A program made the translations under genes and the position numbers. A stretch of 64,000 bases of DNA, taken from assembly GCA_964503465.1 (NCBI GenBank), contig CAZCYZ010000001.1, positions 129,702 through 193,701 on the forward strand, in the 5' to 3' direction. This stretch comes from an uncultured Gammaproteobacteria bacterium (GTDB taxonomy: Bacteria > Patescibacteriota > Microgenomatia > UBA12405). This document shows positions 1 through 64,000 of the stretch, piece by piece; within the stretch, counting starts at the first letter, position 1, and every line of letters starts with the position of its first letter. Below the pieces are notes generated by a model. It was not told where the DNA came from. It saw only the letters and a program-made list of their open reading frames with translations, and made no database searches.

Positions 1-1
1 T

Positions 2-217
2 CCCACTGGAACTCCCCAACCTACAAATACTCCAACTAACACTCCAATTCCAACTAACACTCCCACAAATCAGCCAACTTCAACCCCAATGCCAATCGTT
101 GAAGGCCCTAGTCCGACCAGGATTGTTCTCCCCAACGCTGGTATTAGTTTCCCTGGATCCAGTATGGTACTTTTTGGATCTATTGTGACCTTGCTTGGAT
201 TCTTGGTATTATTGTAG
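2..217 (+). CDS. C-terminal end of a Pro/Thr-rich secreted protein (5' part outside window) ending in an LPNAG sortase-type sorting signal plus hydrophobic tail
   Basis: The frame is open from the window edge to TAG at 215-217. It is absent from the ORF track because no start lies in the window. Own translation: PTGTPQPTNTPTNTPIPTNTPTNQPTSTPMPIVEGPSPTRIVLPNAGISFPGSSMVLFGSIVTLLGFLVLL. Confidence 0.55.
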   Translation, partial: PTGTPQPTNTPTNTPIPTNTPTNQPTSTPMPIVEGPSPTRIVLPNAGISFPGSSMVLFGSIVTLLGFLVLL

Positions 218-220
218 GTC

Positions 221-1132
221 ATGAAAATTATTGCTCTAATCGAGGCCCTACGCCCATTTCAGTGGATAAAAAATCTTAATCTATTTGCTGCTGCTATTCT
301 TAATGGCAAGCTCTTTGATCCACCAGTTTTTATTCAAAGTCTTATTGGTTTCTTGGTTTTTTCAGCACTATCATCTTCGTCATATTTGATCAATGATCTT
401 GTTGATATGGAACGGGACAAACTCCATCCCTTCAAGAAATTTCGTCCTTTAGCCAGGGGTGACGTTTCTCCAATTCAAGCAATCATTGTTTCATTTGGGT
501 TATTTTGTTTTGCCATTTTGGCTTCTCTTTATGTTAGTTTTGGTTTTTTCGTTCTTTCCCTTATTTTTATTATCATGCAATATTCTTATTCATTCGTATT
601 TAAACGTCGAGCCATTTTAGATATCATTGGCATTTCTCTCTTTTTTATCATTCGGGCTTTTGCTGGTGAAATTGCCACTGGTTACCATCTTCCTGTCTGG
701 ACTATGCTAACGGTTATTTTTCTCTCTCTTTTTATTGCCAGTGGTAAGCGTCGAAGTGAGCTGGTTAGAAGTGGCGTTAAAACTAGACAAGCACTCCAGG
801 GTTACGGTAAAAGTCTCCTTAACTTTTACACCACCATGTTTGCCGTCTGTACTTTGGTTACTTATGCTATGTACACTTTCTTTGCTGAACCTATTAGGTT
901 CCAGGGAATAATTCATCATTTCCTGTTAGATAATTTTCCTGCTGCCCTGGATCGTAAGTGGTATATGGTCACGTTGTTGCCGGTAATATTTGGCATCATG
1001 CGTTATGGCCAAATAATTTTTGAAATGGAAGAAGGGGAGAGGCCCGAACGTGTCGTTACCACCGATATTCCCCTGTTGATGTCAGTTCTTACTTGGGGGC
1101 TAATGATGATCACCATTATTTATGTTCTCTAG
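221..1132 (+). CDS. UbiA-superfamily prenyltransferase, decaprenyl-phosphate 5-phosphoribosyltransferase-like (Rv3806c-type)
   Basis: 303-aa polytopic protein. It has N-terminal LRPFQWIKN and the Asp-rich motif NDLVDMERDKLHPFKKFRPLARG, typical of UbiA enzymes. Both closely resemble the DPPR-synthase branch. The superfamily call is firm; the substrate call is inference. Confidence 0.8.
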   Translation: MKIIALIEALRPFQWIKNLNLFAAAILNGKLFDPPVFIQSLIGFLVFSALSSSSYLINDLVDMERDKLHPFKKFRPLARGDVSPIQAIIVSFGLFCFAILASLYVSFGFFVLSLIFIIMQYSYSFVFKRRAILDIIGISLFFIIRAFAGEIATGYHLPVWTMLTVIFLSLFIASGKRRSELVRSGVKTRQALQGYGKSLLNFYTTMFAVCTLVTYAMYTFFAEPIRFQGIIHHFLLDNFPAALDRKWYMVTLLPVIFGIMRYGQIIFEMEEGERPERVVTTDIPLLMSVLTWGLMMITIIYVL

Positions 1133-2648
1133 TATCGTTCTCTTTCTGTTAACCCTATTTACTCGTTTTTTTGGATTTAATTGGGGTAATGGTTTTTTCT
1201 TCCACCCAGACGAAAATAACATGGCCACAGCTATTACCCAGCTGTCTTGGCAAAACCTTAATCCTCACTTTTTTGCCTATGGCCAATTTCCGCTATATCT
1301 TGGTTATTTTTCCCTCAAAACACTTGGACTTGCCAACACCTTTTTCAATTCTGTTTATATTCTCCGTTTTTGGTCAGCTGTCTTTTCCTGTTTCTCTATT
1401 TTGTTTTTTTACCACATTTGTAGATCAAAAATTTTTACCTTGCTATTGGTCTTTACCCCGGGATTAATTCAGTTAGCTCATTTTGGAACCACTGAAAGTC
1501 TGTTGATCTTTGTCTTTGCTGTCAATCTCTATTTGAGCCAACTTATTATTCGCAGCCCCAAACCAAAATATTTTTTTTTGGCCTCTGTTGTTACCGGAAT
1601 CGGTCTGGCTACCAAAATCTCTGCAATTATATTTATTACTCCCGTTCTTCTGGCGACTCTGTTTAACAAAGATAAAAACAAGCTCCACCTCCTATTGTTT
1701 ACTATCTACTGTTTACTGTTCACCTTTCTCTTCTTTATTATTTTCTCTCCATATAACCTAATTGCTCATGCTGACTTCCTCTCATCTCTTCACTACGAGA
1801 CTCAAGTTGCCACTGGCAAATTACCAGTTTTCTACACTAATCAATTTCTTCACACCTCCCCATATTTTTTTCAATTGACCAAGATATTCCCCTACATTGC
1901 TGGTCTTCCGATGTTTATTTTCAGTTCCATAAGTTTTTGTCTTATTCTTAAGTCATATTTCATAGATCGCAAATCATTTAACAACTTAACTATCGTTTTA
2001 CTTTCTTGCCTAGTTTATTTTTTATATTTTGGCCAGGTCTATACCAAATGGACCCGTTTCATGTCCCCCATCTTTTTCATTTTTCCGTTCCTGACGACCG
2101 TCTTATTAGAAAAAATAAATAATATAAATAAAAAAAATATTTTTATTACTTATCTAAATAAGTTTATTATAGTTTTGTCAATTATTCCCGGCATTATGTT
2201 TATGAAGATCTATTTTCAACCCGATGTTCGTCTTATTGCCAGTCGATGGATGGTTCAAGCCATTCCTGCTAATTCGAAAATCCTCTCTGAAGCCGGTAAT
2301 GTAATCAATCTTCCTATAACTGACTTGCCCGCCGCAACCGACCATCAATTACAAGTCACCAATTTTGATTTCTACAACCTTGATACCAATACCAACCTTC
2401 AACCAAAATTGACTGACCAGATTGGTCAGTCTGATTACATTATCATCCCTTCTCGTCGAATTTTTAAAAATCAAAATAATTCCAATTTTCCTGTCTCTCA
2501 ACAATATTACCAACAGTTATTTTCCGGCCAACTCGGTTTTAGTCAAATTAAACAATTTTCTGTTTTTAATGACGAAAACGCCGAGGAAACCTGGTCAGTC
2601 TTCGATCACCCTGTAGTTAGAATTTTCCAAAGAAATTACTACGATTAA
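1122..2648 (+). CDS. polytopic membrane protein, GT-C fold glycosyltransferase-like (family 39/ArnT/PMT-like)
   Basis: 508 aa with more than 10 hydrophobic segments. An acidic motif FFFHPDENNM follows TM1, the position of the GT-C catalytic loop. It is a paralog of 4363-6063, sharing the HPDE motif, YGxFPLYL, ATKISA and a C-terminal FDHPxxxIF. Its start overlaps the upstream stop by 11 nt. Confidence 0.65.
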   Translation: MFSSIVLFLLTLFTRFFGFNWGNGFFFHPDENNMATAITQLSWQNLNPHFFAYGQFPLYLGYFSLKTLGLANTFFNSVYILRFWSAVFSCFSILFFYHICRSKIFTLLLVFTPGLIQLAHFGTTESLLIFVFAVNLYLSQLIIRSPKPKYFFLASVVTGIGLATKISAIIFITPVLLATLFNKDKNKLHLLLFTIYCLLFTFLFFIIFSPYNLIAHADFLSSLHYETQVATGKLPVFYTNQFLHTSPYFFQLTKIFPYIAGLPMFIFSSISFCLILKSYFIDRKSFNNLTIVLLSCLVYFLYFGQVYTKWTRFMSPIFFIFPFLTTVLLEKINNINKKNIFITYLNKFIIVLSIIPGIMFMKIYFQPDVRLIASRWMVQAIPANSKILSEAGNVINLPITDLPAATDHQLQVTNFDFYNLDTNTNLQPKLTDQIGQSDYIIIPSRRIFKNQNNSNFPVSQQYYQQLFSGQLGFSQIKQFSVFNDENAEETWSVFDHPVVRIFQRNYYD

Positions 2649-2656
2649 TTCACCCT

Positions 2657-4366
2657 ATGGTTAAACTAATTCACCAATTTCCACTGACGATTATTGGTGT
2701 CATTCTCTCTATCGTCTCCTTTGCCATCTCTTCTCCTACGCTTGGGTTAAACCAACTAGCTTTTTGCTATTTTCTGTTGTCAATATTACTGATCTTTTTT
2801 GATTATGTTCGAGCGCATGTCACCATTCGGCAGTTGTCAATACCAACTCGGTTGTTTTGGTTCGTCCTTGCCCTAGCTTTTGTATCCAGACTCTCTTTAC
2901 TTACCAGTTACCCTTTTGTTTCAGTTGGTGACCAGCTTCGTGATGGTGGTCTAGACGCCCAAAAAATTGTCAACCAGGAAATTTCAAATCTTTTCGAGTC
3001 TGGAGCTTACAATGCTCATGGACTAATCATTCCCTGGTTCTCCAGTTTGTTCTATCTCTTTATCGGTCCCTCAGTTCTAGTTTATCGAATTCCTGCTGCT
3101 CTTATTTCAATTCTTGACATTATTGCTATTTTTATTTTTGTCAAGTCAATTAAAGGTACCTGGTCAGCATTCTTTAGTAGTCTTGTCTTAATAGTCCTCC
3201 CCCTCCATCTTTTTTACGGCCGGACTGAATTAGTTGTTATTTTTAGTAGTCTGATGGCCACACTCACCCTTTTCACCGTCTATCATTTCTTTGCTCGGCC
3301 AGGTTATCCACTTTACATTCTCTTGGGATTAATAATTGGTTTCTCCTGGAATTTTCATGGCGGAGTCAAGGCCTTCACTATTCTTGTTGCTATTTTTGTG
3401 GTAACCAGAGACCTAATAACCATCGTTACTAAATTGTTATCTAAACAGTCAATTAAAAGTAATCTAATTGGGTTAACTCTATTGGCTGGTTTTCTTATCA
3501 TTGGCTTTGGGCCCAAAATTATTTTTACTAACCAACAGGGATTTGTCCATGCCTCTCGCTTTAACTCCAATAATCTAAGTTTAAATACTCTCACTAATAA
3601 TTATCTTAAGTCCCTTATGGTTTATTTTTATGAGCCAACCAATAGTTGGTATCCTGACCATCAGCCCATTTTGGTACCAATATTTGCCCTGTTCTTCCTC
3701 CTTGGCATCGGCAAAATCATCTTTCTTTCCAAAAATATTTTTGATTGGTTTCTGATATATCTGATTTCTTTAACCCCTTTTACTAACAGTACTATTACCG
3801 ACATCCTCAATGCCGACCACCGCCTGGTTCCTCTACTCCCCGTAATAGTTATCATTATTGGGATAGGAATTGATTATATTCTTGATTCCATTAGTACTAC
3901 TTCTCTCAAGCGTATTTCTACTATTACCCTGTCACTTTACATAATACTAGTCGGGATTCATTTTTTTATCAAGCGACCTGCCGACATTAATGACTATGTC
4001 AATCAAAAACAGGACCTAAAGGATTACCTGTCAATGCATCTTATTTATTTTCTTCGGTCCCAACCTTCGTTTACTATCTCCCCGAACCTTTGCATTTCTG
4101 CACCACCAGCTAACTATCCGAACTATATCTTGACCCACTACCAAGAGCAATATCAGTATTTTTTTCCTCACACGGTGGTCGGAGTAGAAGAAAATCCCAC
4201 TCTTACTGATAGTGAAATAATGATTACTCCTTCCGCTTGTTCATCATTATCCCCCAGTCCAAAAGACTATCAAATTTCCCAAATAGACTGTTCCAGGGAT
4301 AATTTTTTCACTTGTCCGCACGACTATTTAGGTAAAATGAAAATTTATTACCCTTTGTCATTATGA
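2657..4366 (+). CDS. polytopic membrane protein, probable GT-C glycosyltransferase (ArnT/PMT-like)
   Basis: 569 aa with many TM segments and a large C-terminal non-membrane domain. It lies between two clearer GT-C paralogs. Its stop overlaps the next start (ATGA). Confidence 0.5.
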   Translation: MVKLIHQFPLTIIGVILSIVSFAISSPTLGLNQLAFCYFLLSILLIFFDYVRAHVTIRQLSIPTRLFWFVLALAFVSRLSLLTSYPFVSVGDQLRDGGLDAQKIVNQEISNLFESGAYNAHGLIIPWFSSLFYLFIGPSVLVYRIPAALISILDIIAIFIFVKSIKGTWSAFFSSLVLIVLPLHLFYGRTELVVIFSSLMATLTLFTVYHFFARPGYPLYILLGLIIGFSWNFHGGVKAFTILVAIFVVTRDLITIVTKLLSKQSIKSNLIGLTLLAGFLIIGFGPKIIFTNQQGFVHASRFNSNNLSLNTLTNNYLKSLMVYFYEPTNSWYPDHQPILVPIFALFFLLGIGKIIFLSKNIFDWFLIYLISLTPFTNSTITDILNADHRLVPLLPVIVIIIGIGIDYILDSISTTSLKRISTITLSLYIILVGIHFFIKRPADINDYVNQKQDLKDYLSMHLIYFLRSQPSFTISPNLCISAPPANYPNYILTHYQEQYQYFFPHTVVGVEENPTLTDSEIMITPSACSSLSPSPKDYQISQIDCSRDNFFTCPHDYLGKMKIYYPLSL

Positions 4367-6063
4367 AAAAATTATCCAAAAATTATTTGACGACTATATT
4401 CATTTTCTTCGTGGTGTTGCTAGTCAGATTCTACGGCCTTAATTGGGACCAAGGTTATCATCTCCACCCAGACGAAAGAATGATATCTATGGTAGTTGAT
4501 AAAATTAAACTACCCCAAAGCTCAAACATTGGTCAAATATTTTCCCCCGATTCTAGTCTCAACCCGAAATTTTTTGCCTACGGTTCATTCCCCATCTACC
4601 TACTCAAAACGGTCTCTTCCATTTTTCCCTCCAATTCCCCCTACTCCCAGTATCAAGCCAATAATCTACTTGGTCGGGGCCTGTCAGCTATAGCCGATTC
4701 GGTTTCGGTCGTTCTAATCTACAAAATAGGGCAATTACTTTTCACTTCCCAAGTTGGTATTTTAGCCTCTTTAATTTATGGTTTTGCCGTTCTTCCATTC
4801 CAACTATCGCACTTTTACGCCGTCGACACTCTTTTAAATTGTTTTATTTTATTTACCATTTATCAACTTTGCCAACTCTACCTTCATCGTCGTCCTCTTA
4901 ATGCAATCTTGACCGGTATAGCATTTGGGCTATCTTTAGCTACCAAAATCAGTGCTACTGTTCTACTGGCATCTATTGGAGCCACCTTCTTAGTTGAGTT
5001 TTTACTCTACCTTGTCAAAAAAAATCCCAAACCATCACTCACCTCACTCCAAAATAACACTCTTCTCTTGCTACTAGTATTTCTCGTCACCTTTACCACT
5101 TTCTTCATTTGTCAGCCATTTGCTTTTTTTGACTTTCCAACCTTTTGGAACCAAATTAATGAACAAAAAGCCATGACTCGAAACGCTTTTGTTTTTCCCT
5201 ATACTCTTCAATACGTCTTTACCCCCCCATATGTTTATCAGCTTAAAAATATTTTCTTATGGGGATTTGGACCCATAGCCACAATTTTTGGGCTGTTAGG
5301 ATTTGTTCTCTCTTTAATTAAACTAATTAAAAATCTTTTTATTCCTGGCAATGACACCAAAGAGGGACTACTCCTAATAGTTTTTACCTTTTGCCTTGGC
5401 TATTTTCTTGTTGTTGGCTCCTTTGCGATTAAATTTGTGCGTTACTGTCTTCCGCTTTATCCATTTTTAGCTATCTTTGCCGCTTGGACTATTTTTTCTG
5501 CCCCATCAATTATTATTAAGAAAATCCTTCTAGTAATACTCATGCTATTTCAGCTTAGCTGGTTTTTGGCCTTTACCCATATTTACTCTCTCCCCAACAC
5601 CCGAGTCGAAGCCAGTAATTGGATTAACCAAAATATTCCCAAAGGTAGTCTTATCCTTCGAGAACATTGGGACGATGGTTTACCGCTTTTTGATTCCAGG
5701 CAATTTCGATATCAAGATCTAGCTCTTTACGACTCCGATCTTAATCCCAACAAATGGGCCCAAATTCAATCACAGCTAACTCAAGCCAATTATCTTATAG
5801 TTGCTAGTAATCGTCTTTATACTCCTCTTTTAAAGTTAACAAATTGTGAAGTTCTCCCGCCAGGAAAATGTTACCGCCAAACTGCTCAATACTACCAAGA
5901 TCTTTTTTCAGGTAAGCTGGGTTATCAACTAGTTGCTGAATTTGCTAGATTCCCAAGTTTTCTTGGAGTTGATATAAATGATCAATCAGCCGACGAATCC
6001 TTTACCGTCTACGACCACCCCAAAATAATGATTTTTAGGAACACTCAACAATCACATGAATAA
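4363..6063 (+). CDS. polytopic membrane protein, GT-C fold glycosyltransferase-like (paralog of 1122-2648)
   Basis: 566 aa. It has the motif YHLHPDERMI after TM1, then FAYGSFPIYL and LATKISAT, and a C-terminal YDHPKIMIFRN that parallels the 1122-2648 protein. Confidence 0.65.
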   Translation: MKKLSKNYLTTIFIFFVVLLVRFYGLNWDQGYHLHPDERMISMVVDKIKLPQSSNIGQIFSPDSSLNPKFFAYGSFPIYLLKTVSSIFPSNSPYSQYQANNLLGRGLSAIADSVSVVLIYKIGQLLFTSQVGILASLIYGFAVLPFQLSHFYAVDTLLNCFILFTIYQLCQLYLHRRPLNAILTGIAFGLSLATKISATVLLASIGATFLVEFLLYLVKKNPKPSLTSLQNNTLLLLLVFLVTFTTFFICQPFAFFDFPTFWNQINEQKAMTRNAFVFPYTLQYVFTPPYVYQLKNIFLWGFGPIATIFGLLGFVLSLIKLIKNLFIPGNDTKEGLLLIVFTFCLGYFLVVGSFAIKFVRYCLPLYPFLAIFAAWTIFSAPSIIIKKILLVILMLFQLSWFLAFTHIYSLPNTRVEASNWINQNIPKGSLILREHWDDGLPLFDSRQFRYQDLALYDSDLNPNKWAQIQSQLTQANYLIVASNRLYTPLLKLTNCEVLPPGKCYRQTAQYYQDLFSGKLGYQLVAEFARFPSFLGVDINDQSADESFTVYDHPKIMIFRNTQQSHE

Positions 6064-7111
6064 CAATATCTATATTCAACCAATTTCTCCTTCCACTGTT
6101 ATTTCTGACTATCAAAAGCTTCTTGCCAAGCTTCCTAAACCACAAAACACCCCAACCGTCATTAAATTGAATCTATCATGGACTAAGTTTTATCCAGCTG
6201 TTTCAACTCCACCTTGGCACTTTGATGCCATTCTAAAGTGGCTGATTGATTCCGGAGTTTCCCCCTCAAATATTATTCCAGTTGAGAACCGTACTGTTGT
6301 CACTAAGGTCGAAATTGGTGCCCGAAATCATGGTTGGACCAAAATTGCCAAAAAATACGACGTTAAGCTTCACTACCTCACCAAAGAAAAATACATTGAA
6401 TACCGTCCCAAGTCAAAAATGTTAGTTCTTGACCAAATTTTCCCTGACGGAATTCTTCTCCCGGAAGTAATAATGGATAAACCCCTTATTACTCTGTGCA
6501 CACTTAAGTCTCACGTGTTTACCACCATCACCGGTGCTATCAAAAATTATTTTGGCATGCTTAATACCAATCGTCATTTTTGTCATCGCCGTATTCACCA
6601 AACTATCATTGATCTTCTTCAGATCCAGCGGGAACTCCATCCCCAAATCTTTGCCGTGATGGATGGTAGTGTTCTTGGTTTTGGGCCTGGCCCTAGGGCC
6701 ATGGAGTGGGAGCCAGCCAACCTTGCCCTGGCCAGTTGCGATGAAGTTGCTCTTGATGCCACTGCCGCCAGAATCATTGGTTTTGATCCCAGTCAAATAG
6801 AATTCATCAAGTTAGGGCACAAAATGAAACTGGGCAATATGAACCCTACCTATTCACATTCCTTGCCAAATTTTCACCACTCCGTTCGCAAAGATACTTT
6901 CGCCTCCCGCGGGCAAAAATTTATTTATCACCATCTCCCTGAATGGTTTGAAAAACTAATTCTTCGAAGCCCTATTGCTCCTTGGTCATACGCCGCCTCA
7001 AACCTTTACCATGATGGTTACTGGTACAATTTTGTTGGCAAAAATCGATTGAGTGCTTATCTTCGGTCTGATTGGGGCAAACTGTTTAAAAATTACGTTC
7101 CTCGTGATTAG
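6056..7111 (+). CDS. DUF362-like protein (function unknown)
   Basis: 351-aa soluble protein. The N-terminal pattern TVIKLNLSW...PPWHFDAILKWLIDSG and its overall layout resemble DUF362. This was recognised by eye only. It overlaps the upstream gene by 8 nt. Confidence 0.55.
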   Translation: MNNNIYIQPISPSTVISDYQKLLAKLPKPQNTPTVIKLNLSWTKFYPAVSTPPWHFDAILKWLIDSGVSPSNIIPVENRTVVTKVEIGARNHGWTKIAKKYDVKLHYLTKEKYIEYRPKSKMLVLDQIFPDGILLPEVIMDKPLITLCTLKSHVFTTITGAIKNYFGMLNTNRHFCHRRIHQTIIDLLQIQRELHPQIFAVMDGSVLGFGPGPRAMEWEPANLALASCDEVALDATAARIIGFDPSQIEFIKLGHKMKLGNMNPTYSHSLPNFHHSVRKDTFASRGQKFIYHHLPEWFEKLILRSPIAPWSYAASNLYHDGYWYNFVGKNRLSAYLRSDWGKLFKNYVPRD

Positions 7112-7670
7112 GAAGTTACTATTCTGGCAGCCTTCCATCGATTGTTATCGTCTACTTTCCCAACATCGTTACGGCCAATCCTTCTTAGTGGCCACCAACT
7201 ATTTAATTTGGTTTTTCCTTTTCTTTGTTTCTTATTTGCTAATAAAGCAAAATACCAACGTTTTTTGGCAACTGCTCCTGGCCACCATTACTAGTGAAGT
7301 CATTGAGAAAATAGTTAAAGTCAAAAACCTATGGAAAAGACCAGCTTTTGCCAATGGTAACCAGATCCCTAATGGTTTTATTAAGTCCTGGTACCTCAAG
7401 GGCTCTTTTCCTTCTGGTCATACCATCAAAGCCGTTTTCTTTCTGTTGTTCATCCTTCAATATTCAGTCATATCCCCATTTGTCTATTTGGCTGTCGTTG
7501 TTCCCTTGTTATTAATCAGGGTTATTTGTGGTTTTCATTATCCCGTTGACATTCTTGGTGGGGGTATAATTGGTGGTTTAATTTGGGTCATGTTCAATCA
7601 CATTTACGCCCCCGAATGGCTAAATCAGATTATTTCCCAAATTTTTAATTTCGTTTTTTTTATCAAATAG
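7053..7670 (+). CDS. PAP2-family lipid phosphatase (start uncertain; a GTG at 7104 would avoid most of the overlap with the upstream gene)
   Basis: It carries the PAP2 signature motifs KxxxxRP-like (LWKRPAF), SFPSGHT and FHYPVDILGG, plus several TM helices. Confidence 0.8.
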   Translation: MLIFGLIGANCLKITFLVIRKLLFWQPSIDCYRLLSQHRYGQSFLVATNYLIWFFLFFVSYLLIKQNTNVFWQLLLATITSEVIEKIVKVKNLWKRPAFANGNQIPNGFIKSWYLKGSFPSGHTIKAVFFLLFILQYSVISPFVYLAVVVPLLLIRVICGFHYPVDILGGGIIGGLIWVMFNHIYAPEWLNQIISQIFNFVFFIK

Positions 7671-7674
7671 TCTC

Positions 7675-9732
7675 TTGACTATGTTTTCTGATCTAAAGTT
7701 TATTATTCTCTGGTGGTTTGTTATTTTAACTTGCGGCCTAGCCGTACTTCCTCTTACTCTTCGCCTGTTCTCCAAATTTTGGGATCGGGGATATGTTTTC
7801 GCCAAAATTATTTCTCTAGGATTGACAACATACCTCGTTCTAGTTCTTGGAATTTTTAAAGTTCTACCCTTCACCATTCCGGTTATTCTAGCTGTGTTGA
7901 TCGTTCTAGCTGCTGCCAGTTACAAACTCAATCCCCATTTTTTTGATGATTTACAAAAGAAATATCCGATTTTCGTCATCGAAGAACTGGTCTTTTTACT
8001 AATACTCATTGCTTGGTCTTATATTCGTGGTTTTGCCCCCGATATAGAAGGTCTCGAAAAGTACATGGACTGGGGTTTTATTAATTCTATGCTCCGGACC
8101 AAGTTTCTTCCGCCCATTGACATGTGGTTTGCCAGTGAGCCCATTAATTATTATTATTTTGGCCATCTAATTTTTGCCCTGATCACCAAGCTTTCTAATA
8201 TTCCTTCGGCTATTACTTACAATCTTTCCATCGCCACCGTCTGTTCATTAACTTTCGTTTCCACTTTTTCCTTGGCCTCAAATCTTGTCTCTTCTACCCT
8301 CAAAAAGCCCCGAGTTAAAACTATTATTGTCGCCGGTCTCATCTCCGCTATTATTCTTACATTTGGTGGCAATCTCCATGCTGTTTACAAGATTATCAAA
8401 ATCAATATCAACGATAACGGTCGTTTGACGTTAACTCCCGAGGCCATTACCAAATCCGCTCATGCATATTGGTATCCCGACGCTACTCGGTTTATTGGTT
8501 TTGATCCAGACATCAAAGATAAAACTATTCATGAATTTCCTCTCTATAGCTTTGTAGTTGCCGATCTTCATGGCCACATGAACGACATTCCGGTTATCCT
8601 ATTTTTTATTGCCTTTCTGTTTTCAAGTTTCATTAGTTTTCCTAGTGTCAAAAACCTCTTTAATTGGTTTCTAATTATTCCCTCCGCCCTCACCCTTTCA
8701 ATTGCCTACATGACCAATGCCTGGGATTTTGCTGTTTACGGCCTCCTTTTTGCTATTTCTCACTTTCTTATCTACTTTCAATCTACTCGTCATAAATTAT
8801 TTGAAACTGTCATCAAAACTTTTGTCAACGGAGTTGCAGTTATCATCTTTTGGTATCTATTTACCTTGCCTTTCTCCCTCAATTTCGTTCCCATGGCCCA
8901 AGGTTTAATGCTTTCTGACTCTCGCTCACCCTTTTATCAATTGTTTATTCTTTACGGTGGTTTTTGGCTTATTTGCTTGCCTTTTTTGTTCATTTTTTTG
9001 CAAAAGAACCAAAAGTTTCAAACGGCCGACCATTTTGTCCTTGCCCTGATAATCACCGCCACCATTCTCATTATCATCCCTGAGATTGGTTATCTAAAAG
9101 ACATCTATATCTATGAACATCGTCGAGCCAACACCATGTTTAAACTCGTTTACCAGGCATTTATCATGTACTCTCTCTGTTCAGGTTATATCCTAATTCG
9201 TTTATCAAAACATTTACTCTATCGCATATTATTTGTCATTATCTTTGTCTGTCACCTTCTTTACCCCTATTTTGCCATTCGTTCTTATTATGGTTTTCGC
9301 CAATACCGAGGCCTTTGGGGTTTAAATTATCTTCAAAATCTTTATCCTGACAGCTTGGCTGCTGTTGATTGGCTCAACGCCAATGTTACTGGTCAGCCGG
9401 TAATCCTTGAAGCAGTAGGGGACAGCTACACTACTTTTAATCATGTTTCATCGGCCACTGGTCTGCCCACTATTGAAGGGTGGGTAGTTCATGAATGGCT
9501 CTGGCGTGGCGGTTACGACCAGCCCGGAGCCAGATCGGCTGAAGTCCAAAAGATATATGAATCGACCAACCTTACCGAAGTTCAACAGTTGCTTCAAAAG
9601 TATAATGTCGAATATGTTATTGTTGGTCCCAAAGAGGTTGAGAAATATAAAGACCTTAAAGAAGACAACTTACTAAACCTGGGGGCAAAAGTTGTCTTTC
9701 AAACCGGTCAAACCAAAGTTTATCGACTTTAA
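7675..9732 (+). CDS. DUF2298 / YYY-motif polytopic membrane protein (likely ATG start at 7681)
   Basis: 685 aa with more than 12 TM segments. The hallmark motif EPINYYYFGH is present, and there is a C-terminal soluble domain. The track start at 7675 is TTG; an ATG follows two codons later. Confidence 0.75.
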   Translation: MTMFSDLKFIILWWFVILTCGLAVLPLTLRLFSKFWDRGYVFAKIISLGLTTYLVLVLGIFKVLPFTIPVILAVLIVLAAASYKLNPHFFDDLQKKYPIFVIEELVFLLILIAWSYIRGFAPDIEGLEKYMDWGFINSMLRTKFLPPIDMWFASEPINYYYFGHLIFALITKLSNIPSAITYNLSIATVCSLTFVSTFSLASNLVSSTLKKPRVKTIIVAGLISAIILTFGGNLHAVYKIIKININDNGRLTLTPEAITKSAHAYWYPDATRFIGFDPDIKDKTIHEFPLYSFVVADLHGHMNDIPVILFFIAFLFSSFISFPSVKNLFNWFLIIPSALTLSIAYMTNAWDFAVYGLLFAISHFLIYFQSTRHKLFETVIKTFVNGVAVIIFWYLFTLPFSLNFVPMAQGLMLSDSRSPFYQLFILYGGFWLICLPFLFIFLQKNQKFQTADHFVLALIITATILIIIPEIGYLKDIYIYEHRRANTMFKLVYQAFIMYSLCSGYILIRLSKHLLYRILFVIIFVCHLLYPYFAIRSYYGFRQYRGLWGLNYLQNLYPDSLAAVDWLNANVTGQPVILEAVGDSYTTFNHVSSATGLPTIEGWVVHEWLWRGGYDQPGARSAEVQKIYESTNLTEVQQLLQKYNVEYVIVGPKEVEKYKDLKEDNLLNLGAKVVFQTGQTKVYRL

Positions 9733-10290
9733 ATGAAAAATAACTCTGCTCTCAAGATTCTTTTTCTCTACAACTCAATTTTCGTTTTTGCTAACAATCT
9801 TATTGGCCCACTTTTTGCTCTTTACCTTCAAGGTTTTCATTCCAGTACTGTTACTATTAGCTTTACCTGGGCAGTTTTTGTTTTCTTTACGACCATTTTT
9901 ACTTATCTTTTTTCGAAGTTTGGCGATCGAATTAAAGAACAAGAATATACCCTTATGGCCGGCTTCCTTATTCGTTCCATCGTCTGGTTTCTCTATATTT
10001 TTACTGATTCACTCTCGATGGTGGTTGTGCTTCAAGTTGTTTTGGCCTTGGGGGAAGCCTTGGGTTCTCCAAGTTTTGACACCATCTTGTCTCAACATCT
10101 CGACGATGGTAGTCAAGTAGCCGAATATTCCACCTGGCGAGTCATGGCCAATTTATCAATGGCCCTGGCCACCATCATCGGTGGTTTTGTTGTTGCCAAG
10201 TTTGGTTTTCAGGTTTTATTTGTTGTTATGTCTCTTTTGGGTCTTTTTGCTTTTTTTGGCGTGCTCTCCAAACCCCGGGAGTTGCTGTAA
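9733..10290 (+). CDS. small six-TM membrane protein resembling half of an MFS transporter
   Basis: 185 aa with six hydrophobic helices and an MFS-like loop (FSKFGDRIKEQE). The family assignment is weak. Confidence 0.4.
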   Translation: MKNNSALKILFLYNSIFVFANNLIGPLFALYLQGFHSSTVTISFTWAVFVFFTTIFTYLFSKFGDRIKEQEYTLMAGFLIRSIVWFLYIFTDSLSMVVVLQVVLALGEALGSPSFDTILSQHLDDGSQVAEYSTWRVMANLSMALATIIGGFVVAKFGFQVLFVVMSLLGLFAFFGVLSKPRELL

Positions 10291-10297
10291 ATCTCCT

Positions 10298-12190
10298 ATG
10301 TCCGATATTCTTGATGGTCTGAACCCTCAGCAAAAAGAAGCTGTGACTCACATTGGTTCACCTCTCCTTGTTCTGGCTGGTGCCGGTTCAGGTAAAACCA
10401 GAGTTTTAACCCATCGAGCGGCATATTTTGTTCACCAAAAACTTGCCAAACCATCTGAAATCTTGCTTTTAACCTTTACTAACAAGGCCGCTGGCGAAAT
10501 GAAAGACCGTATGTCCAAATTGTTAACATCAACAATTAACAAGTCGCCATCCGACAACCTGTTTGCAGGTACCTTTCATTCTTTCTGTTGTTCAGTTCTT
10601 CGTCGGCATGGATCGTATGTTGGCATCCCTCACAACTTTGTTATTTACGATACCGATGATCAGGAAAACACTATTAGTTTAATTCTCAAAGACATTGGTT
10701 TTACCCCCAAAGAATTTAAACCGAGTAGTGTTCTCTATTTTATTGAATCCGCCAAAAACAATTTCCTGACTCCCAAAGAGGCCAGGCAACAAGCTTCCGG
10801 TTTTTGGGCTGAACATGCGGCCAAAATTTATCAACTTTACCAAAACAAGTTGACTGAATTTCAGGCCCTAGACTTTAATGATCTAATTTTTAGGACTATC
10901 GAACTTTTTTATCAAAGTCCAGAAATTCTTGACAAATATCAGGATCAATATCGTTATATTTTAATTGACGAATATCAGGATACTAATCAAACCCAGTACC
11001 TGTTAACCAAACTCTTATCGCTTAAACATCATCAAATTACTGTTGTTGGTGATGCGTCCCAGGCTATTTACGGCTGGCGTGGCGCCGATTATCACAACCT
11101 TGACAGCTTTCTTCGCGATTTTAACGATACCAAGGTTGTTAATCTTGAGGAAAATTATCGTTCGACTCAAACCATCTTGGATGCCGCCAATTCGGTTATC
11201 TCCAAAAATAATTCTCATCCTATTCTTAAACTTTTCACTCTCAAACAATCGAACGATAAGATTAAAATTTTTGAGGCCGAATCCGAAATTGCCGAGGCCG
11301 ATTATCTTTCCGATCGAATTAATTTTTTGGTCAACACCCATCGCATTCCTCATCGGGCTATTGCCGTCCTTTATCGAATGAATGCCCAATCGCGTGTTAT
11401 CGAAGAGTCCTTTCTAAAAAACAACATTCCCTACGTTCTAATTGGTGGCCTTCGTTTTTATGAGCGGGCCGAAATCAAAGATATTCTCGCCATGGTTCGT
11501 TTCGCTGTTAATCATCAAGACCAGGTATCGTATGGCCGACTCACTAAAACATTTGGTAAAAAACGATTGTTTAGTTTTGAAAACTACTTAAAGGATGTCG
11601 ACTTGTCTGACCTTTCCTCGCTTCAAATTCTCGAGTCGTTAGTCCTTAATTCCGGTTACCTTGACCGTTTCGATCCAAAAGATGATGACGATCAACGTCG
11701 AATCGAAAACATTAAGGAACTCAAGTCCGTTGCTACTTCCTTTCCCAAGATTAACGACTTTTTAGAAAACATTGCCTTGGTTCAAGCCGAATATAGTCAG
11801 CAGGAAAAATCCAAGAGAAAGGAAAAGCGCGACGGCATCAGGCTGATGACTCTTCACAGCAGTAAAGGATTAGAGTTTGAAGCGGTTTTTTTGGTCGGTT
11901 TTGAAGAGGGGATATTGCCCCATTCACGAAGCATGGTCGACGATTCCGATATCGAAGAAGAAAGGCGCCTTTGTTATGTTGGTATCACTCGGGCCAAAGA
12001 TTATCTTCACCTCTCCTATGCTTCCCGTCGTCTCTATTTTGGCCGCTCATCATTAAACGAACCTTCCCGTTTCCTGGCCGATATTCCAAACAACTTAATC
12101 GAATTTGACCAGGTTGCTAATATTACTCGAGACTATCGCCATCGTCAGGATTCTGGTGACGATCTTACTTATGATCCAGATATATACTAA
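10298..12190 (+). CDS. pcrA: UvrD/PcrA-type SF1 DNA helicase
   Basis: Motifs seen: LNPQQKEAV, Walker A AGAGSGKTRVLTHR, ILIDEYQDTN, VGDASQAIYGWRGA, NYRST and TLHSSKGLEFEAVFL. The ATG at 10298 fits family N-termini. The track start at 10181 is an in-frame extension across the upstream gene. Confidence 0.92.
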   Translation: MSDILDGLNPQQKEAVTHIGSPLLVLAGAGSGKTRVLTHRAAYFVHQKLAKPSEILLLTFTNKAAGEMKDRMSKLLTSTINKSPSDNLFAGTFHSFCCSVLRRHGSYVGIPHNFVIYDTDDQENTISLILKDIGFTPKEFKPSSVLYFIESAKNNFLTPKEARQQASGFWAEHAAKIYQLYQNKLTEFQALDFNDLIFRTIELFYQSPEILDKYQDQYRYILIDEYQDTNQTQYLLTKLLSLKHHQITVVGDASQAIYGWRGADYHNLDSFLRDFNDTKVVNLEENYRSTQTILDAANSVISKNNSHPILKLFTLKQSNDKIKIFEAESEIAEADYLSDRINFLVNTHRIPHRAIAVLYRMNAQSRVIEESFLKNNIPYVLIGGLRFYERAEIKDILAMVRFAVNHQDQVSYGRLTKTFGKKRLFSFENYLKDVDLSDLSSLQILESLVLNSGYLDRFDPKDDDDQRRIENIKELKSVATSFPKINDFLENIALVQAEYSQQEKSKRKEKRDGIRLMTLHSSKGLEFEAVFLVGFEEGILPHSRSMVDDSDIEEERRLCYVGITRAKDYLHLSYASRRLYFGRSSLNEPSRFLADIPNNLIEFDQVANITRDYRHRQDSGDDLTYDPDIY

Positions 12191-12193
12191 GTT

Positions 12194-13201
12194 ATGATTA
12201 CTCGGATTCTCTATGATGAGGAGAAAGACCAGTACAATGCCGTTGTTAATCATCCTCTTCAAACCTGGGAATGGGGTGAGTTTCAAAAGTCCCAAGGTCA
12301 TAAAGTCTACCGCCTGGGGGTCTTTGATCAGGAAAAACTGATCTCTGGTTACACCATCTCTTTCCACCAAGTTCCAAAAACAAAATATTCAGTTGGTACC
12401 ATTCTCCGTGGTCCGAATATCGACGAAGACTTACTAACTAATGTTTCCAAAATTGCCGTTGATGAAAACGCCATTTTTGTCAAACTCGAACCAGACGTTT
12501 TAAAAAAAAATAGCTCCTACTACTCCTTTTCTAATCTTTTTTCTTCCCCCAAGAGTGCTTTTTACCCCCATTCCCACATCGTCGATTTAACCAGGTCCGA
12601 AGAAGAATTATTGACCCTTTGTCACCCTAAAACTCGCTACAATATTCGTCTTGCTAATCGTCACGGGGTTAAAACTGAAGAAGTTACTACCGATTCTGGT
12701 TTCGAGCAATATCTTAAATTGATTTTTGAGTCCACCAAGCGTCAAGGTTTTTATCTTCACTCTCCCGAATATCATCGCCGTCAGTGGCAGATTCTCAAAA
12801 AAACCCATATCCCCCACATTTTTTTGGCTTCCTATCGAGGTGAAGTTTTGGCCGCCTTTATGACCTTTGTCTTTAGGGATCGTCTGTTTTACCCCTATGG
12901 CGGCACATCGGACAATCACAAAGAAGTTATGGCTCCAAATTTGTTAATGTGGGAGATTATCAAATTTGGTCGATCTCAAAATTTAAAAACCTTTGATATG
13001 TGGGGTAGTCTTGGACCTAATGCTCGGGAGGGGGATAATGGCTTTGGCTTTCATCGTTTTAAACAAGGTTATGGTGGTGAACTAAAAGAATTTGTTGGCA
13101 GTTATGATTTGGTACTTAACATCCAACTTTACAAATTTTACAACTTTATCAATTTAATTCGTTGGTTTCTTCTCCGCCTCAAAGCTAAATTTCTGCGCTA
13201 A
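12194..13201 (+). CDS. FemAB-family peptidoglycan interpeptide-bridge aminoacyltransferase
   Basis: 335 aa. N-terminal LQTWEWGEFQKSQGH, HPKTRYNIRLA, a central helical segment and a C-terminal YGGTS...APNLLMWEIIKF pattern are typical of FemAB/FemX (PF02388-like). Confidence 0.75.
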   Translation: MITRILYDEEKDQYNAVVNHPLQTWEWGEFQKSQGHKVYRLGVFDQEKLISGYTISFHQVPKTKYSVGTILRGPNIDEDLLTNVSKIAVDENAIFVKLEPDVLKKNSSYYSFSNLFSSPKSAFYPHSHIVDLTRSEEELLTLCHPKTRYNIRLANRHGVKTEEVTTDSGFEQYLKLIFESTKRQGFYLHSPEYHRRQWQILKKTHIPHIFLASYRGEVLAAFMTFVFRDRLFYPYGGTSDNHKEVMAPNLLMWEIIKFGRSQNLKTFDMWGSLGPNAREGDNGFGFHRFKQGYGGELKEFVGSYDLVLNIQLYKFYNFINLIRWFLLRLKAKFLR

Positions 13202-13210
13202 AATATACCC

Positions 13211-13504
13211 ATGTCTTCTGTTATCTCTGACGATCAGTTTCAGCACATTGCCAAATTATCCCGTTTAGAAATAAAACCGGAAGAAAATTTTATCAAGGAT
13301 CAGCTTTCTCAAGCAGCCGAATATGTCGAGGTTCTCAAAGAACTAGATACCACCAGCGTTGAGCCTACCTTTCAGGTAAATCACAAGCAAAACGTTTTCC
13401 GCCAAGATGTTGTAACTGAATCACTAACCCAACAAGAAGCCTTGTCCCAGGCCAAACTTACCCAAAACGGTTATTTTGTTACCACAGCAACCATTAAAAA
13501 ATAA
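13211..13504 (+). CDS. gatC: Asp/Glu-tRNA amidotransferase subunit C
   Basis: 97 aa. The IAKLSRLEIKPEE...EYVEVLKELDTTSVEPT pattern is present, and the gene lies directly upstream of gatA. Confidence 0.88.
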   Translation: MSSVISDDQFQHIAKLSRLEIKPEENFIKDQLSQAAEYVEVLKELDTTSVEPTFQVNHKQNVFRQDVVTESLTQQEALSQAKLTQNGYFVTTATIKK

Positions 13505-13535
13505 TGTTAAGAATCAAGACCTTTTTATTTTTAAG

Positions 13536-13568
13536 TCTCCCTTGTCAAGGGGAGATTTAGAGGGGTTT
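13536..13568 (+). repeat. intercistronic hairpin element, copy 1 (TCTCCCTTgtcaAAGGGGAGA + AGAGGGGTTTT SD-like box before ATG)
   Basis: An 8-bp stem pairs 13536-13543 with 13548-13555, followed by AGAGGGGTTTTATG. The same module recurs at 54596-54650. Confidence 0.6.
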
Positions 13569-13569
13569 T

Positions 13570-14967
13570 ATGAGTGACTTAAACAGACTAACTCTGGTGG
13601 AAGCCCGCCAAGGTTTATTATCAAAAAAGTTTTCTTCTCGTGAACTGATTACTGATTGCTTTTCTCAAATTAAAAAAGTTGAACCTCAATTAAACGCTTT
13701 TGTTTCATTATTCGAAGAAGAATCATTAACCAAAGCCGATAATATCGATCTGTCAAAACCATTGGCTGGTATTCCTGTGGCTGTCAAAGACAATTTTTTG
13801 GTCAAGGACCATCGCACCACCGCTTCAGCCAAGGTCCTTGATAGTTACACTGCTCAATATTCTTCCACTTTTACTCAGCGTCTTGAAGATGCTGGGGCCA
13901 TCATCATCGGTAAAACCAACATGGATGCTTGGGCTCACGGCTCATCTACCGAAACTTCCGATTATGGCCCGACCAAAAATCCTTGGAATACCAATCATCT
14001 ACCCGGCGGTTCCAGTGGTGGCAGTGCTGCAGCCGTTGCTGCTGATGAGTGTACTGTTGCTGTTGGTTCCGAAACTGCCGGCTCGATTCGTCAACCAGCT
14101 GCCTGGTGCGGGGTGGTTGGCTTCAAACCCACCTATGGTCGTTGTTCTCGTTACGGCACTATCGCTATGAAATCCAGCACCGATTCACCTGGACCAATTG
14201 CCAAGACAGTTGACGATGCCGCTTATATCCTTTCGCTTGTTTCTGGTTACGATCCCCACGATGCCACTAGTATCGAAGAAGGCCCGTGGTTAATCCCGCC
14301 ACCTTTAACTTCACTTAAGAATATTAAAATTGGCCTTCCTCTGTCGTATTTTCCTCCGCAAATTCAGCCAGATGTAAAACAGGCAGTTTTAAATTCCACT
14401 GAAATTTTCAAAAAACTAGGTGCTGAAATTGTTGAGCTCCCTGACGTTCTAGATCCCAAATATTCGGTTGCCATCTATACCATTCTTCAACGTTCCGAGG
14501 TTAGTAGCAACCTATCTCGATTTGATGGCATTCGCTACGGTAATGATCGCTCATTTTTTTCCCAAGAGGCCAAACGCCGGATTATGCTTGGAACTTATTC
14601 TCTTTCCGCTGGATATTACGATGCCTATTACACCAAAGCTCAAAAAGCCAGAACCCTCCTCTGTCAGGATTTTGACAAACAGTTTGCCAAAGTTGATGTC
14701 ATTATTGGTCCTACCTCTCCTAGTACTGCTCTGCCTCTTAAGGCCACCGAAGGTCAGGCTATGTTTGGTGAACTCCAAGACATGTTCTTGGAACCATCAA
14801 GTATTGCCGGTCTGGCTGGTATTTCCATTCCTTGTGGTTTTGACACTAACAATCTTCCCATTGGTCTTACTATCGTTGCTCCCCAAAAGCGCGAAGATAT
14901 TGTCTATCAACTGGCCAAAACCTTCGAATCCAACACCGATTATCATCTCCAAAAACCTAAACTATGA
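13570..14967 (+). CDS. gatA: Glu-tRNA(Gln)/Asp-tRNA(Asn) amidotransferase subunit A
   Basis: Amidase signature GGSSGGSAAAVAA, plus PVAVKDNF and GKTNMDAWAHGSSTE. Length is 465 aa. Confidence 0.95.
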   Translation: MSDLNRLTLVEARQGLLSKKFSSRELITDCFSQIKKVEPQLNAFVSLFEEESLTKADNIDLSKPLAGIPVAVKDNFLVKDHRTTASAKVLDSYTAQYSSTFTQRLEDAGAIIIGKTNMDAWAHGSSTETSDYGPTKNPWNTNHLPGGSSGGSAAAVAADECTVAVGSETAGSIRQPAAWCGVVGFKPTYGRCSRYGTIAMKSSTDSPGPIAKTVDDAAYILSLVSGYDPHDATSIEEGPWLIPPPLTSLKNIKIGLPLSYFPPQIQPDVKQAVLNSTEIFKKLGAEIVELPDVLDPKYSVAIYTILQRSEVSSNLSRFDGIRYGNDRSFFSQEAKRRIMLGTYSLSAGYYDAYYTKAQKARTLLCQDFDKQFAKVDVIIGPTSPSTALPLKATEGQAMFGELQDMFLEPSSIAGLAGISIPCGFDTNNLPIGLTIVAPQKREDIVYQLAKTFESNTDYHLQKPKL

Positions 14968-15872
14968 TTACCAGACTTGACTCCACCACTCTTGCCAAAA
15001 TCACTACTCAGGCCGATATGGACGAATTTGTTAATTCCCTTGGTCTGACGACTAATACCGTTATCATTAAGCCCAATTGGGTTGATGGTTGTCTTGGTAC
15101 TCATACCGAAGCAAAAGTTCTTGACCTGTTTTTAGGATCATTAAAAAATAAAAAAATTTATCTTGTCGAAAGTTACACTTTTTGGCGCAATCAAAAATCA
15201 ACCGAAGAAGGGGAGGATTCTTTTTCTTCTTCCGAAGCTCAATTTGATACTGGCCAAAAACATTGGGATTTTTTCAAAGCCGGTGACGACTGGTTTCTAA
15301 GAAACAGTGGTATCGGTAAAGTTATTGGGAAATATGGAATCACCTACATTAATGTCACCAATGAACTTTGGGCTGGCCGGGAATCACCCATCCCTCTGGT
15401 TCCCCAAGTTCTTTACGATCTTCAGGGTTCTGACTTTATTAGTTTTGCCAAACTAAAGGGTGATGGTGATTATGGCGCCACCCTATCTATCAAAAATCTT
15501 TTTGGCCTTTACCCAGACCCGCATCGAATGAAAAAATATCATGGGGAAAATGATGAATTGATAAAAGATTCAATTCTAAAGATTAATCAAACCTATCGGC
15601 CTCTCTTTAAACACTTTTCCATTGTCGAAGGTGTCTATTTTGCCAGTTATGTCCACTGGTCCAAACACATTCATCAAGTATCCCAAGATTTGGGTATTAT
15701 TATTGGTGGTCAAGACGCCCTCCAAGTTGACGACACCGCTCTTAAAATGACCCAAACTCAACCATCCGGATCTCTCAAAACACTTCTGGTTGACTATCAA
15801 AAACTTTTTGGTGGTAACTTCCAGTCTCAAAGTATCCCTTCCGATTACCATGTTGAGTTGTTCAAACTATGA
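14964..15872 (+). CDS. DUF362-like protein inserted between gatA and gatB
   Basis: 302 aa. The N-terminal VIIKPNWVDG...THTEAKVLDLFLGSL...KIYLVES pattern resembles DUF362 and the 6056-7111 protein. ATGA overlaps occur at both ends. Confidence 0.45.
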   Translation: MITRLDSTTLAKITTQADMDEFVNSLGLTTNTVIIKPNWVDGCLGTHTEAKVLDLFLGSLKNKKIYLVESYTFWRNQKSTEEGEDSFSSSEAQFDTGQKHWDFFKAGDDWFLRNSGIGKVIGKYGITYINVTNELWAGRESPIPLVPQVLYDLQGSDFISFAKLKGDGDYGATLSIKNLFGLYPDPHRMKKYHGENDELIKDSILKINQTYRPLFKHFSIVEGVYFASYVHWSKHIHQVSQDLGIIIGGQDALQVDDTALKMTQTQPSGSLKTLLVDYQKLFGGNFQSQSIPSDYHVELFKL

Positions 15873-16159
15873 AAGTCGTTCAATGGTCAATGACTGTTTC
15901 AAACAATTTACATCAAGAATTTATTGAATATTCCCAAAACGTATTAAAACCCACCTGGTTCAAGTTTGGTGCCATCGATTATCGACTTTTTGAAGGAGAA
16001 AATAAGTTTATAGAACAGCTATTCTTCCCAGAAGATTTCAATCCCGAAGAGTTCTTTGCCAAAGTTAAATCCGATCCAAAGGCCAACGAAGTTTCCAAAA
16101 GTTATGAACAACACTTTCAGGCCACCAACATTCAAAAGGAGGTACTAAATCAACTATGA
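15869..16159 (+). CDS. hypothetical 96-aa protein inserted between gatA and gatB
   Basis: The ORF has 4-nt ATGA overlaps with both neighbours, suggesting translational coupling. I recognised no motif. Confidence 0.5.
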   Translation: MKVVQWSMTVSNNLHQEFIEYSQNVLKPTWFKFGAIDYRLFEGENKFIEQLFFPEDFNPEEFFAKVKSDPKANEVSKSYEQHFQATNIQKEVLNQL

Positions 16160-17553
16160 CCACCACTCCCATCATCGGACTTGAGGTTCATGTCGAACTA
16201 AAAACCAAATCAAAAATGTTTTGTGGTTGCAATGCCGAGCATTTTCAGCAGCAGCCCAACACCCACACCTGCCCGGTTTGTCTGGGTCTCCCCGGGGCAC
16301 TACCTGTCCCCAACATTATTGCCTGCCAGTGGTGTCTTAAGCTTGGACTGGCCCTCGGTTGCAGTATCAACCAGCATTCTTTTTTTGAGCGTAAAAATTA
16401 TTTTTATCCCGATCTGGCCAAGGGTTATCAAATCTCCCAACTTCAAAAACCGTTTTGCATTAACGGTCAACTAATTATCGATTCCCACTCCGTTCGCATC
16501 AATCGAGTTCACATGGAGGAGGATACTGGTAAATCAGTTCATGTCGGCGACCAGACCCTATTGGATTTTAACCGTTCCGGTGTTCCCTTGGTCGAAATTG
16601 TCTCCGAACCGGATATTAATTCTCCCGAAATCGCTAAAAAATATCTTCAAAAAATTCAGCAAATTGTCCGTTACTTGGGAATTTCTGATGCCGATATTGA
16701 AAAGGGGAGCATGCGTTGCGAACCGACTGTCAATGTCAATATTGATGGCCATTTTACCCCCTTGGTCGAAATTAAAAACGTCGCCTCTCTTACCGGGGTT
16801 CTAAATGCTATCCAATACGAAATTGATCGTCAAATCAAACAATTCGAGACCGATCATCTCGAAAAATCGCCGACCAACAAAACTACCCGTGGTTGGGATG
16901 CTGATAAGCAACAAACCTTTTTGCAACGGGAAAAAGAGGGAAGTGCTGACTATCGCTATTTTCCCGAACCCGATATTCCCCCAGTTGTTTGGTCCGATGC
17001 TGATATTAACACCATCAAATCGACCATTCCCGAACTTCCTGACCAAAAAATTGCCAAATATAAATCCTATGGCCTATCCGATTACGATGCTAATCTTTTG
17101 GCCGAAGACCAGATGTTTGCTGCCACTTTTGAAAAAGTTACCGGTGACCAACCTTCTCCTGAATTTGCAAAGTTTGTAGCTAATTTGTTTATCGGTCCGC
17201 TTAAGGCCATTAATCTTGATCAAGTAAATCCAGTTTATTTCAAAAATCTTTTTGACCACAAGCATGAGTTATCCTCGACGGCCATAAAAGAACTAATCAT
17301 TGAATCACTTTCGTCTAATGTTGACCCTTTAAAAATCGCCGCCGATAAAAATCTCTTTCAGGTCTCCGACACTGATACCATCGAGAAACTTGCCAGGCAA
17401 GTTATCGCTACTAACACCAAGGCAGTTGACGATTATCACAAAAACCCATTGGCCATTGGATTTCTTGTCGGTCAACTAATGAAACTTTCCCAGGGTTCCG
17501 CCAACCCTCAACTGGCCAAGGAAGTACTTGAGAAACTTCTCTCGACTAAGTAA
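16156..17553 (+). CDS. gatB: Asp/Glu-tRNA amidotransferase subunit B
   Basis: Motifs IGLEVHVELKTKSKMFCGC, CPVCLGLPGALP, FERKNYFYPDL and a C-terminal YqeY-like tail. Length is 465 aa. Confidence 0.95.
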   Translation: MTTTPIIGLEVHVELKTKSKMFCGCNAEHFQQQPNTHTCPVCLGLPGALPVPNIIACQWCLKLGLALGCSINQHSFFERKNYFYPDLAKGYQISQLQKPFCINGQLIIDSHSVRINRVHMEEDTGKSVHVGDQTLLDFNRSGVPLVEIVSEPDINSPEIAKKYLQKIQQIVRYLGISDADIEKGSMRCEPTVNVNIDGHFTPLVEIKNVASLTGVLNAIQYEIDRQIKQFETDHLEKSPTNKTTRGWDADKQQTFLQREKEGSADYRYFPEPDIPPVVWSDADINTIKSTIPELPDQKIAKYKSYGLSDYDANLLAEDQMFAATFEKVTGDQPSPEFAKFVANLFIGPLKAINLDQVNPVYFKNLFDHKHELSSTAIKELIIESLSSNVDPLKIAADKNLFQVSDTDTIEKLARQVIATNTKAVDDYHKNPLAIGFLVGQLMKLSQGSANPQLAKEVLEKLLSTK

Positions 17554-17555
17554 AT

Positions 17556-17711
17556 ATGATCAAAAAAATTGCTTTGATTGTCCTAATTGTCATGGGCGCC
17601 ATCTTTGCTATTCGTTTGCTTACCCCCGAAGACACCTGGGTTTGCTCGCAGGGCCAATGGATTAAACATGGCAACCCCTCCATCCCCATGCCCTCATCTT
17701 CTTGTCCCTAG
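17556..17711 (+). CDS. small (51 aa) membrane-anchored protein
   Basis: Own translation of an ORF below the track cutoff: MIKKIALIVLIVMGAIFAIRLLTPEDTWVCSQGQWIKHGNPSIPMPSSSCP. It has an N-terminal TM helix, and the ATG lies 2 nt after the gatB stop. Confidence 0.4.
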   Translation: MIKKIALIVLIVMGAIFAIRLLTPEDTWVCSQGQWIKHGNPSIPMPSSSCP

Positions 17712-18443
17712 TTATTTGCGTTTCACTCGTCTCCCAAGTTCCTTCAATACACCAGCAACCTGTCGATCAAATGTCCGTCTTTCGTTAACAATCTCATATC
17801 CTAAACTTTTTCGGTGAGCCGCTCCGGCTCGTCCAATTCCAGCTATTTCACAGTCAAAAGCCAAAATATCTCCTCGATTTCTCGTGGCCACTTGTCGTAC
17901 GGTTTTTTCACCTCTCTTAGGATTGGCTCTTTCTTCTTCTATTTGCTCCTGAAGTGCTAGTATCCTATCTGCACCCCTAGCTATTTCAGTAATTTCCGGC
18001 CAAAGATCTTTTGCTCCGTCTGGTATAACAATTGTACTTCCATCGGCACTACCACCATCTTGGTACAGATAAATCACACCATTAACGTTTCGTCCATCTC
18101 TTGTTCCCCTAACCATACACCCGATTGTGGTTTGCAACAAATGATTTCCTCTTAGGGGTGGTGGTTTGAATTCAATTACTGCGCGGGGAGTTATTGCGTC
18201 AGATCTTACTGATAATTTCAATCCATCAGGTCCGATCTCGATTTCGTCTTCAACTTCAAATCTTGTCTCAACCCCTCGTAATCCTCTTAGTGGTTTGGGC
18301 AAGTCACCAGACACAATTCTTTTTTTGATTTCCTGATGGGCCTTTATTCCAGCCTTACTCGCTTCTTGGTCTAAATTTTTTGGTGGTCCACCCCGTATTA
18401 CTTCGGCTATCTTACTTGGCGTAATTCTCCTCTCCGCCACCAA
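17712..18443 (-). CDS. orphan protein with PD-(D/E)XK nuclease-like motifs (Cas4/RecB-like core), non-ATG start
   Basis: 243-aa minus-strand ORF with no competing + strand ORF. The candidate motif order is H/E helix (GIKAHQEIKK), LSVRSDAI (Asp), AVIEFK (ExK) and LLQTTIGC (QxxxY-like). The start is TTG or GTG at 18443/18440. The protein is rich in Arg, Gly and Ala, unlike its neighbours. Confidence 0.5.
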   Translation of the reverse strand: MVAERRITPSKIAEVIRGGPPKNLDQEASKAGIKAHQEIKKRIVSGDLPKPLRGLRGVETRFEVEDEIEIGPDGLKLSVRSDAITPRAVIEFKPPPLRGNHLLQTTIGCMVRGTRDGRNVNGVIYLYQDGGSADGSTIVIPDGAKDLWPEITEIARGADRILALQEQIEEERANPKRGEKTVRQVATRNRGDILAFDCEIAGIGRAGAAHRKSLGYEIVNERRTFDRQVAGVLKELGRRVKRK

Positions 18444-18542
18444 ATAACATTCTAATCAAGTACCCCACTTTATCAAGCAGATAATTGTCATCATTGTTAT
18501 CCTATAGTTTCAAAAATACAAAAAAGAGTTATAATCACCCAA

Positions 18543-18809
18543 ATGGAGAAACAAAAAATCAAATATCACGGAGTTGATGCCTGGGGTAATCGTATCCCTA
18601 TTGTTACTGCTACCAAACCGGGTAAAGGCGAAACAATACCTGGAGTTGCCCTAAACCGTTCATCCGCCTCTGTGATCGTTGATGGTAGAGCTATTCAGAT
18701 GCCATTCAGTGAAACCGATGTCCGAATTACTCGAATGCCCAACTGTAAAGGTGCCCAAAGATTTCGAGTTATGCCGGTTAGGGAATCACGTAGTCCCGAT
18801 TTTGAATAA
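18543..18809 (+). CDS. hypothetical 88-aa protein, divergent from the PD-(D/E)XK-like gene
   Basis: ATG-initiated ORF with TATAAT at 18530-18535, 7 nt upstream of the start. No recognisable motif. Confidence 0.4.
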   Translation: MEKQKIKYHGVDAWGNRIPIVTATKPGKGETIPGVALNRSSASVIVDGRAIQMPFSETDVRITRMPNCKGAQRFRVMPVRESRSPDFE

Positions 18810-18823
18810 CGCTATACTAGATA

Positions 18824-21800
18824 GTGATCAATAGTTTTGATTCCGAATATCAAAAGCTTAATTCCGACCAAAAACTAGCCGTCGATACTACCGATGGTCC
18901 AGTCATGGTTGTCGCCGGTGCTGGCACTGGCAAAACTCAAACTATTGCTCTCCGCATTGCCAACATCCTCCAAAAGACTCAAATCGGCCCTAGCAACATT
19001 CTCTGTTTAACCTTTACTGACTCGGCCGCTATCAACATGCGCCAGCGTTTGTCATCCATTATTGGCCCCGATGCCTATTCAGTTCGCATCAGCACCTTTC
19101 ATTCGTTTTGTCAGTCGATTATCAAACACCATCCCGAGCATTTTCTTCAGTTTCACTCCGATTCCGAAGCCCTGGACAAAATCGAACAAATTCAAATCAT
19201 TCAATCCTTGATCGATAAACTTCCTCCCAATAGCCCTCTGACCAGCTCCGTCGAAATCTACTATGCCCAAAACCAAATAATTTCGGCCATCGAATCACTT
19301 AAAAAAGAAAGTATTTCTTCATCAGTTCTTGCTGATCTAATCAATCAATCCAGTCAATTCCTTCAATCGGCTGCCAGCTGTTACCAACAACTAAAAACCA
19401 TTCGGGCCGACAAAAAAAATCTTAATCAAATCATCGATATCGTGAATAAGTTAATTAAATTACCCAACATTAATTCCACTTACCAAACCAAAATTTCCTC
19501 ACTTGTCAAAGATCACTTAACTTCAGCCAAAGAAATCAAAACTTCAATTATTTGTTTTTATGAAAACTGCCAAAAAAACCTTCCCAAACAACAATCTCTC
19601 CTTTGGCTGTTTATCGAGTATCAACAACAACTTAGCTCTCGCCACCTCTTTGATTTTGATGACATGATCCTCTCAGTCATCGATCTTTTCAAAAATAAAC
19701 CAGAAATTTTGGCTGAATATCAGGAAAGATTCCAATATATCCTTGTTGATGAGTATCAAGACACAAATTCTTCTCAAAACCAAATTATTGATTTACTTGC
19801 CGGTTCTGATTTCCCTAATGTTTTTGTCGTTGGTGACGACGACCAATCAATTTTCCGCTTTCAGGGAGCTAGCACTGAAAATGTTTATCACTTCTATCTT
19901 CGTTATCACCCCCAACTGGTTGTCCTTCGCAATAATTACCGCAGTCATAGATTAATTTTAGCTTCAAGCCAAACACTTATTAACCGCAATCTCAATCGAA
20001 TTGCTACCAAAATTAGTAATATTGACAAGACTTTGATTGCCTCTCGGGATTACGACCCCGACCCAATCAATTTTTATGTTGCCCAGTCAAACATTGAAGA
20101 AAATTATTGTCTGGCTTCTTCCATTAAAAAACTTACTGATACCGGAGTAGATCCGAACCATATTGCCGTTTTAGTTCGAAATAATGCCGATATTGATGAT
20201 CTCCTGCCAGCATTATCAAGTTTCAATATCAAATACACCAAAGATTTTAGTATCAACATTCTTCTCCAACCGCCAATCATTCAACTTATTGACCTCCTTC
20301 GTTTGCTCTCCAATCCAACTGATTCCATTCTTTTTGGTAAAGTTCTAAATTTTCAGTTCCTAAATTTCCCCGCAATTGACCTTTATCGTCACTTCCACCA
20401 ACAACCAACATCTGACAAGTTTGTCAAACGTCTTGATAGGTTTACTGACCGTCTTGCTAAATTTCAAAAACAAAAGTTAAATCTTCCACCTGACAGACTT
20501 TTCAATCGCCTTATCCGTCGTTTTGGTTACCTAAAATGGGTTCTGCGTTGCCGTAATCTCGAACTCCTAAAACAACTCGACCGACTTTACCAGGAATTTA
20601 AAGTTAACTACACCGACAAAAGGCTGACTTTCGATCAAATAGTCTCCCGCCTTTCAACCCATTTTGATAGCAACCTATCCCTCAATTGTCCACCGCTTTT
20701 GTCCGAGTCGGTTAACTGCGTTCGTCTCATGACTATTCACAAAGCTAAAGGCTTGGAATTTGACCATGTTTTTCTCCCTAAGGCCCTAGCTTCTCGTTGG
20801 GAAGATGCTCGCGGTCGACAGTCAATTCCCCTTCCGCTTGGAATTATTGCCTCTGAAGTTATTGGCCCCAATTATGACCAAGAGCTTGAGGAAAACCGCC
20901 GTCTCTTTTATGTTGCCTTAACCCGGGCTAAAAACCAAATTTATCTCTCCTACACTCAAAATAATCCCGAAGGTCGGGAACTTCTCCCCACTCGTTTTAT
21001 TGCCGAAATTGACCCCAAAAATATTCAGACTTTTCCCACCGACCCCAATATCGAATCGTCCGCCCTAAAGTTACAGTTCTCCATGCCCAACACCAAATTG
21101 TTCTCGACTCAATTGTCCGACTATCTTCGGTGGTACTTTGCCAACAAATACCGCCTCAATATTACCCACCTTAACTCATATCAAAAATGCCCTCTTTGTT
21201 TTTTCTTCAAAACCATTTTAAAAATTCCTCAAGCCAAGACTATACCACTTTCTTATGGCACTTCTGTTCATGGGGCCCTCGCCTATCTTTTTTCAAGCTA
21301 TAAAAGAACCGATTCCTTAATTCCTCTCAATCAATTTCTTAACATTTTTCAAAATAATTTAGTCAGAGAGAATTTACCACTCAAAAATTTTGACGAATTA
21401 CTGACTCGTGGCCGTCAACAGCTAACCGAATATTACCAGCATTATCAATCAAACTTCAGTGGTCGTTGTCTAGTCGAACATGATTTTCGTCCTTATCTGG
21501 CACGGATCGATGATATCCCTATCACTGGTAAGGTTGACAAGATTGAGATTATTTCTGGAAGAAAAGTCAATGTAGTTGATTTTAAAACTGGTAAACCAGA
21601 CAACAAATATCATGAAATTTCTCGGGAAGGGGATTATTTCCGCCAACTTGTCTTTTACAAGATTCTAGCCGATCACAGTCCTGGCTTTAATTATCAGGTT
21701 GTTTCTGGTTCAATTGACTTTATTCAGACCAACTCTCGCAACCAATTTGTCCGTCGTGATTACGACATTACTCCTTCCGACATTTCATCCCTCACTAGCA

Positions 21801-21928
21801 TTATCAAAGATACCTATCAAAAAGTTATCTCTTTAAATTTTTCCCAAAACCCATCCTGCCCCGACCACGACCACCTTCATCATCTTGCTTCCAAATACTT
21901 TTTCACTTGTTCCTCGATCCAGGGGTAA
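18824..21928 (+). CDS. UvrD-like SF1 helicase fused to a C-terminal PD-(D/E)XK (RecB/AddA-type) nuclease domain
   Basis: 1034 aa with a GTG start. Helicase motifs: VVAGAGTGKTQT, ILVDEYQDTN, VGDDDQSIFRFQGA, NYRS and TIHKAKGLEFDHVFL. Nuclease-domain motifs: YQKCPLCFFF, GKVDKIE, VVDFKTGK and RQLVFYKIL. Confidence 0.85.
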   Translation: MINSFDSEYQKLNSDQKLAVDTTDGPVMVVAGAGTGKTQTIALRIANILQKTQIGPSNILCLTFTDSAAINMRQRLSSIIGPDAYSVRISTFHSFCQSIIKHHPEHFLQFHSDSEALDKIEQIQIIQSLIDKLPPNSPLTSSVEIYYAQNQIISAIESLKKESISSSVLADLINQSSQFLQSAASCYQQLKTIRADKKNLNQIIDIVNKLIKLPNINSTYQTKISSLVKDHLTSAKEIKTSIICFYENCQKNLPKQQSLLWLFIEYQQQLSSRHLFDFDDMILSVIDLFKNKPEILAEYQERFQYILVDEYQDTNSSQNQIIDLLAGSDFPNVFVVGDDDQSIFRFQGASTENVYHFYLRYHPQLVVLRNNYRSHRLILASSQTLINRNLNRIATKISNIDKTLIASRDYDPDPINFYVAQSNIEENYCLASSIKKLTDTGVDPNHIAVLVRNNADIDDLLPALSSFNIKYTKDFSINILLQPPIIQLIDLLRLLSNPTDSILFGKVLNFQFLNFPAIDLYRHFHQQPTSDKFVKRLDRFTDRLAKFQKQKLNLPPDRLFNRLIRRFGYLKWVLRCRNLELLKQLDRLYQEFKVNYTDKRLTFDQIVSRLSTHFDSNLSLNCPPLLSESVNCVRLMTIHKAKGLEFDHVFLPKALASRWEDARGRQSIPLPLGIIASEVIGPNYDQELEENRRLFYVALTRAKNQIYLSYTQNNPEGRELLPTRFIAEIDPKNIQTFPTDPNIESSALKLQFSMPNTKLFSTQLSDYLRWYFANKYRLNITHLNSYQKCPLCFFFKTILKIPQAKTIPLSYGTSVHGALAYLFSSYKRTDSLIPLNQFLNIFQNNLVRENLPLKNFDELLTRGRQQLTEYYQHYQSNFSGRCLVEHDFRPYLARIDDIPITGKVDKIEIISGRKVNVVDFKTGKPDNKYHEISREGDYFRQLVFYKILADHSPGFNYQVVSGSIDFIQTNSRNQFVRRDYDITPSDISSLTSIIKDTYQKVISLNFSQNPSCPDHDHLHHLASKYFFTCSSIQG

Positions 21929-22845
21929 GTTAGCTCTACCCCCCGTTTTAATGGAAATTGAGCTTTCCAGCCAGTAGCATAGATTTTGTCGTTACTAAAA
22001 TTTCGTGATTGAACACCAACCGGCCCCCTAATGTGTTTGATGGTAATATTTTTATTAGCCACCTTGGCAACTATTGCCACTAGTTCGTCAACCGAGACAT
22101 ACTCTGGATTACCAATATTCGTTGGTACCGAAACTTCCGAGTCTACTAACTTTCTTATCCCGTCTACCATATCGTCCACATAAGTGTATGACCTTACCGC
22201 CGTTCCGTCCCCCCAAACTTCTATCTCCCCCGAGTCACCTTTGATTTCGGCCACCTTTCGGCATATTGCCGCCGGGGCTTTTTCTCGTCCCCCTTGCCAA
22301 GTTCCTTCAGGTCCATAACAGTTCTGAAATCTGGCTATCCGTACTTTCATCGAGTATTTTCGCCCATACGCTAGCAACATTCTTTCACTATAAAGCTTTT
22401 CCCATCCATATTCATTATCCGGCTGGGCTGGATAAGCCTGTTCTTCGACCATTTCTGGTTCACCGATTTTCATATCACGATACACACAGACCGAAGATGA
22501 AAAAAAATACTTTCTCACCCCTAGTTTGGCGGCGGAGTCAATCATATTAATATTAATTAAGGCGCTATTTCTCATAATTTCGCATTCGGCTGAGTGGATA
22601 AAGCCCATCCCCCCCATATCTGCCGCTAGCTGATAGACCTCATCAAATCCACCGTCTATGGTTAAAGCTTTAATGCAATTTTCTCTTTCCCTCAAATCTA
22701 ATACTAAGAACTCATCTGCGACTGATTTGGTGAATTCATGATTTTTTATATCCACCCCTCTAACCCAATAACCATCTTTTTTTAGCCTCTTAACCAAATG
22801 TCCGCCAATAAAACCTCCTGCTCCCCCAACCAAAACTTTTTTCAT
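21880..22845 (-). CDS. NAD-dependent sugar-nucleotide epimerase/dehydratase (extended SDR, GDP-mannose 3,5-epimerase-like)
   Basis: Rossmann motif GGAGGFIGGHL and catalytic YGWEK (YxxxK). Length is 321 aa. Its 3' end overlaps the convergent helicase gene by 49 nt. Confidence 0.85.
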   Translation of the reverse strand: MKKVLVGGAGGFIGGHLVKRLKKDGYWVRGVDIKNHEFTKSVADEFLVLDLRERENCIKALTIDGGFDEVYQLAADMGGMGFIHSAECEIMRNSALININMIDSAAKLGVRKYFFSSSVCVYRDMKIGEPEMVEEQAYPAQPDNEYGWEKLYSERMLLAYGRKYSMKVRIARFQNCYGPEGTWQGGREKAPAAICRKVAEIKGDSGEIEVWGDGTAVRSYTYVDDMVDGIRKLVDSEVSVPTNIGNPEYVSVDELVAIVAKVANKNITIKHIRGPVGVQSRNFSNDKIYATGWKAQFPLKRGVELTYPWIEEQVKKYLEAR

Positions 22846-22962
22846 ATCTCTAGTCTACATAAATCACTTTAAAAAATCACCCAACTGATTCCAACCTGAA
22901 ATATGTCTGATAATATTTTAGTCCCTTGACAAACCCTACTATAAGTCTTTGACTTAAATAAA

Positions 22963-25900
22963 GTGCGTCCATTCAAGTTTTTTGGGATATTGTTTTGCGC
23001 AGTAGCATTGGCCTTCTTGACCATAAGTCCATCTTTTGCTGTTAATCAAGCCACCATCACTTCCCTGACTGTTTCTGACTCAGCTGTTGGTGCTACCAAT
23101 GTTACCTACACTCTTCAGTTTCAATTAGATACCGAAATTACCGCCGACACAGCCAAGTCAATGAATTTTGATCTCAACAGAATGAGTACCAAAAGTACCT
23201 GGGAAGGTGGAGATCAAACATCCAACATGGCCACGGCCACTGGCACCTTTAGCAGTTTTCAATATGACAGTACTGGTAGTGGTAATTGGGTCGATATTGA
23301 CTTTGGCGGCGCTAGTTATTTTCACAAAGAAATTTCAACCGACAATTCACTGTTAATTTGGGGTCTAGGTTATGTCGACAATAACGACATCCATTCGATT
23401 CAAACAACCATTCCTGTCAACAAAACGGTCAAATTAGTTGTTACTGGTGTTACTAACCCCAATAAAGCCGGTGCTTATACTTTTAGTATTGAAAGTGGTT
23501 TAGGACCAGCTAGTGACACCTACTGGTTGTTGCCCCAGGATTCTCTTGCTCGGGACCGAGCTCTGTATGTTGATATCGGCACCTATTGTTTACGGGCCAA
23601 GATCAAAGATCCTACCGGGGCTACTGCCATTGCCAAGGCCGAACTCTATCTTCACAATTCTAACTGGACCATCACTTCTTGGGGCGGTAGAACTTTTGCC
23701 GATGGTGCTGTCTCTTACTACCCAGATGATTTCTGGTACACTGGCGGTCCGGCCCAGGAAACCTGTCCTACTGGCATAATTACCATCGAAGCCAACCCTC
23801 CAGGTGGCGTAAATACTTATGCCAAGGCTGTCGATAAGACACCCACATTACCGGGGGATAAAGACACTTATTACAATACCCCGATTACTATGTCGGCCAT
23901 TCAGCTTCAGGGTAGACTTCATAATCCTGCCGTCTCCTCTGGTCAGTATCACTATATCACCAACTCTAATGTCAGTTTTACTCCTTCCGACTTTAATCCA
24001 ACGGGGTTTAAAAACACTCAATCCGACAACAACGGAATTTTCAGAATTGGCGGTTTAGCCGTTGGAACTACCTACACCGTTGGATTTATGATGCCTTGGG
24101 ATAGTGGTTACGGAGGTATTAATGTCCCCGATTCATTTCAAGTTGTTGTTGATGCTGACGGGAAAGTAAAAACGGTCGCCGTCGGCGGCACTTGCCCTGA
24201 TTTTGCCGTTAATTGTGATTTGGGTGACATTGATTACACTGTCGCTACTAAGACCATCACCGGTACCCTCAAAGACAGTGATGGTAACCCAATAACCAGT
24301 GGTCGTATTCGAGCTTTTAAAGAAATGGGCATGGGCCAAGCCCAGGACGAGGTCGACTCCAACGGTAATTATTCTCTAACTGTCGGTGGCGGTACCTGGG
24401 GATTGCAGCCTGAACCCAATTGGAATCCTAGTAGTCCTCCCGATTGGTCTTATTGTGGTATGTCTAAATTTTTTGTCTTTGCCGGTGATACTACTGTCGA
24501 GACCAAAACTAGTGCCAATAGTAGTGGTCAAACAGACTTTACCGTCAAGAGAACTACTGTCACCGTCACCGGTGATGTCGTTTACCCCAACGGCAATCCA
24601 CTAACCGGCCAGGGTGGAGTTGAAGTTCGATCCAAGGAAGGTTGCGGTACCTTTGCTCAATTGGATATGAATGGTCATTTTTCCACCAAAGTTGCTCCCG
24701 GAACCTACAATGTTATGGTTCAAGTTTGGGATCAAACATACAGTGCTCCGTCTGTTCAAACCATCACCGTCTCTACCAGTAATTACAATGTTGGGACTCT
24801 CACTCTAACCGAAAAGAAAGACACCATTACTGGCCGAGTTTGGAATGATATCGATGGCGACAATACTTACGATTCCGGCGAGGGAATCAGCGGTCAACAG
24901 ATAAATGCCTCTAAAATGTCCAAAAAATTTGATGAATTTGGCGGTCCAGGCAGTGGTCCGATGATGGGTCCTGGCGGTGGTGATTTTAGCGGTACCACTA
25001 GTGGTAACAATGGAGTTTATTCTCTAAAAGTTACTCCGGGTACCTGGATGATTAATCTTATGTCCGACCCAGGGATGATGGGGGGATATTCCGAAAGCAG
25101 CACTAATTATATTTACAACGGCAGTCCGCTTGAAGTCAATGTTACCTCCTCGGCTAATGGTGGCACCTTCCCTGACAATAATTTTAAACTTACTGTTGCC
25201 GACGCCACCATTAAAGGCAAGCTGGTTGATAGTAACGGTACTGCTATTGCTGGTGTTTGGGGTTTTGCTTTTGCTGATACCGGTTCAGGTGGACCAATGA
25301 TGGGTGCTGGCATGGGGGCTCCGATTCAAAATGGTATCTTCACCATCAAGGTTCCTGCCGGCACTTACAACGTCGGCGTCGAATTTCCTCCCGAATCGTC
25401 TGGGTATACTCCCGCCTCGTCAACTGAAACCACTATCACCGCCGGTGAAACCAAATCAATTGATATTACTGTTAAACCCAATAACCGGAGGATAAAAGTT
25501 AACTTCAAAGACACCAACGGTAACCCTATTACCACCCTTTCTCAAGCTAATATTTTTGCCGACAACAGCAGTGGCGGTCATATGTTTAAAATGCTTTATG
25601 GTTCGGATCTGGTTAGCGGATCAACTACTCTTTCTGTTAGCGAGGGCACTTGGAATATTGGCTACTTCATTGATCCGACTACTAACAACTATATGTCCGA
25701 ACCCATGTCCAAGGACAATGGTATTACTGTTACTAGTGTTCATACTGCCGATAATCCGGCTGTTCTTAATATTACTCTTCGTAGTGCCGATTCAACCATT
25801 TCAGGTACTGTCACCGGTCCAACTGGCACTGCCTTGGCTGGTGTTTGGATTTCCACCGACAACCGTAAAGCCTCAGGATTCTCTAGTGGTGGCCCAATGT

Positions 25901-27366
25901 TCATGACTGGCAGTGCCACCGACTCAAACGGTAGTTATTCTATTTCTTTACCAGCCGGTACCTATAAAGTTCAGGCGTTCTTGCCTCCGTCAATGGGCTA
26001 TATTAATCCAGATGGAGTCGAGGTGACAATCAGTCCAAGTAGCCCTGGCGTCGCCAATTTACAGTTTAGTCAATCCGACGCTACTATTACCGGTTCTGTC
26101 TACCTAAACGAGGTTAAAAAAGGTGCCTTTATTTCCGCCTATTCGGACAAGGGTGGTTATAGTGAAACCAATGCTAATAGTGGTGATTATTCTCTCAATG
26201 TCACCAAGGATGACACTTGGTATGTTCGTGCTATGTACGAAACCGGTTCTGATTTTTACCAAAGCACCATTAACAAAGTCATTATGGCTGGTGCATCCAC
26301 CAAAAGCCAAAATCTTACGCTCACCAAAGCCTCATTCACCTTACCTGATTCAGTTTCAACTACCTTTGACTATCAGAATGCTAAAAAAATTAGTCTTAGT
26401 AACGGTTTCAATCTATCTATCCCTGCCGGCGCCATTCCCCCCACTAGTAACGCTACGGGAGATAACATTACTATCACCATTTCGCCTACCTCACAACTTT
26501 CTACCCAAAATAAGGCCATTCCCATTGGTATTGGTTATGAAATTACTGCCACCGATGACTCTGGTAGTCTTATCACCTCCAATTTTAACGACAATGTCAC
26601 CATTACCATTCCTTACACCGCCACCTATCTTGAGGAGGCGCTTGGTTCCAGTGACGAAACCTTGCTTGATAATGGTTATTGGGATACCACCACTTCTACT
26701 TGGAAAGGTATAACCGGTACCACCATTGACACTACTAATAAGACTATTTCCTTCACGGTTAACCACTTTACCACCTTCTCTATCCTCTCCAACAAAGACC
26801 CCAATACTGTTGGTGGCTCATCCGGTAGCAATTCTACTCAAGCTAGTACCAACAGTAACAGCACTCCAAGTTGCAACAGTCAGGTGCCAGGCAGTGCTCC
26901 AACTTTATTCAGAATCGATCGTACCAAAACCACTGCTAAACTTTACTTTGCTCCCTCCAGCGATCCGGTCACTTATTACTATATTGCTTATGGCCACAAG
27001 GTAGGGGATTATCGCTATGGGGCATCTTTTGACCAAGGACATTCAGGGGGTGTACTAACCTACACTATCAAAAGCCTCAAGCCCAATGTTAAATACTATT
27101 TTTCAATCCGTGCCGGTAACGGTTGCATGCCTGGACCATGGTCAAATTGGTTCCCCAACAAAAATGCCAAAGTAACTCCAGTTACTGCCTCGACATCTCT
27201 CAGGGCAAAAAACAATGCTGCGACTACCAACCTACCTCAACCCTCAATTCCCCCGGTGGTCGAAGCTCTCCCTACTTCTACTCCTCCTCCAAAACCACTT
27301 CCTACCCCCACTCCTAAGAAAAACATTTTTCAACAAGGTCTCGAATGGTTGAGGAAAATCATCTAG
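22963..27366 (+). CDS. giant secreted surface protein with tandem carboxypeptidase-regulatory-like/Ig-like beta-sandwich modules and a C-terminal FN3-like domain
   Basis: 1467 aa with a GTG start and a signal peptide, MRPFKFFGILFCAVALAFLTISPSFA. The module signature recurs: GTLKDSDGNPITSG, GDVVYPNGNPLTG, GKLVDSNGTAIAGV and GTVTGPTGTALAGV, each followed by GxYxV. An SdrD-B-like GRVWNDIDGDNTYDSGE is present. The C-terminus has an FN3-like YYFSIRAGNGCMPGPWS and a Pro-rich tail. Confidence 0.8.
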   Translation: MRPFKFFGILFCAVALAFLTISPSFAVNQATITSLTVSDSAVGATNVTYTLQFQLDTEITADTAKSMNFDLNRMSTKSTWEGGDQTSNMATATGTFSSFQYDSTGSGNWVDIDFGGASYFHKEISTDNSLLIWGLGYVDNNDIHSIQTTIPVNKTVKLVVTGVTNPNKAGAYTFSIESGLGPASDTYWLLPQDSLARDRALYVDIGTYCLRAKIKDPTGATAIAKAELYLHNSNWTITSWGGRTFADGAVSYYPDDFWYTGGPAQETCPTGIITIEANPPGGVNTYAKAVDKTPTLPGDKDTYYNTPITMSAIQLQGRLHNPAVSSGQYHYITNSNVSFTPSDFNPTGFKNTQSDNNGIFRIGGLAVGTTYTVGFMMPWDSGYGGINVPDSFQVVVDADGKVKTVAVGGTCPDFAVNCDLGDIDYTVATKTITGTLKDSDGNPITSGRIRAFKEMGMGQAQDEVDSNGNYSLTVGGGTWGLQPEPNWNPSSPPDWSYCGMSKFFVFAGDTTVETKTSANSSGQTDFTVKRTTVTVTGDVVYPNGNPLTGQGGVEVRSKEGCGTFAQLDMNGHFSTKVAPGTYNVMVQVWDQTYSAPSVQTITVSTSNYNVGTLTLTEKKDTITGRVWNDIDGDNTYDSGEGISGQQINASKMSKKFDEFGGPGSGPMMGPGGGDFSGTTSGNNGVYSLKVTPGTWMINLMSDPGMMGGYSESSTNYIYNGSPLEVNVTSSANGGTFPDNNFKLTVADATIKGKLVDSNGTAIAGVWGFAFADTGSGGPMMGAGMGAPIQNGIFTIKVPAGTYNVGVEFPPESSGYTPASSTETTITAGETKSIDITVKPNNRRIKVNFKDTNGNPITTLSQANIFADNSSGGHMFKMLYGSDLVSGSTTLSVSEGTWNIGYFIDPTTNNYMSEPMSKDNGITVTSVHTADNPAVLNITLRSADSTISGTVTGPTGTALAGVWISTDNRKASGFSSGGPMFMTGSATDSNGSYSISLPAGTYKVQAFLPPSMGYINPDGVEVTISPSSPGVANLQFSQSDATITGSVYLNEVKKGAFISAYSDKGGYSETNANSGDYSLNVTKDDTWYVRAMYETGSDFYQSTINKVIMAGASTKSQNLTLTKASFTLPDSVSTTFDYQNAKKISLSNGFNLSIPAGAIPPTSNATGDNITITISPTSQLSTQNKAIPIGIGYEITATDDSGSLITSNFNDNVTITIPYTATYLEEALGSSDETLLDNGYWDTTTSTWKGITGTTIDTTNKTISFTVNHFTTFSILSNKDPNTVGGSSGSNSTQASTNSNSTPSCNSQVPGSAPTLFRIDRTKTTAKLYFAPSSDPVTYYYIAYGHKVGDYRYGASFDQGHSGGVLTYTIKSLKPNVKYYFSIRAGNGCMPGPWSNWFPNKNAKVTPVTASTSLRAKNNAATTNLPQPSIPPVVEALPTSTPPPKPLPTPTPKKNIFQQGLEWLRKII

Positions 27367-27380
27367 TGTAAAATTACTTT

Positions 27381-28418
27381 GTGATCCCTGTCTATGCTCT
27401 CCTAATTCTGATTCTGGTTGCGATTGTCTATTTTATATATCTTCAGAAAAAAAATAAAACCCAGGAAATAGATTTGTCAAAAGCTATTGATACCCTGGTC
27501 AACATTGCCAACGAAAAGTTAAATGATAAAAACCAGCAAATTCAAATCGATCTTAACAACAAGAAAGATTCCATCGAAAAGATGGTTAAACAAGTTCTCG
27601 ATCAACTTTCGGTCGTTGAAAAAGATCGAATTGGTAGCTTCAATGGTCTAAGGGAAGCCATCGAAAATAGCCGCAAAGTCACTGAACAGCTTTCAATTAC
27701 CACCGAAGGTCTCAAGCGAACCCTAAGTAGCGATCGGATGCGAGGTGCTTTTGGTGAAAGGGTGGCCGAAGATTTACTCAAACAAGCTGGTTTTGTTGTT
27801 GGTACTGACTATAGTAGGCAAGAAGTTTTTGGGGAAGGTCGGCCTGATTTTACTATCTATCTCCCCGACAAAACCAAAATCAACATTGACGCCAAATTTC
27901 CTTATTCCAACCTAGTTAAAATGAGTGAGTCCAATAATGTTGATCAAAAGAATCAATTTCTTAAAGCCTTTGAAATCGACATCAAAAGAAAAATTACCGA
28001 TGTTTCGTCCCGAAACTATATTAACCCCGAGGAAAAAACCGTTGATTTTGTGGTCGTCTTTATCCCCAACGAAATGATCTTCAGTTTTATCTATGAGAAA
28101 TTTCCTGAGTTATTGGAAGAAGCCTTCAACAAAAAAATCGTTTTCGCTGGCCCTTTTAGCTTTGTCGCTATTTTACGCATGGTTCGTCAGGCTTATGACA
28201 ACTTCCGTTATCAAAAGAATATTCAAAACATCATTACTCAAATCAAAATTTTTGAAAAAGAGTTTATTAAATATAACCAGGAATTTCAAAAAATTGGTGC
28301 CAAAATTGATAGTCTTTCCCACCAATATGACGAGGTTGATCACACACGAACTAACAAGCTGTTAAGAGTTGTTGAAAAAATCAACCTTGAAAACCAAAAT
28401 CCTACGGCCATCGAATAA
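27381..28418 (+). CDS. rmuC: DNA recombination protein RmuC
   Basis: 345 aa with an N-terminal TM helix and a coiled coil. Motifs RGAFGERVAEDLLKQAGF, RPDFTIYLPD, INIDAKFP and VVFIPNE are typical of RmuC. The start is GTG. Confidence 0.85.
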   Translation: MIPVYALLILILVAIVYFIYLQKKNKTQEIDLSKAIDTLVNIANEKLNDKNQQIQIDLNNKKDSIEKMVKQVLDQLSVVEKDRIGSFNGLREAIENSRKVTEQLSITTEGLKRTLSSDRMRGAFGERVAEDLLKQAGFVVGTDYSRQEVFGEGRPDFTIYLPDKTKINIDAKFPYSNLVKMSESNNVDQKNQFLKAFEIDIKRKITDVSSRNYINPEEKTVDFVVVFIPNEMIFSFIYEKFPELLEEAFNKKIVFAGPFSFVAILRMVRQAYDNFRYQKNIQNIITQIKIFEKEFIKYNQEFQKIGAKIDSLSHQYDEVDHTRTNKLLRVVEKINLENQNPTAIE

Positions 28419-28686
28419 ATTGCCACTCTTCCTCTGGCTGTTGTTTGTTCTAGGAGTTATTTTTGTCCCTCCAAGCTCACCAGTTGTGGTAATTACTTTT
28501 TTTCTCCTCTTATTCTTGTGTCTTTTTGGAACCATAGGAATTTTCGTTCGTCCATTTCGTCGTCGATTAGTTCTTAGTCTCTGTCCAATTATTATTCTAG
28601 GATTACTTTTTGGTCGCCTTTTAAGCCCCATTAGTTTGGTTCTGGTTCTCGCTTTGACCTTCATTTTCCTCCTTGACACCCGTTAG
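28369..28686 (+). CDS. small hydrophobic membrane protein (start uncertain; a TTG at 28420 lies just after the rmuC stop)
   Basis: Three predicted TM helices (LFLWLLFVLGVIFV, VVVITFFLLLFLCLFGTIGIF, LCPIIILGLLFG...LVLVLALTFIFLL). It is on the same strand as its neighbours. The mirror ORF on the minus strand is Arg/Lys low-complexity. Confidence 0.35.
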   Translation: MLKKSTLKTKILRPSNKLPLFLWLLFVLGVIFVPPSSPVVVITFFLLLFLCLFGTIGIFVRPFRRRLVLSLCPIIILGLLFGRLLSPISLVLVLALTFIFLLDTR

Positions 28687-28701
28687 CAGTCAGCATATTA
28701 T
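28673..28701 (+). promoter_or_regulatory. sigma-70-like promoter of the hrcA-grpE-dnaK-dnaJ operon
   Basis: TTGACA (28673-28678), a 17-nt spacer, then TATTAT (28696-28701). It overlaps the CIRCE inverted repeat. Confidence 0.55.
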
Positions 28702-28709
28702 ATTGCTAA
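28683..28709 (+). promoter_or_regulatory. CIRCE-like HrcA operator
   Basis: TTAGCAGTC-N9-TATTGCTAA, compared with the consensus TTAGCACTC-N9-GAGTGCTAA. The outer TTAGCA/TGCTAA arms are perfectly inverted. The element ends 1 nt before the hrcA ATG. Confidence 0.7.
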
Positions 28710-28710
28710 T

Positions 28711-29448
28711 ATGCCAGATCTAACTCAACGACAAATCAAAATTCTCAAGTGTATTGCCGAGGAATTTATCAATTCCGCTGAACCAGTTGGTTCAGAAACA
28801 CTGGAAAGAAAATACAACCTAGGAATTTCCTCTGCTACCATCCGAAATGAAATGTCAGCCTTAACTCAGTTAGGGTTTCTTAAAAAAGGCCATCTTTCTG
28901 CCGGCCGTAGTCCTACCTCGATGGGCCTTAAATATTATGTTAGAAATCTTTTGGTCCCAAAAAACTTAACCGTTACCGAAGAAGTTGGTGTCAAAGAAAA
29001 AGTTTGGGACTATAGAAATGAGTTTGAAAAACTTATTAAGGAATCAACTCGAGAACTAGCTAATCGTTGTCGTGGTATGGCTATTGCCACCACTGATCAA
29101 GGCTCCCTCTTTTGCTATGGTGCTAGCAATTTACTGGAGGAGCCAGAATTTTACAATATTGATGTTACCAAGACTGTTCTTTCTCTGATTGATAACGTCA
29201 ACTATTGGTTTGAAATGGTCAACAAATCTGGTCCACATGACCCTAATTCTGCCGAAATAGTTCACCTTCTTATTGGTGAAGACCTGGGAATGGAACATCT
29301 CGAACCATGCGGTTTTATTTATCAACATTACCAATCTGGTCCTCATCATGGCATTATGGGGGTTGTTGGCCCAGCCAGACTTCACTACCAAACAGTTATT
29401 CCCTTGGTTGACTACTTTGCTCAATTGCTTTCCACTATTAGCCGTTAA
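28711..29448 (+). CDS. hrcA: heat-inducible transcription repressor HrcA (short form, 245 aa)
   Basis: N-terminal winged-helix LTQRQIKILKCIAEEFINSAEPVGSETL...ISSATIRNEMSALTQLGFL. It lies directly upstream of grpE-dnaK-dnaJ. Confidence 0.85.
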   Translation: MPDLTQRQIKILKCIAEEFINSAEPVGSETLERKYNLGISSATIRNEMSALTQLGFLKKGHLSAGRSPTSMGLKYYVRNLLVPKNLTVTEEVGVKEKVWDYRNEFEKLIKESTRELANRCRGMAIATTDQGSLFCYGASNLLEEPEFYNIDVTKTVLSLIDNVNYWFEMVNKSGPHDPNSAEIVHLLIGEDLGMEHLEPCGFIYQHYQSGPHHGIMGVVGPARLHYQTVIPLVDYFAQLLSTISR

Positions 29449-29454
29449 TTGTCT

Positions 29455-29922
29455 ATGACCACCAAGAAAAAATCCACTACCAACAATCAACATCTTGAGC
29501 TTCAAACACAAATTAATAGTCTTCGTGACCAGTTGGCACGATCTTTAGCTGATTATTCCAACCTCGAAAAACGAGTCGATAGTCAGCGACAATTAATTGC
29601 TACTCTCGCCTCGGCTACCATTGTTACCAAGATGGTCGAAGTCCTCGATGATCTTTATCTTGCTCAAGACCATCTCCGCAACCCAGGTCTCCAAATTGCC
29701 GTCGACAAATTATTAAACATCCTTAAGTCCGAAGGACTGGTCGAAATCAACGCTATCAATCAGCCTTTTGATCCAGAAACCATGGACTGTGTCGAAGTAT
29801 CTATTGGACCACAAGACCAAGTAACTGAGGTCAAAAAGAAAGGTTATCTTCTCAATAACCATTGTCTTCGTCCTGCCAAGGTCGTGGTTGGCAAAGAAGA
29901 TGCTCCAAACAAAAAATTATAA
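29455..29922 (+). CDS. grpE: nucleotide exchange factor GrpE
   Basis: Coiled-coil [23 protein letters not shown] and a C-terminal beta domain FDPETMDCV...[16 protein letters not shown]. The ATG is at 29455; the track start at 29449 is TTG. Confidence 0.88.
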
Positions 29923-29939
29923 GTTTTAAATTAAATAAT

Positions 29940-31847
29940 ATGTCAACTAACAAAATCATTGGTATCGATTTAGGTACCACCAACTCTTGTGTCGCTGTTA
30001 TGGAAGGTGGTACTCCAAAAGTAATTCTTACTTCGGAGGGCCGCAATATCATTCCTTCGGTGGTTGAACCAATCAAAAAATTAGTTGGTGATCTGGCCAA
30101 AAGGCAAATGGTCCTTAATCCCGAAAATACCATCTATAGTATCAAACGTCTTATGGGTCGACGTATTGATGACGAACAGGTCAAGAAAACCCAAAAGATT
30201 GCCCCCTACAAAATTGTTGCCGGTAAGGACAACATGGCTGCTGTTGATATCAACGGTAAAATTTATACACCTCAAGAAATTTCAGCCATGATTCTTCAAA
30301 AAGCCAAAACTGATGCTGAAAAATACCTTGGTGACAAAGTTACCGATGCCGTCATTACTGTTCCAGCCTATTTTGATGATTCTCAACGCCAGGCTACTAA
30401 ACAAGCCGGCGAAATCGCTGGGCTTAAAGTTCAAAGAATTGTCAATGAACCTACTGCTTCCGCTCTAGCCTATGGTCTTGACAAGAAGAAAAAAGGTATT
30501 GTTGCTGTTTATGATCTTGGTGGTGGAACTTTTGATATTTCCATTCTTGAAATCGGCGACGGTGTTTTTGAAGTTAAAGCTACCAATGGTGACACCTTTC
30601 TTGGCGGTGATGATTTTGATCAGAAAATTATTAATTGGCTTTTGGATAGTTTTCAAAAAGACCATGGAGTTGATCTAACCAAAGATCCTCAGGCCCTTCA
30701 ACGTATTCGTGAGGCTGCTGAGAAGGCCAAAATTGAGTTAAGTAGTACCGTTGAGACCGAAATTAACCTTCCTTTTATTACCCAAAAAGATGGTCAACCG
30801 CTTCATTTAACCGTCAAACTGACCCGAGCTGAGTTGGAGAAAATGGTTGATGATTTAATTCAAAAAACCATCAAACCAGTTGAATTGTGCCTCAAAGATG
30901 CGGGTATCTCCAAAGGTGAGGTCACCGACGTTATTATGGTTGGTGGTATGACCCGAATGCCCAAAGTTCTTGAGGTTGTCAAAGACTTTTTTGGTAAAGA
31001 TCCCAATACTAGTGTTAATCCTGATGAGGTCGTCGCTGTTGGTGCCGCCGTTCAGGGAGCTGTTCTTTCCGGCGACGTCAAAGATATTGTTCTTCTTGAC
31101 GTCACTCCTCTTACCTTGGGTATCGAAACTGCTGGTGGAGTCCGTACTCCTCTAATTGATCGCAACACTACTGTCCCGACCAAAAAATCTCAAGTATTTA
31201 CCACCTATTCTGACAACCAGCCTCAAGTTGAGGTTAACGTTCTTCAGGGTGAACGTCCCATGGCTGTCGACAACAAATCACTTGGCCGGTTCATTCTTGA
31301 TGGTATTGCTCCAGCTCCGCGTGGCATGCCCCAAATTGAAGTCACTTTTGACATCGACAGTAACGGTATTCTTTCGGTGTCAGCCAAAGATAAAGGCACC
31401 GGCAAAGAGCAAAAGATTACCATTCAAAATGCCACCAACCTCTCCGAGGAAGAAGTCGAAAAAATGCGCAAAGACGCCGAATCCCATGCCAATGATGACG
31501 AGGTCAAGCGCCTTTTGGCTGAAAGTCGGAACCGTCTTGATGCCACCATCTTCAGTGCCGAAAAAACCCTCAAAGACTTTGCTGATAAAGTTAAGCCAGA
31601 AGATAAGTCAAAAATTGAGGACAAGGTTAAAGAAGCCAAGGAACTTCTTGTCAAAACTGACGCCAGCAAAGAGGATTTTAACAAAACTAGTGATGAATTG
31701 TCTCAAATCCTCCAGGTTGTCGGTCAGGCGGTTTATCAACAGCAAACTCCTCCGCCAACTGGTGAGCAACAATCCACGTCGGAAGAACCAAAAACCGATA
31801 CTAAAACCGACACCAAAACCGCCGAAGAAGGGGAAATTGTTAAATAA
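29940..31847 (+). CDS. dnaK: molecular chaperone DnaK (Hsp70)
   Basis: Motifs [27 protein letters not shown] and VGGMTRMP. The family-typical start is the ATG at 29940; the track start at 29862 is an in-frame upstream extension overlapping grpE. Confidence 0.97.
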
Positions 31848-31867
31848 AATTAATTTTTATATTGGTA

Positions 31868-31888
31868 GGGCGGACCTCGTGTCCGCCC
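31868..31888 (+). promoter_or_regulatory. GC-rich hairpin between dnaK and dnaJ (no U-tract)
   Basis: GGGCGGAC-ctcgt-GTCCGCCC forms a perfect 8-bp stem with a 5-nt loop. It is followed by gttatgat, which is not T-rich, so it is more likely an mRNA stability or partial-attenuation element than an intrinsic terminator. Confidence 0.5.
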
Positions 31889-31901
31889 GTTATGATATCA
31901 G

Positions 31902-32768
31902 ATGAAACGCGATTATTACGAAGTTTTGGGGGTCAACAAATCTGCCTCAACGGCAGACATCAAATCGGCCTATCGCAAAAAAGCCATGGAATGGCATCCT
32001 GATCGCAACAAGTCCACCGATGCTGAAGAAAAATTCAAGGAAATCAACGAAGCTTATGAAATTTTAAGTAATAGTCAAAAGAAGCAGGCCTACGACCAAT
32101 TCGGTCATGCTGCTTTTGACCCATCTTCTGGAGCCTCTGGTGGTCACACCTATACCGACCGCAGTGGCCCTTTCACCTACACCTGGAGTAGTGGTGGTCA
32201 AAACCCATTCGGCGGTAATGCTGACTTTGATTTTGGAGGTTTTAGCAATCCTTTTGATATTTTCGAACAATTCTTTGGTACTGGCGGCTTCCAATATGGT
32301 GGCCGTCAACAAAAACGTCTTGCTACCTACAAAATTCAACTTACTTTTCTTGAAGCTGCCAAGGGTTGCGACAAAGAAGTCGAGATCGACGGTAAACGCA
32401 AAACTATCAAAATACCTGCCGGAGTTGATGATGGCCAACGAATTAAATTTACTGACTTTATCCTTTATGTTGACGTCATTCCTGACAATATTTTCAAACG
32501 TGACGGCAACGATGTTTACATCAACCAAATTATTAGTTTTTCTACTGCAGTCCTTGGGGCCGATATCGAAGTTCCTACCCTCAATGGTTCTCTCAAAGTT
32601 CGAGTCAAACCAGGCACTCAACCCAACACTCTGATTCGCCTTCAGTCAAAAGGTATTCGTGACGTCAATGGTTATGGATACGGTGATTTCTATATCAGAT
32701 TGATCGTTGAAGTCCCCACCCGTCTCTCTTCTCGTCAGAAAGAATTGCTAAAAGAGCTCGAGTTGTAA
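31902..32768 (+). CDS. dnaJ: J-domain co-chaperone DnaJ/CbpA-like (class II: no zinc-finger domain)
   Basis: J domain DYYEVLGV...YRKKAMEWHPDRN, a Gly/Phe-rich linker and C-terminal substrate-binding domains. No CxxCxGxG repeats occur anywhere in the 288 aa. Confidence 0.88.
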   Translation: MKRDYYEVLGVNKSASTADIKSAYRKKAMEWHPDRNKSTDAEEKFKEINEAYEILSNSQKKQAYDQFGHAAFDPSSGASGGHTYTDRSGPFTYTWSSGGQNPFGGNADFDFGGFSNPFDIFEQFFGTGGFQYGGRQQKRLATYKIQLTFLEAAKGCDKEVEIDGKRKTIKIPAGVDDGQRIKFTDFILYVDVIPDNIFKRDGNDVYINQIISFSTAVLGADIEVPTLNGSLKVRVKPGTQPNTLIRLQSKGIRDVNGYGYGDFYIRLIVEVPTRLSSRQKELLKELEL

Positions 32769-32802
32769 TATAATACCCTAGCACTATTAATTGGTATCAC
32801 TC

Positions 32803-32829
32803 AAAGGGGCTGTGGACGGCCCCTTTTTT
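32803..32829 (+). terminator. rho-independent terminator after dnaJ
   Basis: AAAGGGGC-tgtggacg-GCCCCTTT followed by TTT, giving T24-T29 a run of six T. It lies 35 nt after the dnaJ stop. Confidence 0.6.
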
Positions 32830-32836
32830 AATAAAA

Positions 32837-33835
32837 ATGGATCTTAGAAAGTTACCAAAAACCGAGTTTGCCGCCGCCGTCGCTCAAATTGCCGGCGAAC
32901 GCAACATTGATGTTCAGTCTATCCTTGATTCTATTGAGTTAGGTTTAATTTCTGCCTATAAACGTGACCAGAAAGAACACGGGATTATTATCCCCGATGA
33001 AGATCAGTTTGAGGCTGAATTAAGCCCTGAAACTGGTTCATTTAAAGTTTTTAAAATTGAAGCCAAAAAACGTATTGATGTTACTCCTCCTGGTTTTGGT
33101 CGTATTGCTGCTCAAACAGCCAAACAAGTTATTGACCAAAAAATTCATGAAGCCGAAAAGGCGGTCATCATTACCGAATACCAAAAGAAAATCGGCACCC
33201 TTCTACCTGGTTCCGTTCTCAAGGCTGACCCACACAAATTAACCGTCGGTATTGGTAAAACTGAAGGAGTTTGTCCTCGGGACGAGCAGATAAAAGGGGA
33301 GATTCTTCCCATTGGCGCTCGTAAGCTTTTTTTGCTTCGAGCCATCGTTGTTGATCCTGAAACCGGTAGAAGCGATATCGTCCTTTCACGTCGCGATCCC
33401 GAGTTTATTAAGGAACTATTTGCCCGAGAAGTTCCCGAAGTTGGTAATCGCGGAGTCATTGTTGAGGCTATCGCTCGTGAAGCAGGAGAACGAACAAAGA
33501 TTGCCGTTTCATCTTCCCAGCCGGGTATTGATCCAGTTGGTTCCTGTATCGGTCAAAAAGGCTCACGAATTCAAGCGGTTCTAAATGAACTGCCCCAGTC
33601 GGAGAAAGTTGACGTTGTTCTTTATTCTAAAAATTCAAATCAATTTATCATCAACGCTCTATCTCCCGCCCAAAACGCCAAAGTAGTTTCGGTCACCAAT
33701 GGTGTTGCTGTTGTTGTCGTCCCCGAAGACCAACTAGCTCTAGCTATTGGGGCCGGTGGTGAGAATGTCCGTTTGGCTGGTATCTTGACCAATACCGACA
33801 TCAAAGTTCGATCGGAAAACGAAACTGTCAAATAA
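32837..33835 (+). CDS. nusA: transcription termination/antitermination factor NusA (short form)
   Basis: N-terminal domain, an S1-like segment and two KH motifs (GIDPVGSCIGQKGSRIQAV, AIGAGGENVRLAG). It lies upstream of infB. Confidence 0.9.
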   Translation: MDLRKLPKTEFAAAVAQIAGERNIDVQSILDSIELGLISAYKRDQKEHGIIIPDEDQFEAELSPETGSFKVFKIEAKKRIDVTPPGFGRIAAQTAKQVIDQKIHEAEKAVIITEYQKKIGTLLPGSVLKADPHKLTVGIGKTEGVCPRDEQIKGEILPIGARKLFLLRAIVVDPETGRSDIVLSRRDPEFIKELFAREVPEVGNRGVIVEAIAREAGERTKIAVSSSQPGIDPVGSCIGQKGSRIQAVLNELPQSEKVDVVLYSKNSNQFIINALSPAQNAKVVSVTNGVAVVVVPEDQLALAIGAGGENVRLAGILTNTDIKVRSENETVK

Positions 33836-33853
33836 CATTCCGGTTTTAAAAAT

Positions 33854-35311
33854 ATGTCCCAAGATTTACCTACCACCAAATTCCGCCCACCTATTGTAGC
33901 CGTCATGGGCCATATTGATCACGGCAAAACTAGCCTACTGGACCGCATTCGTTGCGCCAACGTTGCTGCTCGTGAGGCTGGTGGCATTACCCAACATATA
34001 TCTGCCTATCAAGTCGTAATTAAAACCAAAAAAAATAAAACCGGTATCATCACTTTCATCGATACTCCAGGTCACGCCGCTTTTTGCCAGATGCGTTCTC
34101 GCGGAGCCCTAACCACCGATTTGGTTGTTCTGGTAATCTCGGCCATCGATGGTGTCATGGCTCAAACCAGGGAGTGCATTGACCAAATAAAAAAAGCCAA
34201 TCTTCCAGTAATCGTTGTTGCCAACAAAGTTGATCTCTCTGGTATTCAGATGGAAAAAGTTAAGGGTCAATTAGTTGAGCTCGGATTAACTCCCGAAGAG
34301 TATGGTGGTCAAGTGCCCTTAATTTCTACTTCAGCCAAAACCGGTGAAGGTGTTGACGATCTGCTTGAATCCATTCTACTTCATGCCGAGGTTATGGAAC
34401 TAAAAAATGAACCACAATCACCACTCGAAGCGGTGGTTATCGAATCAAAACTTGATAAAAACCGGGGTCCAGTTGCCTTGGTCATTATCAAAAAAGGCAC
34501 TCTGTCAATCGGTGACCAGGTTTATTCCGACCAAATTGCTGGTAAAGTTAAAGCACTCTTCTCCCCCGACGGCAAGGCCATCAGTCAGGCCACACCCAGT
34601 TGTCCAGTTGAAATTTTAGGTTTTGAATCAGTGCCAGCTGTTGGTAGTCTTATCACCGATCATTTAACGTCTCTCACCTCGACTCCTCCAACTTCCCCAA
34701 AAACCACTTCCACAGCCGACAGTACCGCTTCTACTTTAAAACTTCCAATTGTTCTCAAGGCTGATGTTCAGGGTACTCTCGAGGCAATTCTTAATAGTTT
34801 TTCCGACGATGTTAAGGTTATCCATGCTGGTGTCGGCCCGGTCTCCGATAATGACATATTTTTAGCCAAACCCGCCAATGCTCAGATTTTTGCTTTCAAT
34901 GTAGCCGTGCCTCGGTTTATCCAGAATTTAGCCGACAACGAAAAAGTTAAGATTTTCCCCACTAAAATCATTTATGAAATTATCGAGACAGTTCAGAATC
35001 AAGTTCTTAAAATGCTTGAACCCACTATCGACGAAACCATACTTGGTCAGGCAACCGTCATCGCTGAATTTAATATCAATAAGGTTAGGATTGCCGGTAT
35101 CAAATGCACCAAAGGCGAGCTTAAGCCCGGTGACTCTGTCCACCTCAAGCGGGACGACAAAATCATCAAGGATACCAAGATAGAAGGCATCCGCCTTCAC
35201 AAAGACAGCGTCGACAAAGCTAAGGCTGGCCTCGAGTATGGAATCACCTTTAGACCTTATGTTGACTTTAAGTTAAACGATGTTATAATAGCCTATAAGG
35301 TTGAGAAATGA
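33854..35311 (+). CDS. infB: translation initiation factor IF-2 (N-terminally truncated form, 485 aa)
   Basis: It begins almost directly at the G domain: RPPIVAVMGHIDHGKTSLLD, DTPGHAAF, NKVD. Confidence 0.93.
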   Translation: MSQDLPTTKFRPPIVAVMGHIDHGKTSLLDRIRCANVAAREAGGITQHISAYQVVIKTKKNKTGIITFIDTPGHAAFCQMRSRGALTTDLVVLVISAIDGVMAQTRECIDQIKKANLPVIVVANKVDLSGIQMEKVKGQLVELGLTPEEYGGQVPLISTSAKTGEGVDDLLESILLHAEVMELKNEPQSPLEAVVIESKLDKNRGPVALVIIKKGTLSIGDQVYSDQIAGKVKALFSPDGKAISQATPSCPVEILGFESVPAVGSLITDHLTSLTSTPPTSPKTTSTADSTASTLKLPIVLKADVQGTLEAILNSFSDDVKVIHAGVGPVSDNDIFLAKPANAQIFAFNVAVPRFIQNLADNEKVKIFPTKIIYEIIETVQNQVLKMLEPTIDETILGQATVIAEFNINKVRIAGIKCTKGELKPGDSVHLKRDDKIIKDTKIEGIRLHKDSVDKAKAGLEYGITFRPYVDFKLNDVIIAYKVEK

Positions 35312-36177
35312 GCAGGTTAGCTAGTACCTTGTTTAACTCAACCCCACCGATCAATAATCAATTCGAAAGCAGGTCGAATATGAAAAACTACAATGTCAGT
35401 CAAATTAAACCCCTTCTTGCTCAGGCTAAATCTGCCCTGGTCGTTGTTCCTCAACTAAGTGTCGATAGTGTCGGCGCCGCTCTGGCCCTTGCCTTAGGTC
35501 TAAAGAAAAATAATCTCGAAGTTAAAGTTTATTGTCCACAAAAAACTGACAATAACTATTCCAAACTCAGTGGTCTTGACCTTTTGACCGACAGTATCAG
35601 CCTCAACGACTTGGTAGTTTCTCTAGATTATCCGGTTGATCAAATCGAGCAGGTCTCCTATAACGATGACGGTGGTCATCTTAACCTGGTGGTCAAAACC
35701 AAATCAGGTGCCCCAAAAGTTGAAAATAATCAGATTCTTATTAACAATCAATCCTCTTCTGCCGACCTTTGTTTTATTCTGGGCGATGAAACTGGCTTGG
35801 GGGTCAATTCCTCTATGATCAACAAAGGTAATTGGATTCTTATTTCCCCAATCGAAGTGACCAAAGCCTGGGCCAAAGCTTCCTTGATCGACCCAGATGC
35901 TCCTTATTCCGAAATCTTTACCTTTCTTTTGCCCATGCTCGGTTTGGAACTGGACATGGACACTGGCAAGAATCTGTTGATAGGGCTTCGGGTTGCCACC
36001 CAATCTTTTTCAGTCAATGTTTCTCCAGAAACATTTGAAGCTGGAGCTATCTGTCTTCGGGCAACTCAGCCAGAAGATAATCTAGCTTCACCCGAAACAA
36101 CTCCGATTCAAAATGTTGAAAAAACCGGTGGTATTGTCCCCGGTACCAACAAACCCAACCCCACTCCAACGATTTGA
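35308..36177 (+). CDS. hypothetical protein (possibly a degenerate DHH-like fold; alternative start at 35380)
   Basis: 289-aa ORF coupled to infB by an ATGA overlap. The segment ALVVVPQLSVDSVGAALALALGL loosely recalls DHH motif I, but the catalytic DHH/GGGH motifs are not evident. Confidence 0.45.
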   Translation: MSRLASTLFNSTPPINNQFESRSNMKNYNVSQIKPLLAQAKSALVVVPQLSVDSVGAALALALGLKKNNLEVKVYCPQKTDNNYSKLSGLDLLTDSISLNDLVVSLDYPVDQIEQVSYNDDGGHLNLVVKTKSGAPKVENNQILINNQSSSADLCFILGDETGLGVNSSMINKGNWILISPIEVTKAWAKASLIDPDAPYSEIFTFLLPMLGLELDMDTGKNLLIGLRVATQSFSVNVSPETFEAGAICLRATQPEDNLASPETTPIQNVEKTGGIVPGTNKPNPTPTI

Positions 36178-36272
36178 TGTAAAGTGCTAAAATAATCATG
36201 TGGTCAAGGTTAAACATCCGTTAGCCCGACTGGTAATTGCTTTTGATTTATTTCTTTTGGCTTTGTTCTTCT

Positions 36273-36302
36273 TTGTGAAAGTGGCCGGATTAATGCTATA
36301 AT
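36273..36302 (+). promoter_or_regulatory. candidate rpsO promoter
   Basis: TTGTGA (36273-36278), an 18-nt spacer, then TGc-TATAAT (36297-36302, extended -10). This would give a 5' UTR of about 70 nt. Confidence 0.4.
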
Positions 36303-36318
36303 CCTCTCTGTTCACCTC

Positions 36319-36364
36319 AATCGGTATTTTGGTTGCCATTCCAAAATTAATTATTGCACCGATT
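36319..36364 (+). promoter_or_regulatory. structured rpsO 5' leader (candidate S15 autoregulatory element)
   Basis: AATCGGT (36319-25) pairs with ACCGATT (36358-64). ATTTTGG (36326-32) pairs with CCAAAAT (36341-47). Together they form a 14-bp interrupted hairpin with an 8-nt loop and a 10-nt 3' bulge, ending just before an AAGG SD-like box. Confidence 0.4.
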
Positions 36365-36379
36365 AAGGCGATATAAACC

Positions 36380-36649
36380 ATGGCTCTATCCAAACAGGAC
36401 AAGCAGGACATTATTACCAAATTTTCTCAAGCTAAGGGTGATACCGGTTCTCCCGAAATTCAAGTCGCTATTCTTAGCCTTGAAATCACCAGGCTCCAGG
36501 AACATTTAGCCGCCAACAAACACGACTCACCGGCCAAACGTGGTCTATTAAGTAAAATTGCCAAACGTCGCCGATTATTACGTTATCTTTCTGCTCACAA
36601 TCCAGAACGTTACACCAAACTCACCAAAGACCTTGGTCTCAAGAAATAA
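36380..36649 (+). CDS. rpsO: 30S ribosomal protein S15
   Basis: 89 aa; GDTGSPEIQVAILSLEITRLQEHL...KHDSPAKRGLL...RRRLLRYL. Confidence 0.96.
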   Translation: MALSKQDKQDIITKFSQAKGDTGSPEIQVAILSLEITRLQEHLAANKHDSPAKRGLLSKIAKRRRLLRYLSAHNPERYTKLTKDLGLKK

Positions 36650-36675
36650 CAGCCTGGTATCTATATAATCAATCT

Positions 36676-38841
36676 ATGAACAAACAAACATTTGATATTT
36701 CTATTGGCAGTCAGGTTATCACTTTAACCACTGGCTACCTTGCTCCTCAAGCCACCGCTGGAGTGTTGGCCAAATCCGGCAACACTGTCGTTTTGGCCAC
36801 TGTGGTTATGGGTAAGGTCGATGAAACCAAAGATTATTTTCCCCTTTCAGTTGAATTTGCCGACAAGCTTTATGCTGGTGGTGTGATTAAAGGTGGCAAA
36901 TGGGTCAAACGCGAACTCAATCCATCAGACAATTCAATCCTCTTTGGTCGAATCATTGATCGTTCGGTTCGCCCTTTGTTCCCAGCTGATTTCCATCACG
37001 AGGTTCAAATCATTGTTACTGTTTTAAGTAATGACAAGGAAAATGACGTTATTGTCCCGGCTTTCTTGGCCGCTTCTACCGCTTTAAGTATCTCCAAGAT
37101 TCCTTTTAATGGTCCTGTATCCGCTATCCGTGTAGCCCAGGTTGATGGCAAACCAATCGTCGGTCCGACCTCGTCCACCCTCCAGTCATCAAAATTTGAT
37201 CTGCTCGTTTGTACTGGGGTTGCTGGCGTCAACATGATCGAGGCCAGTGCCGATATTGTTGACAACCAAACCATGTTAGATGCCATTACCCTAGCTAAGG
37301 AAACAGCTGATCAGGTTAACCAGCAAATTCAGGGGATTGTTGCCAAAATTGGTCAGGAAAAAGTTAAATACGAATCATATGCCCCATCAGACAAGTTATT
37401 GTCGGAAATTGAGAAATTTGTTAGCCAAGATCTAGTCGAGTTTTTCAAGAATGGTATGGATGGCAATCATCAAACTGCCGAGGAACTAATTATTGATAAA
37501 GTTCTAGAAAAATATCAAGCCCAAATAAAATCAGAAGAAATTACCAAAACCCAACTAATTTCTGCTGTTGATATCTTGGTCGGCCGATACTTTCGACAGC
37601 AAACTCTTGCTGGTCAGCGCTATGACAAGCGTCAATTTGACGAAATCAGACCACTTCACCTTGAAGTTGGAGTTCTTCCCTGTACTCACGGTAGTGCCCT
37701 CTTTCAACGCGGCCTGACTCAAGCCTTAACTACCACCACTCTTGGGCCTCTAGCCGACAAACAATATCTCGAAGACTCGATGGGTGAAACCACCAAGCGT
37801 TACCTTCACTATTATTCCGCTGCTCCTTTTTCTACAGGTCAAACCGGTCGCTTTGGCCGTCCTGGTCGACGGGAAATTGGCCATGGTGCCCTAGCCGAAA
37901 AAGCTCTTATACCAGTCATCCCTTCGGAAGATGACTTTCCTTACACTATCGTCTTGACGTCCGAAGTAATGTCTCAAAATGGCTCATCCTCTATGGCCTC
38001 TACTTGCGGCTCGACCCTTAGTCTTCTTGATGCTGGTGTTCCCATCAAGGACAAAGTTGCTGGCATCTCCGTTGGTATGATTTCCGACAATAGCGGTAAA
38101 TATATTCTGCTAACCGATATTGCCGGGATCGAAGATCATCATGGTGACATGGATTTCAAAATTACTGGTACCAAGAATGGCATTACTGCCATTCAGCTTG
38201 ACATCAAACGTCCCGGTTTGACTCTACCAATGATTGCCGACACTTTTGTTGCTAGCACCAAAGCCAGACTTCAAATCCTCGAAACGATTGAAAAAACCAT
38301 GCCTACCCCTCGTCCACAACTGTCTCCATTTGCTCCAAAAATTAAATTGGTCAAAATCCCAGAAGACAAAATTGGTGAGGTCATTGGATCAGGGGGCAAA
38401 ACTATCAAAGCTCTGATGGTCAAGTATGCAGTTCAAATCGATATTGACGATGATGGTCGGGCTTCAATCTCATCTCTTGACGAAACCAGTATTGCCAACG
38501 CTGCTTTTGAGATCGAATCCATGGTTAGAGATATTAATGTTGGTGAGGAGTTCGATGGTATTGTTACTCGCGTCGAAAACTTTGGTGCTTTCATTGAATT
38601 TTTGCCAGGCCGTGAGGCTCTACTGCATGTCTCTGAAATGAGTGGTGGATTTCTATCTGACCCATCGACCATCATCAAGGTTGGGGATCCAATCCATGTC
38701 AAAGTTTCTGGTTTTAACGACAACCACCAAATCAAATTATCTGCCCCAGCTTTTAAAGCCGCCCACCCTGGTCAACCCAGAAGCAATAATCCCAGTCGGG
38801 TCCAATTTTCCAAATTCTCTTCTCCTCGTCCCCATCGCTAA
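36676..38841 (+). CDS. pnp: polyribonucleotide nucleotidyltransferase (PNPase)
   Basis: 721 aa with two RNase PH domains (GSALFQRG, GRREIGHGALAEKAL), a KH domain (IGEVIGSGGKTIKAL) and an S1 domain (GIVTRVENFGAFIEF). Confidence 0.96.
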   Translation: MNKQTFDISIGSQVITLTTGYLAPQATAGVLAKSGNTVVLATVVMGKVDETKDYFPLSVEFADKLYAGGVIKGGKWVKRELNPSDNSILFGRIIDRSVRPLFPADFHHEVQIIVTVLSNDKENDVIVPAFLAASTALSISKIPFNGPVSAIRVAQVDGKPIVGPTSSTLQSSKFDLLVCTGVAGVNMIEASADIVDNQTMLDAITLAKETADQVNQQIQGIVAKIGQEKVKYESYAPSDKLLSEIEKFVSQDLVEFFKNGMDGNHQTAEELIIDKVLEKYQAQIKSEEITKTQLISAVDILVGRYFRQQTLAGQRYDKRQFDEIRPLHLEVGVLPCTHGSALFQRGLTQALTTTTLGPLADKQYLEDSMGETTKRYLHYYSAAPFSTGQTGRFGRPGRREIGHGALAEKALIPVIPSEDDFPYTIVLTSEVMSQNGSSSMASTCGSTLSLLDAGVPIKDKVAGISVGMISDNSGKYILLTDIAGIEDHHGDMDFKITGTKNGITAIQLDIKRPGLTLPMIADTFVASTKARLQILETIEKTMPTPRPQLSPFAPKIKLVKIPEDKIGEVIGSGGKTIKALMVKYAVQIDIDDDGRASISSLDETSIANAAFEIESMVRDINVGEEFDGIVTRVENFGAFIEFLPGREALLHVSEMSGGFLSDPSTIIKVGDPIHVKVSGFNDNHQIKLSAPAFKAAHPGQPRSNNPSRVQFSKFSSPRPHR

Positions 38842-38862
38842 AATTTTTGTATACTCTATCTA

Positions 38863-39924
38863 ATGCCCGATTCTCCGTTAACGATAGATGAAGCTATTAA
38901 TAGGCTGATTGCCAAGTCTCAGTCAGTTAAGTTACCCCCTGGTTTACTTAGCAAACTCGAAGAACTTTTTGGGGAATTACGAATCAATGCTAACTCGCCC
39001 CAGACTTTCTGGCAAAGTTATCAAGTGGTCAGCAAATATCTCGACTGGATTGTTTCCCTTCCTTGGTTTTCCAAAACTGACGACATCCTTGATATTGATC
39101 ATGCTCGTCAACAGTTAAATCTCAATCATTATGGCCTTGATGCTGCTAAAGAAAGAATTCTTGAGTTTATTGCTGTTCTTGCTCTTCAGCAACACCGTCA
39201 TCCGGAAGCCAAACCTCATGCCCCAGTACTTCTTTTTACTGGTTTGGTTGGCACCGGCAAAACCACTCTTGCCCGTTCCATTGCTCACGCCCTTGGTCGT
39301 CAGTTTATTCGTATTCCTTTCGGCGGTTTGGGGGACCCTCTCTATCTTCGTGGTCGTTCTCGAATTTATCCCGAAGCCGAGCCTGGCGCCATCATCAAAG
39401 GTCTAATATCAGTCAAAAGTAACAACCCGGTTATCTTATTGGACGAGATCGATCGTATTGCCGACGATGCCCTCAACACCATTATGGGAGTTTTGGTTGA
39501 ACTTCTTGATCCGGAACAGAACAATCATTTTGTTGACCATTATCTTGATTATCCTTTTGATCTTAGCAATTGTCTTTTTTGTGCCACTTGTAATAACACC
39601 ACTCGTATTGCCACTGCCGTTATGGACCGGCTCGAAGTTATCCAAATGCCTTCTTACACTGACGAGGAAAAGACTATCATCGGCCGTGACTATATTCTCC
39701 CCAAGGCAATTATCGAATCCGGACTCAATCCGGAGGAAATTACTATTTCTCCTGACGTTTGGCCAAATATTGTCCGGCCGTTAGGTTTTGATGCCGGTGT
39801 CAGAACTCTTAAACGCAATATTGAAGGATTGTGCCAAAAAGCCGCTCGTCAAATTCTTGAAGGTCGAGCTCAAAAAATTACTATTGATGACTCCAATGTT
39901 AAATTATTTGTCCCCCAGTGGTAA
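38863..39924 (+). CDS. stand-alone Lon-type AAA+ ATPase module (no LON N-domain, no protease domain)
   Basis: Motifs YLDWIVSLPW, HYGLDAAKERILEFIAV, Walker A GLVGTGKTT, RGRSRIYPEAEPGAII and Walker B VILLDEIDRI. The ORF ends right after the AAA+ lid, and no Ser-Lys protease domain lies downstream. Confidence 0.75.
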   Translation: MPDSPLTIDEAINRLIAKSQSVKLPPGLLSKLEELFGELRINANSPQTFWQSYQVVSKYLDWIVSLPWFSKTDDILDIDHARQQLNLNHYGLDAAKERILEFIAVLALQQHRHPEAKPHAPVLLFTGLVGTGKTTLARSIAHALGRQFIRIPFGGLGDPLYLRGRSRIYPEAEPGAIIKGLISVKSNNPVILLDEIDRIADDALNTIMGVLVELLDPEQNNHFVDHYLDYPFDLSNCLFCATCNNTTRIATAVMDRLEVIQMPSYTDEEKTIIGRDYILPKAIIESGLNPEEITISPDVWPNIVRPLGFDAGVRTLKRNIEGLCQKAARQILEGRAQKITIDDSNVKLFVPQW

Positions 39925-40003
39925 AGTTTCCATTCCTTTCAGTCCTGCTTCTTTGCGTTGCTTTTGTCATTCTTCTCTTTACTCTCTCTCCATTTTTTCC
40001 TAA

Positions 40004-40588
40004 ATGAAACAAGACCCATTTCTTATTCCCGTTCTACTGGCCATTATTTTTGTTTCTATTTTGGGCAATATTTATCTTTATTTTCATAAAAATATCAATT
40101 TCTCTCCCACCCCATTTGACACCAGCATTCTTATCACTCCTACTCTTTACCCCTCCTTGGTGCCAACTATCCCAGCCACCACTTCGACCTCGGTTAATGG
40201 ACTTGTGACATACACCAATCGGGAGGATGGCCTAAGTTTTCAATATCCCGAAGATTGGTACTTTGATGGTGGTGTCCTCTCAAACTATGACCCATCCAAT
40301 AGAGGTCCAGTAGAATCCCACCAGGGTGACATTAAGTGTGACCTGTTTGCCGCCAAGTTTGTGGATGAATCGACGTTGGTTGGGACAAAACAACTCAAAA
40401 TCAATTCAAAAAGTACAATTTACCAATCTAAACTACAATCCGAATTATATGAAGATATTTTTTACACTGTTTTTAGCATTTATTCCCCAAATAAATCAAA
40501 GTTAAATCATTTCATCTGCTACTCACTCGCCCAAAACCAGATTCAGGCCTTCTATAAGGTACTTAGCTCTTTTGAATTTATCAACTAA
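40004..40588 (+). CDS. membrane-anchored exported protein, family shared with 40588-41214 and 57711-59633
   Basis: It has an N-terminal TM helix, IPVLLAIIFVSILGNIYLYF. The domain starts with YTNREDGLSFQYPEDW and ends with FYKVLSSFEFIN. Confidence 0.6.
   Translation: MKQDPFLIPVLLAIIFVSILGNIYLYFHKNINFSPTPFDTSILITPTLYPSLVPTIPATTSTSVNGLVTYTNREDGLSFQYPEDWYFDGGVLSNYDPSNRGPVESHQGDIKCDLFAAKFVDESTLVGTKQLKINSKSTIYQSKLQSELYEDIFYTVFSIYSPNKSKLNHFICYSLAQNQIQAFYKVLSSFEFIN
40040..40080 (+). repeat. 41-nt perfect direct repeat (second copy 40633-40673) encoding the shared TM helix
   Basis: gccattatttttgtttctattttgggcaatatttatcttta is identical at both positions, although the rest of the two genes has diverged. 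Confidence 0.9.
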
Positions 40589-41214
40589 TGTCTACTAATT
40601 CATTAAGTCCAAAACTAGTACCCATTCTCCTCGCCATTATTTTTGTTTCTATTTTGGGCAATATTTATCTTTACTTTACTCGGAACCAGCCATTTACTCC
40701 TTTAGTTCCCGATACCAGTATTTTTATCACCCCCACTCCTTATCCCCCAACTGCCACCCCAATAACCCGGCAACAATATCAACACTCCCGACTCAAGTAC
40801 CAAATTAGTTACCCTTCATCCTGGCAATTAGAAGTCGACGGGCAATACCCGGATATAGTTAACCTTACTCTCGGTGATCTGGCTAGAATTACTATCGACC
40901 CTACCAACCAACTACAAATTACCCCCACGATTAAACAGTGGGTCGAAAAAACTAACCATCAAACCTCCACCGATCCCAATCGCAAGTCATTTTCGTCGCT
41001 TTTAACCATTCTTCCCGATGACGGTCTCATTACCAATCAAGTGGGTAAGTCACTTGTCATTTTGGACGAAGGTTTTTTTGAACAAAACGGCAAGCAATAT
41101 CTTTTTACTCGCGGTAATACAATTTATAATCTTACCGCTGTTTATTACGGTGAAAACTCTTCAGCCTCCATCGACATCAATGGCATCGTTTCTAGTCTCA
41201 AGTTTATTGATTAG
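40588..41214 (+). CDS. membrane-anchored exported protein, tandem paralog of 40004-40588
   Basis: It has the same TM helix, VPILLAIIFVSILGNIYLYF. The domain starts with LKYQISYPSSW and ends with IVSSLKFID. Its start overlaps the upstream stop. Confidence 0.6.
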   Translation: MSTNSLSPKLVPILLAIIFVSILGNIYLYFTRNQPFTPLVPDTSIFITPTPYPPTATPITRQQYQHSRLKYQISYPSSWQLEVDGQYPDIVNLTLGDLARITIDPTNQLQITPTIKQWVEKTNHQTSTDPNRKSFSSLLTILPDDGLITNQVGKSLVILDEGFFEQNGKQYLFTRGNTIYNLTAVYYGENSSASIDINGIVSSLKFID

Positions 41215-41243
41215 TTGCAATTCGTAGCCACAAGTGTTACAAT
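41215..41243 (+). promoter_or_regulatory. candidate rnj promoter
   Basis: TTGCAA (41215-41220), a 17-nt spacer, then TACAAT (41238-41243). This would leave a 5' UTR of about 90 nt containing a 7-bp pairing, GACCCGA (41279-85) with TCGGGTC (41320-26). Confidence 0.5.
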
Positions 41244-41338
41244 ACCCTTCAAGCTTCTGAATACGGTTACACACATTCGACCCGACGTTTCCTAAGCAAT
41301 TTATATTATTTTAGTCTTTTCGGGTCTATTATTTTTGT

Positions 41339-43075
41339 ATGAATCAAATCAATCAATTTCAGGGTCTAAAAAACCCCGTTCGTCAGTTTAACTCCCAAAA
41401 CGATTCAGTTCGTATTAGTTCACTGGGCGGTTTTGGTGACGTTACTCAAAACATGTTCGTTTATGAGTATGCTCCCAATGGTGACTTTACCAAAAGCGAA
41501 ATTATTATTGTTGACTGTGGTGTCGGTTTTCCCGAAGAAGACGCTTTTGGTGTTGATCTTCAAATTCCCGATACTACTTATCTTACCGACAAGAAAGATC
41601 GAATCAAAGCTATTTTTATTACTCACGGTCACGAGGATCATATTGGTGCTGTCAGATTTATTTTGCCAATTTTGGGTAAGGATATCCCCATTTATGCCCC
41701 TCGTCTGGCCGCCGCCTTTATTCAGGCTCGTTTGGAAGAATTCAACATTCGTCCCAAGCTTGAAGTAATTCAAGATGGTATTTCTATCATCAAAAGTCCT
41801 TTCACTGTTGAGCCAGTTCGAGTAACCCACTCCGTCCCTGATACTTATCATTATGCTATTCACACCCCAGTTGGTATTTTTTACCACGGGAGTGATTTCA
41901 AGTTTGATCTTTTCCCTCTCGACGGTGTTCAGGCTGATCTCCGTCGTATTGCCGCCGTTGGTGGTCAGAATGTAGTTTGTCTTCTTTCTGATTGTCTCGG
42001 GGCCGATCATGAAGGCTATTCGCCCTCCGAAGGTGCTATTGCCGAAAACTTTGAACGAGAAATAAAAACTGCCAAAGGGCGAGTCTTTGTCACTGCCATC
42101 AGTAGTAACATTGTCCGTTGGAGTCAGGCTATTGATTGTGCCAAAAAAGTTGGTCGTAAAATAGTTATTGTTGGTATGTCGGTTGACAAGGCCATTAGAA
42201 TTGCCAAAGAGCTGGGTTATGTTCATTTGGTCGAATCCGATATCATTCCCGTCGAGAAAGTTCGTAATTTTTCTGACAACAAACTAATTTTTCTGACCGC
42301 CGGTTTTGCTGGACAACCAGATTCGGCTCTTTCCAAAATGACTATGGGCAAACATCGGATCAAAATAAAATCTGGTGATAAGGTTATTTTCTCTTCACCC
42401 GATTACATTCCCGGTACCACTACCGCCATTTTTGACATGATTGACAACCTTTCTCGGCTTGGAGCTGAGGTTGCCTACGGTGAAAAAGAAGAACTTCATG
42501 TTAGTGGTCATGGTTATCAAAAGGAACATGCTCTTTTAATCCAGCTACTTCATCCCAAATATCTTCTTCCCATTGGTGGCAACTACCGTCATGTCAAAAG
42601 TTATCAGACTATGGCTAAAAGTTTAGGTTTTAACGACAATCAGTTTATTGCTCCCGATCACGACTCTTCGGTCACTTTTCACGGGGATCGCTCCTTTGAC
42701 ACCAGCTTTAGAATCCCTCTTCGTAAAGTTTTGATTGACGGACTTGGGGTGGGGGATGTTGGCACTACCGTTCTTCGTGACCGTAAACTTTTAGCTGAAG
42801 ATGGTATGTTTAGTGTTGTTGTCTTAGTCGACAAAGAACATGGCAAACTTTACCAGGAGCCCGTTATTCTTAGCCGAGGTTTTGTTTTTGTCAAAGAAAA
42901 TACTGACCTTTTAAATTACTTAAAGCAGGAGGTTACCAATAAGTTTCAACAGCTTGCCAGCAAACCGGCTAATCTTGATTACATTCGCACCGAGCTCCAA
43001 TCGTATCTTGAGGGAATTATCATGGAAAAAACCGGCCGTCAACCTATGGTGCTACCTCTAGTTATCGAGATTTAA
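41339..43075 (+). CDS. rnj: ribonuclease J
   Basis: 578 aa with the metallo-beta-lactamase motif ITHGHEDHIGA, a beta-CASP region, HVSGHG and a C-terminal domain. Confidence 0.93.
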   Translation: MNQINQFQGLKNPVRQFNSQNDSVRISSLGGFGDVTQNMFVYEYAPNGDFTKSEIIIVDCGVGFPEEDAFGVDLQIPDTTYLTDKKDRIKAIFITHGHEDHIGAVRFILPILGKDIPIYAPRLAAAFIQARLEEFNIRPKLEVIQDGISIIKSPFTVEPVRVTHSVPDTYHYAIHTPVGIFYHGSDFKFDLFPLDGVQADLRRIAAVGGQNVVCLLSDCLGADHEGYSPSEGAIAENFEREIKTAKGRVFVTAISSNIVRWSQAIDCAKKVGRKIVIVGMSVDKAIRIAKELGYVHLVESDIIPVEKVRNFSDNKLIFLTAGFAGQPDSALSKMTMGKHRIKIKSGDKVIFSSPDYIPGTTTAIFDMIDNLSRLGAEVAYGEKEELHVSGHGYQKEHALLIQLLHPKYLLPIGGNYRHVKSYQTMAKSLGFNDNQFIAPDHDSSVTFHGDRSFDTSFRIPLRKVLIDGLGVGDVGTTVLRDRKLLAEDGMFSVVVLVDKEHGKLYQEPVILSRGFVFVKENTDLLNYLKQEVTNKFQQLASKPANLDYIRTELQSYLEGIIMEKTGRQPMVLPLVIEI

Positions 43076-43476
43076 AAATATTTCTCCAATCGTCTCAAAG
43101 TATCATCAGTAGGGGTATTAGATACTTGTCTGACCGCTAAATCCACTGACGTCCATCCGTCGCCACCGATTCTTTTAACCTGAATTCGACCTCCCTCTCT
43201 GTCGGCTACTCGACGCAGTTCTTGTTGTAGAGCGTGAAGTTCAGCGTAAGCCCTAGGCTCATCTAGTCCCCCGCCATGTAACCGTTGTCTTTTCCCAGAT
43301 ATCGTCACTATGGCTGTTCCATCTTTTCCTGCAGTTTTTAGAATATCCTCCGCTTCATCATATCGCACTCTAATCTTTGCCGGCTTTCTCGGGACTACTC
43401 TGTCCCTGGTTGGCCCCCAGTTAATCTCTTGAGCCTCTGCTTCGGTGGCTCTTCTAATCATCGTTACTGGACTCAT
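43072..43476 (-). CDS. orphan 134-aa Arg-rich protein, translationally coupled to the upstream cyclase gene
   Basis: Minus-strand ORF whose ATG overlaps the cyclase stop (ATGA). Its stop shares a palindromic TTAA with the rnj stop at 43072-43075. I recognised no family. Confidence 0.5.
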   Translation of the reverse strand: MSPVTMIRRATEAEAQEINWGPTRDRVVPRKPAKIRVRYDEAEDILKTAGKDGTAIVTISGKRQRLHGGGLDEPRAYAELHALQQELRRVADREGGRIQVKRIGGDGWTSVDLAVRQVSNTPTDDTLRRLEKYF

Positions 43477-44267
43477 TTTTTGAAATTAACCGGTAATCTT
43501 CTAATTTGAACCGTTGGTGTCGGGGCAGGGAATACCCTTGATCTAATTAAATTCTTTGTTTTTATTGGCAATTTACTCCAAGCAAATACCACCACTACTA
43601 CTATCAGGGCTAAATACAACAATTTCACAATTCCTGGAAACGATTCTTCCTCCGTGGTCCTGTCGCTGGTGTTGTGTTTGTCTTTATCCAAATTAGCATG
43701 TTGGTATGTCTTCTCGCTTCGAGCACTTTTGTGTTTATCCATTGCTCCCTCTTCTTGCAACACCTTATATACCTTTACCTGATCAGCAATTCCCTTAAGA
43801 TAACGATAACCAATCTCTGCCGTTGGCACCTCGTTTTTATTCATTGCCAGGTATACCGCTTCTGTGAAATACACCTCCCCCGGTTCGGCAATCGACTCGA
43901 TTCTTGAAGCAATATTGACCGGTTCCCCAAAAACATCATCGTCCTTAAGGTTTACTTCCCCAAAGTTCACTGCGATCCTTAGTTCAAACTTCTCATCTTC
44001 GTTCGCGTCATGGTTGTGCTTAGCAATTGTTTCCTGAACCTTGACTCCGCACAGTACTGCATTAGTCGGGGATTCGAAAGTTACCAAATAGGCGTCACCA
44101 ATAGTTTTAACTATTGTTCCATCGTACTGTCCAAATATTGGCCGCACCACTTCATCTTGAATCTCCAGTAAATGCTGTATTTCTTCTCGTGATTCAAGCG
44201 AAGTTCTGGTCGTAAACCCTTTCATGTCGGTAAACATTATCGCCAGCCCTTTGGTCTTTGCCCCCAT
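43473..44267 (-). CDS. class III adenylate/guanylate cyclase catalytic domain with a C-terminal single TM anchor
   Basis: Motifs: MFTDMKGFT (metal-binding Asp), VKTIGDAYLV (Lys and second Asp), RIAVNFGEV and FGEPVNIASRIES. After a linker comes the TM helix IVKLLYLALIVVVVVFAW and a short basic tail. Confidence 0.8.
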   Translation of the reverse strand: MGAKTKGLAIMFTDMKGFTTRTSLESREEIQHLLEIQDEVVRPIFGQYDGTIVKTIGDAYLVTFESPTNAVLCGVKVQETIAKHNHDANEDEKFELRIAVNFGEVNLKDDDVFGEPVNIASRIESIAEPGEVYFTEAVYLAMNKNEVPTAEIGYRYLKGIADQVKVYKVLQEEGAMDKHKSARSEKTYQHANLDKDKHNTSDRTTEEESFPGIVKLLYLALIVVVVVFAWSKLPIKTKNLIRSRVFPAPTPTVQIRRLPVNFKK

Positions 44268-44308
44268 GGCTTATTTTAACTCAAATATCTTTTGGTGTAG
44301 ACTTTTAT

Positions 44309-45031
44309 ATGGACAAAAAACATCCTCACCATCTTGGTCTTTTTATTCTTCTTGCCTCCATTATTTGGTCGTTTGCCTTTTATCGGGCTAAAGTCGTTAC
44401 TTCTCGTCAAACCATTTCTGTCACTGGTGTTGCTTATCAAGATGTTACTTCTGACTTAGCCGACTGGTCATTTACTCTAGAGCGTCGGGACTCAGGTCGG
44501 AAAAATAGTTACGACAATTTGTTGTCCGACGAGAAAAATTTTCTTGATCATCTTAAGAAACTCAACATTACCGATTCCGAAATCCGCAAAGGCACTTACC
44601 ACACTTTTCCTGTTTACCGTAAGGAAAACTATACCGATACCGACGAAATCATTGCTTACACTTCCACCATCAATTATTCCATTGTTGGTTCTGACATTAG
44701 TAAAATTGCCAACATTGCCGACAATATCAATGCCTACTTAATCGCCAATAATCTTACTCTCTCTCAAAACTATCAATCCTACACCTACAATCAACTCGAA
44801 GGGCTCAAGATCTCTCTCCTCGAAGCCGCTATCAAAAATGCCGAAAGTCGGGCCAAAGCCATTGGTAAAACTACTCATTCCCGAATTGGGAAGATCGTTA
44901 ATGCTTCCCAGGGGATTTTTCAAGTCAACCCCAGAAACGACTACAGTGTCTCCGGTGAAGGCAACTTTGATACTTCCTCCATTGGTAAAACTATCCGCGC
45001 CACTGTTTCGGTTGATTTCGAGCTCAAGTGA
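44309..45031 (+). CDS. SIMPL (DUF541) domain protein with N-terminal TM anchor
   Basis: TM helix LGLFILLASIIWSFAFY. The pattern ISVTGVAY...SFTLE...LEAAIKNAESRAKAIGK...IRATVSVDFELK resembles the SIMPL/DUF541 family. The ATG is at 44309; the track start at 44258 would overlap the cyclase gene. Confidence 0.6.
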   Translation: MDKKHPHHLGLFILLASIIWSFAFYRAKVVTSRQTISVTGVAYQDVTSDLADWSFTLERRDSGRKNSYDNLLSDEKNFLDHLKKLNITDSEIRKGTYHTFPVYRKENYTDTDEIIAYTSTINYSIVGSDISKIANIADNINAYLIANNLTLSQNYQSYTYNQLEGLKISLLEAAIKNAESRAKAIGKTTHSRIGKIVNASQGIFQVNPRNDYSVSGEGNFDTSSIGKTIRATVSVDFELK

Positions 45032-45040
45032 TGTCATAAT
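45012..45040 (+). promoter_or_regulatory. candidate promoter of the proS T-box leader
   Basis: TTGATT (45012-45017), a 17-nt spacer, then TGt-CATAAT (45035-45040, extended -10). Confidence 0.45.
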
Positions 45041-45046
45041 TCCCTC

Positions 45047-45183
45047 AAACCTATGAAACCGTTTCCCGCGGTGGAGGTGACGGCGACGAGCCGCTCCAGA
45101 AACAAACTGTAAAATATTCATCAAGAAGTAAATAGGGTGGTACCACGACGCTTGCGCTCGTCCCTAACAGGACGAGCTTTTTT
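45047..45183 (+). promoter_or_regulatory. T-box riboswitch leader controlling proS
   Basis: The conserved T-box sequence AATAGGGTGGTACCACGACG lies at 45131-45150. The antiterminator can be drawn by hand: helix A1 AGGG (45134-37) with CCCT (45162-65), a 7-nt bulge TGGTACC (45138-44), and helix A2 ACGA/CG (45145-50) with CG/TCGT (45055-61 offset +100, i.e. 45155-45161). A competing terminator lies at 45156-45183. Confidence 0.8.
45156..45183 (+). terminator. T-box terminator hairpin
   Basis: GCTCGTCC-ctaaca-GGACGAGC followed by TTTTTT. Its 5' arm overlaps the 3' strand of the antiterminator. Confidence 0.8.
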
Positions 45184-45281
45184 AGTTTCTTTAGGTCTAA
45201 TTTTAAACCGAAGGTGATAAAATTTGCCTAAAGACACAATCCCGATGGGCAGACAATGTTGGGATAGTTTAAAATTTGACT

Positions 45282-46715
45282 ATGGATCAACAATTCAAAA
45301 AAGAACAACTTAAGGATCGCAATCTTGATTTATCCGAGTGGTACAACGATATTGTTCTCAAGGCCGAATTGGCCGACTACGCCCCCGTCAAGGGCTGCAT
45401 GGTCATCCGCCCCTATGGTTATGCCCTTTGGGAAGGAATCCAGAACTTTATGGATAAGCTCATCAAGGACTATGGCGTTCACAATGCCTATTTTCCCCTC
45501 TTTATCCCCATGCATTATCTTCAAAAAGAAAAAGAACACGTTAAAGGTTTCTCCCCTCAACTAGCGGTAGTTACCCATGGCGGTGGCGAGAAGCTTGCTG
45601 AAAATTTGGCTGTCAGGCCCACTTCCGAAACTATTATGTACGACATGTATCGCAAGTGGACTAATTCTTGGCGTGATTTACCCATCCTCATTAACCAGTG
45701 GTGCAATGTCGTTCGATGGGAAAAACGCACCTATCTCTTCTTGCGCACTTCAGAGTTCTTGTGGCAGGAGGGCCATTGTGCCCATCTAACCCAAGAAGAA
45801 AATCTCAAAACTGTTTTCTGGGCTCTGGATATGTATCAGCAAACTTACAACCAACTTCTGGCCATGTATGGCATCAAAGGTGTCAAAAGTTCCAGCGAAA
45901 AATTCCCTGGTGCCGGTAACACTTACACTTTTGAATCCCTCATGCCCAATGGTAAATCACTTCAAGCTTGCACCTCCCATGATTTGGGTCAAAACTTCAG
46001 CAAGTCGTTTGAGTGGACAGTTCAGGATCAGTCAAAAAACAAAATTTATCCTTATCAAAACTCTTGGGGCTTTTCTACTCGCAGTATCGGCGGCCTGATC
46101 ATGGCCCATGGTGATCAAAACGGTCTTAAACTTCCTCCTAGCATTGCCCCCATCCAGGCCGTTATCGTTCCTATTCCTGGTCACTCCCAAGCCCTTCCCC
46201 AGGCCGACAAAATTTATCCCCAGCTCAAAAACAATTTCCGGGTCAAACTTGACGACTTTGAAGGTGAAACCGCAGGTTTCAAGTTCAATCATTGGGAACT
46301 CAAGGGTGTTCCCCTTAGAATCGAAATTGGCGACCGTGATGTTAGTAATCATAGTGCCGTTTTGGTCCGCCGTGACACTGGTGAAAAAGTTACTGTCGAT
46401 GTTGATAACCTTAACTCATCTATTACCAAAATCTTGGCCGATATTCAGGACTCACTTTTTGCCGCTCACCAAAAATTTACCGACAGTCACACCCATTCTG
46501 TTGATTCCTATCAGGACTTTAAACAGATTATGTCCACCGATCGTGGTTTCATTCGAGCCCATTGGTGTGAAGATGCCAATTGTGAAACCAAAATCAAAGA
46601 CGATACCAAAGCGACCACCCGTTGCCTTCCTCTTGATGCTCCCACGGAATCTGGTAAGTGCATTTATTGTGGCCGCCCCTCAACTCATCGCTGGCTCTTT
46701 GGTCTTAGTTACTGA
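45282..46715 (+). CDS. proS: prolyl-tRNA synthetase, archaeal/eukaryotic-like type (no bacterial INS editing domain, C-terminal zinc-binding domain)
   Basis: Motifs WYNDIVLKAELADYAPVKGCMVIRPYGYALWE and RTSEFLWQEGH, class II motifs, and a C-terminal CEDANCE...CIYCGRPS. The ATG is at 45282; the track start at 45276 is TTG. Confidence 0.93.
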   Translation: MDQQFKKEQLKDRNLDLSEWYNDIVLKAELADYAPVKGCMVIRPYGYALWEGIQNFMDKLIKDYGVHNAYFPLFIPMHYLQKEKEHVKGFSPQLAVVTHGGGEKLAENLAVRPTSETIMYDMYRKWTNSWRDLPILINQWCNVVRWEKRTYLFLRTSEFLWQEGHCAHLTQEENLKTVFWALDMYQQTYNQLLAMYGIKGVKSSSEKFPGAGNTYTFESLMPNGKSLQACTSHDLGQNFSKSFEWTVQDQSKNKIYPYQNSWGFSTRSIGGLIMAHGDQNGLKLPPSIAPIQAVIVPIPGHSQALPQADKIYPQLKNNFRVKLDDFEGETAGFKFNHWELKGVPLRIEIGDRDVSNHSAVLVRRDTGEKVTVDVDNLNSSITKILADIQDSLFAAHQKFTDSHTHSVDSYQDFKQIMSTDRGFIRAHWCEDANCETKIKDDTKATTRCLPLDAPTESGKCIYCGRPSTHRWLFGLSY

Positions 46716-46754
46716 TCACTGTTCACTAATCACCGATCACTGATATACTGAAGT

Positions 46755-48887
46755 ATGGCCAGACGCGGGCGAAAAAAGAAAAAACACAGCACTGTTCCCA
46801 GTTTCCGTCTCCGCCCCGATACTGTTAATTCTATTTTCTTTATTTTTTTTCTTCTCCTCTCCATTGTCTCTGTTTTTTCCTTTCTCCAGATTGGTCCACT
46901 TCCTACCCAATACAATCTTTTTCTTTCTAAATACTTTGGTTTCGCCTCCGTTTTAATCCCTTTCCTTTTAGTCTTAGTTTCTTTTATTTTTACTAAAATA
47001 AAAATCCCTCTTAAAGAACCCAACGTTCCCTTGGGGTTTTCTTTAATGCTCATTTCCGTTGTTAGCCTTTTTCAGCAGGGGATAGTTGGTCGTTTTATTT
47101 GGGATCAACTCATTTATCTTTTTACCAGTCCTGCTATCGTTTTTTTGCTTTTCTTCTTTCTTTTCACAGTTGGCTTTGTGGTCCTCTTTGATACCTCAGT
47201 CGTTCAAATAGTTCGCACTGTTTTGCGGATCTTGGCTATTATTCGTAAATACACCCTCGGGTCTCGTTCCCGTCTCTCCTCAATCAAAAAACCAAATCGC
47301 GATGAAGCCATTTATGTTGAATCACCCAAAGAAAATGAAAAAGAGAAAGCTAATGACTTTGTTGTCGGTGTTCCTCCAGTTCTCAAATCCTCCTCCACTA
47401 CTCCCACTCTTCCTCTCAAATCTCCGCCGATTAATTCTTCCAGTCACCAGGTCTGGGAATATCCACCTATCACGATTTTTGAAGATCCTACTGGTACCAA
47501 GGCTGACCGCGGTGATGTCCGTCACAATGCTCAGACTATTGAGCAAACTCTTGATTCCTTCGGTATTACCGCTCGGGTCAAAGAAATCAACAATAGCCCT
47601 TCGGTGACTCAATATGCTCTTGAGGTTGCCCTGGGTACTAAGTTGGCTAAAATCATGAGTCTTAGTAACGACTTGGCTATGGCCCTAGCCGCTCCCGGTG
47701 GTCAAATCCGTGTCGAAGCTCCAATCCCTGGTCGTTCTTTAGTTGGCATCGAAGTTCCCAATCGTTCACTTGAAATCGTTCCTATCAGAAAAATTATTGA
47801 ATCCGACCCCATGAAGCATTCCAAGTCCAAGTTAGCCGTGCCCCTAGGTCTCGATGTTGGTGGTAACCCTCGAATTGCTGACATTACCAAAATGCCCCAT
47901 GTTCTTATCGCTGGTCAAACTGGCTCTGGAAAATCAGTTTGTGTTAACTCCTGGATTTGTTCACTCCTATTTCGTTCCTCTCCTGACGAAGTTAAACTAA
48001 TCCTTGTCGATCCCAAACGAGTCGAACTAACCCCATACAATGGTATTCCGCACTTATTAACCCCGGTTATCGTTGAACCAGAGAAGGTTGTTTCTGCCCT
48101 CAAATGGGCCGTTTCCGAAATGGAGCGTCGTTATAAGGTCTTCACCGAAATTGGCGCTAAAAATATTGAAAGTTTTAATGATATGTCGGGTTTCCAGTCA
48201 ATGCCATACATTGTTATTTTTGTTGATGAATTAGCAGAAATTATCATGTACTCTCCCTCCGAGGTTGAGGACAATATTTGTCGATTAGCCCAAATGGCCC
48301 GAGCCGTGGGTATTCATTTGGTTTTGGCCACCCAGCGGCCATCAGTCAATGTTATTACCGGCTTAATTAAAGCTAATGTTCCTACCAGAATTGCTTTTGC
48401 TGTTGCCTCAATGACCGATTCTCGGGTAGTGTTGGACACTCCTGGTGCCGAAAAACTTCTTGGTAGAGGAGATATGTTATATATCCCCCCCGATCTAGCC
48501 AAACCAATTCGTATTCAAATGTGTCTAATTACCGACGCCGAAACTAATCGCTTGATTGATCACCTCAAAAATCAGGCTAGTACTCAGCCACAATACAATG
48601 ACCAAATTACCAGCCAACCAGTTGCTAGCCCCACCTCCAAAAGCGTCAATCTTCAATCAGTCGATGGCGAAGAACGTGACGCCGTTTTTGATCAGGCGGT
48701 CGCTCTAATTCAGTCGTCAGGCAAGGCTTCGGCTTCCTTGTTCCAGCGTCATCTCAAACTTGGATATGCACGGGCTGCTCGTCTTTTGGACCAACTAGAA
48801 TCGGCTGGTATTGTTAGTCCCGGTCAAGGCGCCAAACCTCGTCAAATTCTTATTCCCCACACACCCTCTAGTGATGACGAAGCCTAA
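46755..48887 (+). CDS. ftsK: DNA translocase FtsK
   Basis: Four N-terminal TM helices and a linker. The motor domain has GQTGSGKSV, FVDELAEI and ATQRPS. The C-terminal gamma domain has ASASLFQRHLKLGYARAARLLDQLE. Confidence 0.94.
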   Translation: MARRGRKKKKHSTVPSFRLRPDTVNSIFFIFFLLLSIVSVFSFLQIGPLPTQYNLFLSKYFGFASVLIPFLLVLVSFIFTKIKIPLKEPNVPLGFSLMLISVVSLFQQGIVGRFIWDQLIYLFTSPAIVFLLFFFLFTVGFVVLFDTSVVQIVRTVLRILAIIRKYTLGSRSRLSSIKKPNRDEAIYVESPKENEKEKANDFVVGVPPVLKSSSTTPTLPLKSPPINSSSHQVWEYPPITIFEDPTGTKADRGDVRHNAQTIEQTLDSFGITARVKEINNSPSVTQYALEVALGTKLAKIMSLSNDLAMALAAPGGQIRVEAPIPGRSLVGIEVPNRSLEIVPIRKIIESDPMKHSKSKLAVPLGLDVGGNPRIADITKMPHVLIAGQTGSGKSVCVNSWICSLLFRSSPDEVKLILVDPKRVELTPYNGIPHLLTPVIVEPEKVVSALKWAVSEMERRYKVFTEIGAKNIESFNDMSGFQSMPYIVIFVDELAEIIMYSPSEVEDNICRLAQMARAVGIHLVLATQRPSVNVITGLIKANVPTRIAFAVASMTDSRVVLDTPGAEKLLGRGDMLYIPPDLAKPIRIQMCLITDAETNRLIDHLKNQASTQPQYNDQITSQPVASPTSKSVNLQSVDGEERDAVFDQAVALIQSSGKASASLFQRHLKLGYARAARLLDQLESAGIVSPGQGAKPRQILIPHTPSSDDEA

Positions 48888-48893
48888 CAACTT

Positions 48894-49487
48894 ATGCATC
48901 GTGCTTCAACCACTCTTTCCACTACTCGTCTCGACAAAGAATTAACATACGACGAAATTTCCAAAAGAACAAAAATTCCCATTAAGTACCTAGAAGCCAT
49001 TGAAGCGGAAAATACCCAAAATCTTCCCAATGAGCCCTACTGTTCCTTGATAGTCAAAGATTACGCTGAATCTCTTGGTCTCAATGGTTCTCATCTTCTC
49101 TCACTTTTCCGCCGTGATGTTCTTACCCCCAGACGTTTGCAACCAACTAGTCGGAAAATTTTGTCTTTTACTCCGCAGTTGGCCTTAACTCTAGTTATGA
49201 CTATCTCATTTCTGACTTTTGCTGGGTATTTATTTTACGAATACAACAAATTTAACCGCCCACCAAGTTTAAAAATCGATTGGCCCGAAAAAATCAACGA
49301 TTCTAAATTGGAAATTACTGGTATTACCGATCCAGAAGCTACTATTCGTGTCAATGACAGTTTAGTCATCGTCGACGCTAATGGCCATTTTTCCAAGAAG
49401 ATAAACATTGATACCAATCCTGCCAAGATTATCATTGAATCAAAATCTCGTGGGGGCAAAACCACCGTTGAAGAGAAAACCTACTAA
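48894..49487 (+). CDS. RodZ-like helix-turn-helix membrane protein
   Basis: N-terminal HTH LTYDEISKRTKIPIKYLEAIEAEN, a central TM helix (LALTLVMTISFLTFAGYLFY) and an extracytoplasmic beta-rich C-terminus. Confidence 0.6.
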   Translation: MHRASTTLSTTRLDKELTYDEISKRTKIPIKYLEAIEAENTQNLPNEPYCSLIVKDYAESLGLNGSHLLSLFRRDVLTPRRLQPTSRKILSFTPQLALTLVMTISFLTFAGYLFYEYNKFNRPPSLKIDWPEKINDSKLEITGITDPEATIRVNDSLVIVDANGHFSKKINIDTNPAKIIIESKSRGGKTTVEEKTY

Positions 49488-49505
49488 GTGTATAAATAAA
49501 CATAG

Positions 49506-49751
49506 ATGGACCCAACCCAAATAGTCATTATTCTCAGCTTGATTTCCATCACTGTTGTTTTTGTTGTTGTTGGTATTTGGCTAGTTCTTGTTCTTCGTGA
49601 AGCCAAACAAATTCTTGAAGATACTCACTCTATTACTTCTTCAGTCGCCAAACCAGTTAATTCTTTTTCCGAATTCTTGATGGGCTTCAAAAACGGCTTT
49701 ACTCTTTTCAACAAGTTTTTTCCCGACAACCAAGATGAGTCAAAGAAATAA
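49506..49751 (+). CDS. small membrane protein (81 aa)
   Basis: N-terminal TM helix IVIILSLISITVVFVVVGIWLVLVL. It is on the same strand and tightly packed. Confidence 0.45.
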   Translation: MDPTQIVIILSLISITVVFVVVGIWLVLVLREAKQILEDTHSITSSVAKPVNSFSEFLMGFKNGFTLFNKFFPDNQDESKK

Positions 49752-50031
49752 TTCATGTGATTGTTGTTCATCTTCCTCTTCTGGTTTTGTTTTTGGTCTT
49801 ATTTGTGGTGCCATTATCGCCGCTCTAGTGGCCATTTATGTCTACCGTAATCCCAAGTCAGAAGTTTTCCAAAATCTCAAGAAAAAGTTTGACGAATTTT
49901 TTAAAACCAAATCATCCCCACCTCCAAAGAACCACAAAAAATCTGTCACCCTCCCTCCTATGTTGGCTGTTACCACCCCTCCTTCGGCTCCCAAGATCAA
50001 AGCTAAAAAGTTTCTCAAACCGAAGAAATAA
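49735..50031 (+). CDS. small membrane protein (98 aa), YtxH-like appearance
   Basis: TM helix GFVFGLICGAIIAALVAIYVY followed by a Lys/Pro-rich tail. It overlaps the upstream ORF by 17 nt. Confidence 0.4.
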   Translation: MSQRNNSCDCCSSSSSGFVFGLICGAIIAALVAIYVYRNPKSEVFQNLKKKFDEFFKTKSSPPPKNHKKSVTLPPMLAVTTPPSAPKIKAKKFLKPKK

Positions 50032-50061
50032 TCTCTCTCGTTTCTGTTATATAATTCCCCT

Positions 50062-51822
50062 ATGACTCCTCGGGATTTAAAGGACAAATTTGTTAAATTT
50101 TTTGTTAATCGTGGCCATGTCGAAATTCCCAGTGCTTCTCTCGTTCCCGAAAATGATCCAACCACTCTCTTTATATCCGCTGGGATGCATCCACTAGTTC
50201 CATTTTTACTCGGCCAGCCGCACCCTCTGGGTCAGCGTTTGGTTGACGTTCAAAAAAGCCTCCGTACCGGCGATATTGAGGAAACAGGGGATACTGTTCA
50301 CCACACTTTTTTTGAAATGCTTGGTAATTGGAGTTTGGGTGATTATTTCAAGAAAGAACAAATTGAATGGAGTTATGAATTCCTAACCAAAGAACTTGGC
50401 TATGACCCTGCAGCTATCCATGTTACCTGTTTCGAAGGCGATATCGATGCTCCAAAGGATGAAGAGTCGGCCGCCATTTGGGAATCAGTTGGAATTCCTA
50501 AAGACAGGATTCACTTTCTTCCCAAGAAAGACAACTGGTGGGGTCCGGCCGGATCTACTGGTCCTTGTGGTCCCGACACCGAAATGTTTGTTGACACTAA
50601 ACCAGAAGAAGGACCAATTGATTTTGTTGTCGGTTGTCAATCATGTCGGATCGTTGAAATTGGTAACGATGTTTTTATGCAATATAACAAAACTACTAAT
50701 GGTCAATATGTTCTTTTGCCTCAGAAAAATGTCGATACTGGTTGGGGAGTTGAACGCAACACTGCTATTGCCAATGGTCACGCCGACAATTATTTAACGG
50801 TCATATGGCAACCAATTATTAAAAAGATCGAACAACTATCAGGTAAAAAATACGACCAAGATCCTCGACCTTTCAGAATTATTGCTGACCATATCCGTGC
50901 GGCTGTTTTTGTTATCGCTGATGGTGTTGAACCCAGCAACAAGGAAAGGGGATATGTCCTTCGTCGTCTTATTCGCCGCTCGATCCGTCAGGGAAAACTA
51001 CTAGGAATCGAACATAACTTTATCGTTGCCATTGGTCGGGCGGTTCTTGATAATCAGGGAAATTACGCTGGGATCTATCCTGAACTAAGTCAAAACAAAG
51101 ACAAAATTTTAAATATTCTTGATCTTGAGGAAAATAAATTCCGCAAAACCCTAAACCACGGTCTTTCACAAATCCAAAGACTGATCGATCGCCAAAAGTC
51201 TGTTTCCGGTCAAGAGGCCTTTGATATTTATCAAAGTTTTGGTTTTCCAGCCGAAATGATTGAGGAAGAACTCAAGAAAAACAATTTAACCTTAGATATC
51301 GATGAGTTTAACAAATTTAAACTAGATCATATTGAAAAATCTCGCACCCTTTCTGCTGGTATGTTTAAATCCGGCCTGGCCGACCATTCTGAAGCCATGA
51401 CCAAATATCATACCGCCACTCATCTTCTTCACGCCGCCCTTCGTCAGATTCTTGGAACCCATGTTCAGCAATCGGGTTCCAATATTACCGCCGAGCGTCT
51501 TCGTTTCGATTTTTCCCACCCAGACAAACTTACCGACGACCAATTGGCTCAAGTTTCTAATTTAATAAACCAAAAAATAACCGAAGGGATTGAGGTTAAG
51601 GTTGACACCATGAAATTTGTTGACGCCAAAAATTCCGGTGCTCTAGCTTTTTTTGGGGCCAAATATCCCGAAGTTGTTACCGTCTATACCATTAATGGTT
51701 TTTCCAAAGAAGTCTGTACTGGTCCTCACGTCACCAATACCTCAAAGCTTGGTCAGTTCCAAATTATCAAAGAAGAGTCGGCTGGTAGTGGTAAACGTCG
51801 CATCTACGCTATACTAATTTGA
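50062..51822 (+). CDS. alaS: alanyl-tRNA synthetase (short form lacking the C-Ala/DHHA1 domain)
   Basis: Motifs FFVNRGHVEIPSASLVP, FEMLGNWSLGDYFK and WWGPAGSTGPCGPDTE. The editing domain has HTATHLLHAALRQ and CTGPHV. The protein ends after the editing domain at 586 aa. Confidence 0.94.
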   Translation: MTPRDLKDKFVKFFVNRGHVEIPSASLVPENDPTTLFISAGMHPLVPFLLGQPHPLGQRLVDVQKSLRTGDIEETGDTVHHTFFEMLGNWSLGDYFKKEQIEWSYEFLTKELGYDPAAIHVTCFEGDIDAPKDEESAAIWESVGIPKDRIHFLPKKDNWWGPAGSTGPCGPDTEMFVDTKPEEGPIDFVVGCQSCRIVEIGNDVFMQYNKTTNGQYVLLPQKNVDTGWGVERNTAIANGHADNYLTVIWQPIIKKIEQLSGKKYDQDPRPFRIIADHIRAAVFVIADGVEPSNKERGYVLRRLIRRSIRQGKLLGIEHNFIVAIGRAVLDNQGNYAGIYPELSQNKDKILNILDLEENKFRKTLNHGLSQIQRLIDRQKSVSGQEAFDIYQSFGFPAEMIEEELKKNNLTLDIDEFNKFKLDHIEKSRTLSAGMFKSGLADHSEAMTKYHTATHLLHAALRQILGTHVQQSGSNITAERLRFDFSHPDKLTDDQLAQVSNLINQKITEGIEVKVDTMKFVDAKNSGALAFFGAKYPEVVTVYTINGFSKEVCTGPHVTNTSKLGQFQIIKEESAGSGKRRIYAILI

Positions 51823-53861
51823 TGTCCTCTTTTTGGTTAATTGTTCTTCATTCCACCCATCTCTCGGTCGTCCTAGTTGAAGGAGAACAGATTGTTGCCA
51901 CTGGCCCAAAAGTTGATTGGAACCCCGACGATGATTCGATAACCTTGGCTGTCGATCAATCACTTTCGCAAGCAGCCGAAAACCATAACCTATCCCCATC
52001 AAACGAGCCTACTCAAGCCGCTTTCGTCCTTCCTCCTGATTGGGTTGGTTCCGACGGCAAAATCACTTCTCGAATTCTGTCCAAAATTGAACTAGTCTGT
52101 CGCCAGCTAAAACTAGAGCCCATGGGTTTTGTTGGCCAGGATGAGGCCATTATTGAAAGTTTTAATTCCAATGGCGGTGTTCCTGCTAGTTTTGTTCTTA
52201 TCCATTTCGATCACCAAAGCTTTGATATCTCATTAATATTCTTAGGTCAAATCAAAAAACGTATTTTTCAGAGTTTCACTCCACCATTTACCCCCACCAT
52301 CCTTGAGTCAGTTCTCAATTCACTCGATCAAGATTCAACTCTTCCTCCTCGAATTATCGTTTTTGGCCACGTTTCCGAATCAGCCGTTACCGATCTGACT
52401 AATTATCCCTGGTTAAACAAACCAGATTTTAAGGCTTTTCTTCAACTTCCTGAAATTACTTATTATCCTGAATCCGAACTTATCAAGATCTATGTCGATT
52501 TAATACTTCACCAACTTCAACCACCATCCTCATCCGTTGCCTCCCCTCCACCACCTCCTCCGGAACCCGTTACTCCTCTCAACGAAGTCAGTCCCGAATC
52601 TTTTGGTTTTGGAGTAAACAATTCCGTTTTAAAGCCCGAAATCTCCCCCCCGACAATTTCCAACAGTCAACCCGTTAGACCTCCATCCCGCCCAACATTC
52701 ACTTTTCCCAAAATCAAGTTGCCTCATATTAGAATTAAACTCAAAACGAATTGGTTGTTCGCTTTCGTTTTTGTCCCGACACTATTACTAATTCCGTTTT
52801 TCTTTCTCAAAACACATCTTACTCTTTATATTAACCCTTATGTTTATTCACAGCAGTTTCCAGTCACACTTACCACCAAAATCTCCACCCTGGATACAAA
52901 TCAAAAATTAATCCCCGTCAAAGCCCAATCTTTTACTGTCACTGCCAGTGCCACCACTCCCTCAACTGGCAAGCTCACTATCGGCAATAAGGCTCGGGGA
53001 GAGATTACTATCTATAACCAACAAAACAAAGTCCAAAATATCGCCAAAGGTGCCATTATTACTGATCCAACTGGTAAAAAATTTGAACTTTTTGTTGCCA
53101 CCAACGTAGCTTCTAGTAGTTCCAATCTAGACGCTGGTATTGTCACCCTAGGCCAAACCAAAGCAACCGTAATTGCCGTTGACGTTGGCCCAGAGTACAA
53201 CCTCACCAAGGACACCAAGCTCATCTTCAAAGATTACCCCGACACTCTTCTTCTCGCTCGTTGCTCTCAGGCTTTTTCTGGTGGTAGTCGTCAGGAAGTA
53301 AATGCCGTTGCCCTTGCCGATAGAACCACCCTCGACCAAAAACTTCAGTCTCTATTAAATAGCAACATTACTGCCAAAATCGACCAAGAATTCAAAGCCA
53401 ATTCTGATATTATCAAGGAATTTTCCCAGACCAAAAAAAACCGTATTGATTTTAGTCGTGAGGTCAACGAAGAGGCAGATGAATTATCAGCTACCTTAAC
53501 TGCTTCAGTCACCCTTTTCTCACTTGCTATTCCCAAACCGCAAATTATTACGGCTTTCCTGGCCACTGACTCCACTCTTCCCCAGTTAAATTTTGATACC
53601 GATCTATCCTCCCTCAGTTTTCAGGTAAACAAATCTGATGCCAATCAAGCCTCGGCTGTTCTTAACATTCAAGGTCAGGCCTTACCCAAAATTGATATTT
53701 CCGGTCTCCAACGTAAACTTATATTTAGAACACCATCCTCTGCTGCTAAAATTCTTCAGCAACAAGTTGATCGTCTTTACGATTTCCGTCTTGTTCCAAG
53801 CTTTATTCTTCCAATCCGTCCTCAAAATATTATCATCGATATCAAAACCAACAATCAATGA
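51819..53861 (+). CDS. hypothetical bitopic membrane protein (possible actin-like/FtsA-PilM-like N-domain; baseplate-J-like C-domain)
   Basis: 680 aa. The order is a cytoplasmic N-domain, a Pro-rich linker (PPPPPPEPVTP), a TM helix (WLFAFVFVPTLLLIPFFFL) and a large external domain. The external segment GEITIYNQQNKVQNIAKGAIITDPTGKKFEL...ATVIAVDVGPEYNL reminded me of baseplate J/gp47-like repeats. The domain calls are tentative. Confidence 0.5.
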   Translation: MMSSFWLIVLHSTHLSVVLVEGEQIVATGPKVDWNPDDDSITLAVDQSLSQAAENHNLSPSNEPTQAAFVLPPDWVGSDGKITSRILSKIELVCRQLKLEPMGFVGQDEAIIESFNSNGGVPASFVLIHFDHQSFDISLIFLGQIKKRIFQSFTPPFTPTILESVLNSLDQDSTLPPRIIVFGHVSESAVTDLTNYPWLNKPDFKAFLQLPEITYYPESELIKIYVDLILHQLQPPSSSVASPPPPPPEPVTPLNEVSPESFGFGVNNSVLKPEISPPTISNSQPVRPPSRPTFTFPKIKLPHIRIKLKTNWLFAFVFVPTLLLIPFFFLKTHLTLYINPYVYSQQFPVTLTTKISTLDTNQKLIPVKAQSFTVTASATTPSTGKLTIGNKARGEITIYNQQNKVQNIAKGAIITDPTGKKFELFVATNVASSSSNLDAGIVTLGQTKATVIAVDVGPEYNLTKDTKLIFKDYPDTLLLARCSQAFSGGSRQEVNAVALADRTTLDQKLQSLLNSNITAKIDQEFKANSDIIKEFSQTKKNRIDFSREVNEEADELSATLTASVTLFSLAIPKPQIITAFLATDSTLPQLNFDTDLSSLSFQVNKSDANQASAVLNIQGQALPKIDISGLQRKLIFRTPSSAAKILQQQVDRLYDFRLVPSFILPIRPQNIIIDIKTNNQ

Positions 53862-54583
53862 CCTATATTTACGTCAAAAAAACACCACCACCTATTCGTC
53901 CCCAGCCTAGACTAAATCCGCCAACCCGTCGTATTCTTGCTTTGGTTCTTTTGTTGGCCGGTTTGGCTTTTTTAACCTCGGCCATTTTTCCCATCGTCCA
54001 GTTTCAATTAGCTTACGCCAATCGTTTCCGGGAAGTCATCAATCCGCTTTCAAGTCGCTTTTATAACCGTCAAGACAATGTTTTAGGAGATGTTGATTAT
54101 ACCCAACTTAATAACTGGTTTATTTCCAATTCAAACAACTCTACCCCGGGGACTTTAGCTTCTTCTCCATCCAACACCTACTACATTTCTATTCCCAAGC
54201 TCAACATTGATTCGGCCACTGTCGAGGTTGGCAGTCTCGATCTCAAACACAGTCTCATTCAATATCCTCAAACCGCTCTTCCGGGTCAATTTGGTAATTC
54301 AGTTATTTTTGGTCACTCCGTTTTGCCGCAGTTTTTTAACCCCAAATCATATTTAACTATTTTTTCCACTCTCTATCGTCTCAAGCAAGGTGATGAAATT
54401 TTTGTTGATTTTGATCAGATTCGTTATAAATTCTTAGTCGAAGAAATGTATGAAGTCCAACCAACCGACCTTTCAGTTCTCGAACAACGTTTTGATGGCC
54501 GTTATCTTACCCTCATCACTTGTAGTCCGCCCGGTACCTACCTCCGCCGCCTGATCGTTAAAACTCGCATTGTCGACATTTAA
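53858..54583 (+). CDS. sortase-family transpeptidase
   Basis: N-terminal TM anchor, the catalytic His in VIFGHSV, the catalytic Cys motif LTLITCSPPG, and the Arg in LRRLIVKTR. Confidence 0.85.
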   Translation: MTYIYVKKTPPPIRPQPRLNPPTRRILALVLLLAGLAFLTSAIFPIVQFQLAYANRFREVINPLSSRFYNRQDNVLGDVDYTQLNNWFISNSNNSTPGTLASSPSNTYYISIPKLNIDSATVEVGSLDLKHSLIQYPQTALPGQFGNSVIFGHSVLPQFFNPKSYLTIFSTLYRLKQGDEIFVDFDQIRYKFLVEEMYEVQPTDLSVLEQRFDGRYLTLITCSPPGTYLRRLIVKTRIVDI

Positions 54584-54595
54584 ATTATTTTTTAT

Positions 54596-54650
54596 TCTCC
54601 CTTTCCTCAAGGGGAGATGTCCCGAGCTTGTCGAGGGACAGAGGGGTTTT
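54596..54650 (+). repeat. intercistronic hairpin element, copy 2 (with an extra inserted hairpin)
   Basis: TCTCCCTTTcctcAAAGGGGAGA forms a 9-bp stem (54596-54617). It is followed by TGTCCC-N11-GGGACA (54618-54640) and AGAGGGGTTTTATTATG. The flanks match copy 1 at 13536-13568. Confidence 0.6.
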
Positions 54651-54653
54651 ATT

Positions 54654-55025
54654 ATGAATTTACTCGGTATCGACTATGGCACCAAAAGGATTGGTCTAGC
54701 CATTGCTATCAACGGTGTTATCTCTCCGCTTTCGGTCATCGTCAACGATTCAAACTCCATCACCAAAATTCAAGAAGCAATCAATCAGCACCACATACAC
54801 AAAGTATATGTAGGGGTATCGGAAGGACACTTTGCCGTTATCACTCGCCAATTTGTTGAGAAGCTCACCCATGTGTTAAAATTACCGGTCGAGACCATCG
54901 AGGAGGCTGTTTCTACCATTGAGGCCGGACAAATTTATCGGCAAAATCGTGGTAAAAATAAGCATTACCAAGATAGGATTGACGCCATTTCCGCTGCAGT
55001 TATTCTTAATCGGTTATTAATTTGA
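54654..55025 (+). CDS. ruvX: YqgF/RuvX-like pre-16S rRNA nuclease / putative Holliday junction resolvase
   Basis: MNLLGIDYGTKRIGLAIA at the ATG at 54654. The track extension from 54570 simply translates the hairpin repeat. Confidence 0.85.
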   Translation: MNLLGIDYGTKRIGLAIAINGVISPLSVIVNDSNSITKIQEAINQHHIHKVYVGVSEGHFAVITRQFVEKLTHVLKLPVETIEEAVSTIEAGQIYRQNRGKNKHYQDRIDAISAAVILNRLLI

Positions 55026-55031
55026 CCTCCA

Positions 55032-55229
55032 ATGATCAAAAATTTAATTGCCCCAATCCAAGCCTGGTTGTTATCTCAAGGACGTTGTGTCGGCTGCGGA
55101 ACTGATCTTTCTCAAGGAACCAAAAAGGAAGTTCGCGGCAAAACCACAGTTACCTGTCGTTGTGGTCGTATTTTTATCCACGATCCCGTCAAAAAGTCCT
55201 ACCGCCGAGCCTTGTTTGATGAAGTTTAG
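55032..55229 (+). CDS. small zinc-ribbon protein (65 aa)
   Basis: Two Cys pairs, CVGCG...CRCG. It is tightly packed between ruvX and mltG. Confidence 0.5.
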   Translation: MIKNLIAPIQAWLLSQGRCVGCGTDLSQGTKKEVRGKTTVTCRCGRIFIHDPVKKSYRRALFDEV

Positions 55230-55231
55230 TC

Positions 55232-56137
55232 ATGAAAAAGGCCCTCTTGTTTTTTCTGGTTGTTATCTTCGCTGCTGTCGGTTTTGTTGTCATTTCGCTT
55301 CAACCAGTTTCTTCATCAATTCAACCCCAACAGTTCGTTATTAATCAAGGTGATAGTCTCAACCTCATTGCCTCCAGACTTTATTCAAGCAAGCTTGTCC
55401 GTAGTCGTTATGTCTTTATTATTTGGTCGTACCTAAAAGGTCTTAATCGTCGTCTTCAGGCCGGATCTTTTGAGCTTCTTCCGTCTCTGTCAACTCCGGA
55501 TATTGTCCTCAAGCTTTCCACGGGTGGCAGTCATGATTATTGGTTAACTATTATTGGTGGTAGTCGGCGTGAGGAAATTTCCCCACCACTAACTGGTGCC
55601 AGTGAGGGCTACTTATTTCCCGACAGTTATCTAGTCCCACGCGACTTTACTCCATCGGAAATTCTTGAGGTTATCAATCAAAACTTCCAAAAAAAATTTG
55701 CTCAGGCTAAACTTTCCCAAACTACTTCTCTTACCGATTCTGAAACCTTAGTTCTTGCCTCTCTTCTCGAACGTGAGGCCCGACTTCTTCCCACCAAACA
55801 AATGATTGCTGGCATCCTTCTTAATCGCCTCCAGATCAACATGGCCCTCCAGGTTGATGCCTCAGTTCAGTATGCTCGTGATAATCTCAAAAAACCCACC
55901 AAATACTGGCAACCGGTAACCAAAGCCGACCTTAAGATTAGTTCTCCCTTTAATACTTATCTTTATCCTGGACTTCCTCCTGCTCCCATTTGCAACCCTG
56001 GTTACGATTCTATCTTCGCCGCCTTTCATCCCACTCCCTCAAAATATCTTTTCTATATCACCGACGATTCGGGTCAAATCCACTACGCCCAGACTCTTGA
56101 CGAACACAATGCCAACATTGCTAAATACCTACGTTAA
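55232..56137 (+). CDS. mltG: endolytic murein transglycosylase MltG (YceG family)
   Basis: N-terminal TM helix and a LysM-like FVINQGDSLNLIASRL. The YceG core has ASLLEREA and SPFNTYLYPGLPPAPICNPG. Confidence 0.88.
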   Translation: MKKALLFFLVVIFAAVGFVVISLQPVSSSIQPQQFVINQGDSLNLIASRLYSSKLVRSRYVFIIWSYLKGLNRRLQAGSFELLPSLSTPDIVLKLSTGGSHDYWLTIIGGSRREEISPPLTGASEGYLFPDSYLVPRDFTPSEILEVINQNFQKKFAQAKLSQTTSLTDSETLVLASLLEREARLLPTKQMIAGILLNRLQINMALQVDASVQYARDNLKKPTKYWQPVTKADLKISSPFNTYLYPGLPPAPICNPGYDSIFAAFHPTPSKYLFYITDDSGQIHYAQTLDEHNANIAKYLR

Positions 56138-57104
56138 TTAACTCATTTAGTATTTTCCATCGTCTTTTTTTCTCTTTTGGAGGAATGTCATCTTTGTAAA
56201 TTTTTGCCGAAACTGTTCCCCGTCGTGGTGAATATTTATTAATATAAGCAATTTCAAAACCAACTTTTTGGCACAAATCTACCGTATTTTGAAAAGCCGG
56301 TTCATCCTCACCTGGAAAACCAACAATAATATCAGTCGACAATCTTACTCCCTCAATCGCGGTTCTTATTTTGTTGACCAACTTCAAATAATCCTCTCTG
56401 GTGTAACCCCGATTCATCTTTTTAAGTATTTCATTATCCCCGGATTGAATCGGCAGATGAATCAGCCTGTCAATATTCTGGTGTTTGGCTATTACCTGTA
56501 TCAGTTCGTTATCAAAATCCCATGGATTGCTACTAATAAACGATACTTTCCTTAACTTTCTACCGGCCACCTTATCCAGTAAATCAAAAAACTTTCCTTT
56601 TTGCCAAGAATTGACGCTTTGTCCAATCAGCATTACTTCCTCAAAACCTTCTTTTATGGCTTTGTCTACTTCCTCAAGAATTTCTTTTTCACTTCGATAC
56701 ATTTCTCGCCCTCTGGAATAGGGGACTATACAATAGCTACAATAATGGTCACAACCACTACTAATGGGTATCAATGCCGCTCGCTTCTTGTCTCTTATTG
56801 GCCCATCAACCTCAAATTTCTTTATTGGCCACCACTCCACTCCTTCGATTTTTTTCTTTCGCACGGGCACTAAACACCCGGTAATAATTATTCTTTTACT
56901 TTTTATATTGTTAATCAGGCCGTAAACTCTATTTTCTGCCGATTCTCTAATCACACAGGTATTTATCACTACCAGGTCAGCTGTTTTTAAGTCGTCCACC
57001 TCTTCGTACCCCTTTGTCCAAAAGTATGCCCGTATTTTTTCTGAATCAGCTTGGTTTTGAATACAACCAAAAGTTTTAATGTGAAATCTTATAACCTTAT
57101 TCAT
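56121..57104 (-). CDS. MiaB/RimO-like radical-SAM methylthiotransferase lacking a TRAM domain
   Basis: The UPF0004 domain has FHIKTFGCIQNQADSE. The radical-SAM cluster is SSGCDHYCSYCIVP. The protein ends without a TRAM domain. An ATG at 57104 is preferred over the track start at 57170, which would overlap the divergent gene. The 3' end overlaps mltG by 17 nt. Confidence 0.85.
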   Translation of the reverse strand: MNKVIRFHIKTFGCIQNQADSEKIRAYFWTKGYEEVDDLKTADLVVINTCVIRESAENRVYGLINNIKSKRIIITGCLVPVRKKKIEGVEWWPIKKFEVDGPIRDKKRAALIPISSGCDHYCSYCIVPYSRGREMYRSEKEILEEVDKAIKEGFEEVMLIGQSVNSWQKGKFFDLLDKVAGRKLRKVSFISSNPWDFDNELIQVIAKHQNIDRLIHLPIQSGDNEILKKMNRGYTREDYLKLVNKIRTAIEGVRLSTDIIVGFPGEDEPAFQNTVDLCQKVGFEIAYINKYSPRRGTVSAKIYKDDIPPKEKKRRWKILNELINVGI

Positions 57105-57125
57105 TCTCGTATTATACCCATTAAT

Positions 57126-57154
57126 TTGACACTGATTTTCAAAAGTGCCATAGT
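57126..57154 (+). promoter_or_regulatory. candidate promoter placing the TSS at or near the 57161 ATG
   Basis: TTGACA (57126-57131), a 17-nt spacer, CATAGT (57149-57154), then 6 nt to the ATG. Confidence 0.4.
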
Positions 57155-57160
57155 TATTCC

Positions 57161-57721
57161 ATGGATTCAAATCAACAGTACCAAGATATTCTTGATCAAT
57201 ATCAAAAGACTTTTAGTAATCCGCCTTCACCCTCAGTACCAGCCCCCCCTCAACCACTCGAATCAGTACCTCCATCTCCAGTACCTCCTCCTTCACCTGT
57301 TTTACTTCCACCTGTTTCACCCCCACCCATATCACCGCCACCACAACCGGTTTTACCTCCACCCCCACCTGTTCAAGCCCTGACTAAGCCAAGTAAGGAC
57401 TCAACTATTTTCTTTAAAATTTTGTTTATCCTTTCCTTTCTTCTATTTTTAGGAGTTGCTGCTGCCGTTGTTTATAATCTCCTAAGCCAACAATTGGGGT
57501 CAAACCCTCTTCCTATCAAAAAAATTACTACCACCCCATCGGAAACGCCCACTCAAGCAGTTTCTTTTTGCGAACTCAACGATCAACGTTACCAAGTCGG
57601 TCAATCATTTCCCGCCGCCGATGGCTGCAATACCTGTACTTGTCTTGAGGACTTAACTATTAGTTGCACCGAACTTTCTTGTGACATTACTCCTGCAGTT
57701 TCTCCGGTAAATGGATCATAA
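57161..57721 (+). CDS. bitopic membrane protein: Pro-rich N-terminus, TM helix, small Cys-rich (VWC-like) ectodomain
   Basis: The N-terminus is PPSPSVPAPPQPLESVPPSPVPPPSPVLLPPVSPPPISPPPQPVLPPPPPV. The TM helix is IFFKILFILSFLLFLGVAAAVVY. The C-terminus is CELNDQRYQVGQSFPAADGCNTCTCLEDLTISCTELSC. Confidence 0.6.
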   Translation: MDSNQQYQDILDQYQKTFSNPPSPSVPAPPQPLESVPPSPVPPPSPVLLPPVSPPPISPPPQPVLPPPPPVQALTKPSKDSTIFFKILFILSFLLFLGVAAAVVYNLLSQQLGSNPLPIKKITTTPSETPTQAVSFCELNDQRYQVGQSFPAADGCNTCTCLEDLTISCTELSCDITPAVSPVNGS

Positions 57722-59633
57722 CCGTCCCCGAATAATTATTTTTCTTTTTGTACTTATTGCCATTATTTTTGTCGATATTTTATTGGTCATTTATCGTCGG
57801 CAGTCCCCTCCTGCCCCAACATCCCCCGATCTCACCTCCACTTGGAAGACCTACGAGAACAAAGAATACGGATTCTCGCTTGAGTATCCGGGTCAGTATG
57901 GTCTTAAGTCGGACACGACCAACAATCTAACCAATATTGTATCCTCCGACTACCGCGACGACTCCTACGACTCCGAACCTGGTGCGGCATATCAATACGC
58001 CTCAGCAATGTTCGGAATATCAGTTGAAGATCGTGCTTGCACTCCGCCGTCCGTAGACACATCTAACCCATCTTCGGCAAAAACCACCATCGTTTCAACC
58101 AAGGATGTTGCAACAGGTGTTGTGTACGGATTTCAAAGTTACCCAGATAACTACAGTTTGTTCCAGGCTAGAATGTTCAATAACAAGTGCCTAGTTATTT
58201 CTTGTTTATCTTCAACCAAAGGTTGTTTGGAAAATGAAGTCAGTGAGGAATTTAACCAAATCCTTTCTACTCTTCAGTTTGCTGATCCTGCCTCTACCTG
58301 GAAAACATACGAAAACAAAAAATATGGTTTTTCTTTGCAGTATCCAAGTACATGGACTGTGGAAGAAAGTACAAATTCATCCCCCTCGGTCTCCTTCAAC
58401 CCTCATATAGATTCTCCCCACCTGGCCGGCCCAATAGAACCAAAAGCAGTCCCGTATGAATTAACAATTGATAAAACCAATGATAATTTTGACAAGTGGA
58501 AACAAAGGAATAATTTTCTCCCTGATATAAAGTTTTCCGTCCTGAAGATAAATAACTTGAATTTATATATTACCCGAGATCTACCGGATATGTTTGGTAA
58601 TTATGATGTCTTTGTAGATTATCCGGATGGCAGTGGTTTATTGAGATTTACTTTGTTTCCCGTCGAGGATGATCAGGAGTTAGATAACAAAATAATATCT
58701 ACTTTTAACCAAATTCTCTCCACTTTTAAATTTCTTGACACCCCCGATCTCACCTCCACTTGGAAGACATACGAGAACAAAGAACTTGGAATTAGTTTGA
58801 AGTATCCGTCGTCTTGGTACCCAGAAGGTAATTTCTTAATGCACGAAACCTGCAAAGCAAACACTAGCTGCCTGACATTGTCATTCAGTTTGACACCAAA
58901 ATCACTTCAACAATTAACCTCCGAGATTGCCATTAATGATGGTGCAGTCGACAATACCGACACCAAACCTACCCCGGTTATGGTCAACAACTTGTCTGGT
59001 TTCGAGCTTGTATACGGTGATGCCATGGGCTTAGGTAACCGAAAAATATATCTTAGTCGTCTCAACCAAAATCTTTTGATCGAACACATTATTCATGAAT
59101 CGAATCTAAAATCACAAATTAACCAAATCCTAGCCACTCTCGTCTTTAATCCCCTCGACTCTACCTCCACCTGGAAAACCTACGAAAATAAAGAGTACAA
59201 CTTTACTTTCAAATACCCGGCTACACTTAAGTTAGAACAAAATTATAATTCCCAAGATCACAAGAATTATTACGTTTCCCTTAGTAACTACAGTGAAGAC
59301 CAAACCCAGATACTACATGTATCTGAGAACTACATAAAGATCGAATTTATCACCGAAGATCTCTCCTCTGTTTCTAACATTTCTGAATTTGCCAACGACC
59401 CCAACATATTTTTACGCCACGTCAAAGACCAGCACCTTTCTGGCAATGATCCAACTAGTGCACAATCCCAAGTCATCGGCGGCCATAACTGTTGGTATAT
59501 CAAAGGGTCAGACACATCAGTTCATTGCTTTGATTCAGTTCATAAGAGGGAGTTCATCATTAGTAGAGGCATCCCCACTATTGCTTCACTGTCCGTTTTT
59601 GATCAAATTTTATCAACTCTAAAATTCCTTTAA
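57711..59633 (+). CDS. membrane-anchored exported protein with four tandem copies of the STWKTYEN...ILSTLKF domain
   Basis: It has an N-terminal TM helix. Four modules each open with (T)STWKTYENKEYGFSLxYP and close with FNQILSTLxF. The module starts lie near 57823, 58290, 58741 and 59159. Confidence 0.75.
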   Translation: MDHNRPRIIIFLFVLIAIIFVDILLVIYRRQSPPAPTSPDLTSTWKTYENKEYGFSLEYPGQYGLKSDTTNNLTNIVSSDYRDDSYDSEPGAAYQYASAMFGISVEDRACTPPSVDTSNPSSAKTTIVSTKDVATGVVYGFQSYPDNYSLFQARMFNNKCLVISCLSSTKGCLENEVSEEFNQILSTLQFADPASTWKTYENKKYGFSLQYPSTWTVEESTNSSPSVSFNPHIDSPHLAGPIEPKAVPYELTIDKTNDNFDKWKQRNNFLPDIKFSVLKINNLNLYITRDLPDMFGNYDVFVDYPDGSGLLRFTLFPVEDDQELDNKIISTFNQILSTFKFLDTPDLTSTWKTYENKELGISLKYPSSWYPEGNFLMHETCKANTSCLTLSFSLTPKSLQQLTSEIAINDGAVDNTDTKPTPVMVNNLSGFELVYGDAMGLGNRKIYLSRLNQNLLIEHIIHESNLKSQINQILATLVFNPLDSTSTWKTYENKEYNFTFKYPATLKLEQNYNSQDHKNYYVSLSNYSEDQTQILHVSENYIKIEFITEDLSSVSNISEFANDPNIFLRHVKDQHLSGNDPTSAQSQVIGGHNCWYIKGSDTSVHCFDSVHKREFIISRGIPTIASLSVFDQILSTLKFL

Positions 59634-59642
59634 TCTCCCCCA

Positions 59643-59671
59643 TTGACCCATACCTAACTTGTATATATAAT
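59643..59671 (+). promoter_or_regulatory. sigma-70-like promoter of rpoB-rpoC
   Basis: TTGACC (59643-59648), a 17-nt spacer, then TATAAT (59666-59671). Confidence 0.6.
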
Positions 59672-59688
59672 ACCCAACATCGTCAGAG

Positions 59689-62600
59689 GTGGGCGTCCTG
59701 GGCCCTTTTATTAAACAAAATTCAAAAAACTCGATGGGTTCCGCAAAAAGAATTAACTGGGGTAAAAAATACCCCAATCTTCCCGCGCTTGATTTAGTTA
59801 AGGTCCAAAAAGAATCTTGGAATCAACTGCTCCACCAGGAACTTGCTCAAACAATTTGTTCTATTTCACCAATTTCTGACTACACTGGTAACAACTGGGA
59901 ATTAACTCTTGGTGACCTTTCCTACGAACCAATCACTATTACTCCTGACATCGCCAAGAAAAAAGGTCTCAACTATACCGTTCCGGTCCGTGTCAAGGCC
60001 ACTCTTACCAACAAACGTACTGGTCATGTTGCGCAAGAAAATGTCTTTTTCCTAAACCTTCCCACCATGACCGAAGAAGGTACCTTTATTGTTAACGGTA
60101 TCGAAAGAGGTGTTATCAATCAATTAGTTCGATCTCCCGGAGTCTACTTTACCGCTCAAGCTGATCCTGCCACTGGTAAAAGTCTTTACAATGCCGAGAT
60201 TCGCCCCGTCCGTGGTTCATGGCTTGAATTTTTTATTGGCAAAAAAGATGTTATTTTTGCCCGTATCGATAGGAAGAAAAAATTTCCCGCCAGTATAATT
60301 CTTCGAGCCGCTTGCCAATTCTCCGACAAACAATTTGTTGACGAATTTTCCGATTATATTAATCACACTCTTCAGGCCGATGTAACCAAGAACAGCGAGG
60401 AGGCTATTATGGAGTTTTATCGCAAACTTCGACCCGGTGAGCCAGTGATTTTGGAAAACGCCCAAAAATTTTTTGAAGAAAGATTTTTTGACCTTCGCAC
60501 TTATGAGCTCGGTAATGTCGGTCGTTACAAAATCAACAAAAAATTCTCTTTCCGTTTCTCCGATGAAGATAAGTCCAACTGGGTTCTCAAAAAAGAAGAT
60601 CTTATCGCCACGGTCAAATATTTAATTCAACTTCAAAAAGGCGAAGTTAATCGTCTCGACGATATTGACAGTCTCGGGAATCGTCGTCTTCGTCGTTGTG
60701 GCGAAATTGTTTCCCAGGTTGCTATCCGTCCCGCTCTTATTCGCTTCGAGCGGATGATTAAGGAACGAATGAGTTTGATTTCCACCAAAGAAAAACCCAC
60801 CCCGAGCCAAATGATTAATCCCCAGCCATTAATTTCCTCCCTCAATACTTTCTTTAGAAGCAATCAACTTTCAGCTATTTTGGACCAGACCAATCCTCTC
60901 TCTGAAGTCGATCTTTTGCGTCGAGTCACCGTAGTTGGTATCGGAGGCTTAACTCGCGAAAGAGCCGCCTTTTCCATTCGTGACGTTCATTCGTCTCAAT
61001 ATGGTCGTATTTGTACTGTTCGTTCTCCCGAAGGTCCCAACATCGGTTTGGTTACTTATCTTGCTCTTTATGCTCAAGTTAATAAGTATGGTTTTATCGA
61101 AGCACCCTTCCGCCCTGTTGAAAAAGTAGGCAAGCACTATCGAATCGCTGACAAGTTTGTCTATCTCGACGCCGATGATGAGTTTGATAAACACATTACT
61201 CACTTAGCTATCAAAATTAACGACGAAGGTGTTATTGAGCAAGAATGGATCCCGATTCGTTATCAGGGTGAATTTATCGAAGGTCCAGTTGAATTAGTTG
61301 AGTTTATTGACCTTGTCCCCCGGCAAATAGTTGGGTCATCTGCCTCTCTAATTCCTTTTGTCGATCACGACGACGCTACCCGGGCTCTTATGGGCAGCCA
61401 CATGCAGACTCAGGCTGTACCTTTGGTCAAACCAGAGACCCCAATTGTCGGTACCGGTATGGAGTCCCATATCGCTTCTGCCATGAAAAGAAGTATTACC
61501 GCCAACCACGGTGGCAAAGTCACTTATGTTGATGCTCAAAAAGTCATAATTACTCTGAACAAGAAGGTTGATCCCCAAGATGTTCACGACCATAGCGAAA
61601 TTAGTAAAGACGGCAAACTCCAAACTTATCATCTAACCAAGTTTGAGCGCACCTCTCCATATGGTACTTGTTACAACCAACGAGTTGTTGTTAATGTTGG
61701 TGACACCGTTAAGGAAGGGGATCTTCTTATTGATGGTCCTTCCACCGAGAATGGCGAATTATCTCTTGGTCGTAATCTTTTGGTTGCCTACGCCTCCATT
61801 GATGGTCTCTCATATGAAGATTCTTTCTTGATTTCCGATCGCTTAGTCAAGGAAGATGTTCTCACCAACATTCAAATTTACGAATACCCCGCCAATGTTG
61901 TCGAAACCAAGCTGGGTAGTGAGGAATTAACCAAAGATATTCCCAATGTTTCCGAGAATGAACTCGCCAAACTAACCGATGATGGGATTGTTATGATTGG
62001 AGCCATTGTTGGTCCAAATGACATTTTGGTAGGTAAAGTTGAGCCTCGTGGTGAAAAAGAACTTACCGCTGAAGAAAGATTGCTTCGTGCTATTTTTGGC
62101 GAGAAAGCTCGTGAAGTTAAGGACACTTCACTTCGTGTCCCCAATGGTGAAGGCGGAGTCGTCATCAAAGTCGATGTCCTCGATAAGGACAAGGGTGACG
62201 AACTTGATCCAGGTGTTAATAAGGTTGTCAAAGTTTACGTTGCTCAAATCCGTCGGATTCAGGAGGGTGACAAAATTGCTGGACGACACGGGAACAAAGG
62301 TGTTGTTTGCCGTATTATGCCCGAATATGACATGCCACATCTGGCTGATGGTACCCCGGTAGATTTAGTTATTTCACCTCTTTCTGTTATTGCTCGTATG
62401 AACTTGGGCCAAATTCTTGAAACCACTCTCGGTTTGGCTGGTCATTCTCTCTCCCGTCAATACGCTGTTCCGGTATTTGATAAGTATTCCGAGGATCAAA
62501 TTGCCAAAGAACTCCAACAAGCAGGTTTAGACACTATCGGCAAAACTCAATTGTATGATGGCCGAACCGGTGAACCATACGATCAAAAGTCCGTTGTTGG

Positions 62601-63015
62601 TGTCAGCTACATTCTCAAATTGGTTCACATGGTTGACGACAAGGTTCATGCCCGTTCAACTGGGCCTTATTCTCTCGTTACCCAACAACCACTGGGCGGT
62701 AAAGCCCGCATGGGTGGTCAACGTTTGGGCGAAATGGAGGTTTGGGCTCTGGAAGCTCATCGAGCTGCCCATACTCTCCAGGAAATGCTCACCCTCAAGT
62801 CAGACGATATCGAGGGTCGTACTCGTGCCTTTCAATCAATTATCAAAGGTCTCCCCATTCCCGAACCCGATATTCCCGAGTCATTTAAGGTTCTTACCAA
62901 AGAGTTAGCTGGTTTGGGCATTGATATTTCTCCGGTCGGATTTTCACCAAAAGTTGACGAAGTTATTCCTAGTCAACCGTTAGCAGATTTAGATACCACT
63001 CAAAAAAATGACTGA
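59689..63015 (+). CDS. rpoB: DNA-directed RNA polymerase subunit beta (start GTG 59689 or ATG 59734)
   Basis: Motifs [53 protein letters not shown] and [44 protein letters not shown]. Confidence 0.97.
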
Positions 63016-64000
63016 TTTTACCGGACTTCGTATTAAACTTGCCTCACCTGAAGAGATCCTCAAATGGTCGCACGGTGAAGTCACCAAGCCTGAAACTATC
63101 AATTATCGTAGCTGGCGTCCCGAGAAAGATGGGCTTTTCTGCGAAAAAATCTTTGGGCCAAGTCGTGACTACGAATGTTATTGTGGTAAGTACAAAAAAA
63201 TTAGATTTAAGGGTGTTATTTGTGATAAATGTGGAGTTGAAGTCACCACCTCCAAAGTCCGACGCGAACGTATGGGTCACATCTCTCTGGCTGCTCCAGT
63301 CACTCATCTCTGGTACCTTCGCAACACTCCATCACCCATTAGCGTCATCCTCGATATTCCTCAAAAAGATCTTGAGTCAGTTGTTTACTTTACCAAATAT
63401 CTTGTTACTTCAGTCGATAACGACAAAAGAAAAGAGGCCCTCGACAATCTACATCAGTTAAGTCGCCAAAGAGTCGAGCAAATCGATGTCGATACTAAAC
63501 GAGCCATCGATTCGTCCACCAAACAAGCTCAAGAGGACAAAAAAGTACTCAAAACCAAAATCAAAAATCCAGACCAACTTCTTATTGCCCAAAAAGAACG
63601 CGATGTCCGCCTCAAGCAGGATGTTCAAAAGATCGAAAACAAAGCTCAAACTGAAAAATCTCGAATTGAAAGCTTGATTAAGTTTCTCGAGGATAAGATT
63701 CGTTCCTTGGATACCCTAACTGTTATTGGAGACGAAGAAAGTTTTTATTTAGCCCAGTTTAAGGCCGACATCTTCTTCCAATCCAAAATGGGCGCCGAGG
63801 CTGTCTATGAAGTTCTCAAGAAAATTGATCTCCCTGAAACTGTTAAGAATCTTAAAAAAGAGCTTGCTAAGACCAGTAGCCGTCTTCGTAAGAAGAAAAT
63901 CATGTACAAAATCCGCATTATCAACGGCATGATCGAAAATGAAATCCGTCCCGAATGGATGGTTATGACCAATGTTCCAGTTGTCCCACCAGATCTTCGA
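63008..64000 (+). CDS. rpoC: DNA-directed RNA polymerase subunit beta' (5' part; continues beyond window)
   Basis: Own translation from the ATG at 63008, which overlaps the rpoB stop by 8 nt: [79 protein letters not shown]...[15 protein letters not shown]. The zinc-binding CxC...CxxC motif is present. The ORF is absent from the track because no stop lies in the window. Confidence 0.95.

Follow-up and report, generated by a model that had tools for sequence, protein, structure and literature searches.

Proline T-boxes of the Firmicutes (B. subtilis proBA and proI, and proS leaders) sense tRNA-Pro and control proline-related genes, as would the compact leader reported here, but they are built as full-length class I T-boxes, which it is not; the specifier of the B. 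subtilis proline T-box is CCU. T-boxes with a short or ultrashort Stem I occur in actinobacterial ileS leaders and were, reportedly, described in 2015 by Sherwood, Grundy and Henkin as class II and translational. Complexes of such ileS T-boxes have been solved (M. tuberculosis, 6UFG; N. farcinica, 6UFM; PMC7583486, PMC10651847). Published reviews tie transcription termination to a long Stem I, and Stem III is described as indispensable in the T-boxes studied (PMC7583486). The short-Stem-I model of TBDB was run on Actinobacteria only.

Upstream of proS in a 64,000-nt stretch of DNA (the window, meaning the whole stretch that was analysed), we identified a leader whose parts are given in Table 1 and which we read, at a probability of roughly 80% and on sequence grounds, as a proline-specific T-box riboswitch of minimal design that would control proS by transcription attenuation. 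A sequence-only reading had earlier taken the leader for a T-box, unusually compact and with an ultrashort Stem I, in front of an archaeal-type ProRS gene in a reduced-genome bacterium, and all of this stood: the T-box elements are in place, the RF00230 model matches and homologues covary; after 4 bp, Stem I closes with a 7-nt loop; the proS product scores 551 bits against TIGR00408 (cutoff 437) and carries the Pfam domains tRNA-synt_2b, HGTP_anticodon and ProRS-C_1; and the host belongs to the CPR.

With the actinobacterial ileS T-boxes the leader shares a truncated Stem I without the elbow-binding distal platform, a K-turn at the Stem I base, a putative decoding module of Stem I, Stem II and a IIA/B pseudoknot, and a discriminator core in which a UGGN bulge separates A1 from A2. 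It differs from them in its specifier (predicted proline CCC vs. isoleucine), its hosts (Microgenomates and Saccharimonadia of the CPR vs. Actinobacteria), its Stem II (an ~18-nt hairpin with a GAYRA pentaloop vs. a long helix that contains an internal S-turn), the size of its decoding module (~70 nt vs. ~99 nt), the lack of Stem III in half of the listed CPR members, the window copy among them, and its expression platform, which is a U-tract intrinsic terminator in 17 of the 20 listed CPR members vs. an SD sequestrator. Canonical class I T-boxes (RF00230; B. subtilis tyrS and glyQS) have in common with it the T-box sequence, the competition of antiterminator and terminator, the K-turn, a specifier with C in third position followed by a purine, an F-box-like CCGUAAA in IIA/B, and a position upstream of an aminoacyl-tRNA synthetase gene; in contrast to them, ~70 nt of Stem I are gone here (specifier internal loop with S-turn, AG bulge and distal loop), the predicted specifier is carried by a terminal heptaloop, the window copy has no Stem III, and the first A2 pair is A-U instead of G-U.

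Table 1. Features of the proS leader, in window coordinates (two-digit residue numbers follow 450).
Feature	Position	Strand	Composition and basis
Promoter	45012..45040	+	-35 TTGATT 45012-17, 17-nt spacer, extended -10 TGtCATAAT 45032-40; promoter scan
Ultrashort Stem I	45049..45078	+	K-turn, 4-bp helix and 7-nt loop; base helix A49:U78, C50:G77, C51:G76; K-turn 45050-57 with 45073-77 (UAU bulge, G55-A75 and A56-G74 pairs); upper helix ACCG/CGGU 45058-61 with 45069-72; terminal loop UUUCCCG 45062-68; RNAalifold on unfitted alignment
Predicted specifier CCC (proline)	45065..45067	+	followed by purine G45068; in 7-nt Stem I terminal loop
Mini Stem II	45079..45096	+	2-bp lower helix (G79:C96, A80:U95), bulged C94, 4-bp upper helix CGGC/GCCG, pentaloop GACGA 45085-89
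Stem IIA/IIB	45097..45118	+	IIA CAG/CUG 45097-99 with 45107-09; loop AAACAAA; F-box-like CUGUAAAA; weak IIB 3' strand UAUU 45115-18
Purine-rich linker	45119..45132	+	...CAAG-AAGUAAA in the usual place of Stem III, which RF00230 deletes
Antiterminator (discriminator core)	45133..45166	+	A1 UAGGG/CCCUA 45133-37 with 45162-66; bulge UGGUACC 45138-44; A2 ACGACG/CG(C)UCGU, 4+2 bp, 45145-61; loop CUUG
Intrinsic terminator	45156..45183	+	8-bp stem GCUCGUCC/GGACGAGC, 45156-63 with 45170-77; loop CUAACA; U6 45178-83; terminator scan
proS	45282..46715	+	archaeal/eukaryote-like ProRS, 477 aa

RF00230 matched the leader at 45044-45168 with 32.1 bits (E = 1.6e-5 locally, 0.0023 over the whole window), in an alignment that runs end to end with 76 model positions deleted. 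The sequence-only reading had staked itself on a significant covariance-model match, and this held only in part, because the score falls below the Rfam gathering score of 93; twelve other members, at 34-58 bits, fall below it as well, which puts the members scored at 32-58 bits. A sub-threshold score is what one would see if an ordinary terminator happened to lie next to a fortuitous GGTGGTACC motif, and a relaxed form of the core motif (one mismatch) does occur five times in the window vs. two expected; however, comparison among relatives refutes such a chance resemblance, which we regard as scarcely credible. The whole 125-nt leader is kept across at least 20 distinct sequences (the window copy and at least 19 others) from Microgenomates and Saccharimonadia, consistently linked to proS, with compensatory changes spread over seven helices. 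In the model-fitted alignment (20 sequences listed), 94.9% of cells are paired vs. 33-49% when the 3' partners are slid, and 18 of the 25 pairs show changes on both sides (values for pairing and covariation reached by 0 of 500 shuffles); Stem I and A1/A2 also emerge when RNAalifold is run on an alignment that was not fitted to the model. Conservation upstream of proS in relatives, on which the earlier reading had also relied, was thus found, and together with the compensatory changes we take it, as evidence from sequence, to be decisive against chance.

Six leaders, the window copy included, were located through proS with the leader sequence left free; in L082, L085, L086, L087 and L088 the leader lies before proS or a tRNA_bind-proS pair. 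A metagenome scan that constrained Stem I alone returned at least 15 further full-length leaders, all with a matching discriminator domain (62-103 bits); as its query fixed the loop as TCCCR, it covers compact T-boxes with a CCC specifier only, and the family size is a lower bound. The family model R1, which counts the window copy among its six training sequences, scores that copy at 133 bits, the second highest value. Weak R1 matches elsewhere were set aside, one in L155 being an unrelated, larger T-box ahead of purine-biosynthesis genes and a second site in L107 having no T-box bulge. The exact core motif GGGTGGTACCNCG had zero matches in 81 loci (L001-L081, with the leader-bearing relatives not among them), and in the leader-bearing relatives the replacement of AGGG by AAGG or AAGA would explain its misses.

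All members with a readable downstream gene have proS there, or tRNA_bind and then proS. Since the same compact leader is also found ahead of bacterial-type ProRS genes, both long and short, and of a tRNA-binding-protein gene, its tie to a non-bacterial ProRS is incidental. It is also dispensable, because the close relatives L001, L083 and L084 have a ProRS 75-80% identical to that of the window yet no T-box; none was found in the nearest GTDB relatives L001-L003 or in L083 and L084. Upstream of alaS in the same window there is no compact T-box, the gap holding two small ORFs and a promoter only. Among the aminoacyl-tRNA synthetase genes seen here, proS alone carries the leader.

Within Stem I, the upper helix is 98.8% paired, with double changes in three of its four pairs (fitted alignment), and the GAA and GGAG elements are invariant; the distal platform (AG bulge and distal loop, which contact the tRNA elbow) and a recognisable S-turn internal loop are both absent from the window leader. 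The terminal loop reads NNUCCCR in 6 of 6 proS-anchored leaders, which had been found with no loop constraint, and we therefore place the predicted specifier at its CCC, whose expected partner is a GGG anticodon on tRNA-Pro. CCC is the commonest proline codon in the window (32.5%); searches of the window and of 28 loci yielded no tRNA-Pro gene. The restriction of proS to CCC and CCT codons was considered as a family trait and dropped, because relatives do not share this usage. None of the three specifier candidates named earlier is the conserved one: CCT (45050-52) belongs to the base helix and K-turn, CCG (45059-61) forms the upper helix on its 5' side, and CCA (45096-98) straddles the Stem II/IIA junction. 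Nor did the upstream hairpins proposed with them survive, as the GGAG/CUCC pairing at 45073-45097 is neither conserved (L088, for instance, has no CUCC) nor backed by covariation, and the alternative at 45068-45094 likewise shows no covariation.

Stem II and IIA are present and covarying in the fitted alignment. The lower pair of Stem II varies across the family (CG 7, AU 6, GC 2, UA 2, GU 1), its upper pairs covary too, and in 15 of the 20 listed members the hairpin is capped by C-GAYRA-G or by a GAAA variant of it; an AGUA/GAA internal loop is absent, the GAYRA pentaloop standing where RF00230 aligns the S-turn. Stem IIA occurs as CAG/CUG, CGG/CCG and CGU/ACG. For the IIB pseudoknot, the IIA loop can form on average 3.68 pairs with the segment downstream vs. 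2.62 in mismatched combinations, and 0 of 5000 permutations reached the observed mean. The window's own IIB, at 2 pairs, is the weakest of the family, and this weakness raises the alternative that, within a genuine family, the window copy has become a decaying relic that no longer senses tRNA, its terminator merely ending transcription from the upstream SIMPL gene while proS is expressed from a promoter in the spacer. Losses nearby would fit such decay: T-boxes have often been lost among close relatives, and the window locus is missing tRNA_bind, which comes directly after the leader in the nearest relatives, L082 and L085. We found no remnant of this gene in the spacer (45184-45281), which aligns to the proS start only, and no copy elsewhere in the window; a faint tRNA_bind match at 56259-56402 proved to be part of a radical-SAM methylthiotransferase. 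The spacer does hold a promoter-like site (TGGGCA-18-TAAAAT, 45246-75) that ends 6 nt before the proS ATG and could drive proS independently, but five such sites turned up in the 2-kb region scanned vs. 3.4 expected by chance. Against decay, all other elements of the window copy (K-turn, CCC loop, Stem II, IIA, bulge, A1/A2, terminator and promoter) are intact and consensus-like, and its R1 score ranks among the highest, albeit from within the training set. L082, the nearest relative of the window copy, likewise has an IIB of only 3 bp, all A-U, and a plain hairpin can stand in for most of the pseudoknot function (PMC7583486). We consequently judge a relic unlikely, and keep a functional T-box as our preferred reading.

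No Stem III helix (RRRxG ... AA flanks) was found between 45110 and 45132, where the flanking purines CAAG and AAG are kept. Stem III is absent in 10 of the 20 listed members, which retain RAG-AAGUAA, and in those that have it the hairpin is inserted exactly between RAG and (G)AAG.

The discriminator core agrees closely with what had been read from the letters. The T-box sequence AAATAGGGTGGTACCACGACG lies at 45130-45150, the 7-nt UGGUACC bulge sits between A1 and A2, and A2 is closed by CUUG; A1 is present as noted, although it has 5 bp instead of 4. Both helices are well paired among the 20 sequences listed (A1 98%, A2 97.5%) and both show double changes. The UGGU of the bulge is invariant in the family, and its proposed pairing with an ACCA end fits a tRNA with an A73 discriminator. 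In the window A2 begins with an A-U pair; the RF00230 consensus calls for G-U at this place, a wobble that has been described as the steric sensor for aminoacylation (PMC7583486).

The terminator scan recovered the proposed GCTCGTCC/GGACGAGC hairpin with its T6, and this hairpin shares the 45155-66 region with the 3' strands of A2 and A1, so that terminator and antiterminator are mutually exclusive, as had been claimed. The terminator is the minimum-free-energy fold, computed at -15.2 kcal/mol vs. -8.5 kcal/mol for the antiterminator, and a terminator with U-tract is found in 17 of the 20 listed members. All published ultrashort-Stem-I T-boxes are translational (PMC7583486), and it could be that this T-box too works chiefly at the level of translation or mRNA stability, as a functional switch like those of actinobacterial ileS; L150, the only listed member that looks purely translational, has an SD-sequestering hairpin without U-tract, and several Microgenomates members have GGAGG inside the terminator 3' strand. 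In the window, however, U6 comes right after the competing hairpin, 100 nt separate this hairpin from the start codon of proS downstream, and its 3' strand (GGACGAGC) is no SD sequence, and the Saccharimonadia members have a U-tract terminator and then a separate SD. We consider a mainly translational mode very improbable here, and return to attenuation of transcription.

The promoter scan gave the same TTGATT-17-TGtCATAAT site that had been proposed, with its TG extension. The -35 box lies within the 3' end of the SIMPL gene (stop codon 45029-31), the transcription start is predicted at ~45046-48, and almost every family member has a -10-like hexamer whose end is 4-6 nt ahead of a conserved CAAA; the -10 box keeps this 4-6 nt distance from Stem I. 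Under transcription attenuation, RNA polymerase would start a few nucleotides before Stem I (~45047), and uncharged tRNA-Pro, most likely the GGG-anticodon isoacceptor, would pair with the CCC presented by the terminal loop of a Stem I made of a K-turn and a 4-bp helix only. We infer that this all-G-C codon-anticodon helix would be buttressed by three elements: the K-turn, the IIA(/B) element, and the small Stem II, whose GACGA loop is rich in purines. The free 3' ACCA of the tRNA would then pair with UGGU (45138-41) and stabilise the A1/A2 antiterminator, allowing read-through into proS, whereas charged tRNA-Pro would be unable to do so, and the more stable terminator (45156-77 and U6) would stop transcription. 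So small a decoder is plausible because strong G-C codon-anticodon pairs let glycine T-boxes do without Stem II (PMC7583486).

We could not find a compact proline T-box family described in the literature searched. Tentatively, and with slightly less than even confidence, we propose that these leaders are the first to be described of a class of minimal T-boxes that spans the CPR (~120-125 nt, counted from Stem I through the antiterminator), and that they would attenuate co-transcriptionally with neither an elbow platform nor an S-turn Stem II and, in half of them, no Stem III. The all-G-C helix of CCC specifier and GGG anticodon may make up for part of the lost contacts. CsaA/Trbp111-like proteins form a family that binds the tRNA elbow, and a co-transcribed protein of this kind may compensate in many members. 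That the leader stands on proS and not on alaS raises the question of why genome-reduced symbionts retain one such switch. If the proposal is true, parts that the literature treats as required for transcriptional T-boxes or for sensing of the tRNA 3' end would be dispensable, which would challenge both the rule that transcriptional T-boxes need a long Stem I and the description of Stem III as indispensable (PMC7583486). A tRNA-sensing module of ~120 nt would also appeal to structural biologists and engineers as a minimal scaffold. The family would show how small a T-box can become in nature while still being conserved, and would extend T-box regulation to the CPR/Patescibacteria, whose sequences of this kind the Rfam threshold leaves out.

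Every element proposed by a sequence-only reading for a compact T-box riboswitch at 45012-45183 (promoter, T-box sequence, bulge, antiterminator and terminator) was present on checking, and the archaeal type of the ProRS encoded downstream was borne out by its family scores. Within the antiterminator, the bulge and helix A2 were as described, and A1 has 5 bp rather than 4. The terminator 5' strand shares bases with the 3' halves of helices A2 and A1, and its computed energy (-15.2 vs. -8.5 kcal/mol for the antiterminator) makes it the more stable structure, as in the usual default-off arrangement; the platform is of the plain terminator type. We put the probability that this leader functions as a proline T-box through attenuation at roughly four in five.

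Features of the window leader and its gene
Feature	Position	Strand	Description	Basis
Extended -10 promoter	within 45012-45183	+	TTGATT-17-TGtCATAAT	consensus scan
Stem I	45049-78		3-bp base helix, K-turn, 4-bp helix, 7-nt loop	
Stem II	45079-96		2-bp lower helix, bulged nucleotide in 3' strand, 4-bp upper helix	
Stem IIA	45097-109		with F-box-like CYGUAAA	
IIB pseudoknot			IIA loop with segment ~5 nt further 3'	
Purine-rich junction			RAG/AAGUAA; Stem III hairpin inside in 10 members, none in 10 (window among these)	
T-box sequence	45130-50	+	AAATAGGGTGGTACCACGACG	read from sequence
Helix A1			UAGGG/CCCUA, 5 bp	
Bulge	A1/A2 junction		UGGUACC, 7 nt	
Helix A2			ACGACG/CG-C-UCGU, loop CUUG	
Terminator	45156-63 (5' strand)	+	8 bp GC-rich + T6	consensus scan
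proS	45282-46715	+	archaeal/eukaryote-like ProRS, 100 nt 3' of leader	TIGR00408 551 bits vs. cutoff 437; Pfam ProRS-C_1

Across the whole window, every Rfam family stayed below its gathering score. At permissive thresholds, the Rfam T-box family RF00230 aligned end to end over 45044-45168 (E = 1.6e-5 local, 0.0023 whole-window), scoring 32.1 bits where the gathering score is 93; the alignment kept the Stem I base, Stem II, IIA and the antiterminator, and deleted 76 Stem I positions and the whole of Stem III. By itself this match is suggestive of a T-box, short of conclusive. Twelve other members of the family described below scored 34-58 bits on the same model, every one under the gathering score.

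ProRS homologs place the host in the Microgenomates group of the Candidate Phyla Radiation (CPR), near Shapirobacteria and Woesebacteria. The leader was found in none of 80 proS loci of GTDB species representatives, the closest three (L001-L003) included. Among closer homologs from a large protein collection, we found it in L082 (ProRS 86% identical), L085 (72%), L086, L087 and L088, and did not find it in L083 and L084. A metagenome scan, run with a pattern that fits Stem I of each of the six leaders and leaves the remaining leader unconstrained, and filtered with a covariance model of the six proS-anchored leaders (R1), added at least 15 further full-length leaders (62-103 bits on R1) and at least two truncated ones. 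Source labels and nearest named homologs assign members to Shapirobacteria, Daviesiibacteriota, 'Patescibacteria group' and Saccharimonadia, and judged from these sequences the family is one that spans at least two CPR classes. Its presence is patchy even where ProRS is 75-86% identical. L001 has no T-box, and its proS directly follows RNase J; the 3' half and T-run (CAGGACGAGCATTTTT) of a hairpin there (2920-2985) are homologous to the window T-box terminator (score 29 vs. a shuffle maximum of 23), which hints at a trace of T-box loss. A different, larger T-box lies at 1296-1465 of L155, a contig of ~60% GC, upstream of formyltransferase-like, purH-like and purD-like ORFs of purine biosynthesis; its Stem I is longer, a Stem III is present, and its R1 score is 26 bits.

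The comparison with relatives that the sequence-only reading called for yielded covariation. In an alignment of 21 sequences (20 distinct rows), standard pairs fill 94.9% of cells, as opposed to 33-49% after a shift of the 3' partners by 1-3 columns, and 18 of 25 pairs carry two-sided changes (82 cells); none of 500 shuffles reached the observed values on any pairing measure. The alignment was model-fitted and hence biased toward structure; this bias is offset by the ungapped, fixed-length Stem I and by RNAalifold, which, given a plain MAFFT alignment restricted to the six leaders anchored on proS, independently predicted Stem I and the bulged A1/A2.

The Stem I K-turn of the window has a UAU bulge with G55-A75 and A56-G74, and the 4-bp helix above it reads ACCG/CGGU, CCGG/CCGG, GUGG/CCAU, AGGG/CCCU or GGAG/CUCC across the family; likewise, the second pair of the lower Stem II helix is CG, AU, GC, UA or GU. 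Stem II carries a GAYRA pentaloop or GAAA variant in 15 of 20 members, which RF00230 places on the canonical Stem II S-turn GAA...AGUA, so that the pentaloop may be a collapsed S-turn. The IIB partners vary by member (e.g. UAGC/GCUA, UUCA/UGAA, UGAG/CUCA, UUCGG/CCGAA, UGGG/CCCA, GCCA/UGGC) with a mean helix of 3.68 pairs vs. 2.62 for mismatched loop/tail combinations, a mean reached by none of 5000 permutations; the window has the weakest IIB of the family (two A-U pairs; three in its nearest relative, L082). UGGU does not vary. In nearly all members a -10-like hexamer ends 4-6 nt 5' of an invariant CAAA, which places the predicted transcript start at the foot of Stem I.

The six leaders found via proS alone have the Stem I loops UUUCCCG, UUUCCCG, CAUCCCA, UAUCCCG, UCUCCCG and UAUCCCG, whose common pattern, U-CCC-purine, fits the T-box rules that a purine follows the specifier and that its third position is C (PMC7583486). 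We therefore favour CCC (proline), the invariant triplet of the loop, as the probable specifier; a CCR register, which would read CCG in the window and CCA in L085 and likewise encode proline, keeps a small residual probability. The candidates of the sequence-only reading had to be abandoned: CCT 45050-52 falls in the base helix and K-turn, CCG 45059-61 in the upper helix, and CCA 45096-98 at the Stem II/IIA junction. Of the proline codons in the window, CCC is used most often (32.5%), weakly supporting a GGG isoacceptor. A search for a tRNA-Pro gene from which to read the anticodon and A73 found none in the window or in 28 loci. Within proS itself the proline codons are CCC (13) and CCT (8), with neither CCA nor CCG, which make up 37% over the window's genes; this bias was not found in relatives with or without the T-box.

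Since the search pattern fixed their loops, the metagenome members are uninformative on the specifier; the genes downstream of them, where readable, are proline-related and do provide evidence for it. Archaeal-type ProRS follows the leader in L089 and L122, and long bacterial-type ProRS in L104 (NF006625, 570 bits) and L140 (assigned by 571-aa length, N-terminus and source label). Short bacterial-type ProRS (~410 aa) stands behind a tRNA-binding-protein gene in L107 (TIGR00409, 467 bits) and in L105, L125 and L127 (assigned by length and N-terminal similarity), and L097, L103, L113 and L151 hold partial frames with bacterial-ProRS N-termini. In L082 and L085 the leader is followed by a 111-aa CsaA/Trbp111-like tRNA-binding-protein gene (2661-2996 in both) and then immediately by proS; such a ~110-aa protein (PF01588, NF007495) is also encoded by the first gene after the T-box, just ahead of proS, in L150, L105, L107, L125 and L127. 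Such a protein might assist ProRS or a platform-less T-box. The gene is absent from the window locus and elsewhere in the 64 kb, and the 100-nt spacer before proS holds no remnant of it, despite intact synteny (upstream SIMPL 83% identical to that of L082).

Of the 20 members, 17 carry a terminator followed by a U-tract. Saccharimonadia-type members have the terminator and then a separate Shine-Dalgarno (SD) sequence, indicating classic attenuation, and several Microgenomates members, which could be under dual control, carry GGAGG inside the terminator 3' strand with the U-tract abutting the start codon. L150 carries a hairpin that sequesters the SD, with no U-tract after it; L086/L161 and L089 keep an intact antiterminator with no recognisable terminator or sequestrator at the leader 3' end.

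Between the T-box terminator and proS, the window also holds a strong hairpin at 45185-45236 (-17.8 kcal/mol, z-score -5.0; 0 of 200 shuffles matched its stability) that lacks a 3' U-tract and has neither a second copy within the window nor a homolog among related loci. A promoter-like TGGGCA-18-TAAAAT (45246-45275) ends 6 nt 5' of the proS ATG; it could yield a leaderless proS transcript bypassing the T-box, or the match may be fortuitous in a sequence this AT-rich. Elsewhere, alaS (49506-51822 region; short form, 586 aa, NF002436) has no T-box leader upstream: only ~30 nt with a TATAAT-like box precede it, and the apparent gap is filled by two short ORFs predicted to encode membrane proteins (49506-49751 and 49735-50031). 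Three large ORFs (22963-27366, 51819-53861 and 57711-59633; 1467, 680 and 640 aa) matched nothing in NCBIfam at E <= 1e-10. All 4-kb bins show a negative GC skew (-0.05 to -0.27) and nearly all long ORFs are on the + strand, so the coding strand consistently has C > G.

A full-text literature search combining T-boxes with Candidate Phyla Radiation or Patescibacteria returned no relevant report, and the TBDB class II model was run only on Actinobacteria and class I hits (PMC7778990). An intermediate or 'ultrashort' Stem I is the mark of translational actinobacterial ileS T-boxes (PMC7583486), of which N. farcinica ileS has a decoding module of ~99 nt and a long Stem II with S-turn (PMC10651847). 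Transcription-terminating T-boxes are associated with a long Stem I, and Stem III is regarded as indispensable in the T-boxes studied (PMC7583486). The CPR family shares the logic of that class; however, it would sense another amino acid, in another phylum, its Stem II is far smaller, and, as the main difference, it is coupled to intrinsic terminators. Stem III is often missing with its flanking purines kept, and 18 of 20 members begin A2 with an A-U pair, whereas the consensus there is the G-U 'steric sensor'. By its core defining features the window leader is a genuine T-box; it is also one that departs from several canonical-family features, from the Rfam threshold and from the translational platform defining the known ultrashort class. 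The weak IIB, the lost tRNA-binding-protein gene and the possible private proS promoter cast doubt on the window copy, which nevertheless likely still works as a putative switch. Glycine T-boxes may be without Stem II, given a strong G-C-rich codon-anticodon helix (PMC7583486), and by analogy an all-G-C CCC:GGG duplex would offer a rationale for the reduced decoder of this family.
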